From: Oikopleura dioica | Lineage: Eukaryota; Animalia; Chordata | Direction of reading: 5' to 3' | DNA length: 64,000 nt | Assembly (NCBI GenBank): GCA_907165135.1 | Contig: OU015569.1 | Span: 1,302,001-1,366,000, forward strand | Part shown: one piece after another, positions 1 to 64,000 of the stretch | Layout: each line of letters begins with the position of its first letter | Position numbering within the stretch: the stretch's first letter is position 1 | Notes under the pieces: model-generated | Seen by the model: the letters and a program-made list of their open reading frames with translations, nothing else | Databases searched by the model: none | What the model was told of the DNA's origin: nothing | Position numbers and translations under genes: made by a program

Positions 1-162
1 AAAAAATATACATGGAGAAGAAGAAGTTGTTGAAGCTCCTATTGCGAGTATCGTTGGTTTTATGAGGTGGAATATAGAGTTTCTCGAATAAATACAAAAT
101 ATCTTTGATTCTCCTGATTATTGATGAGTTTATTATACAATGAAGAGTGTTGAGAATTTAGC

Positions 163-2038
163 CTAAAATGTAAGCAGCCAGTTGACGCGATCTAATCCAT
201 ATCCGAGATAGTCCATGTCTTTTCGGTAATACTCCAGGATGTTGTTTAGCACATTTTCATCTGCATCCTTGTAGAAAGCGCCTACAGCAGCAGGATTGCT
301 TGCAAATGATCCATCAGCTTCGTTTCGATGTTCTACAATCCGTTAGCTCATTTTATCCCTTTTCTTTCAAACCTAGCGAGTCGTCTTCTTTCCCAATCAG
401 ACTAAGAATTCCTTGCGAGTCTTCTTCACTAGTTTCAGCTTTGATGATGTAGTCGTACTGACGCAAGCACAATCCGCACTTGGAGTAGATTGGGACGAAA
501 TGAGTGTTGATCAGTTTTGGGTACCGCCTAAATTGAGTGTGATTCCAATGAATTCAGAAGACAAAACAGTATCTTAGACGCCGGGGTGGCACGCGAACGA
601 AGTGGTATCATCGGAAAATATAAATAATCAACACAACCCTTTCATTGCTAATTCAAAACTCACTTGGTAGCAGTGCCCATGAATTTGAGAAAGTCAGGCC
701 AGGAGATCACATGGCTGGAGTCTGCTCCATCTTTGGCGAAGTACTTCAGCTTCATGGAGGAGAAGACCGTCATCGCCATCGGGCCACCCTTCCGTAAATT
801 TCTGAATATGAAAATTAGACAGAGAATTTCTCATTAAGAAATTAGCTGAAATTAAGCGGCTTAATTCATTAGCATAAGAGCAGCTACTCAGCACGTGGTG
901 CTTATAAAATCTTTCATAAGAGTCTAAAACGACACATCTTCGTTTAGATATAATTATTTGTGCCTAACGAAGATCGTATAGAAAAAAGGATGAAGGAAAA
1001 AGTCCTTGCACAAACCTGTTCCAGCCCGAGTAAAGCCGCGCCAAAGGATGCCTAACAGTAACAAAGCGAATCCAGCTAGGATCGTTCATCGCTTCACTCC
1101 AGACCTTGTCGGCGATGGTCGCTGCGAATTTGAAGTTCTTGGCGTACGCTTCAGAAGGAACAAACGCATTATCCGGCTCGCGCAATTCCCAAAAGACCTT
1201 GTGCCATGAGCTCGAGCCCGACTTCTCGACCAAGCAGCCGAGCAGTTTGCGTGAAGGATCAGCCATCACGTGGGAGATTTGGTTCGTCGGCCAGTAGTTG
1301 AATTTAGTACAGTCGCCGACAGAGCGGAATTGTTGGTCCCCTGAATTGATCTATTTATGAATCCAATCAAAAAATTACCACAAAAATGAAGCCATTATCA
1401 ATTGTAAAAAGATTTATTATTAACAATTCATCAAAAAAAGTTATTCATGTGATAACACAGTGATAAAAATTTTGATACAAGAATTAAAGGGAGCCTAATG
1501 AAGTGTAACACCAAAAAAAGGGAAAGGATAAAGTTTCATTTTAAAACTTCATAACATAATACAGTTGTATGAAAAATGTGGAAAACCAACGACATTTATC
1601 TTGAAATCTCGCCGAAAGAGGGCGCAACATTTCTAGCCGAGAAACTCAGCGGGAGTTTTAAAATCGACGGATCTGCGATAGCGATCACTAAGCCATAAAA
1701 ATGTGTAACTAACCCTGTTTATCGCAAGAAAGCAGCAGATGTCCCCTTCTTGCTTCCATCTTCTGCTCCAACTTGGGAAACTTTCCGAGCGAGAGCTTCC
1801 TTCTCTCCGGCTTCTCTAAATGGCATTTCTCCGCCTGGCTTATTTCCGAAGTGACTCCATTTTTGCTGGTGAGTTTGAACGTCTTCTCCAGAGCTTCTTT
1901 GATTTCAAATCTGAGTTTTCCTGGCGGCGACAGAACTCTCGGCTCCAAGTTCTCTACGTAAACCGTGTGCACGAAAACTCCGAGAATAATGAAAAACGCT
2001 GGGTTGATGAAAAAGCTCAGATTGCTCTCGAACGGCAT
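163..2038 (-). CDS. Golgi carbohydrate sulfotransferase (Sulfotransfer_2 / CHST-like), multi-exon
   Basis: 5'-PSB motif CLVEKSGSSSWHKVF, 3'-PB motif FVTVRHPLARLYSGW, then HFVPIYSKCGLCLRQYDYIIKAETSEED and C-terminal YYRKDMDYLGY; stop at 163-165. The TM/stem exon at 1709-2038 is probably the N-terminus, but linking it to the catalytic exons needs a non-canonical donor, so the 5' end is uncertain. Confidence 0.8.
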
Positions 2039-2570
2039 TTCGGTCTTTTTGTCATCCTTTTTTCAGTTTTCAATATTTTCTTTTTTTTTTGGAACTGGCC
2101 GAGCAGAAATGGCCCTTGGCGCTCTGGTGGAGACCAACCACCAGTGACGAATCTCCGTTTTTGACCACTTTCCATTGCGGTTTCAGAGAAAAGGCTTCAA
2201 TTAACGAAAGAATTAAAAGATATGTTAATTTTTCATAATTAAAATTCTCAAATTTCCAATCTCTAGAATCGAATGAATCATTCAAATTCTAGGGGTTGAA
2301 AAAACTAGTCGCTGTGCGCTTCAGAGTTAAATTTAAACATTTTCTTAAAATAAATATAGCATGAGTAAAGTTCTGAAAAATATCCCCTTGGAAATTATTT
2401 TCCATTTTTGACTCATTGAATCAAAAAATGCTCTGAGCGCGCCCACGCAAAGTGAATTTAAAAAGACTTTCTGGATTTTAGAGAAGTTTTGTTTCGCCCT
2501 GTTTGAATTTTACTTTATTCAAGAGATAATTGTCCATCTGTATTTATTTATTTATTTCAGAAGTTGTCCA

Positions 2571-5500
2571 ATGGAGGTCGAAGCTCCTCATGAACAATCT
2601 TCAATTCAGAGTCACGATTCTCAGGAAAAGGTCTTTCTTCACTCAATTTTTATAAAAGAAAGAACCCAGCTTGACCTTGAAAAAGATCCCGCCAGTAGGA
2701 GATCCAACCGATCCCTTCTCAATCGCAGTTGAAGCATTTGCCTCGATCAAGAATGAATTGGAAGAGTTGATCGACGAAAACGGCTCAGTTGGTTCACTAA
2801 AGCGACATTTTCAAAGTGCGGAGAATCCAACTACTCTTTCTAACCCCGATTTCGCCAATAGAATGAAGAAGATCAAGAATGAACTTGCTCCCCTTCTCGA
2901 AAGGTAAAGTCAAAACGAAGAATTTAGGCTTGAAAAAGAAAATTTTTTCAAACTTTACTTATTCTTCTTCAGATTTGAATCCGTCAACAACGCCGAAATG
3001 GCTGCTCGAGGCAGGGATGTTCGACTTCAAAACAAAGGCACGATGATGCTTCGGACAAAAATCTGCGAGCTTTTGGCGAAGATCTTCAAGGAGCTCCAAA
3101 TCATCGAGAAAACCGAAGTGCCACAGTTGTCCGCGATGTTCGCTGATGAAGTCGATTTTCTTTTCACGACGACAATTTTGATCTCTGCGCATGCGACGAA
3201 TTCGAAGCATGGAACTGCCGTTAGAAAACAACTCGTAAGTCTTATTTTCGGTTCGGACTTACAGTAGACGCGTTACAGTCATATTTCCGCAGCAGTCTTC
3301 CCGAAAAACTCATATTTTGCAATTCAGAGTCATTACGAAAACATGGTGATTTGGGCGTATTCTTACAAGATCGAAACCACCGAAGATTGGTTGCAAAAGC
3401 CGCTGGGCCAGTTCCTCAGCTTGATTGACTCTTCCCACAGTCCCCGAAACCAAGCAAGCCTGTTCGGCCTTTTGCTGTCCATCCCGGCCGAGTCGTACCA
3501 AAAAGCTCTTGTGGAAATGCTGGCTCATTTTTACGAAACAGACGAGATCAATCCAGACGCAATGGCAGCATCTTTTATTCGAGCGCTGAAACTGGCACTG
3601 ATGCAGGGTGAGATTGCGGGCGAAGAAAAAGCAAGAAAGATGGAGCGACATGTTCAGGCGTTGTTGAAAGAAGTTCTGAAGACGCCGAGACCGTGGTTTC
3701 TGAAAAACATCCTTCCGATGATCAAAAAGATTGGAAAGAGCGCCCACGGCGACAAGGAACTCCAAACATCGCTTTACAACGTCTACTACTTCATGCGAAA
3801 CAATGGCGCTTCCGTAGCGAACAAAATAATGTCCCACCAGGCGGAAACGATCATGCTCCTTCTGACACCTAATCTTCCATCTGGACTGGAGCGGGAAAAC
3901 TTCGATGCTGAATTCTTTGGCCAGTTCCGATTGATGCTGAACTCGATGGTCGTCGCTGACTTCGAAATGCGCATTGCGGCGATCGAAAAGTTTAAAGTCT
4001 GGACGAGCAGCTATTGGGACTCGCTGGTCGAGTATCAGTTGGAAAACGTCGTTGAGGGCTTTCAAACGCTCGCGAAGATCATGCTGCACTTCGAGAGCTG
4101 CGCGAAGACGGCCGAGGCGGCCATAAATACGCTCACTGACATCATCAAGGAAAATCAAAGCGCGCACTCGCTGATCTACGACATTTTCGCCGGTGACGAA
4201 AGCTTCAAAAAGCGGACAGAAAATGCGATTAATGTGAGCCGGGTCATCACCGCAAAAAACGTCAAAGTCCGACTTGCGTTTGTCCGGCTTTTGAGAACCT
4301 GCAACAAAACGCTGTTTGTGAAATGGAACCACATTTGTCAGCCGACGCGGCTTTATAGAAGACTACTAGAGGAAAACGATTCGCAAGTAAAGGTCGAAAT
4401 CGCCATGCTGGCCAGGCACATATTTTTTAAAGCCAAGGACGCGAGTGACAAAGCGGGCGTAATTGAGACGATCAAGACGTTGACGAAGTTGCACGAGGAG
4501 TCGAGTGAATTATGCATGGTGCTTCTTCCAGAGGTGCTTGATGGCTGGGAAGCAATGGGCTTCACTGTGAAGTTGTTGCTAACGATTCTGCGCAAGTTGG
4601 CGCACTTGGTGAAACACGAGATCGGTGAACGAAAGAAGCTAGAAGACGAAGGAAATGCAGATGGATCTAATGCGTCGATGGGAGTACTGCCAGCTAGTTT
4701 GATGATTGGCGCGGCGATCTTCCGCTCTCACTACATGGCGACAGTTCAAAAAACGTATTACGAATATATGAAGAAAAAAGAAGGAGGCGAAGAGATACCG
4801 AAAGAAGCTGAGGAGAACATGAAGTTGGTTGAAGAAGTTGACATCCTTTGGAAGGGAATTACGGAGAAATCGTTCAGTTTGAATCACGACTCGAGGGAGA
4901 TGAAACTTGCTATTGTTTTCCTCGCCGGAGTCTGGAAACATGACGACATTGAGACAATATCGGTGCCGCTGCGAGGAGCGATCAAAAGAGGAATTGTTAA
5001 CCCATCCGTGATCGTTCAGGCGTTTGTGAAGTGGAACAGGCTGGCAGATGTCTGGTGCGAAATCAATCTATGGTTCCACAAGCAGAAAGAACCGAAAGAG
5101 CCGGAACGCAGAGGCGTTCGTTTCGCAACAGAGAATGAGCAAGAGGAAGTTCTCACTCTCACGCACGTGATCCAATACATTCGAGCGATGTCCGAGTACA
5201 AGAGCACCTTCGGGCATAAAGAAGCCGCCGAGACCTTCGATCAAATAAGCGACTTTATGGAAAAGTTCTTCTCTGAGATTAGATCTTCGGAAAAACTTTC
5301 GAGCGTGTACGAAGAAGCAGCTGCTGGCCAATTTGAGTATCTGGCGAGGCTGCGATTTCAGCTGAATCTAGCGAAAGGACGGGCGGAGAACAAGTTCATC
5401 TCCAAGCAAGTCGACTTTTCTGAATATCATGATATCCTAGGTGCACTTAAACTGATAGAACTCTTTATGAAAGCCATTTTTAGTTTCTGAAAAGCACCGT

Positions 5501-6286
5501 TACGGGAACGAGAAGAAACTGCAGGCGATTTTCATAGGCGACATGATGAGCATCACAAACGCCTTGCGAGAAACATTGGACGTCATCAAGCCAGGCTGGG
5601 CGATCGAGGAGCAAATGCGCAACATCCTCACTGAGAACAAAGACCTCGTGCGAGCACATCTCTTCGCGATTCGGCAATTTGTCGAATCCCTAATCCGCCA
5701 CAAGCTAGTCAAGGAGAAGGAAAACGGCGACTTCTTTACTTTGGCAGAGATCGTTGTCTTTGTCTTCAAAACATTGGGAGGCGAGAGAGGTTTCAGTAAA
5801 TCTGAGATGGCCACGATCCAGGGACACTTTGATTTCCTCAGCCGGGTGACCCAGAAGAACTTGAGACATACCTTCGATGTCGCCTTTATGGATTTTTTGA
5901 AGGACTCCCACTTTCTGCTGAAGCCATTTAGGTTTGACCAGTTTATTTTCTAACTCAAAACGGGGCTTTTCAGGGATCGTTTCTGCAACGCGGACTTTGG
6001 CCACATAGAGCGCGTCTGGAATGAGTGGAGCGCCAAAGAAAGCGACGCGAATGTAATCGAAATGATTCGTGAAGAGCTCTACTCTAGAATGAAGTTCAAA
6101 CGAGCAGACTGTCCAGCGCCTGGAACGCACCCGCTTTTCCCTCTCCAAAACCGTCCAGAAAGGTAAAAGCCACTTTTTCATCGTAAAAGAACTCATCTTT
6201 CTAGCTCCCTTTCCAACATAAGCGACGGATTCGACAACGACGAGCCCCTACTTCGACGGGGCTCGAACGAGACCCAATCTTTTTGA
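2571..6286 (+). CDS. NCAPG2: Condensin II HEAT-repeat subunit CAP-G2-like, highly diverged
   Basis: ORF 3343-5490 plus flanking exons joined by canonical short introns. Blocks LYNVY..AN, FDAEFFGQF..MRIAAI..TSSYWD and KVRLAFVRLL..KWNHIC..RL parallel, in order, vertebrate CAP-G2 blocks LYRLY..RN, MDSEIQKQF..VRSTGI..TSKYWE and KVRVAFVDML..KFWKIC..RL (from recall of the family; not searched). Confidence 0.75.
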
Positions 6287-6419
6287 AAGGCAAAGCGATT
6301 GGAGATTCTCCCCAACAAATGCATTTTGTATTTTCACGATTTTTAAGTTCACTGCCTTACTCTCACCATTCCTCACTTATCACAATAAAAAATTTAAAAT
6401 AACCAATTCAAAACACAAT

Positions 6420-7130
6420 TTTTGATAGCGTTTTTATTTACAGCAAGTGTTTGCAATTTACAATCTGGAAATAGGCTCATTTCAAGTCATTTCTCAGGCA
6501 GCAGATTCAAAGTCTGCACTTCCAAAGCAGTCATCGTCAGTTTCACTTTCGCACTCGCAGCTTCCGTACTCGAGGTCTTCTTCCCAAACGAGTTTCTTTT
6601 TGTCCTCCGACTGGGGCTTTCGTTTACGGCAGAATTCGCAGACCCAATACAGTGTCAAGCAGCAAAGGAGGAAAACGACTCCCATCACTGGTAAAATCAT
6701 CCAGTCGTAGCAACTCTCAGAAATCAGGATTGAGCATTCGTTGGTGCTTTCGCTCTTCAAGTAGCCGGGAACGACGCTTTCAAAAACCGACTCCATCTTT
6801 TTGTGAAAAAGAAAGTTTTTCGATCTCTTGTTTTAGAATTTCTTCTAGTGATTTTGTCGATTTTCATCTTCCTTTTATATATTGTCAGTTTATAGCTTTT
6901 CCACTAGGTCGCGCGGGGCCGCGGCGACAACAAGCGAGAGTAAAGTCACTCATTTGTTTGAGCGCAAATTAAAAATTCTCCGCTGTGTCAGTCCTATGAA
7001 TCCTATCGCAAAGGTCTCCTAGCATCGACGTTCCTTAATCTTTTCCTGCCTTCAGTTTCCAGAGAAATGCTATTTCCAAATTCAATATCGTTCATTGATC
7101 TCTTTGGTTAAATAAATTGACGATGTAGGA
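6420..7130. repeat. Segmental duplication, direct copy of about 10335-10975
   Basis: Long shared blocks, e.g. gcagtcatcgtcagtttcactttcgcactcgcagcttccgtactcgaggtcttcttccc and ttccactaggtcgcg...gtttgagcgcaaattaaaaattctcc, covering the ORF, upstream and downstream sequence. Confidence 0.9.
6494..6796 (-). CDS. Small Cys-rich single-pass membrane protein, copy 1
   Basis: 100-aa ORF with a hydrophobic segment (MILPVMGVVFLLCCLTLYWVC), basic stop-transfer RKRK and an acidic tail; paralog at 10413-10700 keeps the same frame. Confidence 0.55.
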   Translation of the reverse strand: MESVFESVVPGYLKSESTNECSILISESCYDWMILPVMGVVFLLCCLTLYWVCEFCRKRKPQSEDKKKLVWEEDLEYGSCECESETDDDCFGSADFESAA

Positions 7131-7143
7131 ACATTGTATCCAC

Positions 7144-7532
7144 CAGAGTTGGTAAAAAAGTATACTTCCCCTCGCCCTTCAAAAATCTGCAGGGCGCCCT
7201 TCATTCTTGAAGGGCGGTGAAGTGTACTTCACGCGCCCTTCAAAGCCCTGAAGTATACTTCAGCTATCGGTTCATCTGCCACAATCAGCGTGATTTAAAT
7301 CATGGCGCCTGAGAGCCAATAAGCGCAAAATTTGAAAAAATTCTGGCGGATGGATTCTGATGGCCGACAGAACCAAGTTGAAGCAGAGTGAAGGGCGGAA
7401 GGGCGGTTGAAGTAGAGGGAAGGGCGGAAGTACACTTCACGCCCTTCAACGCCCTGCAACGCCCTGAAGTATACTTCATGAAGTATACTTCATTCTGAAG
7501 GGCGAGTGAAGTATACTTTTTTACCAACTCTG
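7144..7532. mobile_element. hAT-like MITE (389 bp)
   Basis: TIR CAGAGTTGGTAAAAAAGTATACTTC at both ends; perfect 8-bp TSD GTATCCAC (7136-7143, 7533-7540); internal repeats GAAGGGCG/CGCCCTTC and GAAGTATACTTC. Confidence 0.92.
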
Positions 7533-7661
7533 GTATCCACCCTAATACAGTTTTCCAGCAAAAGAAAGCGATGAAAGTTGTGGCAAGATGTTGTTGTTGA
7601 GTTTGGGTCATGTGAGGTTCTCTCCAGAATCTCTAGAATGTTGTTGAGGATCTCTCGACGG

Positions 7662-7876
7662 ATGCGCGTTTTTGGTTTTTTGCTCATTCCACTCTGGGAA
7701 TTCTCAGAGTCCGGATCGCCGCACTTTTCAGGTAAATTTAACGTATATTAGAATTCGATTCTAAGAATGAATTTTTAGATACTGGAGAGTGGAACCATGT
7801 CCTTCAAAAGGATTCAAAATCTACAACTGCCGAGGCAGTTGTTCAAGAATATGTTCTTCCTCTCCTAAAAAGGTGA
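7662..7876 (+). CDS. Putative two-exon 55-aa microprotein with hydrophobic N-terminus
   Basis: Exons 7662-7731 and 7779-7876 joined in frame by a 47-nt GT-AG intron; MRVFGFLLIPLWEFSES...LLKR-stop; AATAAA cassette at 7905. Confidence 0.35.
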
Positions 7877-8327
7877 TTTTCTGTATTTAGGCTTCCGAAA
7901 GAAGCCTGAATAAAATCAATTTTCCTGAAAAGGAGACTGTAAACAACAATTAACACCTGAATAATCAATTTCTTGTGCTCAAAAACTGTCGGTGCAAAAG
8001 TAAATACTTTCTTTTGCACCTCTTATCTGTCTTGTTCTTTTGCATGCTATTTTGGTCGAAAAAGTAGTCGTTTGTGTAGTTTAGGACTCCTCTAAGGAGA
8101 ATGGTTCAGTTTGCAGGGGGCTATTTTCGAAAATAAACAGTTGGGTTCTAGAGCCATTTTGGAACTTAGGAAGCTATCTTCCCAGAGTGGATTTGGCCTA
8201 ATTATGAGCCTGGCATTAATGTCTTTTGTAATAAAGTGACAAATTGCGACTCATTATTTGGCTATTTTCCTTGCTGATCACATGCAGTACATCTCTCTGA
8301 ATTTCGAAGGATAGTGTATTTATTTTT

Positions 8328-10077
8328 TCACTCAAGATGGGTAAGCTCCATCTCTGGTCCGACAGTACGAATCATGAATTTGCAGGGCTCTTCGCTAGCT
8401 TCTGGAGTTGCGGTCGTGCCAATGATGATGTAGCGCTTGGAAGCTTCGAACGAGAACAGATAACCATTGTGGCGGTAGTAGTCGATTACGTATCCTTCTT
8501 GTTTCGGAAGAACCGGATCGATCTTATTCAATTCAATCTTTCTATTTTTCAAAAATTCTCAACCTTTTTCAATGCTCTTATATCGCGTCTGGAGAGTTTC
8601 TCGTCTTCTGGAGTATCTTCATCTGCTTCATAAACGTTGAACATCACGTATCTAAACAGTCAAAACACTGTGTCTTGTACTGATAATCAACCTGCTCTCC
8701 TTGAGCTTGCAATCAAGGAGGAATTGAATCCAGACAAAGCGCGTTGGTTTCCCAAATAGCGGATCGACCTTGAGTTGAGCTTGAGCATGCATCGCTGGAT
8801 CGTTGAATGACGACTGTAGCTCGTTGACATCAACTGGGCAGCTTTCGCCAGGGACAAATGTTCCAATTACACGTCGATCACGTGCTTTGGCTTCATCTTC
8901 TGAGACGACGTCTTCGTCATCTGGGTCAAATCGTGGGAGCATGCCTTAATTTAAATGACGATTTTTCTCAACAAAATAAGACTCACAAATGGTGAACATT
9001 TCAAACTCGTTAATCCAGTCTTCAAAGCTCATGTAGAATCCTCCATCATCGCTCGCTTCAAAGCCGATGCGTTCTTTTTCTTCGTCACTGACGTCATCCC
9101 AGTTTGGGCAGTGATCGGACCATTCTCCTTCCCATTCGGTTTGTGCCCAAGGATTTCGGATTTTCACAAGCTTCACGAATTCGCCGTCCGTTTTCGCAAC
9201 TTCGTCGATTCGGAGCAAACTATCAAAATATTATTTTTAAATTCAGTGGTTTTTCGAACCTGTAAGCATGTCCATGAACCAGTCCCTTGGTAATAACGTC
9301 GTTGCCTCCGTCTCCCAGATTCGAAGTGCAAACAAGTGCCCGATTTTGAATATGATAGAAAACTTTGAACAATGAGATTCCCCTTTTCGCAGCGTTTTCA
9401 GCTGCTTGCTCTGCATTGCCCTTTGTCAAGTTCTTCATTTCTACAGTAATTCCTCCAGAGAGTTCTTGCAACGCCCAGCAAGTGTTTCCACCTTGAATCT
9501 TTTCATAAGAGCCTGAAAATTTGGCGTACGCTTTTTCCACCAGTGGAACCCACCATTCTCCTGTGTCAGAAGAACGAGCTCGTTTTCGAGTTGGAAGATC
9601 ATCGTCAATGACGACGTCGATCCACTCTCCGAGGCGGAAGAATTTGAACTTGTAGATTCCAGTCTGTCTTGCTTCATCAGAGTTGTTGAATTCTGGCTGA
9701 AGAACTCGCTTTACTGCGTTTTCTTTGACTTTTAGGGAAGCCTCCTCGGGAAGCTCTTGTGCCAGACTGGAGAGAGCAGAAAGAAACCAGCAATCGCCAA
9801 GGCCTCCTTGAGCGATATCGCAAGCTTGATGTCCGTCTCCGATGAAAGAGAAATCATCTGTCTGCTCAGCTATGCGAGCGTGGTTATCCCCTGCGTTATC
9901 TTCGTCAGCAATGTCAAAGTCTTCATCTGTGTATTGCTCGCCAGCTTCAACAACCTCGTCAATTTTGGCTTGGATCTCGTCGTGATCTTGCAGCTCATGA
10001 TTCAAATCGTAATTCCCCGTCTAAAAATACGCTGCTCCCGCTTCATAAAAGCATTTTAATACCTGCAAATCGGCCAT
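8328..10077 (-). CDS. Calpain-family cysteine protease (CysPc + C2-like domain III, no EF-hand domain visible)
   Basis: QGGLGDCWFLSAL (catalytic Cys), WVPLVEKAYAK, GHAY (His), KIRNPWAQTEWEGEWSD (Asn), DDGGFYMSFEDW; canonical introns; ATG at 10077. Confidence 0.93.
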
Positions 10078-10412
10078 GCTTCTCTCGATATAATTTTTTC
10101 GATGCAAAAAAAATGAGAAGCTACGCTTGTAATGCACTTAGTAATTAAATATTTGATCAATTAGATTTACAGAATACGCAGATCTCTCATAAACCCGTCC
10201 ATGGCTTTTATGATCAAGGGAATTCATAAGACCTAAATGCCAATTTTCTTGAAATCATTAAATCAAGTCGTCTCAGTTACTGCTTACTGTAAGCACTCAA
10301 TGATGATAACATGTGTAAATTAAAACTGTAGCAGTAAGTGGTTTGTTTATTTACAGTAAGAGGAATTCACAATGAAATGGCTCATTGCAAGTCATTTTTT
10401 TAAGCAGTAGGT

Positions 10413-10700
10413 TTAGTTTGCACTTTCAAAGCAGTCATCGTCAGTTTCACTTTCGCACTCGCAGCTTCCGTACTCGAGGTCTTCTTCCCAGACGAGTTTC
10501 TTTTTGTCCTCCGATTGGGGTTTTCTTTTACGGCAGAATTCGCATGCCAAGTAAACGGCCAAACAGCAAAGAAGGAAAACGATCCCCATCACTGGTAAAA
10601 TCAGCCAGTCGTAGCAACTCTCAGAAACGAGAATTGAGCATTCGTTGGTGCTTTCGCTCTTCAAGTAGCCGGGAAAGACATTTTCAAAAACGGAATTCAT
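10413..10700 (-). CDS. Small Cys-rich single-pass membrane protein, copy 2
   Basis: 95-aa ORF nearly identical in protein sequence to 6494-6796. Confidence 0.55.
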   Translation of the reverse strand: MNSVFENVFPGYLKSESTNECSILVSESCYDWLILPVMGIVFLLCCLAVYLACEFCRKRKPQSEDKKKLVWEEDLEYGSCECESETDDDCFESAN

Positions 10701-11044
10701 CTTTTTTAAAGGAAGATCCTTTTCCTCTTTCTTGTAGTTTTATTTCTAGTGACTTTGTGGTTTTCATCGCTCGTTTTTATATTCTCAGTTTATTGCATTT
10801 CCACTAGGTCGCGAGGGGCTTGTTTGAGCGCAAATTAAAAATTCTCCAGTGTGTCAGGACTCCTATGATTCCTTTCGCAAATACTTCCTGATCTTCTCCT
10901 GCCTGCTTGACCATTTTGCAAAGAAACGATGTTTCCAAATTCAACATGTTTTATTGACCTCTTCGGTCTAACAGTGAGCAGTAATGTAACAATGAGGTAG
11001 GAATTTTGAATGTACAGTGGTTATTACAGACCCAGTGGAATTTC

Positions 11045-12674
11045 TTAAGTTACAACTGGGTCGACTTCGCTTGGGTGTCGTTCAACGCCTGTTCCAAAGG
11101 CGTTTCCTGTCATTGATGTGGTGTCGTAGTTCCAGGCAAAAGAGTACTCCCAGTCGGCTATGAAATGATAATTATTTGTGAAAGAATGGAATGAGACTTA
11201 CCTTCAGTTCGTGGCTGCCAGTCGTAGTTGCAGTTGTGCTCAGTGTTGCAGCACTGAGTGCATAAACTTGTCTCTTTCAAGCCGTTTTTGAAGTCGACGG
11301 GGGTTCGGATGCCGAGGAAGTCGGAATAGTCGGCGTCGACGAAGAGTCCAGTTTGAGCATTGGTCGAGGTGAAACTGGTTCCAGTTCCAGTGGCAGAGGC
11401 GCCTCCATAGATGATGTTAGTGATCCAGCCGAGATTGGTGCTAGGCCATTCGTAGAGCGCAACATCGTATGGTCGTCGACCAACTTTGTCGATCATAGCA
11501 GTGTTATCTCCTGGCCAGCATTGTCGTCCAGCTTTAACGAGGAAATTCTGGTACTTTTGCATGTAGCAAGCCTGAATGAGGTTAGAGACCTTTTGAGATA
11601 GATTTATTTACCTGAGCTTGTTTGCATCCAGCTCGCACTTGCGTCACGTAGCCCCAAGTGCGTCTTTCTTCGATAAAGCAAGTGCCAGAAGAATATTCGC
11701 ATGATTTCTGATTGAGACTGTTGCTGCAGGTGGCGTAAAGGTTTTCGCCAGTTTTGTCAGCTTTGGTCGGATCAGAGGGATCGACAAGTTTGAATGTTCC
11801 GCTGTCTTTGTCCCAGACCATTTCGCGTTGAACATCACAAACGTGACATTTGAGCTTTGCCGGATCGTGAATCTCGGATGTGGCGTTGTTCTTGCTGCTG
11901 TCGATGCCTTCGTGCCATCTGTAGCTTGAGTAGTAGTTAGCGTCTGCGGTGCCTGGAATGGTGCCTGTTCCGGTTCCTGCTTCATCAAAATTTGTGTCGA
12001 AGTTTGTTGCTGTTGCGTCTGCGATACTTGCAAACTGGCCAGTTCCGCCTCCAAGTTCCCATGATGAATCAAAGTTGCTTCCTACCCACGAGTTGCCAGC
12101 AGCTGAGAAGCTAGTCCCGTGATCAACTCCCCACGAGTCCGCGACAACGCTTTGACCAGCATCAACATTCCAGGGTGAGTCTTTCCATGCTGATGACCAC
12201 GTGGATCCTTTGCTTAGTCCGATTTTTCCGCCTTCCCCGTCAGTTGGCGAAAGATTGCTGTTTACTTTTCCTGAACTGTCGGTTTGTGCTTGTTGAACTT
12301 GGCCCCACTGGCGATTCATTGTTTCCCAATACTGGTTGAGCTTGTCCGAGTGGTCTCCAGATCGAGCATAGAGCATTTTGTCATTCGAGTAAAGAAGTTC
12401 AGCGAATGATTGGAGAGACGGCATGTAATCGTAATCGCTCCCCCAGCTCTCTGCACGATCTGCATCGTGCTCAACGTCGAAAGAGTCGAGCATTTGAGCG
12501 GATAAAGCAGCAAAATATTCCATTGTCGATGCGGTCGTCTCTACTGTTGTTGTTGGCTCTTGTGTTGTTGGGGCTTCTGTTGTTGTTTTGCGCGTAACTC
12601 TAGGTTTTCTTGTGGTTCTTTTCGTTGTTGTTGTCGTTGTCGTCGTTGAAGTTGTGGTAGTCGTTGTACTCGTT

Positions 12675-12712
<38 letters not shown>

Positions 12713-14163
12713 TGTTGTTGTTGTTGTCGTGGTTGTTGTGGTGGTTGAAGTTGTTGTTGGGATTTCTGTTGTGGTTGTTTCTGGAACAGTAGTTTCCATA
12801 AGTGTCGACGTACTCGTAATTGTAGTTGTAGATGTAGTCGTAGTTGTTGTTGACGTTGTTGTTGAAGTTGTTGTCGTACTAGTTGTTGTCGTGCTAGTAG
12901 TAGTTGTAGTAGTAGTCGTCGAAGTAGTTGTCGTAGTAGTCGTTGTACTAGTTGTTGTAGAAGTTGTTGAAGAGGTAATCGTCGTCGTCGTAAGGATCGG
13001 AGTAGTAGATGCAACAGGTGTTGTAAGTTCAATAGAATCAGTCTTGCTAGATGATTCTCCCAAGGAGAAAAAGTCCGAACCTGTCAGCTGAGAAAAGTAG
13101 TCTTCTTGGTAGAGATCGAAATTAAAGGGTTCGAATTCTTTGTCAGGGACCTCTTCTACGTCGATGTCGTTGGATTCTAGGTAATCTGAAAAATCTTCTT
13201 CGTAGAGCGAGTAGAGCATGTCAGAAATTGAAGAAGAAACAGGACTGAATAGTCCTTCTCCGCCATCGACAAAACCAAATCCTTCGCCATATTCGTAAGA
13301 AACAAGATCTTGCTCTGAGAATTGCTCAAATATTTCGAATTTCTGGTTGGCCTGTTTTGTTGTTGTTGTCGTCGTAGTCGTCGTAGTCGTCGTCGTTGTA
13401 GATGCTTTTGTGGTCGTGATGGAAGTACAGCCAGTATATTTCGAGTTGAGCTGCGGATTAAGTCCGTTTCCTTCGAAGCCGTTCGGGCAAATGCACTCGT
13501 AGTGACCGTAAAGGTTATTGCAATAAGCGTTCGCTACGCATGCGTGACTTCCATTTGTGCACTAGAATTTGGCCTCAAGCTTTGTCAACGATACCAGTTC
13601 TTACCTCATTGATATCTCTACATTTATTTCTCAAGATTTCAAAGCCAGACTCGCAGGTACACTCGTAGGAGCCAACAGTATTCACACAGACCTTATTTCC
13701 ACAAGGGTTTTTGTTCGCACTGCACTCGTTCTTATCCACACAACTGTTCTTACCATCGCCCTCAAAGCCTTCTCGGCATGTGCAAATGTATCCATCGTCG
13801 ACATTTTGACATTCGGCGTATTGATGGCAGCTATATCTTTTCATTAAATAAAACACGCTAGAAAATATCTCTGATCTTACTTGAATTTCGAGCATTTTCC
13901 GGGGGATATTGCGCTTTCAGCAGCAACCGGGCTCTTCTTTTTCTTTTTCTCTCGATTTTTCTCGGAGGTCTTGCGTTATTATTGCCCATGGACATTGCTA
14001 TCATTTGCTCAAGCATGGATCCACTTGGAGCGGCGAACATTGCGCTGTAGTCGACATCGATGAGGCTGTCTTGGGAGAAGTTCCTTCCTTTGGCTCGTTT
14101 TCTCTCTCTCCTTTGCGACAGAACATTGGACGTGAGGTAAAAGATGATATACTGTAGCTTCAT
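11045..14163 (-). CDS. Secreted EGF-repeat / Thr-rich mucin protein with C-terminal Cys-rich (LU/three-finger-like) domain; oikosin-like candidate
   Basis: Hydrophobic N-terminus MKLQYIIFYLTSNVLSQ; three EGF/EGF-Ca repeats (CHQYAECQNVDDGYICTCREGFEGDG, DKNEC..CVNTVGSYECTCESGF, CVANAYCNNLYGHYECICPNGF); long poly-Thr tract; C-terminal KCHVCD...GCKQAQACY...CTQCCNTEHNCN. Confidence 0.8.
12600..13030 (-). repeat. Coding low-complexity ACN (Thr) triplet array
   Basis: (GTA)n/(GTT)n/(GTC)n on the + strand, in frame with the mucin ORF 11582-13219. Confidence 0.9.
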
Positions 14164-14872
14164 ATTGAGTGAATAAAGCTTATATCCGCCTCTTATCGAC
14201 ACGTGATAATTCTAGTCTTCTGTTGTGATGGAAAAGGGTCTTTTATCTGGCAAAAATAGACGGAAACTTTCAACTCAAAATATCTCGTCACCCGTCATCA
14301 CGGTTCTAAATGGTTATTCTTAAGGGAAACATATGTGGGGAGAATTTCCATCACGGGCCTGGTCCCAGCCTTGGTGCTGGTTTGAAAATGACTTGAACGA
14401 AGCTGTGGTGGTGATTTAAGAAGATCAGCGGCAAATATTATGCCTCGCTGCGGTCGCAATTGTATATATCGCATGTTTGGCAAGGTCCTGGAAGATTACA
14501 CATTTTCAGCGGAACTTTTAATTTTATAATGCACGAGACCTTTATTCGAAAAAAACGTTTAGTCTCCACTTGGCCTAGCTCGCCCAAAATATTAATATTG
14601 CGGGTGATAAATAATCCAATCTCAGATCGCCTAAGTTGGTATCGTAAAAATTCAATTTTCGAATTAAATCATCGGTTTTTGGAAAAGAAATGAGCTTGCA
14701 TTGCTTGGCTTTACGAAATTAAGAAGCTGCAATTATCATTTTTTCCCGGGGGCCGCACAAATATTTGAGAACAGTTCAAATATGTGTCATATTTTTTATT
14801 ATTTCTTCGCAGTGCTTTGAATAAACACCGGACGAGTTGTATCAAGCTTTTTTACAAAGAAGATAATTGAGA

Positions 14873-15941
14873 ATGAACGCGGCTGAAGAAGAAAAGAACT
14901 TGGAAGGGCTCATAAAACTTGGTTTTATGAAAATGCTCGATGGTTTTCCAGGTAGTCATAAACAGCGTATTTCTCGCTTCAAGGTTTTTATTCGCAATTT
15001 CTAGTTCGCGCTAGCGTGGAGGAAAAAGTAATCCGCGAACTTCAATCGATGAGCCTTCCGTCCAACACTGTAATTGTCGCTGGATATCCAAAGACTGGCA
15101 GCCATTTCCTTCTTCAAATTCTTGGCCAGTTGAAGTTCCAGCGGCTCTACGACATTGGCGAAGGGTATTTGACCATCGCACGAATAAGACAATGGTAAAT
15201 AAACTATTTAGGGATGCAAAGTGCACATCGCTTCCACTCGAGTTCCAAGAGTTCCCGGCTCTAGAAACGATGATTAATGCCGTCAAAGCTGACCCTTCTA
15301 CCAACTTTGTCTTCAATCACTCTCACGCTTATCCATCTCATTTGCCCAAAAATGCGAAAGTTTTGTACATTTCGAGGGACATCCGCGCTGTCGCCGTCTC
15401 TGGCTATCATTTCTTCGGCTCAATGGAAAAGTACAAGGTCATGTTTGAACACTACAACATCAAAAGCGCCGACGACTACGCCAATATTGTCTTTCAAGGA
15501 AAATCTTCTTATGGGTAAGTTCAGTTCTTTGCTTCAACGTGAATTTGAATCTCTAGGAACATGGACCGATACGACAAGTTGTGGAGAGAAGCAGCAGCAA
15601 AAGAGCCTGAACGGATTCATACAGTTACATTTGAAGACTTGAAGGTCAACTTACAACGAAACGTCGAAGAAATCGTCAAATTCCTCGGCCTGGAAAACGT
15701 CGATATTCCAAAAGTAGTGGACGGCAGTCAGTTCAAGAGCCACGACGCCAACTTCCACAAAGACGCAAAAATCACGGACACAGCTTCGAGCAGCGAAACA
15801 CTCATCAAGGTTGAAAGCTAAACAGCTTAAAGGATTCTAACTGTGAATTTTTAGCGAAAAGGCGAAGTGGATAGCTGGAAGAGAGAACTCACCAAAGATT
15901 CCTTGTCGCTTTACGCAACGCTTTTTCCTGAGCGCAACTAA
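14873..15941 (+). CDS. Cytosolic sulfotransferase (Sulfotransfer_1)
   Basis: VIVAGYPKTGSHFL (5'-PSB), KVLYISRDIRAVAVSGYHF (3'-PB), C-terminal RKGEVDSWK; canonical short introns. Confidence 0.9.
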
Positions 15942-16091
15942 ATCGTTGTTTGCGCTTGTTTGGATCTGGCAATTTCCTTTTTGCAAAAAACTGTGAAACT
16001 TCAAAGAATCGCGTTTTAACAATCCATGCAACATCAAAAAAAACAAACAATTTTCTTTGGAAAAGTTTTTTTATTCGATTGATGACCAAAA

Positions 16092-17535
16092 CTACATGTT
16101 TTCTTTTAGGATCGAAACTATATTATCAAACAGTCTTCTGTGTTCTTGAGCTTCCTTGAGTTTTTGCTCCTAAATCGCTAATTTTCAAATGAAAACGCGC
16201 GAAATGTACCTTTGTTTCGTTCCTGCTCCATTTGACGAGTAATTTCAAGGGTCCGTATGCCATCACAGATTGCGTAACAACAGGAACTTCCGGTAAAACA
16301 GCCATGTGTCCGGAATGAAGAAAGTCAAGTTTTTGAACATTCGGTAGACCTTCTAAAAAGAGCTCAGAGATTTCCATTGAATGAGCTTGAGACGGGGCAA
16401 GATGAGGATCATCAAGTGGCTAGAATAGTTTCAAAAAAGATAGGGATCGTAAGAAATACCTGAAAGTGGAAGATCTTCGGAATATTCTTGAGCGGAAATC
16501 CTGTCTGTTTGATTTTCGCCGCCTCATCGTAATTTATTTGCCATTTTTCTTCATCATCCATTTTGAAAAGAAAATCGTCGGGTCCATGAAGAACTCCGAA
16601 TGTTCCCCAAGTCGGGCTAATGAATCCATCATCTGTGAATGTAAAAAGATGCGTAACAAGCGGCAAACTATCGGCCGACGCCGCCAACTCCATCTTTTTG
16701 AAGATGTTATTTCCATAGGATAAGTCACACGCGATTGGGGCTGGAATTGAGCCCGCTTGAGTGACAGTGAGCTCGACAAGTTCCGGGCAGATTGATGCAA
16801 AGCCAAGTGCGATGTCAGCTCCTTTGCATTGGCCAACAACAGCTAGACGATCCCCGTAGCATTTTTCATGCGCGAGAAGAGTTTTTGCGGCGCTTTCGAA
16901 GTACTCCAATGAAAGGAGGTTCTTCTTCATGAAGTTTTCATTCCCGTATTTCTGAACTGATGAAACATATTTATCTGATTGGTGATCAATTAATTGAAGA
17001 CTAGCTCTAACTTTAAGATAAGAACACACTTACCATTGTAACCGACTTCCATCACAACAAAACCTTCTCTTGCCAGTCTTATTGCTCGTGCATCTTGAAT
17101 ATGATTTAATGATCCGTTGATATGCAGCACTCCTGGAGCTGTTTTGCAATTTTCTGGGTAAAAAAGATTCGCTACCAGGCCATTTTCGCGGATTTCTTCT
17201 TTCACGATATCATCCCCGACTCCGGAAGCTCCTGTGATGGTTTCTTCTAATGTTCCTAGTTTGATTTTGAGCTTGGCCGTTTCAAATTCTTCCAGAATAA
17301 ATGGATCGTAACTTTTCTCTGTTTGCGCCAAGGAAATCATATCCGCCACCATCATTTCGCTCAAATGGACTCTCCCAAATTGATCCGTTTTAACTGTAGT
17401 TTCATAGGCGAAACAGGAGTTGACTGTATCAAAGTAATTCAGGCTTAACTTTAGGTCGCTTTTTGGAACTAATCCGGTTGCAAAAAGTGGGAATCTCTTT
17501 CCAAAAAGAAGCTTTTTCGGTAATTTCAATGACAT
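16092..17535 (-). CDS. Acyl-CoA thioesterase / bile acid-CoA:amino acid N-acyltransferase family protein
   Basis: GLVANLFYPENCKTAPGVLHING..DARAIRLAREGFVVM, nucleophile elbow VVGQCKGAD, C-terminal FLHSGH. Exact start uncertain. Confidence 0.8.
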
Positions 17536-18712
17536 TTTGAAGGAAAAAAATGTTGTTGATTAATTTCGTAGCTCGGAAAAATGGGAGGGAAAAGCAAATA
17601 TTTGAAGTAACAGGCAACATGTCCGAAAGGAGATTGAAGTTATTTTACAACAATATTTATTTCGAATAATCGATAAAAAAACTATTGTTATCAAAGACGA
17701 ATTCTGAAAGCCATTTGTTCTTCAAAAAGAATAAATGAGATTCATTGTGTGGAAGTTGTTTCAAAAGTCAACGCTTTGGTTTTCAAAGACCGACGGAATA
17801 AACATTTATTTACCTGTTTTGTTGCAAGTTTTTGTTTGTTGCTCAAGCAATACTTCTCGAGCTATAAAAGGGGTTCGTCATTTTCGTTCACTTTCGAAAA
17901 CTCGAAATTGAACACTCAAAACTTGAAAAAAAATAATTTCAAGGATGATTTTTACGCATAATGTAGACGGAGAAATTATTCGCTACAGAATAGTTTTCAA
18001 GAAACAGAAATATACGACGTCTCGAGTAGTCTCGAGCAAACCGCCGAAGAAAAGTCCAATCGGAAATCGTAAAAAGAGACCGCTACGACGTAAAAACTCA
18101 CTGATACGAAAGCAAACTGCCTATGTGGAACCCGACTTGAAATTTGAAGAGTTCGTCAAAGCGTTGCACTGGATTGTGCTACGACTAATCTATCGTCCGG
18201 TTAGCCCCACAAACCGTTCCAAAGTTGATAGTTTTTTACATCAACAGTTTTTTAGCGAAGACTTTTTTCGATGGCTAATGGCGGATGGAGAATACGACAA
18301 TCTTGCTTCTGCCCACAAAAATCTGACAAGTCATATCTCCGATGCCTGCTCAGCCTTTTCCACACAAGCCTGGAACAAAAACTTTAAAACAACGGTTCGC
18401 GCAGAGTTCGAAATCCCGCGTTTGCCCGGGGGAAGATACGGGCACGGGCAAGAAAGTGAAGATTCCCGAGGGCAAAAGCGGTCACGGGCAAAAAAACGAA
18501 TTTTCCCGCGGGCCAAGCGGGCACGGGCACAAGAAAAAATATTCCCGCGGGCAAATTCGGGCACGGGCAAGATTCCCGCGAGCTTAAATGGGCACGGGCA
18601 GATTCAATGCACCTCATGAAAAAGTGTTTAAACTATTTAAATAGCGTGGAAATAGACACCAAATACTTGAGGGAGTATATTGAAAACTAATCTGAACTAA
18701 TCAGAACTGTTA

Positions 18713-19307
18713 TGTCATGTTTTTTTAAGGCTAACGAAGTTTTCCAGCCCATTTCCGCCTTATAGACCCCCGAACGTTATACCTTTACATATCAACAGAA
18801 AATTTTAATAACTTTAACGGTTCAAAATTCTAGAAAACTCCACTTCCGGTCGGTTCTAGAGCCCGAAGTTGACGTAATTTAGGTGTTATGGTGAAGTGTG
18901 ACCTATCAAATTGATGGTCAGACGATTTCCTATCATTTTAGACCAAGAATCAAGACCAACCGCGGTAAAATAAACCGGAAAAAATGAAAAAAAATTCATC
19001 ACTTTATGCCATTTTTTACATAATTTTAACGGTCGGTTTGACCAGGTTTGGGACTGTTTCTTCTGAAATATTGATTTTAGGATCACCCAAAATCTTCTGA
19101 GCATAAATTTGATAGGTCACACTCTACCATTTTAACTAAGTTTCGTCAACTTCCGGCTCTAGAATCGACCAGAAGTGGAGTTCTCTAGAATTTTAAACCG
19201 TCAAAGTTTTTAAAATTTTCTGCTGATTCTAAAAAAGTATGGTGTTCGGGGGTCTATAAGGCGGAAGTGGGCTGGAAAACTTCGTTGACCTTAAAAAAGC
19301 ACGTCTA
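18713..19307. mobile_element. Foldback (long-TIR) element nested in the hAT element; partial extra arm at about 19345-19510
   Basis: About 200-bp imperfect inverted arms (aacgaagttttccagccc..ccgccttatagacccccgaac vs gttcgggggtctataaggcgg..gggctggaaaacttcgtt); possible TA flanks. Confidence 0.8.
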
Positions 19308-19543
19308 TATGCAAAAATAAACTCATGGACGATGTGCAATGCACATTGTGCATTGGTAAAGTGTGACCTTTTTTTGACTTGGAAGATTTTGAGTCATCAG
19401 TATATCAGAAGAGAGAGTTCCAAACAAGGCCGAAGCGACCGGTAAAATTATGAAAAAAAGGCATAAATTGATCATTTTTTTTCAGTTTTAACCGGTTGGC
19501 TTGACAGCGATCGGGATTGATTATTCTCTTAAATGATAAGTTG

Positions 19544-19964
19544 GAGTGGTCTCCGTTTGCCCAAGTCGCCGTTTGCCAAACTTGGGGAAACAAACTTGGC
19601 TTCTCAAACGTTAATCCTGACTTCTTCAACGCCAATCCTGGCTTCACCAACTTCAATCATGTCTTCTCCACTATCATTAATATTATATCAATTATGGTTT
19701 TTCCAACGTCGATTCTGGGTCTACATCGTCAATCCTAGCTTCACTGACTTCAATCATGGCTTCTCTAATGTCAGTCCCGAGTTCTCCAACGCGAATCCCG
19801 GCTTCGTCAATTTCAATCTAGGCTTTTTCAACGTCAATTGACTGTGGAGAAGCCAATACAACAAAGTTATATGAATCATATAATATGATCAATCAACTTA
19901 ATTAATTCACATCGCCGTTTGCCCAAGTCGCCGTTTGCCCAACTTGGGGAAACGGAGACCACTC
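19544..19964. mobile_element. Small TIR element with an internal degenerate 21-nt repeat
   Basis: TIR GAGTGGTCTCCGTT / AACGGAGACCACTC; direct subterminal repeat cgtttgcccaagtcgccgtttgcc..aacttggggaaac at both ends; no clear TSD. Confidence 0.7.
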
Positions 19965-22139
19965 GGTCGTAGTTTCTAACTAGCTCCTAAAACTTGCGAT
20001 TTAAAAATCCGAACTGATTCAAGGTCGTTTTTATTTTGTATTCTAATTTTGAAAAATAGGCTTGAGATTTAGCAGTAGAAAAAATTGAAAAAAATGTTCC
20101 CCCGGGCTGCCCTCGGGAATATTTCGTGCGGGAACGCGGGCAAACCGCCCGTGCCCGTTTATGCCCGCGGGAATCTTCTCATTCATGCCCGTGCCCGTAT
20201 CTGCCCGCGGGAAAATTTGTTATAGTGCCCGTGCCCGCTTGGCTCGCGGGAAAATTCGTTTTTGTGCCCGTGACCGTTTTTGCCCCCGGGAATCTTCAAT
20301 ATTCTGCCCGTGCCCGCCCGCCCGCCGCCCCCTTGCCCGGGAGCCGCAAAAATTTCGAACTCTGGGTTCGCGATTACCCGAATTTAGGAGAACCGATAAC
20401 ATCTTTCAACAAAAAATACAAGGTAAAATTGAATTTAGAAAAAAGCTATTGAAAAAAGCAATAACAAATTCTCAAGCGACGATGTTCATGCTGTTCGAAA
20501 GTTACCTCTTGCGATGTTATTGCACGACTTGACGGCACCCCGTACAATGACAATACGATGATGCCAAAAGAAAGAAGAATTCCTCCTGCGGCCACCCTGA
20601 CACTAACAAATTACTGTTGGACAAAGTATGATTCTTTATTCGATAAATTTTTATAATATTTTCTAGTATGAAAAACTATCATCAGAGTTTTCACTTTCGC
20701 AAGCATATTGAGGATGAAATCGCAATCAAGGTGGATGATGAGGCCCGAACTCGAATTCAAGAATCGGATCCTTGTTGTTATCGGATAATGGATCGTCTGG
20801 AAGAGTTTGCAAGGCACAAATACGACCTGTTCGTTGAAATTATGCAGAATGCTGAAATCGGCAGAGTGAGAAAACTGAAGAATATTTCTTGATCACTTTC
20901 TCATCTCTTCCTCATGCTTTTCCTCAGACTCTTGATTTATCAGAATTTTCTTTTATGTTTCCATATTTTCTGTTTTTAACCTTTGCAACAATTCCCTACG
21001 TCTCTGATTTTGAGAACGAATAAAAAACACTCTTCTGAAAACAAACCTTGTTATCCTCCTTATATAATAGTGCATATTCATATTTATAGTATTTAGATCC
21101 TTTGAAAATTTAATAGTTTATAGAAAACGGGGGAGAGGGGAGAGCTTCCAAAGTGATGGTAAAGTTCAGAAGAATAACGAAAAGCAAATGTTGCGCGCCG
21201 TAAAACGAGCGGTATTCTTGTGAGTGGCTTCTTTTACTGTTTCTAGCGCAACTGATCTAAATAGCTCACACTTGACGAGCGTTAAGTCCTACTCAGATGG
21301 CTATCGTTGGATGTTGATAAATCTTGTGGGTTTTTGGGCATTCTAGCGCTCTGAGAAGTCGAATCCGCCAATTGTGATTTGCGCTTGCTATTTGCTCTGC
21401 AGCTAATATTGACAGAGAGAAAGCAAAATGGAAATTTTAAAGGCAGAGATCTGCCTCTCACTTTCGGAAGTTACCGGGGGCCACTAGCAGTCGTAGAGAA
21501 CCTAAACAGAAGAGATGGAGAACTCGACGATCGTAGGAAAGGGAGATGATTTCAGAGTTTTCTTCCTTGTTTGCACTTATCGACAAAAAAACGCACCGTC
21601 ATCTTTGAATTGCATTTCGAAACTAAATTCATCATTCAAACCAAAGAAGTAAAAGACAAACGCTTCCTTACTGGATGCTTGTTTTGAAAGACCTTAGTTT
21701 GTCGAACTTCTTTGGAGTAATTTCGAAATGAAGATCCCAAAGTGACGTTTCATCGTTCCTAAAATTGAAAGTTTGCGCACGATTTTTTCATTGTTTATTT
21801 CTCAAGAAGATTTCTTCCTGAGAATTTCTTCAAGTCTGATCGGCTGATCAATTACCCGATTTGCGATAGCTAGCAATAATTTATTATCCTGCGGGGTTCC
21901 TATCTCACCGTGTGATTACTATTTTTACAACTTCGTTTCACTTATTTTTTCTTTGTTTCACGAATCTTATCCTTTCGAAGGCTTTATTGAAGCGGACGTT
22001 TTTGTGGAAGGAAAGAGTGCGTTATTGAGAATTAACTTGTAAGAGATTTTCGTTGATGATGGCAGATAGACAGCGAGAATGTTTAAACTTGAATCCCCTG
22101 GATAAGAACCAGATATCGCAACTATGAACGACACTTTTA

Positions 22140-23250
22140 TCACAGACTCTGATCCTTGGTACGGCCCTGTCAGAAGTTACGTCAAAATTTTCGAAGAATA
22201 CGAGTATTCAATCCTTATAGCAGGTAATCAAAATAATTAAACCACAAAAAGCTCAACAATTGTTCAGCTGTGACTGGTGGCGTCATTTTTACCTTGGTCG
22301 GATTGTGTTGCTCGCACTGCTGCTGCAAGAAAAAGGCAACCGGCAATTCTAGCTCGAGCAGCAGAAGAAACAAGTCGGGCAATACCACTATCGTCAAAGA
22401 TGAAATCGTAACGGACGTTTACTCGACTGGGTTGAAAGTTGATCCGATATTCCAACTGCCAGAAGACACTGGAGATGGTATTTGACGACCATTTTTTCTC
22501 GATGAAAAAAATGTTTCAGAGTTTGAAGAAGAAAACGAGCGATTCCTGGGCGGATCAAAAAAGGCCGGCGAAGCTACGGAAATGCAGTCAAATAATTCTA
22601 CCACTTCAAAAAGAAGCACGCGTTCTACGGGCTCACAAACTGTAACAATCAACAACGCGGTGACACCTCCAGTAGCAGCTAGCTTTACAGTAGCGACAGC
22701 TTCTGCGTCCACGCCCAAATTTGAACAGAAGAAGAAGAAGGAGCTTATTCCTATTGTGCCTATTGCTCCTATCACAATGGCGAGGAAATCATGGAAGAAT
22801 ATATCTAAAAAATTAATTTAAGCGCGCACCAGAGCTTCCAACGAGCCCGCAGCCAAAATACTCGCCGACGATTTCGCCAGCATCGTCGATCGAAACAATC
22901 TTCGACAACGTTGAGAAGCCGAACAACAAACGAACAGTCAAACACAACATTGCTTTCAGGTACAAGACTTTGACGACAAAGTCACAGGAATTTCTTTAGT
23001 TCCCTCCCTCGACGGCTGTTTCCACTCTCTTCCGAGCTCCTGACGTTTTTGGCAAAGGAAGATTTGAACCTAGACTGGCAAATTTACACGATCAACAACA
23101 GGGCATTAGAATGCTTTTTGTACAAATACATGATCTTCATTACTGTAAGTGAAGATTACAAAATAATAATCAAGATGTAACTCTTCTTCTAGGAGCCGGA
23201 CCGGGAGAACTTGTTGGTGGGAATAATGTTGACTAGAATTCTGATTCAAA
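22140..23250 (+). CDS. Unknown single-pass membrane protein with juxtamembrane Cys cluster (multi-exon, boundaries approximate)
   Basis: Spliced reading YEYSILIA-AVTGGVIFTLVGLCCSHCCCKKK followed by Ser/Thr-rich exons with canonical splice sites. Confidence 0.5.
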
Positions 23251-23389
23251 TTCAAGCTCGCGATGCAGAGAATGAGCTGGAAAATGTCAAAGTAGCTTAT
23301 TATTTATGTTAAAACTCATTTTAATACTATTTTAGCAAAACATGAGCAGCGGTTCGGACTCACAAATCCACAGAGAAGCCTGGTCTGTT

Positions 23390-23620
23390 TCAAAAACCTG
23401 CCCTATCAGCTTCGGAAGCTTCTGTCCTCGACGAAATCTCCTCCTTGATTTCGAGAAAATCGTCCCAAGTAAGAGGCTCTGCAATATTTGGATCCTTGAT
23501 GTGAATTTTAAGACGTGAAAGGCCTTCTTCTGTCCAAGGGTATTTGTGGTTTGACGCATTTGGAGCAGATTTTCGGAAATCCGGAAAAATCAGTCGAGCT
23601 AATGACTTCAGCTGAGTCAC
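23390..23620 (-). CDS. Hypothetical protein exon(s)
   Basis: 76-aa ORF with protein-like composition (YPWTEEGLSRLK..LTWDDFLEIKEE); no family recognised. Confidence 0.25.
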   Translation of the reverse strand: MTQLKSLARLIFPDFRKSAPNASNHKYPWTEEGLSRLKIHIKDPNIAEPLTWDDFLEIKEEISSRTEASEADRAGF

Positions 23621-24103
23621 ATGTCTTATCTGGCGATATCACTGTACAAGTAAGTTCTTGGCATCTACACAGACGTACTTAAAAGATGATAGCCGTGCAA
23701 ATATTAACGAATGTTATTTTAAGGGAATGGACAGTCTCCTGCGTCTGTTAGACGGGTTCAGTCAAGACGCAGCGATGTATGAATTCGTCAAAGCCCAGGA
23801 AGATTGGGAAATAAAAGTAGACAAATAGTGCTTTCAGAATTTTACTGCTTTTCAGGGTGGAAACGCCGTGGAGCCCATGATTGTCAAGAATTCCATCAAA
23901 ACGAGTGTTTCGATATCGCGCAGTTCGCAGCCCGGAAACGGCCTTTACCAATTTGCCCAGACATCTACCAAAGCCGACTTGTCGATGAGGAGACGCTTCG
24001 AAGTTTCTTTCAGTAATAAATACTAAGATAAAAATGTACAACACTGTGTCAACTTGAATATTTATTGATATTTACAGATATTGGTATGGCAGGGTAACTT
24101 GAG

Positions 24104-25324
24104 CTAGACAACATCCCAAACGTACTGAGGTATCGAATACTGAAAGAGCTCGAAATCGAGCTGGTACGTGTAGTAGAGCCGTTCCAGTCCTTCTTTTGTT
24201 AATCCAGTGAAGTACTTTTTAATCTGATCTGTGTCTGTTGCCTTTCTGTAGTAAGGATACTCCACAACAGAAGAGAGATTAACATCAGCCAGCATGAAAG
24301 CAGCGTCCTCAACGATGGACTCGACTTTTCCGATAAAGTTCCAGTCGACATCGCAAACGCGGCAAATGTCGAAAAAGCGGGTCCAATGACGAACTCGGAT
24401 TCCAAAGTCACCCTTGGCTCCTACTTCTGGTCCTCGAGCACTGAAAGGTTGCAAAAGACTCCTTCGACAAAAATCTACCTCAAATAAGCGACGAAGCGGT
24501 GGAAGGACTCGACGTCGTAGTCAATGAATTTGTCGATTTCATTGCGCTTTTGAAGAAAGGAATACGTTCGTCTGCCTGTTCGGATTTTTTATCGAGCTTA
24601 TTTTTTCAAAACATTTGGCTGGGATGAAAACCCGTTCCTATTCCACCGCGAAACTCGTCAAAAGCTTTGTCTCTGTAGGCAGAAAGGACTCTTTCTATTG
24701 GATCGCGAACAACTGTAAAAGTGTAGTAGCTCTTCAGCATTTGCAGTCTCTCTTCTACAGGATAATCCGTCAAGTACTGAATAAATATCTCAAATACCAA
24801 CGCTAAGAGGGCTGTCAGTACTGTTAGATTGTAGTGTTCTAGTTTTCTGGGCTTTCGGATCGCGAGAACATTTCTGATGTCTTGGAATCGCGGATCGGTG
24901 AGCTTGATTAATACTCGTTTCCAGTTACTGCTTCCTACTTTTGGCAATTCGCAGTACATGAGTTTGTTGCCTTCGTCGACTATCATCGGGAACTCTTTTT
25001 GTGGAGGCTAATTCGGAAATTCCTCGCTTTCATTTTTATTTAAAAAAACTGAGTTGTGAGTATTTTAGCCGTTCCTATTTCTTGCCCCGACTTCCAAATT
25101 TGCTCAAGAGACGGCCTCTTGCCCTTGATTTTCGCACATCTGTCCTTGATGTTCTGCAATCTCTGTTCGTAGATAATTTTCTTCTGCTCGTCCGGGATTA
25201 TCTGAAGCAACTGCCATTCCTCCGGAGCCGCTCGGTGAAGCAGATGCTCGGTGGAGAACCACGCCACGCAAGTCAGAAAGATCACGCACAGAATCACAAA
25301 ATCTAGCTGAAATTTCTCCGACAT
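24104..25324 (-). CDS. Carbohydrate sulfotransferase, CHST11/12/13-like (Sulfotransfer_2)
   Basis: N-terminal TM anchor (FVILCVIFLTCVAWF), LMYCELPKVGSSNWKRVL, FTVVRDPIERVLSAYRDK, HWTRFFDICRVCDVDWNFIGKVESIVED, YQLDFELFQY. Confidence 0.92.
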
Positions 25325-25529
25325 CCCCGTCTCTACCGCCTTCTACAAGGTCATCTCTCCACCTTTCCGGATCAAAGTTTCTTGCGCTCTGCCCGGCTGA
25401 CCGCGCCGCCGGGCGAACAGCGTTCCATCCTCCTCCTCGCTAAGTGCGCACAATTCTGTACTTGAAAAAAGTCTGAAACTCAACTCGATTCAGAAGAATT
25501 CAGACAAGAATCTGATACTACTGTATTCC

Positions 25530-26400
25530 ACTTCATCTCTTACAAAAACCGTAAAAGCTAAAACTCACTACACAACAACCGCAGCTACAATAATAAAAAG
25601 ACAACAAAAGATAGAAAGAGGAAATTGATTTTATTCAGGTGAACATGTGCGATTGCAAGCTTTTTGCTTTCGATGTCGCTCGCTTTCCAAGGCGAATGCC
25701 TTTGGGAGAGTCTTGCGAAGACTTTCACGTCTTCGCTTCGTAGCACGCAAGCTCGATTGCTTGAATAGCGACTCCATTTTCAGGAGTCCTGCGCTTCGTG
25801 GTGCTTTAACTCGCAATTCTAAAAATAAAATTAAGTCGAGACTCGCCTCAAATTTTCTCTGAAAAGAGAAGCCCTTGATGCTTATAAGTTATAACAATAA
25901 AATTTATAAAATAATTTAAAAAAAATCTCTTCAAAAAAGCAATTTACCTCTGTTTTTGCCGCTTCGGACCGGGTAGTACCCGGTAAGATTGGGAACTGAC
26001 AGAAATTCGATTTTAGCCCTAACAACAACTTCGGCTCTAGAGACTTTTTCGTTGAAATCTCCAAAACAACTCGCCAACAAAGGGGTCGAAAATATTCACG
26101 TTTCTGTTGATTCTGAGAGTTCTGACGGTTGAAAATCTTTGATTTTTGGACAACTTGTGGAGAAGACAATAAGAATTTCGAATATCTAATTAATTAAAAA
26201 AATTATCGGTGAATTTTTGAATGAGAGCCAAATTAAAGTTTAAAATCGCTCTCCTTCAAAATTTCACCGATGAATTATAAAACAAACTAGATTTTTGAAT
26301 TCCTTATTAAATTCTACATAAGTCTGCCAAAAATCAAGGAATTTCATCGGTTAGATCTTCCAAAATTGAAAAAAAAATAGTCAAATTTTTGACTTTTTTC
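25530..26400 (-). repeat. Dispersed repeat with mini-gene anatomy; inverted homolog of about 39190-39990
   Basis: 25900-26395 is the reverse complement of about 39190-39640 with high identity; followed by a GT donor, a variable exon and the CCTGAATAAAATCAATTT cassette. Confidence 0.8.
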
Positions 26401-26465
26401 TCAAAAGTCAGTTTGAGTTTTCTTCCAAAGGATCAGTGCATATTGAGATAATAAGTCGATAACGG

Positions 26466-26717
26466 CAGGTACTGAAAATGTCACGAATGTCACGAGTTGG
26501 CTGAAAATGTCACGATATTCGAAAAATTGACTTCCATAATTTTTCGAATTAAGCACTCTAACGGTCCTTCTTTGTGCATTTTCTGGTAGATAACTCATTG
26601 TTTTGGCGGAGCCCAACTCTTACTGCACGCAAAACTCAAATTTTTCGGACCCTCTTACTGACGATGTCACGAAAAAAGTGGTCATTTTCGTGACATTCGT
26701 GACATTTTCAGTGCCGG
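26466..26717. mobile_element. MITE (about 250 bp)
   Basis: TIR (ca/cc)gg(t/c)actgaaaatgtcacgaatgtcacga; internal ATGTCACGA repeats; TSD only partial (GATAAC). Confidence 0.75.
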
Positions 26718-27739
26718 TGATAACTTTCCATATAGACGTGATTTTGATATCAGCGTGATTTTTTCCAGTCTTCGTTACTGGCTTAATTTGATCCGAAAAG
26801 GTGGAGTTTTCTCAGGTTGAAAATGTTGGTTGCGAGCGGAGCGTGCGATCTTTTGTTATTCCTTCCAATATTCATGAGATGACTGCTAGAGCGAGGCTAT
26901 TTTTTCCACAGGGGCTGTTTCAAATTGCCGTTCAACGAAATTCGCAATATTTTTTTAGAGATGTAACTTTCAACTTCCAAGAAGATTTTACATTGAAATT
27001 TTCAAAAGACAGAAAAAGGAAAAAAGCGGCGGAATTGGAAAGGTATGTTTCTCAAACAATGAAGCTTTTCGTTTGAGAGCAGAGTTCGTCGATGCTTTTA
27101 AATCCTACGCTTGGTAGTGAGATCGTGTCTGTAGTTGGTGCTGAGTTTGTTTTGTTTGTAGTTTGGTTTCTAAAATTGACTCTAGCTCAGTGAATTAAAA
27201 GGGCGCGCTCTGATCTGAGTAACATTTGCACTCGCGCGTATCCCCTAGCAACGTGCTACTTTTTAAATTTCGAGCGATTTAGGCACACACCCGTCGGCAA
27301 GTGGAATTATATTATTGCAGTGGCGACTAGAACTGGCCAAAAACAAAGCGGGAACAAAGAAGAGCTCGGCGCGCTCGATCCAACCAAAGCGATGCCATTC
27401 CCGACCAAGCCCAGGAAGCACAGAGAACTCGGCGGGGCACTGGAGCGCTTCTTAGGTAACATTCTCACTTTATCGCACTGTAAATATGATGCGAGTAGGA
27501 ATTGCTTGACCACTTGTCGCTCAGTTGACAATTATTGCACTTTAGAGAATCGAGAGAAGTAAGAAACTAAACTTTTTAAGACATTGGATTTTTTCCTAGA
27601 GAAAATACTTCAATTAAGAAATATAAAAGATCAATTATCTTGCTTATAAACTAATGGCTCTGATTAATTCTTTGATCCCGAGTATAATTCGCACTGTGAA
27701 GATGGCTTAAGACATTTGTTCAGTTGATCTGTATGGAAG

Positions 27740-27934
27740 TCAAGCAACACCGACGTCATCTATTGATCTTGAGCGGCTAGAATCGCCGTACTTAAACAAA
27801 GCTTTTGAGCAAAGTTCAATGTCGTCCAGGTCGTCCAACTGCTCGAAAATCTCGAAAACGAGTTCCAGGAACTCGTCGAGGAGGTCCTCCCGCGCCGCTT
27901 CGGTTGCCTCCTCTAAATCACTCAACTCGACCAT
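27740..27934 (-). CDS. Small acidic hypothetical protein
   Basis: 64-aa ATG ORF, amphipathic and acidic; divergent from the DCDC1-like gene. Confidence 0.3.
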   Translation of the reverse strand: MVELSDLEEATEAAREDLLDEFLELVFEIFEQLDDLDDIELCSKALFKYGDSSRSRSIDDVGVA

Positions 27935-27981
27935 TTTGTCAGGTTAGAATTTAAATTAGAGACAGGAGAGAGGAGCAACGG

Positions 27982-30900
27982 ATGATTCGATTGATAGGAC
28001 CCAAAGATAGCGCCTTTCTTAACTTGTGTAAACTAACTACAATTTTTGAATAGACACCACGCTGTTGCCGGACTCGATCATTTCCTCTTCAAGTACAATA
28101 GATCGTTTGCGCCCGTATTCTGCCCAGGAAAGAGAATGAAAATGTTGTTTAGCCGACAATATAGCTTTTTCCTTTAAAAAATGTTTGAATTTCACAATTT
28201 TACTATAAATACATCGAAATTGAGCATTCTGATAATAACCGTCATCTCAAATTAGAACCGATCTCGAATCTCGCGGCCGACTTCCGGGAGACGACCGTAC
28301 TCGGCAGGTGGAAGGAAAACCCCTCTGTACATGCGATCAACCGCTACTGGCATTCGATGCACTGTCGTCAAGAGTGACGATCGCTCCCGCTTCGCCACAC
28401 TTTGCGTGTCTAGCATGCTGCAGTTGCTTGATGAAGCCACCCAGAAGCTGAAGATGACGCTTCCTGCTCGGCACGCCTTCCTCGGCGACGGTAGCGAGGT
28501 CAAATCGGTGCTGGAGATTCCCCGTGACGAGCCGGTCTTTGTGACGAGCTCGGCAAAATCTGCGAATCCAAAGAAAGCAGCACGCATTGCCAAAAACCAA
28601 GTCGAGGCAACAAAACGCTTATCGGGCTATAACAGCAAAACGAAAGTTCGAGTGTGCGCCAACGGCTCGGGACGTGTCACTTATGTCCTTGTCAGCAAAT
28701 CTCAGTTCCAGCCGGAAAGTATGGCTCCCGACGCCCTCGAAAAGCTTTTTGTCGACGTCCAATCTAGCCTGAACCTGCCGGTGAAAGTAAAAGCGCTCTA
28801 CAAGTGGAACGGAAAGAGGATTAAATCACCGCATGAAGTGCTGGAAAGCCAGGAGCCTCTTTGGGCAACAACTGGGGCTGATGCTTTTCTGTCTATCGGC
28901 CCCTTGCAGTGGTACAGATGCTGTCTCAAGAAAGTCGATAACGAAATAAAAGAAAAGGACGAAGAAGACCAGCTCCTAAAAAAGAAAAGAAGAGCACTTA
29001 TTGACAGAATTAAAAAGCTTGAAACAAGGAGTAATGAAGAAGAGGAACGAGGTGCCGATCATCGTCTCAAGAATATTCCAGGAAAGGGTTCAAGATAAAA
29101 TGATTTTCCATAGATTGTTATTGACAGTAGTCTGCTTGAAAATTAAGTTGTCTTGACCCTCGATAAAGTTGTACATAAAGATCATCGTCTAGTTAGCTCT
29201 TCAAGTTCCTTCAAGCTGCGAATCTATGAAAACGGCGCAGAAGACATTCTCCTCGTTGTTGTTGTCAATTTTGACCAGTTGCACAAAGAAGGAACCAGAT
29301 GCCCTGAAAATGATGGCTTGCAGCTTCTGATGCAAAATATTTCGGATAAACTCTACGAATCAAAACAGAAGCGATACAAAATAAAGAAGCTTTTCAATTC
29401 CCAAGGAATTCGACTGACAGAACTGGAAGAGATCGAAAAAGACATGGAAATCTGGATCTCAGATGGAGAGCCTTTCATCACCGCCGAAACTGAAAAGATC
29501 GTGCTTGATGTTCAGCAAGTTCGAGCACTTGACGAAGATGGCGAGCTTTATTTGCTGGAAGAAGGCAGAATTCAAGATCCAAAGGAGGAGCTTCCGAACG
29601 CCTCGATCAAGAACTGGACACCAGTCAAAGGTGTCGACTTTTATGACTTCGAAGATCTGGAAAGCAAGGCTGATGTGGCACCTGATATCAGACATAAGAT
29701 TCAGCAACAGGAGAGGAGACATTTTTTTAGAGTAAAAAACTTAAATAATAAAAGCTTGATTCAAATCATTATTTAGTTTATTAAGATCATCTCCTATTAG
29801 GAAGAAGCTGTGAATGCCGAAAATACATTCTTGCGTCACGAAAACGCTTTATTGAGCTGTCACGTGACTGTCCGAGAAAGTGTGCCCATTTGGCCTCAAA
29901 AAGCTAACCTCTGGCGAGTGCGACCAAGCACGCCAATAAACGGCACCTTCCGCGGGAACGTTTTCGTCATTCTCGCGTTCAACTCACCTAAACTCGCCTT
30001 GACGATCAACGGAGATCACTCAGTGACCTTGAAATACATCAGCGAAGAAGACGATGATCCTTGTCAGGAAGGTGCTCATTACTGTTAGTTTCAGGCGTTT
30101 TTTCATAGCTGAGCAAATATTAGACCTGGATTTTCACGTCGACGGGGCGCATCAAGAATCTATTCACTGGTGACAAGGTAACTTATTCAGTTATATACAT
30201 AAAGAATAACTTCGAGCAAAATTAAATCAAAACAATTATTTCAAAAAAATATTTAGTGTCTATCTAAAACCGACTCCGGCGCGTTAATGATGCTTGAGCC
30301 TGGGGAAGTGTCGAAGAGCTACCAGACTTGGGCAATCCAAGAACCTCAAGGCTCCTCAACTCAGTGGGACAAAACAGGCAACGCATTCTATCGACGAAAA
30401 GCGCTCTGCTGGCCCATCTCCTCTCACGAACAGATGTGTCAGTACCGCTGGCCAGTTGTTGGGGAATTATTTACAAACGTACACTACAAGAAAATCAAGG
30501 AAGAGAGCGAAAACTACTCGGACGCAGAAGAAAAGCGCATTCGTGTGATTTTGAACGAAAACCACAACGAGTCCAAATGGCTCACTATCAGACCTGATAC
30601 GAATCTCCACAGCTTCTTTACTGCCGAAATGGAACTAAAAAGACCTGTTCGAAGAATATGGCCTCTGGATGGCACTCAAAGCGATCTTGTCAGTAAATAC
30701 GATCAAGTTGAATCGCGAAGTACTCTCGTCTTGTGCACAAGGAATATTCCCAAGAAGATGAGTGCAGAAGCGCTTGAAGCTAATCTTAGCAGGTAAACCG
30801 CAACCAAAATGTATCAAAGTCTTATCATTCTGATTAAAGTCTGCGGTACGACAAGAATCTGATCAAAAAGTTCATCGAGACTCGGGATATTCTTGGAAAG

Positions 30901-32443
30901 GAGATGTTCGTCACGGCGGACCGGGTTAAAAATGGAAGTGCAGTTGTCCTGAAGCCAAAGAATCGCCAGTTTCATGAGCGTCTTTCATTTGAGGAAAAAG
31001 AGAGGAAGAATGCCGCGCGCTGGAATGATGGTGAAGTAGAAACGGTCGAAGAAGAGCCAGAAATCAGCAATCAACAGTTTTTGATGGAAAGAAGCGGCCA
31101 CATTGTTGCCAAGCAAAACAGGAAGCTCGTGCTGGCGACAGAAAAGGGCAGAAAAGTAGAACGAGGCTTGCAGGTCATTATGCAGGCAAAATCGTCGGAC
31201 GAAGCGGGGCAGATTTGGGAACGTCACGGCGCTGCTATTCGCAATGTCGTCAATCCTGATCTCGTCTTGACCGCTGTGAACAACCGACTGGTTCTAGATA
31301 AGAAGGCGAAAAACGATTTTGGCTCGATCCACCAGAAATTCGAATTCGACAAGAACGGAGGGATCCGAGTAGCAGTTGGAGACAGCAAAGAGCTCGACCT
31401 CACCGCGGCGGTTAATACTGGAATTTGTACGTATTGCATTTGTGCAAATGAGGAGCTCCAGCAGTTTGGATATTTAGAAGGTAAACCTTTCATTGCATAA
31501 AAAATGTTAAACAAATTTAGACGGAATGCATTTCTGCCAAATTTGCGCTCCGCTCGTTCCAGGAGTTCCTTCTTCGCAGCGAATGAAAGTGAACCGCGCT
31601 TTCTTGTGTTCGATGGGCGAGGCTGAACTGAACCAGCATTCGCTGAGGATTTCGCCTTTTCGCTACATCAACAGACCTCGTTTGGACGGAGAAAATGCGC
31701 TAAAGGCGCTGCAAGAAGTCTCCGATCTCCTCAAACAAGCCGAAGATCAAGTCAGCACAGATACCGGCAATATTAAGCTGAAATTGTACCGGAACCACAC
31801 TTCTGAAAGCAACCTGACTGTAGTTGCGCGCTCACTCGATGCTGTTCGGCTTCTTGGAGAAAGACACTTTTCGTTCATTGTCAAAAGAATGTACTTTTCA
31901 AACGGAAAATGCATTTTCGACTGGGCTCAAGTAATTGTTCCTCATCTAGCCATATTATTCTTTATAAAATCTAGATAAAACGAGCAGCTGAAAAATGTGA
32001 GCTCGTAGAAGTGTGGCTGAGTGCAGGCGCGCCATTTTCAAAGACGTCAACGACTGAAAACACGACCGAGTTCTTGAAAATCACCGAAACCTCCGACCTC
32101 TATTCGCAAGGCAGTAGTTGGAAGAGGGTGGCAGTTACGCTAGACAAGAAGTCCTCGAATAGCGCGACTGTTATTCTTCAGGGAAGGAATATGTTGGAAC
32201 TCATGAACTCTGCGACGCAGCTCTTGAAAACTAATTATCCAGGTAAAGTTTCTCTCAATGAAGATTTACGCTTTGATCTGAGCTTGATGCAATTTTTCAG
32301 TGGAAGCTCTCATCGCCGAGGACGGACGAGTTTTTTCGGCGGACGAAGATTTCGAAAATCTTCCAGAGTCGAAGAGCGTCAAAGAAGCACGCGAATCGAA
32401 CATCCTAGAAGTCAAATACAAATTCAGTAACAAAGACCTTTGA
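27982..32443 (+). CDS. Doublecortin-domain protein, DCDC1-like (several DCX-like repeats plus ricin-B-like segments)
   Basis: KVRVCANG..VKALYKWNGKRIKS..PLWATTGADAF; KLRIYENG..IKKLFNSQGIRLTELEEIEKDMEIWISDGEPF; GHIVAKQNRKLVLA / IRNVVNPDLVLTA; many canonical short introns. Start uncertain. Confidence 0.75.
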
Positions 32444-35062
32444 AAAACCCTTTCTTGACGATGCTTTAGAACTCGACCCTTCGGAACGAAAGACTTCGCG
32501 AAATCACGAACTCAACAAGAAGAAATGACAATTTTATCAAAGAGAAGAAAATGTACATATCTATCCTTTTTGCACAGATTATGACTCTCCTTGAACTTTT
32601 ATTTTTGCAATTCCAAGCCTTTTTTACTTGAATAAATTTTATATTTCTACGGATTTCCGACTTTGAAATTGCACCTTCTCTTCTATGATTTCAACTTTTC
32701 TTTTCGAGTTTTTTTTTCTGCGAATAATGACGAGTTCAAGCACTTATTTTTGCATGCCTTTTGCTTTCCAAATCGAAATTTTACGGTTTGGAGCTCGCAT
32801 CTAAAATGGTAATAATTCTGACGTCAAATTTTTTTGCCCGAGGCGAGTTCGGCCGCAAACACGTGCTTATGTAACCTTTCACTAGTGTGACTAAAACTAG
32901 CTGAAAGCTAAATTGGAATGCTCTACGTCGCTTTCAGTATAGAATTTCTTCCAGAAAATAGGTCCTGGGAGGGCATTTGCAAATGTATTTAGATTCCTTT
33001 TCATGTGATCGTGCTATATTTCTGTTTTTTCTTTTTGCCGAGGAAAGGTTTTATGGCAATTTGCCTGTTAGGTTACTCTAGTCATTTTCTTTTTCTGCTG
33101 AGCCCGAATGAGAGTTATTTCGGAACACTCGAACAGCAAAATTCAAGATCCTAAATTAGTTTGCTTCGGATTTATAAAAGCACAACTATGTCTAGTACAG
33201 TACTCACCCGGCGCCAGGCGATATTCTGCAAGAGATAAAAAGGTAAGTCCTTTTTAATCAACTTTGCCAATTTCAATTTTCAAGGTCAATTATCGAGATT
33301 CAATAAAAAGTCACTTACTAGCAGCCTCTTTTGCTACTCAATAATTTACTCAAAAAAATCTGCAAAAAAATATTTTTATTGAAACTATAAGTTTGCCTCT
33401 TTAGCAGCCTCGAATTCTCAAAGGACCCTAATTTGAGAGCAACTTCCTCTGTTTGCGGGAAAAATGATTACGTTTTTGAACTAGTATTGAGAAGAAAGGG
33501 TAGATAAGAAGAACTAGAAATAGAGAATGTTTTCTTGTACTTGGATTTGTGTAAAACTTGGTTTATGGTGACGATCTCGAAGGGCCGTCCCTGACAAATT
33601 GAAGTTTGCAGAGACATGAAATGGGCCGACGCTAAATAAACTGAGTTAAAAGGGAGTTATGGTGGCAAATCTGAGCATTTGGCGGCGCAGTTAGTCTTTA
33701 CGAGAGATAATCCAGCAGATGTTGCCAGACAAGTGAAAACCCAAAACGCAAGAAGAAGAAAACCAAGAAATCAAGGAAGACTCTCTTCTTATCTCAAAAG
33801 CCGCAACCATGTGTAAGTAGTACTAACTAACATAAACAAATTTGCTTTTGCGATTCTGGCGATTATGAGTTCTGATTTTTTCTTCCAAAAAGATAGCTTC
33901 AAAAAAAGCTTGATTTAAATAAGATTTTGAAAAGTAGAAAAAAGCTGGAGTTATTTACTGGGCGAAAATAAACTGTAGTTTCTTGAGCAGATTGTAAAAG
34001 ATGTCGATCTTGAAGTGTGCGTTGCGCTTTTGAGTGGAAAGCAGCATGTTCCAAGGCGTCTTTTTCATTCAAGTGAAAGAGAAGGAAAAGTATCTTTATA
34101 GATTTTTTCGCTGGCTCAGCGCTTCTAGCTATTCGTTCATGAATTTCCTGACTCAGGACTAGTGGAAGCTTCTTTGTTGACTTACCCGTCAGATCCGTGC
34201 AGAGCCACTTCCCAAGCTAAAAATATGCTTATCGAGTTTTAATCGCTTGTGCATACTGACCCATTTTTCTGGATGATGAAATCACCAAGCGTTTTTTAAA
34301 GAACAGAATTTAATTTATGATAGTTTTGCTTACCCTTACCCTAACCCTAAGCCGACGCTAACCCTAACTTGAAAAAGAAGTAGAATTTAGAAGAAACTCT
34401 TCAAGAATTTGAATTCTTATAGCGCCAAGACCAATCGAAGACGGTGTCATTAAAAGTGATTAATTAGCGCTAATTATTTATACTTCCATCTCATTTTCCA
34501 ATAAGAAAAATTTTGCTCAAACAAAGAATTCGCGGAGACCTTATAAAAGGCGATTTATGGAGCTTACGGTGCCCCGCGTTTTCTTCTTTTGCCCAATGTT
34601 GACCACTTCCGAGAGAGGTGAATTCCATTTTTCCGAAAAAGCAGAATCGATTTCGCCGCCAGAATCGTAGAGAACCGCGATGAGGTCGATTTCAGGGTAC
34701 ATGCCGAAGAAGGACTCGCTCGTGCTGGAGACGATCATCGCCGCCACCGGGGGCGTCGGCTTCCATCAGGAAAACGTTCAAAAGAGCCTTAAACCACACC
34801 TAACGTCCTTATCTCCGCGCTGTCAAATAAGACACTCTTTAAAATTTAAGGCTTGAATCACACAGCTTGCGCAAAATTGCTCTAATGAGTGGCCATCAAA
34901 TGGCAAACAAATGATGACGCCAAAATCGCGAGAAGTCCTTGTTGTTTTCCTTGCCGCGTCAATTTTTTGCGCACTGTGTGAAGTTTAGATTCTTTTACGT
35001 GATTTCCGATAATTATCAAAGTTTCTTAATAATAATATCGTAAACAAAATTGTTGGTAAAAA

Positions 35063-37149
35063 ATGACCAAAATGATAGATAAATCAGTTTTACACCTTTT
35101 TGAACGGGTAGTTTGGTACCGGACACTATTGCTGCTTATGATTCCGCTTATCAGTCTCACTGGTCTCTGGCAGCTACCCGTGTTTTTCGGTGCACGGCAG
35201 CCTCACGAGTGTGTCGACGGGAAACCCGTGATGCTTCCTCTGAATGATACTGACTGCGCAATGGAGAACACCTATCTCACCGAGTTCGAGCTCTATTGCG
35301 ACAAAGCGGACATAGGACCTTGGCTTCAATCAGCCGCGAATCTAGGCGGCATGGCTGGGCATATGCTCTGGGGCCTCTGCCAGGACGCATTTGGCAGAAG
35401 AAAGACCTACATTGTCACTGGTTTTCTTACCTTCGCTTTCGCCCTGTCGATCGTCTTCGTCAAAGATCACGTGACTTTCATTATTCTCCGCGCCTTATTC
35501 GGCGTTGCGGCAAATGGAATGGGCTCGTATACTCTTCCGCTGGAACTGGTCTCTTCTGAGAAACGCTGGATCGTCGGATTGTTTATGGGAACAGGCTGGG
35601 GACTGGGCACTTTCTGGCATCTCTTCTCAGTCTGGGCAAATAAAGACTGGAGATATGCCATGGTCATCCAGGTTAAGAAATTTATTATGATATTATTAAG
35701 ACCATCTCATCGAATAAGAGAAAAAGTCAATCAATTTTAAGATTTTGCCTCTTGGTGTTGTGATATTTTACGTTTGGTGGCTGCCGGAATCGCCAAGATG
35801 GCTTGTACAAAAAGGAAGAAGAGATGACGCAATCATTGGTACTCATTTTTCGCCGAAAATTATTCGCTTAGAAGTAATTTTTTAGTTCTGAAAGATATGG
35901 CGTCAGTGAATGGACACAACATAGACGTAGAAATTGACACTTTGGAGAACTTGGAAGGCGAGTACGAGAAGAAGAAGCAAACTCGCTTCAATTTCATGAA
36001 AATGTTTGATTCGACGATTATTTTGCAGCGCTTTGCGATGGTCTCTTTTATCCACTTGGTCGGCACGACGCTCTGGTACACAATCATCCTCAGCGTTGCC
36101 AGCATCGGCACCTGTGTCTTCACAACCTATTTCATCTTCGGCATCATTGAAGGACCCCTTAGTAGGGTAAATCACAAATAATTCGCCATTTTCTGGGCTT
36201 AGTAAGGGGGACATATAATACATTTTAGAAAGCCCAAGACCTGGGGATCATTTTGACTATTGATACCAGGGGTGATCTCGTACCCTGAGGGCATAAAGGT
36301 ACCTCCGAAGTCAGAAAATCTGGCCACTTTCGGGCGGCCGAAAATTCGAATTTCCGAAAGTGGCCAGATTTTCTGACTTCGGAGGTACCTTTATGCCCTC
36401 AGGGTACGAGATCACCCCTGGTATCAATAGTCAAAATGATCCCCAGGTCCTGCGCTTTCTATAAATGTATTATATGTCCCCCTTACTAAGCCCAGAAAAA
36501 GGCGAATTATTAGTGATTTACCCTACCCCTTAGGCTTTGTACCCAGGGCATCGTTCTCAAATACGCGCGAAGAAAAGGAATCGCTGCTGGCATCGGTGGC
36601 GCTGCTTTTTTCATGTTTATCAGGTGCATTTGAACGTGACAAACTCTAGGAACCTTTTTGATTTTTTAGCCAAATGGTGAAAATGAAATCTGATGAGCTC
36701 AACTTTGATCAAGATACTCTCGCGATCGTGGTTCTCAGCACCGGGTAAGGACACTTCAACTCTTGACTCTTGGAAACATACGATTTCAGACTAATCGCCA
36801 AATGTTTGTCCACATTTTACTGGCCCTTTATCGAAACTTACAATTCCGAGATTACGCCTACAGTGATTCGAGACAGTGTTTTCGGACTGACAAGGTTTGA
36901 AATGTTAAAAACGCCGTATCTCGATGTTTGTTGTTTAGTACTATTGCTGGCTTCGGTGGCTTTCTGGTGCCGTTTCTGCTAGACAAGTTTGGCGAGACCC
37001 ACGTGATCAGCATATCAATCATATCGATGCTGGTTTCTCAGATGATTTGGACGCTGCCTGCTTCGCTCAACAAGCCTTTACCTAACTCGATCGAGGAAGC
37101 GGAGACAATGACAGACCCAGAAAACAGCAAATGCTGCGTGACGCTTTAG
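35063..37149 (+). CDS. SLC22/MFS organic cation-anion transporter, with a MITE inserted in an exon
   Basis: TEFELYCDK, WGLCQDAFGRRKT, LPLELVSSEKR, WWLPESPRWL, YNSEITPTVIRD; reading frame intact on both sides of the insertion at 36163-36525. Confidence 0.88.
36163..36525. mobile_element. Palindromic hAT-like MITE (363 bp) inside an SLC22 exon
   Basis: About 171-bp near-perfect inverted arms starting TAGGGTAAATCAC with a 20-nt spacer; perfect 8-bp TSD CCCCTTAG (36155-36162, 36526-36533). Confidence 0.95.
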
Positions 37150-37483
37150 CCACTTCTCGATTCTTCAATTTCGCTTATTTTATTCAGTCAAGCCTACAAC
37201 AACACTCTTCCAACCTGTGCCATACACACTCAATAGAATACCTACTAGCGTTTTGCAGTTTTAAACAGCCAGTTTCTCTTTCTTCGGTTCACAAAGTCGG
37301 AGCGCCGGGAAGCGACGCTCCCAAGGCGTGTCTGGGATGATCACTTATGTCAGAGTTATTCAAGGAATCAAAATAGATGATGCACCTCGTCCTCATTTCG
37401 AATCGGTTCCCAGCTCTCGACGTAGCTCTTTTTCTAGGCCGCGATCAAGTCATAGTCTGAGAACTTGGAAACAAGGCGCAACC

Positions 37484-37736
37484 CTGGGCTCGGCACCTGA
37501 GTAGAAAACCTGAGTCAGGCTCTGGAAGAGCAAAATGAAAAGCCGCGTAGCGGCTTTTAAAAACGAAGCCGCGAAGCGGCTTCGCCAGGAGTTTAAAGAA
37601 AATTTATATGGATTATTTGCGAAGCCGCTTCGCTGCTTCGTTTTTAAAAGCCGCTACGCGGTTTTTCATTTTAGCTCTTCCAGAGCCTGACTCAGGTTTT
37701 CTACTCAGGACCTGAGTCTCAGGTTGCCGAGCCCAG
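37484..37736. mobile_element. MITE, CTGGGCTCGGCA family (complete copy)
   Basis: TIR CTGGGCTCGGCA; 8-bp TSD GCGCAACC (37476-37483, 37737-37744); internal AAGCCGC/GCGGCTT palindromes. Confidence 0.92.
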
Positions 37737-37769
37737 GCGCAACCTGAGATCTTTAAGCCTTCACACTCC

Positions 37770-39990
37770 GTAAAAGAACTTATTAACTGTAACTACACAA
37801 CAACCGCAAATGAAAGAAAGACAGTGAGATGATAATGAGGGGAAACTGATTTTATTCAGGTGTATTAAAGTCCACATTGAGCTTCTTAATTATTTGCTGG
37901 CAGATCTTCTTGAGATCACGATTTTCATCGTAGTTAGGGAAGTCACTAATAATTGAACTTTTAGCTTAGTAGGGTGGGCATATAATACAGTTTTAGAATC
38001 CTCAGAAGCTGAGGATCATTTTCACTATTGATAGTGAGGGTCATCTCGTACCCTGAGGGCATTATGGTACCTCAAAGGCCTAAAATTCTGGCCAATTTCG
38101 GAAATCCGAATTTTTGACCCCCTAACCCCGGCTTTTTCGCGCGCGGCTAAGATATTTTGTAGCCCAGGCTCTGACGGTCATTTCTTGGGGTCGGAAAGTA
38201 CTGATTACCCCCATTCCAGAGGCGCTAGAGACCTCTGAAGTTGGAGAAGTCGACCAAAAATAGGTACTTTTTGGGAAAAATGCATATTTTTCATCAGTAA
38301 TGCTTCCAAAACACTTGTGATCACTTTTTATTTACTTTTTAGGTTTGAGACATAGTTTGGTGTCATTTGAGGTCATCCGAGGTGAAAATTATTAAAAATT
38401 CTTGAAATTATGATAACTGACCCCGAATGACCTCAAATGACACCAAACTATATCTCAAACCTAAAAGTAAAGCAAAAGTGATCACAAGTGTTTTGAAAGC
38501 ATTGATGTTGAAAAATATGCACTTTTCCCAAAAAGTACCTATTTTTGGTCGACTTCTCCAACTTCAGAGGTCTCTAGCGCCTCTGGAATGGGGGTAATCA
38601 GTACTTTCCCACCCCTAGAAATGGCCGTCAGAGCCTTGGCTACAACATATCTTAGCGGCGCACGAAAAAGCCGGGGTTAGGGGTGAACAATTCGAATTTC
38701 CGAAATTGGCCAGAATTTTAGGCCTTTGAGGTACCATAATGCCCTCAGGGTACGAGATGACCCTCACTATCAATAGTGAAAATGATCCTTAGCTTCTGAG
38801 GATTCTAAAACTGTATTATATGCCCACCCTACTAAGCTAGAAAAAAGCTCAAATTATTAGTGACTTCCCTAATCGTAGTTCTTCCGTAGGCGTTTTTAAC
38901 GATTTTTATCGTCTTGTTGATAAATGCTTTTTGATAAAAGCGAGCACTAGAACAAGTATTAGGTCATTACTGTTATAATTAGTCTACAGAAGTTTCAGCT
39001 TAACATTTTACTTACAACTAAAATCAACTTAAAAAAGTTACCTGATTTATCGGCGTTTTCGGACTGTTCAAGACCCTGTAAAATCGGGAACTGATTAATA
39101 TTCAACTTGAGATCTGAAATCAACGTCTGTTCTAGAGACTTTGTTGGACGAAAACTCAAAAACAAGTTATCTTGAAAAAATCCAAATTTTGACTATTTTT
39201 TAAAATTCTGCGAATTCTAGCGGATGAATTTTTTGATTTTTGGCAGACTTATGCAGAATTTGATGAGGAATTCAAAAATATAATTTGTTTTAAAATTCAT
39301 CGGTGAAATTTTGAAAGAGGGCGATTTTAAACCTTAATTTGGCTCTCATTCAAAAATTCACCGATAATTTTTTTATTCGATTAGATATTCGAAATCCTTG
39401 TTGTCTTCTCCACAAGTTGTCCAAAAATCAAAGATTTTCAACCGTCAGAACTCTCAGAATCAACAGAAACGTGAATATTTTCGACCCCTTTCTCGGCGAG
39501 TTGTTTTTGAGATTTCGCCGAAAAAGTCTCTAGAGCCGAAGTTGTTGTCAGGGCTAAAATCGAATTTTTGTCAGTTCCCAATCTAACCGGGTCCTTACCA
39601 GTCCGAAGCGGCAAAAACAGAGGTAAATTGCTTTTTGAAGAGATTTTTGCAATTTTTTTATTTTGGTGGGTGAAAAAGGAAAATTTCAAAACTTTTTTCA
39701 GATCTTGGCACAAGCTTGTGCCAATGAAGAGCGAAGCTACGAGGCCATTCGGCACTGCAAGGCTGCAAGCATGGATACGCAAGCCTCGAAGACGGAATTC
39801 GTCTTGAAAATTGTTGAAAAGCTTGAGAAAAATCATCTCAAGCTGGCCAACGACTTCAAGTCATCCGGTAATGAAGCTTGGAAAGCGAGCGACGTCGTAG
39901 TGAAAGATCCTGAATAAAATCAATTTTCCCTCCCTCTGTTTGTTGTTTTATTGTAAGCTGCGGTTGTTCTGTTGTGAGTTTTAGCTTCTT
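37770..39990. repeat. Composite inverted structure: two divergent mini-gene-like units around a foldback core (about 39030-39640)
   Basis: Each core arm ends in AG/GTAA, followed by an intron-like stretch, an exon ending CCT GAA TAA (Pro-Glu-stop) and a GU-rich tail; the left unit is split by the 37935-38871 MITE. Confidence 0.6.
37935..38871. mobile_element. Palindromic hAT-like MITE (937 bp), longer relative of 36163-36525
   Basis: TIR TAGGGAAGTCACTAATAATT; about 445-bp inverted arms; perfect 8-bp TSD ATCGTAGT (37927-37934, 38872-38879); shares gtcatctcgtaccctgagggca..ggtacctc with the 36163 element. Confidence 0.95.
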
Positions 39991-40381
39991 TGTGAGATGG
40001 TTTTTCTAAGCGATGGAGTCGAGTATCAAATAGTTGTAGGCAGAATTGTCCAGCTAGACAGGGATTCATGATCAGTGTGAGAAGTCAGTGACGATGATAA
40101 GGATTGAATTGAGGCGCGCTTGAGTCGAATCCGTTCCGATAAAAGAACTGAGACTGCGGCTGAATCCACAGAGATCAATTCCGCGGGCAGAAGAAATCGA
40201 ATGGAAGTTGCTGAAGAATCCATAGCTCCTCCGGCTTATCCGAAACTAGGGCAGGGCTTTTTGATGACACAAAAATTGTCATTGAATGCGCTTTTTAGTT
40301 TTGACGGGAATCTTGATTTAGGAATTTATTTTTAATGAAGCTTGATAAAAAGACGATCCGATAAAAAATGCGGAGACAAAA

Positions 40382-42688
40382 TTGTCGGAAAATGACACTG
40401 AAGAAAATATCGATTCTGGATTGAATTTCACCATCGAAAGTGGCGAAGAACTCAACAGCCAGGCTTCAGTTGCTTCCAGGCACAGTCTTGATGGTTTCGT
40501 CACGAAGTCCACTTCCATTTGTACGTGGTTTGTTTGCAGTACATTTTTTCTAAAACTCGTTCTAGCTTCGATCGCGGACAGCGGGCTTGGGACGCGATCT
40601 ACCTTCAGCATGAAGCGAATGAAGAGGATGGCTTCGGACAGCAAAATCTTGATCGACAAGACGTTCCGGCGAAAGATCTCTGAGAAGAAAATCCAGCTTC
40701 TTGAGCAAAACCTGGAGCAGGTAAAAGGCCCTATCAACGTTGGCTCTTTTTCAAAATAGACCTCATCACCGGCGTTTTTTGCTTTCCCACGGAATTACTG
40801 ATCTTGTCTACTGTTTCAACACTCTCACGTGACTAATTCGACGTGACAAAATCTGATTTCTTTGATTTCTGAAGAACGAGATGTTCGAAATTCGGACGAT
40901 CTAAGGCTGGACTCGGCAGTCTGAGTAGAAAACCTGAGTCAGGATTTAAAAGAGTTTTAATTAAAAGCCGCATAAGTTTTTATAAAATAGAGTCATTTTG
41001 GCGAAGCCGCTTCGCGGCTTTTTATTATAGGTCTTTTAAATCCTGACTCAGGTTTTCTACACATATTGGCGAGTCCAGCCGTAAGGGCCAAAATTGAAAT
41101 AAACAATTTTAGGAGCGAGAAAAGAACGAAAAGTTGTTTGAAAACTCCCAGCTTCAGGAATGGTGAAATGAACGTTGCATCCTCGTCGATCTTGTGCTTG
41201 TATGTTTTCACCGAATTAAAGGATGAGCTGGATGCGAAGGTTATCGAAACAAGTGACGCGAACCGTCGAAACGTAGAACTTGAAGTAGACGTCCAGCGTC
41301 TATCAAACGAGCTCAACCTCGCCATCAGTGAGTAGCAACTACTAGTCAGACAATCTCTGATTATTTTGACTACTTTTTATTCAAAACCATTTTTTCATTT
41401 TTATTTAAGAACGCTGCGAGAAACTGGAGTTAGAGCTAACAGACGCCAGTCAACAGCTCAAATTTGCGAAAGAAGGAGTCATGGCCAAGGTAAATTTATT
41501 GTTGTAAAAGTATATAAAATAGTATCAGTAATAGGAGGTTGACCAGTCTAAGACGGCGTTGCGGACCCTAATGTAGAATTGATGATAATTCATTTTATTG
41601 GTTTGAACTTCAAACTTTGAAGAGCTCAAAAGCTCTCATATTCGTCTCTCATATTCGTCTCTCATAAATTGTTGCACAGAATCTTTTTAGTAAATAATAA
41701 TATATGTCAACTAGGTAGCGCTATGCGATATGGGCTGTAGAGTCAAGGACAACTTTGAATCCATCTTGTTAATTCATTTTATTTTTTGTTTCCGACAAAA
41801 CTGAGGCACGAATTATATACTCATTTTTATGAGGCCTTATCCAACAAAAATCTAGGATGCCTGAAACTACCCCTCTAAATAACGATAGAAATCTTCTTTT
41901 ATTGGAACGTATAAAGCCATAAAAGGCCCAAAATCTGATTTTCAGAGCGACGAAGCCTTTGTCAAGGTGATCCAGAAGTTGGAAAGCGCTCTGAACAAAA
42001 TCAACGAGTCAATCGTTTACTCCAACTATCCCGGCTACGATGTCAACAGAACACTAGATGACATCGCAGCCATCCTCGACGAGGCGATGAAAAGATCAAA
42101 ATTCCTCATTGGTAAGTCAAGTTGCTTCCTTGCTTCCATAATTAAAATTTCAAGTTCGCGAAAACTCCCTAGCGAGTATTTTATCAAAAGAATCGGAGTT
42201 CATTCTCCGCCAGTATTTCAAGCAGAACTGCCTCGATCTGGAGACGATGAGCGAGAAGGAAAAGATGGAGCAGGTAAAAAATTTGGAAAGAAAAACAGAC
42301 AAGAAAACGTTTTCTAGCTTCTGAAAGCTCTTCCAGAGCTGACTCTATCCGAGAAAATTGCTCGCAAAAGCGACTTTTGCGTGAGCATGAAGTCCCTTCC
42401 GCTACAGTCGTCGACCCCCTTCGATTCCGAAAGCGAGTTGAACTCAACCACGCCGCCGCCAAAACCGCCACGGACTGTAAGGCCAGCATTTTAACAAGCC
42501 TAATTCATTGTTAATTCGTAGCTCCGCAAGATGCTCGCTCCAGGCAGCTCACATTCTCTGAGTTTTGCTCAGAACTCGCTCGAGTACCTGGTTCCAGCAA
42601 CGTCCAAGTCTAAAAGTCTCACGCGAACCCTTCGCCGGAAAATCGTCAAGCTCAAACCGTCTTTCGAAAAGTTATCGCCTCGCAAATA
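40382..42688 (+). CDS. Unknown coiled-coil protein, multi-exon
   Basis: Exons with heptad-like sequence (KKIQLLEQNLEQ, ELEVDVQRLSNELNLAI, VIQKLESALNKINE) and canonical splice sites; start uncertain. Confidence 0.55.
40907..41078. mobile_element. CTGGGCTCGGCA-family MITE, intronic, diverged
   Basis: ctggactcggca...ggcgagtccag ends; agaaaacctgagtcagg arms; degenerate TSD (TAAGG shared). Confidence 0.8.
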
Positions 42689-42859
42689 AAACAGTTCCTA
42701 CCCTGTTTAAAAAAATTTGAACTAAATTAAACATTTTTTCTTATTTTAAAATTCAAATCTATCAGGTCCAAAGATAAAAAACTGTTTCTCTTTCTGCTCA
42801 TCAAACAAATAAAGGGTCGTTGTTTTATTTACAGTATTTGATTACTTTCATCACTATTG

Positions 42860-45800
42860 CTATTCAATACGTACTCGCCACGGGCTTGGTGGAGCCGACA
42901 AACGCGGCTTTTATACAAAAGAAGATGATGACAAGGACGAAGCCGCCGCCGAGGACGTAGAAAAACTTTGCTGCCTTTTTGAGTTTTTCTTCTTCGAGTG
43001 CTTCTTTTTCGCGACTGAAAAAATTTGCAGTTAGAGGGGCGTCTGTGCTGGAAAGAATTATGATCAGGTTTATGATCGGTTCTAGAGTATATACTAGGAA
43101 AGCGTGGTGGCTTTTGTCTCGACGTCGGGAGCAGGAGTGCTTGGTTGGTTCAACAAACGAGGCGTGGAAGGAGGAAGAGTTGCAAGGATGGATTTGAGGT
43201 TCACGCGCGGCCTCAAAGAGTTCATCATCGTTGGTCGCTGAACTGGAGCGCCTTGGTCAATCATCACATTATCCTTGGATGAAAGATGATGTTGCTGATT
43301 ATTGAGTTTGAAGGCTCACCTGGGGAGGAAGAGGTCGGTAGACCATTGGATTAGGTATGTGCTGAACGTAGACAGGGTTATTTCTGATTTCGGTTCTTTC
43401 AAATTCTCGAGCGGAAAATAAAGCTAAGAGAGAATTAAAGAACCGTTGACTTGGATCATTCTGGTTGGCGAAGTTGTTCTGCTGATGATGCGATCGCATG
43501 TGCGGAGCTCGGATTACTGGAGCAGCTTTCATGGCTATAAAACGATTACTACTCACCAAGCAGGAGATAAGGCTTACGTTCCCCGGCATCACACATTACC
43601 CCGCCATTACGTTTATTTATCACCTGTAATCTCTTGTAAATTCAATTATGCATTTAACCCAAACTACCGGTATTTGCGCAAATGGGAGGCTTATTTTCAC
43701 CAAGTCAGTTATTTTATGCCTGCAAGAAAACTGGATAGAAAGGACTTACCATCAGCCACAGTTTTCACAGCACTGTAGGAGATCAAAATCGCCGAGCCTG
43801 CTTGAACATCGAGTCCTATTTCAGCTTTTGAACCTTCTCCGCCGGCGAAAAACAGCTGTTTCGTGTCACAGTTGATAAAGTTCTTTCTCCCATTCACCAT
43901 GACCCAAACCTGGTTGCGCTTTCGATCGGCTTTTTAAATTGTCAAGAAATCAAATCAGTTGATCCAAAAAAACTTTTTGGAAAAAAACTTTGTCTAAAGA
44001 AAAGTCGAAAGTTTCTAGTTTTGATTATTCGGATAGCTGGCTGCGGTTGGTCTCGCGCTCCATCCGTAAGCCGCGTTTGTTTACGCCGCAGCTTTAGGGA
44101 CTTACATTTTTTCACTTTGAAAAAGGGAAGAAAAATTACAAAGTTTAAATTTAGAATTTATGATTTATAATTTATAAGCCAAGTAGCTGGGAGCAGTTGA
44201 TTTCTAGGGAGCGCACGTGGACCTTCAAAATGGGAGCTTTGTCCACGCTCCATTCGTCGACGCCGATTTCCCAGATGCAATTGAATGGACCTTCTAGTCG
44301 CCCGGGAAGCCAGGAGTTCCAACGTACTGAAAAGAAAGGTTGGAAGGTGAAGAACTTTTGGTTTTGAATGAAATGGGAGTGGCCAAGAAGATCGAATAAT
44401 TGAGGTTAGGGCTGGGCTCGGCAACCTGTGTAAAAACCTGAGTCAGGATTTTGGAAGAGCTTTAAAGAAAAGACGCGCGGTGGCTTTTTTATGATTCATA
44501 AATTATGAACAAAGCCGCTTATGTAAGTATTGGGAAGCCTGGGCTCGGCAACCTGTGTAGAAAACCTGAGTCAGATTCTGAAAAACCAAAATGAAAAGCC
44601 GCGTAGCGGCTTTTAAAGACGAAGCCGCAAAGCGGCTTCGGAACATAATCATTTCAATTTAACTTTTTCTATTTGCGAAGCCGCTTGGTGGCTTCGTCTT
44701 TTAAAAAGCCGCTACGCCTGCTTTTCAGAACCTGACTCAGGATTCTAGCAAAGCTCCAACAACAAGGCCAACTATTCATTTATTTATGAAATAAATGTCA
44801 CCTGTCTCCCAACAGTATGATATCATTATCAATATCATCAAATTTAGTTGATCGTCAAAAATGTGGTAAATCAAAATAGACGTCATTTTTTCTGTTAATA
44901 TTATCCCATTAAATTTGTTTTTAAACAGGCGGGAAGACAATTATCCTCAGCGAAAGAGAAGAAGTGAGGGTTGAGAGGAGAGGATTAGAGATCCACTTGA
45001 CTTTGGTGGAAACGTTTGACATTTTCGGCTGCGTTTTGCGTAATGAACGCTGCTGGAGTACCGACTACTCAAGGAGGACGGACATTTTCCGCCACCTCAT
45101 CCAAAAACGATCTAATTTATCTTTCACTTATTTTTCGACGATATTGTATTCCATTCTTCAAAGAGTAGTTTTTACTATCAAAAACATAACTTCTGTCAAA
45201 CTGTTTAGGAACATTTCAAAATAAGCTTGCACTGAAACTACTGTTTAAAATATATGATTCAAGATGTACAGTCGTCTTCTAAAGTAGAAATCCGCTGAAA
45301 GATCTCTAATTAAAAGTCGCGTAGCGGCTTTGCGAAAATTTAAAAATATATTGGAAAGGTAATTTTGAGAAGCCGCTCCGCAGGTTCATTTTTTGAAAAG
45401 CCGATGCGCGGCTTTTTATTCAGACCCTGACTCAGGTTTTCCAGACAGGTTGCTGAAAGTGCTTTCGTAGAAAGCCGCACAGCGGCTTTTTTTTAAGACG
45501 AAGCCGCGAAGAGGCTATGCCTGAATTTCCTTATAAGTTATAAGGGGGTTACTTGGGGTCAGACATCGAACCACCATATTTTGTCACCTTCCGCCAGAAG
45601 GTTCGGACCTCCCTGCGGGCGATCCTGCCGCACTCCGCGGGCTACGCGGCGTTCGCCTCATGGTTAGTTATCTGGTAATAGGAGGCGACCCGTAAGCACC
45701 CGTAAAAAGATTTTTTCAGAGATTTAAGAAAAGTGTCTGATAAAGATCATATTCGAAGAAAAATTTCTAGTGAAATCTAGAACAATGAGAATTTTTGCTT

Positions 45801-47609
45801 TGAAATATAAATTTCGCATTTTACATTATTTCTTGAATAATTTCTTTAGAAATGAATCAATATTCGGAATCAGCAAGTTCAATTACCCATATTCATAAAA
45901 AGAAATTTTAAATTTTATGTCAGATAAGAGAAGTTGGAATCGCGAGAGAGAGGTCATCGCGCTCCCGTGAAAATCCCTAGTTATAAGTTATAACTTATAA
46001 CTATTCTATTTTTATTATTGAGATTGTAATTTTGAACTTCGTTCAATTTTTTCGCATAAAAAGACAATGAGTTGCAAAAAGTTAAAAAAAATAAACTCTC
46101 TCGTCATCCATAATCCGGTTCTTAACGAGTGCGATTGTGAGTGGCAAACTCCGGGGCTCGCTTTAAATCTGCATTTTCAAAAACTGAGCACGTATTAAAC
46201 TGCTTAGAAGTCTTTAGTCGTTCAGACAGGCGAAATCTCGAGCACAATATACTTAGCATATTTTGCGTAAAATAACTAAAATAGGTTTGAATTTAGAATT
46301 TTGCATTGTGAAATGAGTCAGCAATAATAATTTCTGATAGTTTTTTTACAGATACAGCCTCAGAAACCTGTGTAGAAAACCTGAGTCAGGGCTCGAAAGA
46401 TCTTTAATGAAAATGCGGCTTATACGAAATGGCCAGAAATAAAATATATTGGAGAGTAATTTTTAAGCAGCTTTTGATAAGAGGTCTTATAGACCTTAAG
46501 GGTGTCAACGTCGATTTTTACAAGCTTTCAATTTCTAGCTTGGAATTCCGACTCACGTTTTTAGTCGAGGAAAATCGGTAATTCGCGTGAACAAAGCTGG
46601 GTTGGAGTGGATTTGGGATAAAAAGCGGTGGTCTAATCTGAGTGGCACAATTTTTTTCGTCTTACGTTTGCAGCGAGCCTTATCAGTTCTCGGCAGGACT
46701 GATCCACTCGATGCGCCGCGTATTCTATACTTTACCAGCAGCCTCTTCAAAACTCTCTTTTTACTTGTTTAGACGCAGTTTACATAACGCATCCAATTAA
46801 TAGTCGAAGTTCGACTGTCGAACGAAACAAAAACACCAACTTTTTGGGAAAATATTCTGAGAAGGTTAAAATGACTCGTTTAAAATTAACCTGTTTTAGT
46901 AAATTCATCAATTCCTTGTCGATTAAATTAGGGAAGAAAAACTGTCAACTCGTCAAAATTGCCGGGCTCGCGCTAAATCTAGACGTATTAAATTCCTAGC
47001 AAAATACTGGAAGTGGGCAGATCTCTCTTTAGGAGGCTGGATTAGCTAATCTCGAGTGAAGGAAATCCAGACGGGACTCGATTTGATAACTACCGCTTCG
47101 AACAAGTTCCCTCGCAAAATTGCTCTTAGAAAGTTGCTTTCCTTCTATTTTCCTGGAGCTTTTTTTTTGGTCTTTTCTCCCTTTTACGTTCATTTTTCAC
47201 AACTCAAGCAAAAAAGGCAAAAGCAAAATAGCCTCCATCATTTACAATTTTTATATTTTAATATAAGTTAAAAATAAAACGATGAAAAATTGAATTAAAC
47301 TTATTTTTTTTACGCAAAAAAAATAAATAAATAAAATAATAATATATTATTAATAATAAAAATAAATTTGATAATATCAAAAATAATAATAAAAATATAA
47401 TTATATAGAATAAAACAAATAAATATAATTAAAATAATAAAATAATCAGATAAATCATTAAGTTAGTAATAATATATATTCTTTACCTTCGTCTCTCCAA
47501 AGAAAGCATTATCGCCACCTCTTCCGCTAGAATTGCAGCCCAGAACCGAAGTCGCCTCTATCCTGGATTTCGCTGTTAAAACGAACAGCAAGACCAACTG
47601 CTTCATCAT
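42860..47609 (-). CDS. CUB-domain single-pass membrane protein (frameshifted in this sequence)
   Basis: Exon at about 44200-44325 reads YVGTPGFPGD[Y]EGPFNCIWEI..LEINC (CUB); Pro/Thr-rich stalk; C-terminal TM FFYVLGGGFVLVIIFFC. The signal-peptide exon MMKQLVLLFVLTAKS at 47609 is assigned by inference, and exon linkage across the repeat-filled introns is uncertain. Confidence 0.55.
44412..44750. mobile_element. Rearranged CTGGGCTCGGCA-family MITEs (left ends at 44412 and 44539)
   Basis: ctgggctcggcaacctgtgta(g/a)aaaacctgagtcag twice, plus one right arm. Confidence 0.8.
45300..45520. mobile_element. Fragments of the CTGGGCTCGGCA-family MITE
   Basis: aaaagccg..gcggcttt, ccctgactcaggttttcc..caggttg. 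Confidence 0.6.
45532..46000. repeat. Unclassified repeat bounded by TTATAAGTTATAA motifs, with GC-rich hairpins
   Basis: Motif at 45532 and about 45982 (also at 25881); hairpins ccttc/gaagg and ccgcg/cgcgg at 45588-45655. Confidence 0.35.
46358..46480. mobile_element. Partial CTGGGCTCGGCA-family MITE
   Basis: ctcagaaacctgtgtagaaaacctgagtcaggg..gaaagatct. Confidence 0.65.
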
Positions 47610-47689
47610 TTTCTTTACAAATGTTTTCTTTTCTCTGTACAAATTAAAATCAGTCCCAAGCTTAATATCGCTACTTATCAAAATTGGGT

Positions 47690-48345
47690 TTAATGAAACG
47701 GAGAAGCGGGTGACCGGGACGAGCGCTGGGACTCTCCGGCGCCGCCTGTACCGCGCGGTGCTAAATTTTGCAGACGAAAATCGCGCTGTTGCTCGAATTG
47801 AAGGTTTATTCCCGAAAAAGTTTTTTTGACATACAGTAGGGTTCAGAAAAGTGGAGAGATTGGATACCGTCGATAGGGCATTTCCGCTCGAACTGAAATT
47901 ATCATTTTACTTTGATAAAACTCTAGGCTCAGAAACCTGTGTAGAAATCCTGAGTAAGGGTCCTGAAAGATCTCAAATGGAAATTAGCGGCTTTTCTTCA
48001 GGGTAGCCGCGAAGCGGCTTTTCCAAATAAGTTATTTGAAATTACCAATTTATTTCATCAAAGATCTTTCAAGACCCTGACTCAGGATTTCAACACAGGT
48101 TGACGAACCCAGGTGAACAGAAACACTAGTTTTTGAAACTTACCGCTCCTGAGATGTTGAAGCTGGTCGTTCAGCAGGTCGAAGAATCGTTGTTCCTAAT
48201 TGTATTAGTTTTTCAAAATGTAGCTTTTATTCTTTCTCAAATCGTTTACCTCTGGCGTAAGACCGATTTCATGAGCATTTCTAGCGATGTTGCTGCAGCA
48301 AACGGCGCCATAAAGAGCAAGTCCAAAAACAGAAAGAAACTTCAT
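47690..48345 (-). CDS. Three-exon 72-aa secreted peptide precursor
   Basis: Exons 48345-48250, 48195-48144 and 47760-47690 join in frame via GT-AG introns: MKFLSVFGLALYGAVCCSNIARNAHEIGLTPEEQRFFDLLNDQLQHLRSAPRGTGGAGESQRSSRSPASPFH. Confidence 0.65.
47923..48112. mobile_element. CTGGGCTCGGCA-family MITE in intron 2 of the peptide gene
   Basis: ctaggctcagaaacctgtgtag / cacaggttgacgaacccag ends. Confidence 0.75.
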
Positions 48346-49055
48346 CTGTTCACTTTTTTCGTGGTGAATATTCTTCGCGCTGAAACACGGAAGTTTATAT
48401 ACCTATCTCGACTCTGGCCAGTGCTGCTGAACGAATGTGTGCGGGATGGGTGGGAAAGGGACACCTTCAATTTTAGATGTAAATGAATCCAGCTGACTTC
48501 CGTATTCGGTGATTTATTTTGAAGACTCTTTTGAGAAGAATTTATATTGTAAATTTTCCATTTTGGTAAATTTTAATAGCGAAAATTAAATAATAGAAAA
48601 ACTTAAAATTACGAATTTTTATTTAATAAAATCTATAATTTTTCCCCTCGATTTTCAACGTAATGAACCGCCATAAATTGAATTAGACGATCTTGAAAAT
48701 TTGAAATTTATTTTGGCGACTCTCTTGTCGTGAAAAATAAAAAGAGATAAGCTGTGTAGCATGATGATATAGAATATATCACCGCTGCAGATTATATCGT
48801 CGCCGGGATTCTTACTTAGCTTACGGCGCTTATCAAAAGTTACAATGTTGTAGCTCGGCGCGAAAAAGAGTACCGCAGACAGGCGCCTCTTATCTTTGAA
48901 CTTTTCTTGTTGATCCAAGAATTTTAGAAATTTTCAAGTTATAATTCTTCATTTTTCCGTTTCACCCTTCATATTTATTTTCGTCTATATAGTGAATACC
49001 GTCTGTATGTATATTTAATCCGTTAAAATGCAAGAACAATATTTCCAAATCAATA

Positions 49056-49961
49056 AGAGTTGCAAATGTGGCTTTATTTTCGCTGAGCTGAGCTGAGTGA
49101 GAAATTCTCTGAGCTGAGCTGGTCTATTTCGGAGCTCACTGAGCTGAGCTGAGTTGAGCTGAGCTGCCCCTTTTCAGAGGTCATTGAGCTGAGCTGAGCT
49201 GACCTTTTCTTAGGTAGTTGAGCTGAGCTGAGCTAAGCAGAACCTAATAAGAGCTGAGCTGAGTGAGCTGAGCTTATCAATATACTTAGTACAATGATAA
49301 ATGGCGAAAATTAATCGTAGTTTGGTCTGTTCGGTTACGTCAAAAGGTGCACGAAAGAACTTGGGCCGGAAAAGGGCGCATGCTGGAATGGGCTGCTCCT
49401 GCATTTGAATGATATCAGCGCTTCTAAAATTTAAACTCGGGCAGCTTCTTTAGTTCTACGCATATCTTGAATGCGAATCTAAAAGGGCCACTGCCTTTTA
49501 TTTTATATCTCGCGTGCGGGGAGCTTTAATGAGCTGGAATATGCAGAGTGCAACTCGACAGAAATTAGCATGAATGCACGTTTTCTCTTACTGGACCAAT
49601 AGACTCGCTCCTCCCCCTTTTTCATCAATCAGGAGAAATTTAATTAGGAAGTACTCTGCTGAGCTGAGCTGAGCAGACCATATTTAGAGCTGAGCTGAGC
49701 TGTTTTTACTGTATTTTTATTATTAAAATAGCGTAAAATTCATTGAGCTTAGCTGAGCTGAGCTTAGTGAGAATTGTATGAGCTGAGCTGAGCTGAGCAG
49801 AACAGATCATGTTCGAAAATCATTTAGCTGAGCTGAGCGAAAATTGTTTGAGCTGAGCTGAGCTTAGCAGATTAAATCATTTTGGAAAAGCACTGAGCTG
49901 AGCTGAGCGACCGCGCATTCAGCCAGCTCAGCTCACTCAGCTCAGCAGATTTGCAACTCTG
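49056..49961. mobile_element. hAT-like element with (CTGAG)n subterminal arrays
   Basis: Ends aAGAGTTGCAAAT / ATTTGCAACTCTG; many GCTGA pentamer runs, last block inverted; no intact TSD. Confidence 0.7.
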
Positions 49962-50059
49962 ATGTCTTGAATATGCGGAACAGTATGAGTGGATCAGTTT
50001 TTATTTTGATGAATTATATTATTTATTGATTTGATATTGTTTTCCCTCTCACTCTAGGT

Positions 50060-50590
50060 TCACTACCAGCTCATGAGCACGTAAGCATGAGCTGCCCATG
50101 AGCACGTGAGCACGAGCTGCTCATGAGCAGTGCTCATGCTCACTGAATTTGGAGGACCCACGTGCTCACGCGAGCTCGTGCTCACTTTTCAAATTTCAAA
50201 CCCTGACCCTGACCTCTATTCTCCAAAATCAGAAGAGCGCCCTTTCGGACAGTGATAAATTTGCCACTCGGCAGGGACCATCTGTCATTTTTTCTTTCTG
50301 CCCTGCACTATTTAGAAAGATAAAAAAGGTGGCTCTTTATAACAGTTGAAAACCAATCAATCAATTATTTTTCGCGCCCTTTTTTTCAGAAGACTCTACA
50401 TTTTAGCCGAAAATAAAAGAAAGGAGGGCGAAAACAACTTCATTTTTCTGAAAATCGAGAAGCCGCTTGCGGCTAAGTTCGAACTAAAAAAAAGAGTTAA
50501 CAGCGCGGCTTAATTTAACTCTCGACACGTGACTGAAAGCGGCTTCTCGATTTTTTCAGATTGAAAGGTTCGAATTTCGCCGTCTTCACA
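50060..50590. repeat. Cluster of transposon remnants next to the tRNA
   Basis: TGAGCA(C) arrays at 50070-50185; inverted pair ctgaaaatcgagaagccgctt / aagcggcttctcgattttttcag at 50447-50560. Confidence 0.55.
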
Positions 50591-50628
50591 TGATGATAAG
50601 AGTTCACATGAAAGGTGCTCGAACAGCC

Positions 50629-50701
50629 GGTCTTGTGGCGCAATGGATAACGCGTCTGCCTACGGAGCAGAAGATTCCAGGTTCGAGTCCTGGCAAGATC
50701 G
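50629..50701 (+). tRNA. trnR-ACG: tRNA-Arg(ACG)
   Basis: Acceptor stem GGTCTTG/CAAGATC, D arm TGGCGCAATGGATAACGCG, anticodon stem TCTGC-CTACGGA-GCAGA, T arm CCAGG-TTCGAGT-CCTGG, T4 terminator downstream. Confidence 0.98.
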
Positions 50702-50834
50702 CATCTTTTGTCTCAAGATTCTAGAGACTGTTCCTGCTTCTTATTAGTCCAGGGGCACTCTTGATAAAATTCGCGACATTTTATCAGCAAACTTTTTATT
50801 TGAAAATTAAATACTGTACAAAAATAATTTTTGA

Positions 50835-52681
50835 TCATAAATAGTTTTTTAATCGCAGTGAGGTTTTATGCAGTGGGTCTTCGGCGAGAGCGCGTTCCAA
50901 CCACCATTTGGCTTTATCGTTTTGATTCAGTTTCAAATAGTTTATTGCCAAGAGACTGAAGTAAGAAGCACGCTCGTGGTTATTGTAATCGACCACCAGT
51001 GCCCGGGCGTCAGATTGATATTCGAGCACTTCTAGCGAGCGATTGTAGTTTCCTTCTTGAAATCGTATTCTTCCAAGGTTGAACCGGCATCTGCGAGAAT
51101 TCGTGAAGCATTTCTCGTAAAATCCCAGAGCTTTATCTTTCTCGCCACTTCGTTCGTTGAGAACACCGAGATTGAGGAGACAAAGAGGATGGCTCCTTTT
51201 ACGTCGGAGACAGCTTTGGAAGCTGCTCTCTGCGCGAGCACTTTCGTTCTTCTCGAAAAGGATGCTTCCGAAGTTGTAGAACATGTCCGCCGACTGATGC
51301 CGGCTTAGCGCGCTTCTCATCAAAATTTCCGATTTCTCCAACTGGCCCAGATCTGCGTAAGCCAACGCCAAGTTGACCGTTGACTTCACCGAGCCAAGCG
51401 CGGCAGCTGTTTCGGAAAGGATCAGCTCGTTTTCCAACCAAGCGCGTCCGCGAATATGTGCCTTCGCTGAGAATATTACTATCCAGCTTAGATGCAGAAG
51501 TTTCTTCGAAAACCTTGAAAATCATTTTTAAGAAAATTTTAAAATTCAAAACTATTACTTTGAAAGATTTGCCTTTTTCATTGCTTCATTCGTTATTCTT
51601 AGAACAAAGAGAAGGAAACCAATCGAAACCGGATAGAGACATCTCTCTGCTCGTATAAATCCAACGAATGATATGAGATTGGAAGAGGGAAGGTACAGAA
51701 ATGCGCTCAGTAGAATACTCGTCTTCGTCCATTTATCGCCATGCAAAAGTAATTTTCCGACGAGAATCGCTATCAGACAGGAACCAAGGCAGTTCCATTC
51801 CGAGAAAGAATATGTTCCTTTTGACCAGTCGTGGCAAAGCGAGATCGGGCAAACCATCTGTCTTACGTTTTCGAAGATCAATCCAAGTGCATGAACGCGG
51901 GAAGGTAAATCGTTATCCAGCTGGCTGAATTTCGCCACATTTACGCGTGTGAGCATAATGCGACAACTTGCGAGAACGACGAAGACTGCCAGAGGTGCTA
52001 GTGGCACTTGGACCGATTTTGCCGATTGTCGATGGAGCAAGAATTGGCTCGCAAGAAAAAGAGGAAACAGGATCAAGCCAGTTTCTTTTATTGGAATCGT
52101 CGCGACCGCGGCGGCCAGCATGAGCCACTCATTCTGCGGTTCATTCGCGATTTGGCCGAGCAACACCAGCAGAATGGTGGCAACGAGCATGTCAGCGCGG
52201 CCAACAAGAGTGTAGACAGCTTCCGACATGACTGGATACGAAAGGAATAAAAATCCACCAATGTGGGGAACAAAGTCCGTGTCGAGGCACTTTTGGGAAA
52301 GTCGTTCGAATAAAAATGCATTTGTTGCATGAAGAAATATGTTGAAGAAATGCATCCAAAAAAGATTCGACTTCTGCAATCGGAAAGAGAGCGAGACTAA
52401 CGGCCTCCAACTATGAGTACTTGTTTCAGAGCGTATCGGAGCTCCCCAAAAATCGTAGAGCGCCAGATGATAAAGAGGGTTTAAATCAGCTCGAAGAGCT
52501 AGATTTTCTTCAATAGCTCGCCTGAGAAAAAATTAAGAGTTATGTCCACTGCGCTCTCATTTGAAAATTGGTACCTGTCATCGAAGAGAAATTTTTTCTG
52601 TCGCAAGACTCCGCCGTAAATAATGAAACCAAATATCTGCAAGGCACAAAAGTACGCGGCATTTCTCTTGTCGACGACCAT
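50835..52681 (-). CDS. TMTC-family protein O-mannosyltransferase (TM domain + TPRs)
   Basis: KFLFDD N-terminal motif, SEAVYTLVGRADML, LCHDWS, GFIRAERCLYPVSIGF, C-terminal TPRs (NLALAYADLG, FYNFGSIL, LLNLGVL, FNLGRI). Confidence 0.88.
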
Positions 52682-53002
52682 GAATCATGACGTTGGAAAA
52701 TCAAGAGCCCCTGAAGAATATCGAGAGAAGCGTCCTGTGACGCTGGATTAGCGCCACTGCGAGCAGATGTGCCCAATTTTTACACAAATAAAAACAACGC
52801 TTGAAAAAAGAAGAGGACGCCAAAACAGTCAAGATTTTTGAAAGACAATTGTTTCTACCTTCAGTATTCTCGAGCGAGAACAATGAAAGCCTTTTTGAAA
52901 GTAATTCCCTGCTGCGCTCGTTGTCGGAAGCGAACTGATGTTCTGATTTTTGAAGGATTTATTTTCATGAAATTTTGAATAAGTTAAGAACTATGACACG
53001 TT

Positions 53003-56000
53003 TCATCGGTTAGTCTTGCGGAATCGATAGGCCAGAACTCCGTACGCTAAAACTTGAGTTTGAGGACTATTAGTTAAAAAATATGGACTAAACCAATTTA
53101 TGGAAGTGCATTTTTGGATCACCGATAAGATTGCTGTATTTGGCCTACCGGCCAATCAAAACCCTGATCCATAAAATCAGGGCGATCAGGGTTTTGATTG
53201 GCCTGTTGGCCAAATACAGCAATCTTATTGGTAATCCTAAAATTCCCTTCCATAATTGGTTTAACCCAAAATACAACATACCTAAAACTCTGAAAACAAC
53301 GGAAAGTAAGACCAGGAGCCAATTATTTCTCGAGAAATTTTCGGGCTCATAGTTGAGCGCTTCTATCACCAGATTCCCATCGAACTCGACTGGTCGGCTG
53401 TCGGGACAGCGCTCTCCTCTGTTGATGCATGTCGAGTTCGAGTTGATGAGTCCTTCGACGAACTGGTCGTAAAGATCTTCGGGCGATGGAATTTCCGGAA
53501 CGCCAGTGGGGAAGGGAAAGTCCCCTGGAATGGGGATGCCCGTGACATACTCTGGCGGAACGGTTGGAAATGTGACGCCATCCAAACTTCCCGAAAAGTC
53601 GAAGCAGTCTTAGTAAATCTAATAAATCAAAGACTTGGCAGTTGAAAATTACCTTCGGGAATGGGAATATCCAGTTGGGAAATATTGAGACTCATGCAAA
53701 TGCTAGAATCGACCCACTGGTTCGTAACCATGTTCTCTACGCCGTAGTAAAACCACGATATGTACTTTTGAGGCATTTTTAATTTTAGAAATTTTGAATC
53801 AACCAATTTTACCTGAAAAGGAATAAAATAAATGGGAACTTGTTTCGCCGGAATAAAGAAACCAGACAACAAAAATAATGGAATCAACAAGGACGGAGCT
53901 TGAAAGTTCAAAAGTTAATGGCAACGGAGAAAAAAAAACCTACCTATAGTGTTTGCTTCTTTTACGTTTCTAGCGAGAGCAGATATAAAATAGCCGTACC
54001 CAGTGCAAGCAGTCGCGACGAATACGTTGATCAGATAGCACCAAAAGAAAGTATTGACATCGGCCGCGAATCCACACATGAAATAAATTATAATTGTATA
54101 CAAGAGAGGCATTACGATGAAAAACGGAAGTCCTTGGGATTCTGGGTTGAAACGAGCTTCCATGATTCATTTTTTAATAAAGTTATTTTAACCCTTTTCC
54201 TGCGAGCACTTCTGCGAAAAACGCGGCAAAAATAGTATAGTGCCCGCCGTAATGTTCCCTTCTTATTACTGGCACTTGAAGAGGGAAAGCCATTAAAACA
54301 AGAAACAGATAACACATCGAGTAGGAAGTAACCATGACAAATAAGGCGGAGGTGACGGTTTGTGCGCTGTTCCTGTCGTAAGAAGAATCCCATGGAATGC
54401 GCAGAAATAAGAGACCGATGAAAATCGCTGTTCCGAGATTTTGAAAGACTTTCATCGCTGCAAATGTAGTATCTCTGTACTAAAGAAAGACAGCTCAGTG
54501 CAAATTTCAAAAGCGAAAGAAGCTTACATGTGATATCATCGCTCGCCACAGAAGCCAGCGCATTTGAACAAACAACGATGCTCGTTTCGTATCTGTAGGA
54601 ATGTTTTCTGAAGACGCGAAACGGCCGCTAAGGGCATCGACCATTTTCAAGTTCTTTTTCGCCGTTTTAGTGATTGAATATCGCTGGCAAATTGCGTCCA
54701 TCTTCTTGTAACTCTCTTCTTCTCTGCCCGGGATGAGTGCGATGTGGTTGATGTAGTGGTCGCAGGGATTGAAATTCATCGGAATGGGAAAGCCCATTTT
54801 TTCGAAAAACTTTGGAGTCTTGGCGGTCGGGCCTAGGAAGGCGACTTTGCCCTGCGCAAGCAGCAGCAAGTGACTGAACAAGTCAAAGACCTGACTACTT
54901 GGCTGGTGGATTGTGCATAAGATCGTCGTGCCACTCTGCGAGAGTGTTTTTAGAGTTCTAATGACAGTTTCTGCCAAGTAAGAGTCCAAACCAGAAGTCG
55001 GCTCGTCACAGAAAATTATCGGCGGGTCGGTAAGAATCTCCGTCGCAAATGAGAGACGTTTCATTTCACCACCAGAAATTGTTTTCGACATTCCAGGAAT
55101 CCCAATCACTAAACAAAAACTTCGCGAAAAAGTCGAGTGGTCTCTAGAACGCGAGATAAGATATGCTTGTTTTCTATTTTTTCTCATTTGTCTTCAACTC
55201 AATGTTGGAGCTTGATCGTCCGAAAGAGAGCGTTTATCAGGTAATTAAACGATTTTTTGATTATTAATAATAATATAATAATCTATTATAATAAAGTAAG
55301 ATCTTTAATTTAGAAGAAAATTCTGTCGACTCTTCCGAAAAGTAGAAAACCTACTACTTCAATTACAAAAAGTGCAGAACGCACCACACCTGCAATCTGC
55401 AAATCCTGAATAAAATCAATTTCGCATAAATATGCTGCATAAATATGCTGCTTCGATGAAGAAAAAAAATCAAAGCAGCATATGTTGTCGTCTTGTTTTT
55501 CTTGAGGTGGTTAAGTTGGTTGAGTGTTGAGTAGATTAGAGTGACTGTAAGTTAAAGAGAGGGAAAGAAGTGGTGATTACCGGTATCTTTGCACTTGGTC
55601 AGGCCCATTTGCTCAATCACGTGTTCAACTCGTTCAATTTGCTCGGACTTTGTTTTATGTGACATCCTGAGAGCGGCATGAAAAACCAATTGTTCTCGCA
55701 CAGTCATTGAGCCAATAAATATATCATCTTGTTGAACGTACGCAGATATTTCTGCAAAGAGGTGAGAATTTTATAGTTAGCTATTAAAGATCTAAGGGGA
55801 TAGAACTGCGATAGAGGTTAAATTGAGCACCATTCCTGGCATGTTATCTTCGACTAGATGGCCATTGACAGAGACTTGGCCTTCGACAGTTAGGTTTCCT
55901 AAATTACGACCGGCCAAAACATTCATCAGGGTTGATTTGCCAGCACCACTGCTGCCCATAATCGCCATCAAAGACCCTCTTGGAACATAACCATTTATGT

Positions 56001-56247
56001 TCTTGATTATTTCTTTGGAGAATCCCTTCCCCTTGACGACCAAGTTAGACCAGGCAATATCGCAGGCGTCTTGCCTGATAAAGTGAACTTCTCCATGTTC
56101 GTCGCTCTTGACTTCGCCCAGCTCTAGTTGGACTTCGTCGATTCTACTCGCAGATGAAAACCTTTTCTAAACCTTTTAAATTTCATCTTGAGACACTTGT
56201 TCACACCTGTTCCTAATCTGGTCCTTCTCTGGCTGTCGCTTCGCCAT
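53003..56247 (-). CDS. ABCG half-transporter, white/scarlet-like
   Basis: Walker [16 protein letters not shown], signature [32 protein letters not shown]2 membrane domain; last exon [14 protein letters not shown]-stop at 53003. Confidence 0.93.
53047..53281 (-). other. Last intron of the ABCG gene, largely a hairpin, bounded by an 8-bp direct repeat
   Basis: GTATGT donor and TTTTAG acceptor give in-frame FRVL-AYGVL; AGTTTTAG at the exon end (53282-53289) and intron end (53047-53054); inverted arms about 53085-53270. Confidence 0.8.
55163..55409 (+). CDS. Putative two-exon 57-aa microprotein nested antisense in an ABCG intron
   Basis: Exons 55163-55240 and 55314-55409 in frame via GT-AG; [16 protein letters not shown]..; stop overlaps CCTGAATAAAATCAATTT. 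Confidence 0.3.
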
Positions 56248-56451
56248 CGTTGACGAAGGTAAAAACAATTTGAATTTGATTTATTCCGATAAATGGAATA
56301 AATTTTTTGAGTGTCAGATTATGACACTCCTTTGAATAACAACGCTCATCTTTTGTCCGACTTTATTTGAGATAAAACGTCACTGACCTCACCCTGTATT
56401 TGCCCTGTACATTCATTTAAACAAAGATTAATTTTGATAAAAAAGGAACAA

Positions 56452-56638
56452 AAAGGTTTCGGCGCCCATCTGAATGCCCCGGTCGAGTTGTTGTGCCAAT
56501 GTGTTCAAACCTCTGAAATAGGCTTCTCTCGCTTTCAGGTAACACCAGTCTAGCCTGTTCCTGAGAAGTTCAAGCGTCTCGGCGTCAAGGGCCGGAAATC
56601 TGCGGCGGTGGACAAGCGGGTGAGACAAACCGAAACCC
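56452..56638 (-). ncRNA. Candidate Pol III structured RNA, copy 1 (family unassigned)
   Basis: Starts GGGTTTCGG about 30 nt after TTTATAA; 5' end pairs with 3' CCGAAACC; ends in two T runs; near-identical to copy 2. Confidence 0.55.
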
Positions 56639-56639
56639 T

Positions 56640-56815
56640 GAAAATTCCCGCAACTCGCACCCTTATAAAGCGATTTTTGGGTTTTTTTTACCACGGGCGC
56701 CTCTTCCTTCTGATCGAAGATTATAGATATCTCTAAAATCAGTGATCTGAAGGGAGGAGCCCTTGCGAAAACTCGAAAATCGCTTTATAAGGGAGCGACT
56801 TTCGCAAGATTTTCA
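56640..56815. promoter_or_regulatory. Back-to-back type-3 Pol III-like promoters
   Basis: Each direction has AAAATCGCTTTATAAGGG at about -30 and a shared GATCWGAAGGRAG motif at about -72 to -77; the sequence between these motifs and the start differs between copies. Confidence 0.5.
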
Positions 56816-57002
56816 GGGTTTCGGTTTGTCTCACCCGTTTGTCCACTGCCGCCGGATTCCGGCCACTGACGCCGAGACGCTTGAACTTCTCAGGAACAGG
56901 CTAGACTGGTGTTACCTGAAAGCGAGAGAAGCCTATTTCAGAAGTTTGGACACATTGGCACAACAACTCGACCGGGGCATTCAGATGAGCGCCGAAACCT
57001 TT
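56816..57002 (+). ncRNA. Candidate Pol III structured RNA, copy 2 (family unassigned)
   Basis: As copy 1; terminator CCTTTTTGCCATTTTTTT. Confidence 0.55.
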
Positions 57003-57335
57003 TTGCCATTTTTTTGGGAATCAAGGAAGAGAATTATTTCTAACACACAATTTTTTCGGTTGCTCAAAAATTATTGTGGATCATTTTTTATAAACTAGTG
57101 TAAAAGAACCTTAGAAATTGGATAAACCAAAATGTAGAAAATCTACAACGTAAAAATGAATTACGCGCATTAACGAATCATGAGTCAAGTTCGATTGTAG
57201 AAGCTGATTCTGTCGCGTATTTACCCTTCGAGCGAGAGCATTTTTTTGTTTTCTTTTGTGACAAAAGTGCGATTTGAAGGAAACCGCCAACACGAACAAG
57301 CACCGCGAATTCTAAAAAAAAGAGAAATTCTTCAA

Positions 57336-58252
57336 ATGGACGACTTTTTCAACCCAGCGCCAGAGAATTCTGCCCCTGCTTCAGAGCCAGCTGCGGTTGC
57401 TTCTGACCCAGCTGCTGATTTTCTTGGAGGTGAAGTAGCAGCGGTTGCAGATATCAATGAAGCACCCGAAGAATTGACCGTAGGAATGTGGTACGAGTTC
57501 ATACAGTAGCATTAGTTAGAATTCAATAATAAGTAATTAATTTTTCGACCCTCAAAAGATAGCGAAAGCCCTGTTGATTTGGCCGGTGAATTTCCCGCAG
57601 CTGCAACTGAAGAACCGGTTGAAATCATGGAAGAAGGTTTGTCCGATCTTTTTTAATTTTCCGCGGATTAATTTTGGAAACTCTTGTAGATGCTCTTCGA
57701 GGCATGCTGAGTTCGGCGCCATCTGAATTGCCAGAAACTCGAACAGACCCCTCGCAAATCGTCAATTCAATGAACCTGGCGGATGAGCGCATTTCACAAC
57801 TAAACAGCGAGTCCGAGAGCGTCCGAAAATGGCGACAAGAGAATGAACAACGAATCGCGCAAACTGACGCCAAAGAAAGCAGTGACCTTGAAGAATGGAA
57901 GTCCACTGCCAAGTCACAGATCGACGAGTTTTACAAGTTGATTAAGTAGTAGCAAGCACTGGCTAAAATCTAAATATTCAGAACTTACGAAGCTGAAAAT
58001 CAAAAGCGCAAGAACCAAAATAGAACTTCTACTGCCTCCCAGCCACCTTCCCTCGACGACCCAAAAAAGGTAATGCATTAAAAGGTTAAGTAATCACAAA
58101 TAACTTTTTAGGCATGGCAGCAGATCGGTGACTTCATTGACTTCAATGCCAGTCGACAGGCAAAAGAGACGAACAAGGATAGAATGAAGTCGCTTCTGTT
58201 TAAACTGAAGACAACTCCGCCTGTCAAGGAAAGAGTTCCATCTAGTAATTGA
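57336..58252 (+). CDS. CLTA: Clathrin light chain
   Basis: DPAADFLG N-terminal motif, ESESVRKWRQENEQRIAQTDAKE..EW, C-terminal AWQQIGDFIDF..DRMKSLLFKLK. Confidence 0.92.
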
Positions 58253-59213
58253 ACACTAACTGCTAAATAGAGTTAGAGCTAACACTTGACAGAGAAGGAA
58301 CTCTATAAAGGCAGTTTGAAAGACCCTAGAATTATACTATCCATGATCACTTCATCTATTATGTCGCAAAGTTCACTTTATTTTCATTAAAAACACGAGA
58401 GCCAAAAACTGCTTATCACTTTGTACTACAAAGATTGTAGTTTTCATTCGCAAATGCAGGGCCCTACAGTCCCTCTACTATAGAAAGCTAAACCATAAAA
58501 TGGCGGAAGCAGAATCATTTTTGATAAACTAAACGTCAAAAAATGTTTTGAAACAGCAGGCTGATCAAAATTCCAGAGGGGCTTTAGAATTCGTAATTGA
58601 AAAAATCTTAATATCCAACGAGAGAAATCTAAAGACTTACTTTACATTATATGTTTTTTTTTTTGTTTATGCATGTAAAAAGCAGATTGCATTGGCAATA
58701 TATTTTGACAATGCCCCAGTTATGCAAAGAACTCTTAATCGACTAGAATCTGATTTGCATAATGCTGACTTCCTATATGAATGTGATTTTCTGCTTCAAG
58801 CTTTCTTTTCTTTTATTGCTTTGGAATAGCATCCAAAATAACATAATGACAATTTGTCAAAAACACACAGTTTACAATGTTTTAACATGTTTAAACTTTA
58901 CATGTTTTTCGTTTCTTCTGCGAAGCAATTGGAAAGCATCTGCAGCTGAGTCTCAATTGCAAGAAGATCTGACAAGCGGCTGGTGTAGATATCAGGGAAG
59001 TCGCCGCGCTCCCCTTTTCGGAAGCAGCTGTCTAGCGTCTGCTTCTTCATCGTGAAATCAGCATACGTTGGATCTCAGTAAAGTCATCAATCTTCTGCGT
59101 AACAATCCGATGTCGCCAAGGAGCGTGTTGAATATTTAACCGCAAGCCGGATCCAGTCATCCATCAAAATATACATTTACTCCTCAATTCACTACTAAAA
59201 CTCAAAAGCAGCA

Positions 59214-59666
59214 ATGAAGCGAACTTCTACGCCATCCGTCTATGCCTACCCACTCCACTTCAACGAAAGCATCATCTCCGAGATCGAAAACGAGAAACGA
59301 TTCTCCTTCACCGCTTTTTCCGAAAATGGCTCGGACTGGTCCATCCTTTCGCTTTCGCAGAAATCGACAACTTCATCGAAGAGTGTTCTGCGATCGTCTG
59401 CCAAGGGGCTAAAGAAGAAGATCTGCAAGAAGCTCCGGATCAGGAAGCTGAGAGAATCGATGCGCAACAAGCTCTCCAAGACAGAGATCAACGAAATCAT
59501 GGTACCTCCAAACAGCTCGTCCCTGAACACAAAAGTCTCTTCTCGAATCCGATCTGCTAAGGAACTCGACTGTTTGGACGACTACGACATTGTCGCCTGG
59601 GAAGAATCCCTAGAGGAAAAGGCCAAGTTTCGACTTACCAATCCCTTCAAGCGACAGAAGAAGTAA
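59214..59666 (+). CDS. Single-exon 150-aa hypothetical protein (basic, Ser-rich)
   Basis: ATG-initiated ORF with GC-richer coding composition; no family recognised. Confidence 0.5.
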   Translation: MKRTSTPSVYAYPLHFNESIISEIENEKRFSFTAFSENGSDWSILSLSQKSTTSSKSVLRSSAKGLKKKICKKLRIRKLRESMRNKLSKTEINEIMVPPNSSSLNTKVSSRIRSAKELDCLDDYDIVAWEESLEEKAKFRLTNPFKRQKK

Positions 59667-59871
59667 ATTTTATGCACTACCTGTTTCATCCTTTATCGTT
59701 TCGTGTTTTTTTTCGATTGTTGAATAAAAAAATCAAATCGAAATTTATTTGTTAAAATTGTTAGATTTATTCTTCTTAGGTAGAAAATCAAGTTGAAATC
59801 AAGGAAGAGTCTTTGCAATGAAAAAGTGTCCAGATTGCTTTCGATCTTTATTTTCGCGAATGAATTGAGAA

Positions 59872-60627
59872 TCAGTAAATTTTTGATAAAGTCTTGGACT
59901 CGCCAACGCCGCAAAACTGCGTCTGATACATTGGAGTAGGTTCGATTGTTGGCTGAATAGAACTTGTCTTAGAATTTCGAATCGCCTTTCACCTGTGTAG
60001 CGTGAACAAGAGGTTGAGCTGGGACACGACCAGGAACAGCTCCTCGTGCAGGAATGTGTTTCTTCTTGTTGCAACCGTATCTTGTGTGGCTCTCTTTGAT
60101 GCGCCCATCAAGTGTTAGTTGCGTGTAGTTTTCTCTGAAAACTTTCAGATAGAGCAGATTCTTCTATGTCTTCATCGAATCCGCTTGACTTTACCTGGAT
60201 TCTGTATTAATCGTCCTCGGAGCTCCGCCGCTTCCAGAGATGTGAACGAGGTTCTTTGTCGGATCTTCTCCAGGTGTCATGCCGAGAAAGCTTTTTTGGT
60301 AAGTAGACTTCTGAAGATTAGAAAAAATGAAAATATCAATCAAATTATGATTCCACGAGCTTCAATCTTTTCTTTAATTGAGCCTTCATGGCTGCTCTGA
60401 AAGCCTCTGAGTCTCCGTCTCCGAGACCGTCTTCGATCGGCCGTTGGTGGTGGTCCATGAACATTTGGCTGATTTCTTTAATTACGGAACACGAAAAATG
60501 ATTGCTTACTCAGGATGAGGTCTGTTGTTCCGCTGCCCAGATGCTGTCCCAGAGCGAATTGGTTCATGAGCTACGTATTCTTTTTGGTTGTGATATTCGC
60601 CATTTGTCGTTGTCGGGAGCGCATCAT
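59872..60627 (-). CDS. Multi-exon hypothetical protein, possibly a ciliary microtubule inner protein
   Basis: Exons reading TTKKEYVAHEPIRSGTASGQRNNRPHP, QKSTYQKSFLG and MYQTQFCG; short T/S-Y-x-x-x-F repeats resemble microtubule inner proteins (inference). Confidence 0.4.
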
Positions 60628-61084
60628 CGACTTTTTACTTTTAGAAAATAATGAATAAAGCAGCGTTCTAGCCAATTTTTATCATTTTTTTCGTAAAATT
60701 CCTTTATAAGGGCGCTGAGCTGCGAATTCAGTGGTGGCCGGCCTGAGTGGAGCGCTTTTGCGCGCTAGAATTAAATTTCGTCTCTATCCAGATGAGCACA
60801 GATCTACCTTGAATAGCTTGGAACTCTCTCTGATGACTGGTGGTGTACATCTTCAGGGGCAGAAGTGAAAACACTTTTGATCATTTCGAGTCTTTTTTGC
60901 AACAACTACTTGGTTGCCATGGAGGCCCAAATTGTGATGACATTCAAATTTCTTTGAAATGGCAAACCCAACTTTTGTCTGTCTTTTCAGAATTCAGTCA
61001 CAGCCCGCCGTGCACAAGAGTTAGTTGTCATCATTTATTTCATAAATTTGGTTTAATTAATTATTAAATTTTTGCAAAAAACTA

Positions 61085-61500
61085 TCAAGCGGCGCCTCCT
61101 ATCGGACATGGGAGGGACCAGTTTGCCATGTCTATACTACCGGTAGTTTCCATCATAGACGATACATGTATGTCAGAGGGTGTCCACAATGTAATCCCAC
61201 GGTAGTATTCTAAGGAGTTTGGACCTGATAGAACCTTCGAAGGTGGTGAATCCTTCATCATCGATTTACAGTTTTTTTTAGTGCCAGGTATCCTGAGCGT
61301 CAAGCTACACTGGCAGTCAAGGGGACTCTGAAACTGTTCAATGTGACCAGAGCCTTATAAACTTCAGCTCCATTTGCCCAAGATGGAGATCCGCTTTGCT
61401 GGTGCCTGGCGCTAGAATCAGACCGCCGCCCTAACAGGGAAGACGGAGACGCAACCTCCGTACCAACTTCTTTGTCAGCAGCGTCTCCTCCCGTCAGACG
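61085..61500 (-). mobile_element. Possible degenerate non-LTR retroelement C-terminal fragment
   Basis: Intronless, broken frames; WANGAEVYKALVTLNSFRVPLT loosely resembles the region before the CCHC finger of RLE-type LINEs. Weak. Confidence 0.2.
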
Positions 61501-62510
61501 GTCAGAGACGCTCTCTCCGATGATTCTTTGAAATATGTCCGGGCAGACAATATTTCTTCATCATGCTCCCTGGTTTGGCACATATTTCTAACGGGAATCC
61601 TCACGAAGTAAGAGCGATTAAACTCTACGGGATTCGAACACACTTGACTTTCTTCGCCTACTAACCCGCTACCCACACCACCAGGTAGCTTCCGACCACG
61701 GGGATGAAAAATCAAATTATATACCGATAGAATGAACATTTGACTTCGAAATTTTTGCATCTTACTTTTTAGTACAACGTTCTCTAGGAAGCTGTCGATC
61801 ATCAGCGGCTCTCCGAGGGAACAAAATGTAATTTACATGAGCTTCCAATTTGAAAAGAGCTTTCTAATTTAGATAAATAATCTTTAAAAAAAAGAAATAT
61901 AATCTAATCAATATAATATTGACAATATTATTAAATATATATTATATACAAATAATAAGTTAATCCTTTATTTAAATTTCGTAAAAAAGAATAAAATCTT
62001 AGAGACATAGAATGATGTTCGTATAAATTCCAGCTGAAAGACGAAAAGTCGGTAAATCAGCCTTTTTAGAAGCGCAATCTTGCGGCGAAGGCCAGTGCGC
62101 GCCTGGCCAATGAGCGCCAAGGGGAAAACTCTAAAAATGCTGTTATTTTTTTTGCGTTAGCCAGGGAACTCAAGCAGTTCTAGAATGCCTCCGAGAATGT
62201 CTTTGAGCATAGAGAAGAGAATAGACGAAGGAATTAAAGAAGATTTGATTTCATCGCGATTTTTTAGAATTTGTAATTAAAAAAATTTTCTAATTAATAA
62301 AAATGGTAATTCTCGTAAAAATTTTCTCCATTCAGAAGATTGGTAGAAATAAATTTTGGCCAAGAAATGATCCGTTGCGCTAGAAATTCGAAAAGTGCGT
62401 GCATCATCATTCTGTGAATAACAAAAATTGTTGAATAGCCCTGCTCAACCTCTTTTTTCCTGATTCCAAAAATCAAAAGAACCGTTTTTTTTTCAGAAAC
62501 AAAAAGATAA

Positions 62511-63950
<1,440 letters not shown>

Positions 63951-64000
63951 AAAACGAATGAAACAGATAATTACTATACCATTCATCCACTTGAAACATG

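What the first reader, a model, noticed from the sequence alone, without database searches (positions are those of the whole stretch)
56452..57010. Head-to-head pair of unassigned about 185-nt structured RNA genes with Pol III type-3 anatomy
Seen: two near-identical units in inverted orientation. Each has TTTATAA about 30 nt upstream of a G start, a shared upstream motif at about -75, and two T runs; homology stops right after the T runs, with no TSD. 5' GGTTTCGG pairs with 3' CCGAAACC, and there is a long internal stem (TTGAACTTCT..AGGCT / AGCCT..AGAAGTTTGG). Three substitutions between copies are A/G changes opposite U that keep pairing, and others fall in a small loop. Established: U6, 7SK, RNase P and RNase MRP use PSE+TATA promoters and oligo-T terminators. 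Inference: a duplicated functional ncRNA. It lacks the diagnostic motifs of U6, U3, 7SK (GAUC pair), SRP and vault. GAGAG and ACCGGGGCAUUCA faintly recall RNase MRP, but the CR-I partner is missing. It could be an extremely derived P/MRP RNA or a new RNA class.
Basis: partly seen in the sequence, partly recalled or inferred. Interest (0 to 1): 0.82.

Follow-up and report, generated by a model that had tools for sequence, protein, structure and literature searches.

The report
Conserved unassigned Pol III RNA gene pair
Two head-to-head copies of a gene for a roughly 185-base RNA, built like genes read by RNA polymerase III, sit at the same spot in three diverged Oikopleura dioica lineages and match no known RNA family, but nobody has yet shown that the RNA is made.

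Summary
Window 56449-56637 (-) and 56817-57004 (+) are two inverted, 94.6% identical units. Each has TTTATAAG about 31 nt upstream of a G start, a shared distal motif at about -90 to -58, and a T5 terminator.

New evidence: the same head-to-head pair lies between the same neighbours (an ABCG transporter gene and the clathrin light chain gene) in the Bergen O. dioica assembly and in two marine metagenome lineages. The RNA body is 87-90% identical between lineages. The 3' flanks are at the 55-60% level of forced alignment, and homology stops at the T run. The promoter blocks are conserved too. Copies are more alike within a lineage than between lineages, which indicates gene conversion.

Identity stays open. 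Rfam gives no match, even at E<=10 on the RNA alone. There are no box A/B elements, no GAUC, and no telomere template. The MRP-like GAGAG sits in a variable loop and reads AAACA in one lineage. The ORFs across the RNA are spurious.

The structure is only a model: 96% of cells pair, but covariation is uninformative and folding z-scores are weak.

Best reading: a functional Pol III type-3 small RNA gene pair of an unassigned family. It may be a very derived stand-in for the 7SK, vault or Y RNAs reported missing in this species. A derived RNase P/MRP RNA is not supported.

The parts
56817..57004 (+). Right RNA gene: about 184-nt RNA body (56817-57000, possibly starting at G56816) plus the T5 terminator (57000-57004)
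   Evidence: Sequence. Alignment of the two copies. 87-90% identical to the Bergen and metagenome copies, with homology ending at the T run. Covariance model R1 scores 213.7 bits.
57009..57015 (+). Second T run (T7) behind the right gene, a possible back-up terminator. It is not conserved in the other lineages.
56768..56797 (+). Proximal promoter block of the right gene (AAAACTCGAAAATCGCTTTATAAGGGAGCG), with TTTATAAG at 56784-56791, 31 nt upstream of the start
   Evidence: Near-invariant in all promoter copies of the three lineages
56726..56759 (+). Distal upstream motif of the right gene (about -91 to -58). The consensus in the other copies is TAATCTTCGATCAGAAGGAAGAG. It is a candidate PSE/DSE-like element.
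   Evidence: Conserved across copies and lineages. Its function is inferred.
56449..56637 (-). Left RNA gene: RNA body 56637 down to 56454, T5 at 56454-56450
   Evidence: R1 scores 206 bits. Orthologous copy next to ABCG in L007 and L008.
56439..56444 (-). Second T run (T6) behind the left gene
56648..56685 (-). Proximal promoter block of the left gene, with TTTATAAG at 56663-56670
   Evidence: Inverted repeat I2. Alignment.
56701..56731 (-). Distal upstream motif of the left gene. The two distal motifs abut a central GATATC, so the two starts are only 179 bp apart.

Best explanation
The locus holds two divergently transcribed, independently promoted genes for one small non-coding RNA of about 185 nt, built like RNA polymerase III type-3 (gene-external promoter) genes.

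Inferred mechanism: a TATA box at about -31, with the adjoining conserved block and a distal motif at about -90 to -58, recruits the Pol III machinery. Transcription starts at the G of GGUUUCGG and stops in the T5 run. This would leave a 3' oligo-U tail.

The RNA is predicted to fold as a rod. A 9-bp stem closes the 5' and 3' ends. Interrupted helices lead to a junction that carries a small, variable hairpin and a long hairpin of about 70 nt. The stem of the long hairpin is invariant and its apical loop is free to vary. An invariant tract, ACAACAACUCGA, is predicted to be single-stranded. The invariant stem and this tract are the likely binding surfaces of a stable RNP.

The two copies are kept alike by gene conversion between the inverted repeats.

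The RNA belongs to no described family. It is either a lineage-specific RNA or a very derived counterpart of one of the type-3 RNAs reported missing in this species (7SK, Y, or vault).

Shown: the gene anatomy, conservation at the same place between the same neighbours, the non-coding nature, and the absence of family matches. Inferred: transcription by Pol III, the fold, and RNP function.
For: Anatomy.

Shared position: the same head-to-head pair lies between ABCG and the clathrin light chain gene in the Bergen assembly (L008), in a JGI metagenome (L001/L007) and in a third lineage (L009).

Selective conservation: RNA 86.6-89.9% identical between Okinawa and the other lineages; promoter -100..-1, 60-80%; 100 nt of 3' flank, 55-60%, which is the level of forced alignment. 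BLAST homology ends at the T run. The neighbouring clathrin exon is only 77% identical at the protein level.

Substitutions cluster in the small hairpin and the apical loop. Changes in stems are mostly A/G opposite U.

Not coding: every difference between the copies changes the amino acid in the open frame, and that frame is closed in the Bergen-type copy.

Concerted evolution: paralogs are 94.6% (Okinawa) and 98.9% (Bergen) identical, against about 89% between lineages.

No internal box A/B beyond chance, so the promoter is external only.

Low copy number: two per locus and none elsewhere in 92 kb held. A 24-base pattern hit only the two contigs of this locus in the JGI metagenome collection.
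Against: The fold is not thermodynamically unusual: z is -0.65 to -1.6 for the whole RNA and the long hairpin, and -1.9 to -2.3 for the small hairpin.

Covariation is uninformative. The RNAalifold model has 0 double-sided changes. An alternative local helix has one (C54-G141 against U54-A141), which is a single evolutionary event.

Only three closely related lineages were reachable.

The upstream motifs could not be compared with this species' U6 or RNase P/MRP promoters.

Each unit points toward the adjacent protein-coding gene, so a DNA-level regulatory role is not excluded.
Confidence: 0.72

Rival explanations
1. It is the missing O. dioica member of a known type-3 or vault-type family, diverged beyond recognition by covariance models. 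In order of plausibility: 7SK RNA, vault RNA, Y RNA.
For: 7SK was not found in O. dioica (PMC5006418). Vault, Y and U7 models gave nothing in O. dioica, although vault RNA was found in nine other tunicates (PMC8704543 supplement). O. dioica has a major vault protein (PMC3762200). The gene has the TATA plus upstream-motif promoter, a 5'/3' closing stem, an oligo-U end and a clustered duplicate copy, which are typical of these families.
Against: No Rfam hit to 7SK, Arthropod_7SK, Vault or Y_RNA at E<=10 on the RNA alone, in either lineage tested. There is no GAUC anywhere, and no 3' hairpin before the U tail, because the 3' end pairs with the 5' end. There is no box A or box B beyond chance. No GGUCCGA-type Ro helix is present (sequence). 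The length of 184 nt is far below 7SK and above any vault or Y RNA that I know of.
Confidence: 0.22
2. It is an extremely reduced RNase P or RNase MRP RNA.
For: P1-like closing stem. AUUCAGAUGA near the 3' end resembles the CR-V consensus as I recall it. GAGAG resembles the MRP P8 loop (the resemblance rests on my own knowledge).
Against: No P or MRP model hit. AUUCAGAUGA becomes AUUCGGACGG in the Bergen and L009 copies, and GAGAG becomes AAACA in L009. No CR-I partner exists. The snRNA complement including P and MRP is reported as conserved in O. dioica (PMC5006418).
Confidence: 0.03
3. It is not a gene for a discrete RNA. Either the inverted repeat is read through as one long hairpin transcript that feeds small-RNA production, or it is the relic of a foldback transposon.
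For: Arms of about 290 nt at 88-93% complementarity with a short spacer would form a long hairpin if transcribed through. MITEs and palindromic cassettes are common in this genome (earlier notes).
Against: The pair is fixed at the same position in three lineages, with no target-site duplication and no other copies. In the other lineages the spacer is 420-680 bp and diverges freely, while each arm keeps its own TATA, upstream motif and T-run end. A read-through hairpin does not explain this.
Confidence: 0.05
4. It is a DNA-level palindromic regulatory module shared by the divergent ABCG and clathrin light chain genes, and the RNA-like features are incidental.
For: Each arm faces its neighbouring gene. 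The pairing with these two genes is conserved.
Against: The clathrin gene has its own conserved upstream block about 190 bp further downstream. Conservation spans 184 contiguous bases and ends exactly at a T run. The variable segments coincide with predicted loops.
Confidence: 0.05

Closest known systems
Pol III type-3 small RNA genes (U6, 7SK, RNase P/MRP RNA, Y RNA)
   Same: TATA box about 30 nt upstream of a G start. Conserved upstream motifs. No internal box A/B. Termination in a T run. Small clustered gene copies.
   Different: The RNA body matches none of these families by covariance model or by their diagnostic motifs. Pol III transcription itself is untested, and the upstream motif has not been compared with the species' U6 PSE.
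7SK snRNA
   Same: Purely external promoter. Long conserved hairpin. 3' oligo-U. The family has not been found in O. dioica.
   Different: About 184 nt instead of about 300 or more. No GAUC/GAUC HEXIM site. No terminal 3' hairpin. No Rfam match.
Vault RNA
   Same: 5' and 3' ends pair to close the molecule, the central part is variable, the genes come as small clusters, there is an upstream TATA, and O. dioica has MVP but no detected vault RNA.
   Different: No internal box A or box B. About twice the usual length. No Rfam match.
Ciliate/plant-type Pol III telomerase RNA
   Same: Pol III-type gene. Closing stem, small hairpin, long hairpin, and a conserved single-stranded tract.
   Different: No permutation of CCCUAA to template the TTAGGG telomere repeat of O. 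dioica.

Membership tests
Pol III type-3 gene | TATA box at about -25 to -30 from the start | tested here: met
   TTTATAAG lies 31 nt upstream of the G start in both window copies and in every copy of the other lineages.
Pol III type-3 gene | Conserved proximal/distal upstream element (PSE/DSE) | tested here: inconclusive
   Two upstream blocks are conserved across copies and lineages. They could not be compared with this species' U6 or P/MRP promoters.
Pol III type-3 gene | Oligo-T terminator at the end of the conserved body | tested here: met
   T5-T8 follows directly after CCGAAACC in all copies, and cross-lineage homology ends there.
Pol III type-3 gene | No internal box A/B promoter | tested here: met
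   The best box A and box B matches are no better than in shuffled sequence.
Pol III type-3 gene | Transcribed by Pol III into a discrete RNA | not testable with these tools
RNase P / RNase MRP RNA | CR-I and CR-V forming the P4 pseudoknot; match to the family covariance model | tested here: not met
   No RNaseP_nuc or RNase_MRP hit at E<=10. The CR-V-like and GAGAG strings are not conserved between lineages. No CR-I partner is present.
7SK RNA | 5' hairpin with paired GAUC motifs (HEXIM site) | tested here: not met
   No GATC anywhere in the Okinawa right-copy RNA. None is visible in the other copies (sequences).
7SK RNA | 3' terminal hairpin followed by the U tail (LARP7 site); family covariance model | tested here: not met
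   The 3' end pairs with the 5' end. No 7SK or Arthropod_7SK hit.
Vault RNA | Internal box A and box B | tested here: not met
   best matches have 2-3 mismatches, which 23-95% of shuffles reach.
Vault RNA | Family covariance model (RF00006); association with MVP/TEP1 | tested here: not met
   No Vault hit at E<=10. Protein association is not testable here.
Y RNA | Ro60-binding lower stem with a bulged C (GGUCCGA-type); family model | tested here: not met
   The 5' end reads GGUUUCGGUUUG. No Y_RNA hit. The motif definition comes from my own knowledge.
Telomerase RNA (Pol III type) | Template complementary to the telomere repeat (TTAGGG in O. dioica, PMC8008620) | tested here: not met
   No permutation of CCCTAA in the RNA.
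Foldback transposon / MITE | Target-site duplication, many dispersed copies, presence/absence polymorphism | tested here: not met
   No TSD. No other copy in the window or loci. Only this locus was hit in the metagenome scan. The pair is fixed at the same place in three lineages. The whole-genome copy number was not testable.

The most novel reading that the evidence does not exclude
This is the founding member of an undescribed family of Pol III type-3 small RNAs in larvaceans. It would be a stable RNP scaffold unrelated by descent to U6, 7SK, P/MRP, Y or vault RNA, and might take over the role of one of the RNAs that O. dioica appears to lack.
Probability: 0.4. Interest if true: 0.75.

Novelty: new variant of a known kind. 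Interest (0 to 1): 0.6.

Why it matters
The set of Pol III type-3 RNAs in animals is small and is thought to be essentially complete. O. dioica is a chordate model with an extremely reduced and rearranged genome, in which 7SK, vault, Y and U7 RNAs have all escaped detection.

A conserved, duplicated type-3-style gene for an RNA with no family match has two possible meanings. It may be one of those missing RNAs in a form that would redefine what is essential in that family. Or it may be a new abundant small RNA in a chordate. Either way it gives a concrete target for Northern blots, RIP and knock-down experiments.

It is also a clean example of gene conversion keeping an inverted RNA gene pair uniform.

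Tried and rejected
1. Rfam at gathering thresholds on the window, and at E<=10 on 651, 195 and 200 bases. This gave only weak miRNA-hairpin noise and an 8.7-bit U6atac hit.

2. Coding reading. The 111-aa and 88-aa ORFs across the RNA are not on record as genes. All differences between the copies are non-synonymous, and the frame is closed in the Bergen type.

3. Similarity of the 5' end to the 3' half of the O. dioica spliced leader (sequence from PMC6883708). It is not significant: 14-17% of shuffles score as well.

4. Box A/B, GAUC and telomere template searches were all negative.

5. My recollected resemblances to human vault RNA and 7SK 5' segments. I treated these as leads only. I found comparable resemblances to both, so I give them no weight.

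6. A more distant species. The clathrin contigs L011-L014 (64% protein identity) have only 273 bp upstream and no RNA there. L010 also stops short.

7. Earlier scan notes searched by sequence gave nothing.

8. Literature searches for Oikopleura with 7SK, vault RNA, polymerase III and HEXIM found no description of this RNA.

The clathrin gene was searched exon by exon by reference.

Full report
**The observation**

The window holds a near-perfect inverted pair. The repeat finder gives arms 56439-56645 / 56809-57015 (207 nt, 93%) and 56649-56685 / 56768-56804 (37 nt, 86%).

Reading the sequence and aligning the two units shows that each unit has four parts:
- a distal motif at about -91 to -58;
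- a proximal block ending in TTTATAAG, 31 nt upstream of a G start;
- a body of about 184 nt that begins GGTTTCGG and ends CCGAAACC;
- a T5 run, followed a few bases later by a second T run.

Homology between the arms stops just after the T runs. The two starts are only 179 bp apart.

A probe from the body matches only these two places in the window, against 0.03 expected. BLASTN finds nothing else in the 64 kb. No target-site duplication is visible.

Of the ten differences between the copies, three are A/G changes opposite a U in predicted stems. The rest lie in the small hairpin or in unpaired positions.

**It is not a coding exon**

Both units happen to be open in one frame (111 and 88 codons). 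Every difference between the copies changes the amino acid. There is no ATG start. Neither ORF is on record as a gene. The frame is closed in the Bergen-type copy.

**Surroundings and organism**

The pair lies between an ABCG transporter gene on the minus strand and the clathrin light chain gene on the plus strand. Each RNA unit points toward its neighbouring gene. Earlier notes of this scan name the genome as Okinawa Oikopleura dioica. The match to the Bergen O. dioica scaffold FN653050.1 agrees with this.

**Related loci**

No DNA collection of eukaryote genomes was available, so I reached other lineages through the neighbouring clathrin gene. I searched it exon by exon by reference and did not build or search a joined model. 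This gave four sources.
- A JGI marine metagenome contig, L001, carries the last 73 nt of the RNA upstream of the clathrin gene.
- A pattern scan of the metagenome collection hit only that contig and one more, L007. L007 carries a full copy next to ABCG, a 439-bp spacer, and the 5' half of the second copy in inverted orientation.
- The Bergen reference assembly, L008, has both copies between ABCG and the clathrin gene, separated by a 553-N gap.
- An ENA metagenome contig, L009, comes from a third lineage and holds a full right copy and part of the left copy.

So the head-to-head pair, its orientation and its neighbours are shared by three diverged O. dioica lineages.

**Pattern of conservation**

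| Region | Identity, Okinawa vs other lineages |
|---|---|
| RNA body | 86.6-89.9% |
| 100 nt upstream | 60-80% |
| 100 nt of 3' flank | 55-60% (what forced alignment of unrelated AT-rich DNA gives) |

The upstream conservation is concentrated in two blocks, the TATA-containing block and TAATCTTCGATCAGAAG. BLAST homology ends at the T run. For scale, the adjacent clathrin exon is only 77% identical at the protein level.

Within the RNA, change is concentrated in two segments: the small hairpin (positions about 30-50) and the apical loop of the long hairpin (about 94-112). The 5' 29 nt, the stem of the long hairpin, the tract ACAACAACUCGA and the 3' closing strand are invariant or nearly so.

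This is the signature of a constrained RNA gene with its own promoter and terminator. It does not fit a transposon relic or neutral DNA.

**Concerted evolution**

The duplication is shared by all lineages. Yet the paralogs are 94.6% (Okinawa) and 98.9% (Bergen) identical, against about 89% between lineages. Lineage-specific changes are present in both copies of a lineage. Gene conversion between the inverted arms is the simplest explanation.

**Structure**

RNAalifold on five copies gives these elements:
- a 9-bp closing stem (1-9 with 175-183);
- interrupted helices;
- a small hairpin;
- a helix at the base of the long hairpin;
- a three-part long hairpin (about 63-136).

Overall 96% of cells pair, against 34-50% when partners are slid. 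The structure was derived from these same sequences, however, so that contrast is expected.

There are no double-sided changes in this model. An alternative local helix contains one (C54-G141 in Okinawa, U54-A141 in the others), which is a single event.

Folding energies are unremarkable, with z of -0.65 to -2.3. The fold is therefore a working model and is not demonstrated.

**Identity**

Rfam gives no family at gathering thresholds. At E<=10 on the RNA alone, in two lineages, it gives only noise.

- *RNase P/MRP.* No model hit. The CR-V-like string and the GAGAG are not conserved: AUUCAGAUGA becomes AUUCGGACGG, and GAGAG becomes AAACA in L009. The literature implies that P and MRP RNAs were found in O. 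dioica (PMC5006418). An earlier unchecked note places both, also head-to-head, elsewhere in this genome.
- *7SK.* No GAUC at all, no 3' terminal hairpin, and about half the expected length.
- *Vault.* No box A or box B beyond chance, and about twice the usual length.
- *Y RNA.* No Ro-type stem.
- *Pol III-type telomerase RNA.* No template for TTAGGG, the telomere repeat of this species (PMC8008620).
- *Spliced leader.* A resemblance of the 5' end to the spliced leader is not significant.

It remains relevant that 7SK, vault, Y and U7 RNAs have not been found in O. dioica (PMC5006418; PMC8704543 supplement), although the species has a major vault protein (PMC3762200). This RNA could be a very derived stand-in for one of them, but no defining feature of any of these families is met.

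**What could not be done**

Only one further species was reached, and its contigs stop 273 bp upstream of the clathrin gene without any RNA. No contig that I took for human was met.

**Verdict**

The interpretation as a functional, duplicated Pol III-type ncRNA gene is considerably strengthened by conservation at the same genomic position. The P/MRP suggestion is rejected. The family remains unassigned.

I put about 0.72 on a functional type-3 small RNA gene pair. Within that, I put about 0.4 overall on a truly new family and about 0.2 on a derived 7SK, vault or Y RNA.

Noticed in passing
window 57186-57275; L001 about 300-381; L010 about 150-245: A block upstream of the clathrin light chain start (ATGAGTCAAGTTCGATTGT..AAGCTGATTCTGTCGCGTATTTAC.. 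followed by a T-rich tract) is about 89% conserved between lineages. It contains an AP-1-like TGAGTCA. It is probably the clathrin gene's own promoter or 5' leader, separate from the RNA gene.
   Followed up: partly
window 56638-56816 versus L007 108-546, L009 109-530, L008 4745-5427: The distance between the two RNA starts is 179 bp in the Okinawa genome but 420-680 bp in the other lineages. In Okinawa the two distal promoter motifs abut a central GATATC, so each promoter can be at most about 90 bp long.
   Followed up: partly
L008 4754-5306 and 5307-5427: The Bergen assembly has a 553-N gap between the copies. The promoter next to its clathrin-side copy is 100% identical to the ABCG-side promoter of metagenome contig L007, but only 87.5% identical to L007's clathrin-side promoter. 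This could be an assembly artefact, homogenisation, or a flip of the segment between the inverted repeats.
   Followed up: partly
L008 4555-4744 (-): The ABCG-side copy in the Bergen assembly has two private substitutions (G7 to C and C174 to A). Both break predicted pairs near the closing stem, and both are absent from the same-lineage metagenome copy. They may be sequencing errors or a polymorphic weakened copy.
   Followed up: no
window 56380-56412; L007 about 885-915: A short block upstream of ABCG (CGTCACTG.CCTC.CCCTGTATTT) is conserved between lineages. It is probably part of the ABCG promoter.
   Followed up: no
L011 1-1489, L012-L014: TARA and other marine metagenome contigs carry a clathrin light chain gene only about 64% identical to O. 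dioica, with short introns. They probably come from another larvacean. No copy of the RNA lies within the 273 bp upstream that are held.
   Followed up: partly
window 50629-50701 (+): This tRNA gene is the only Rfam match at gathering threshold in the window (60.8 bits).
   Followed up: no
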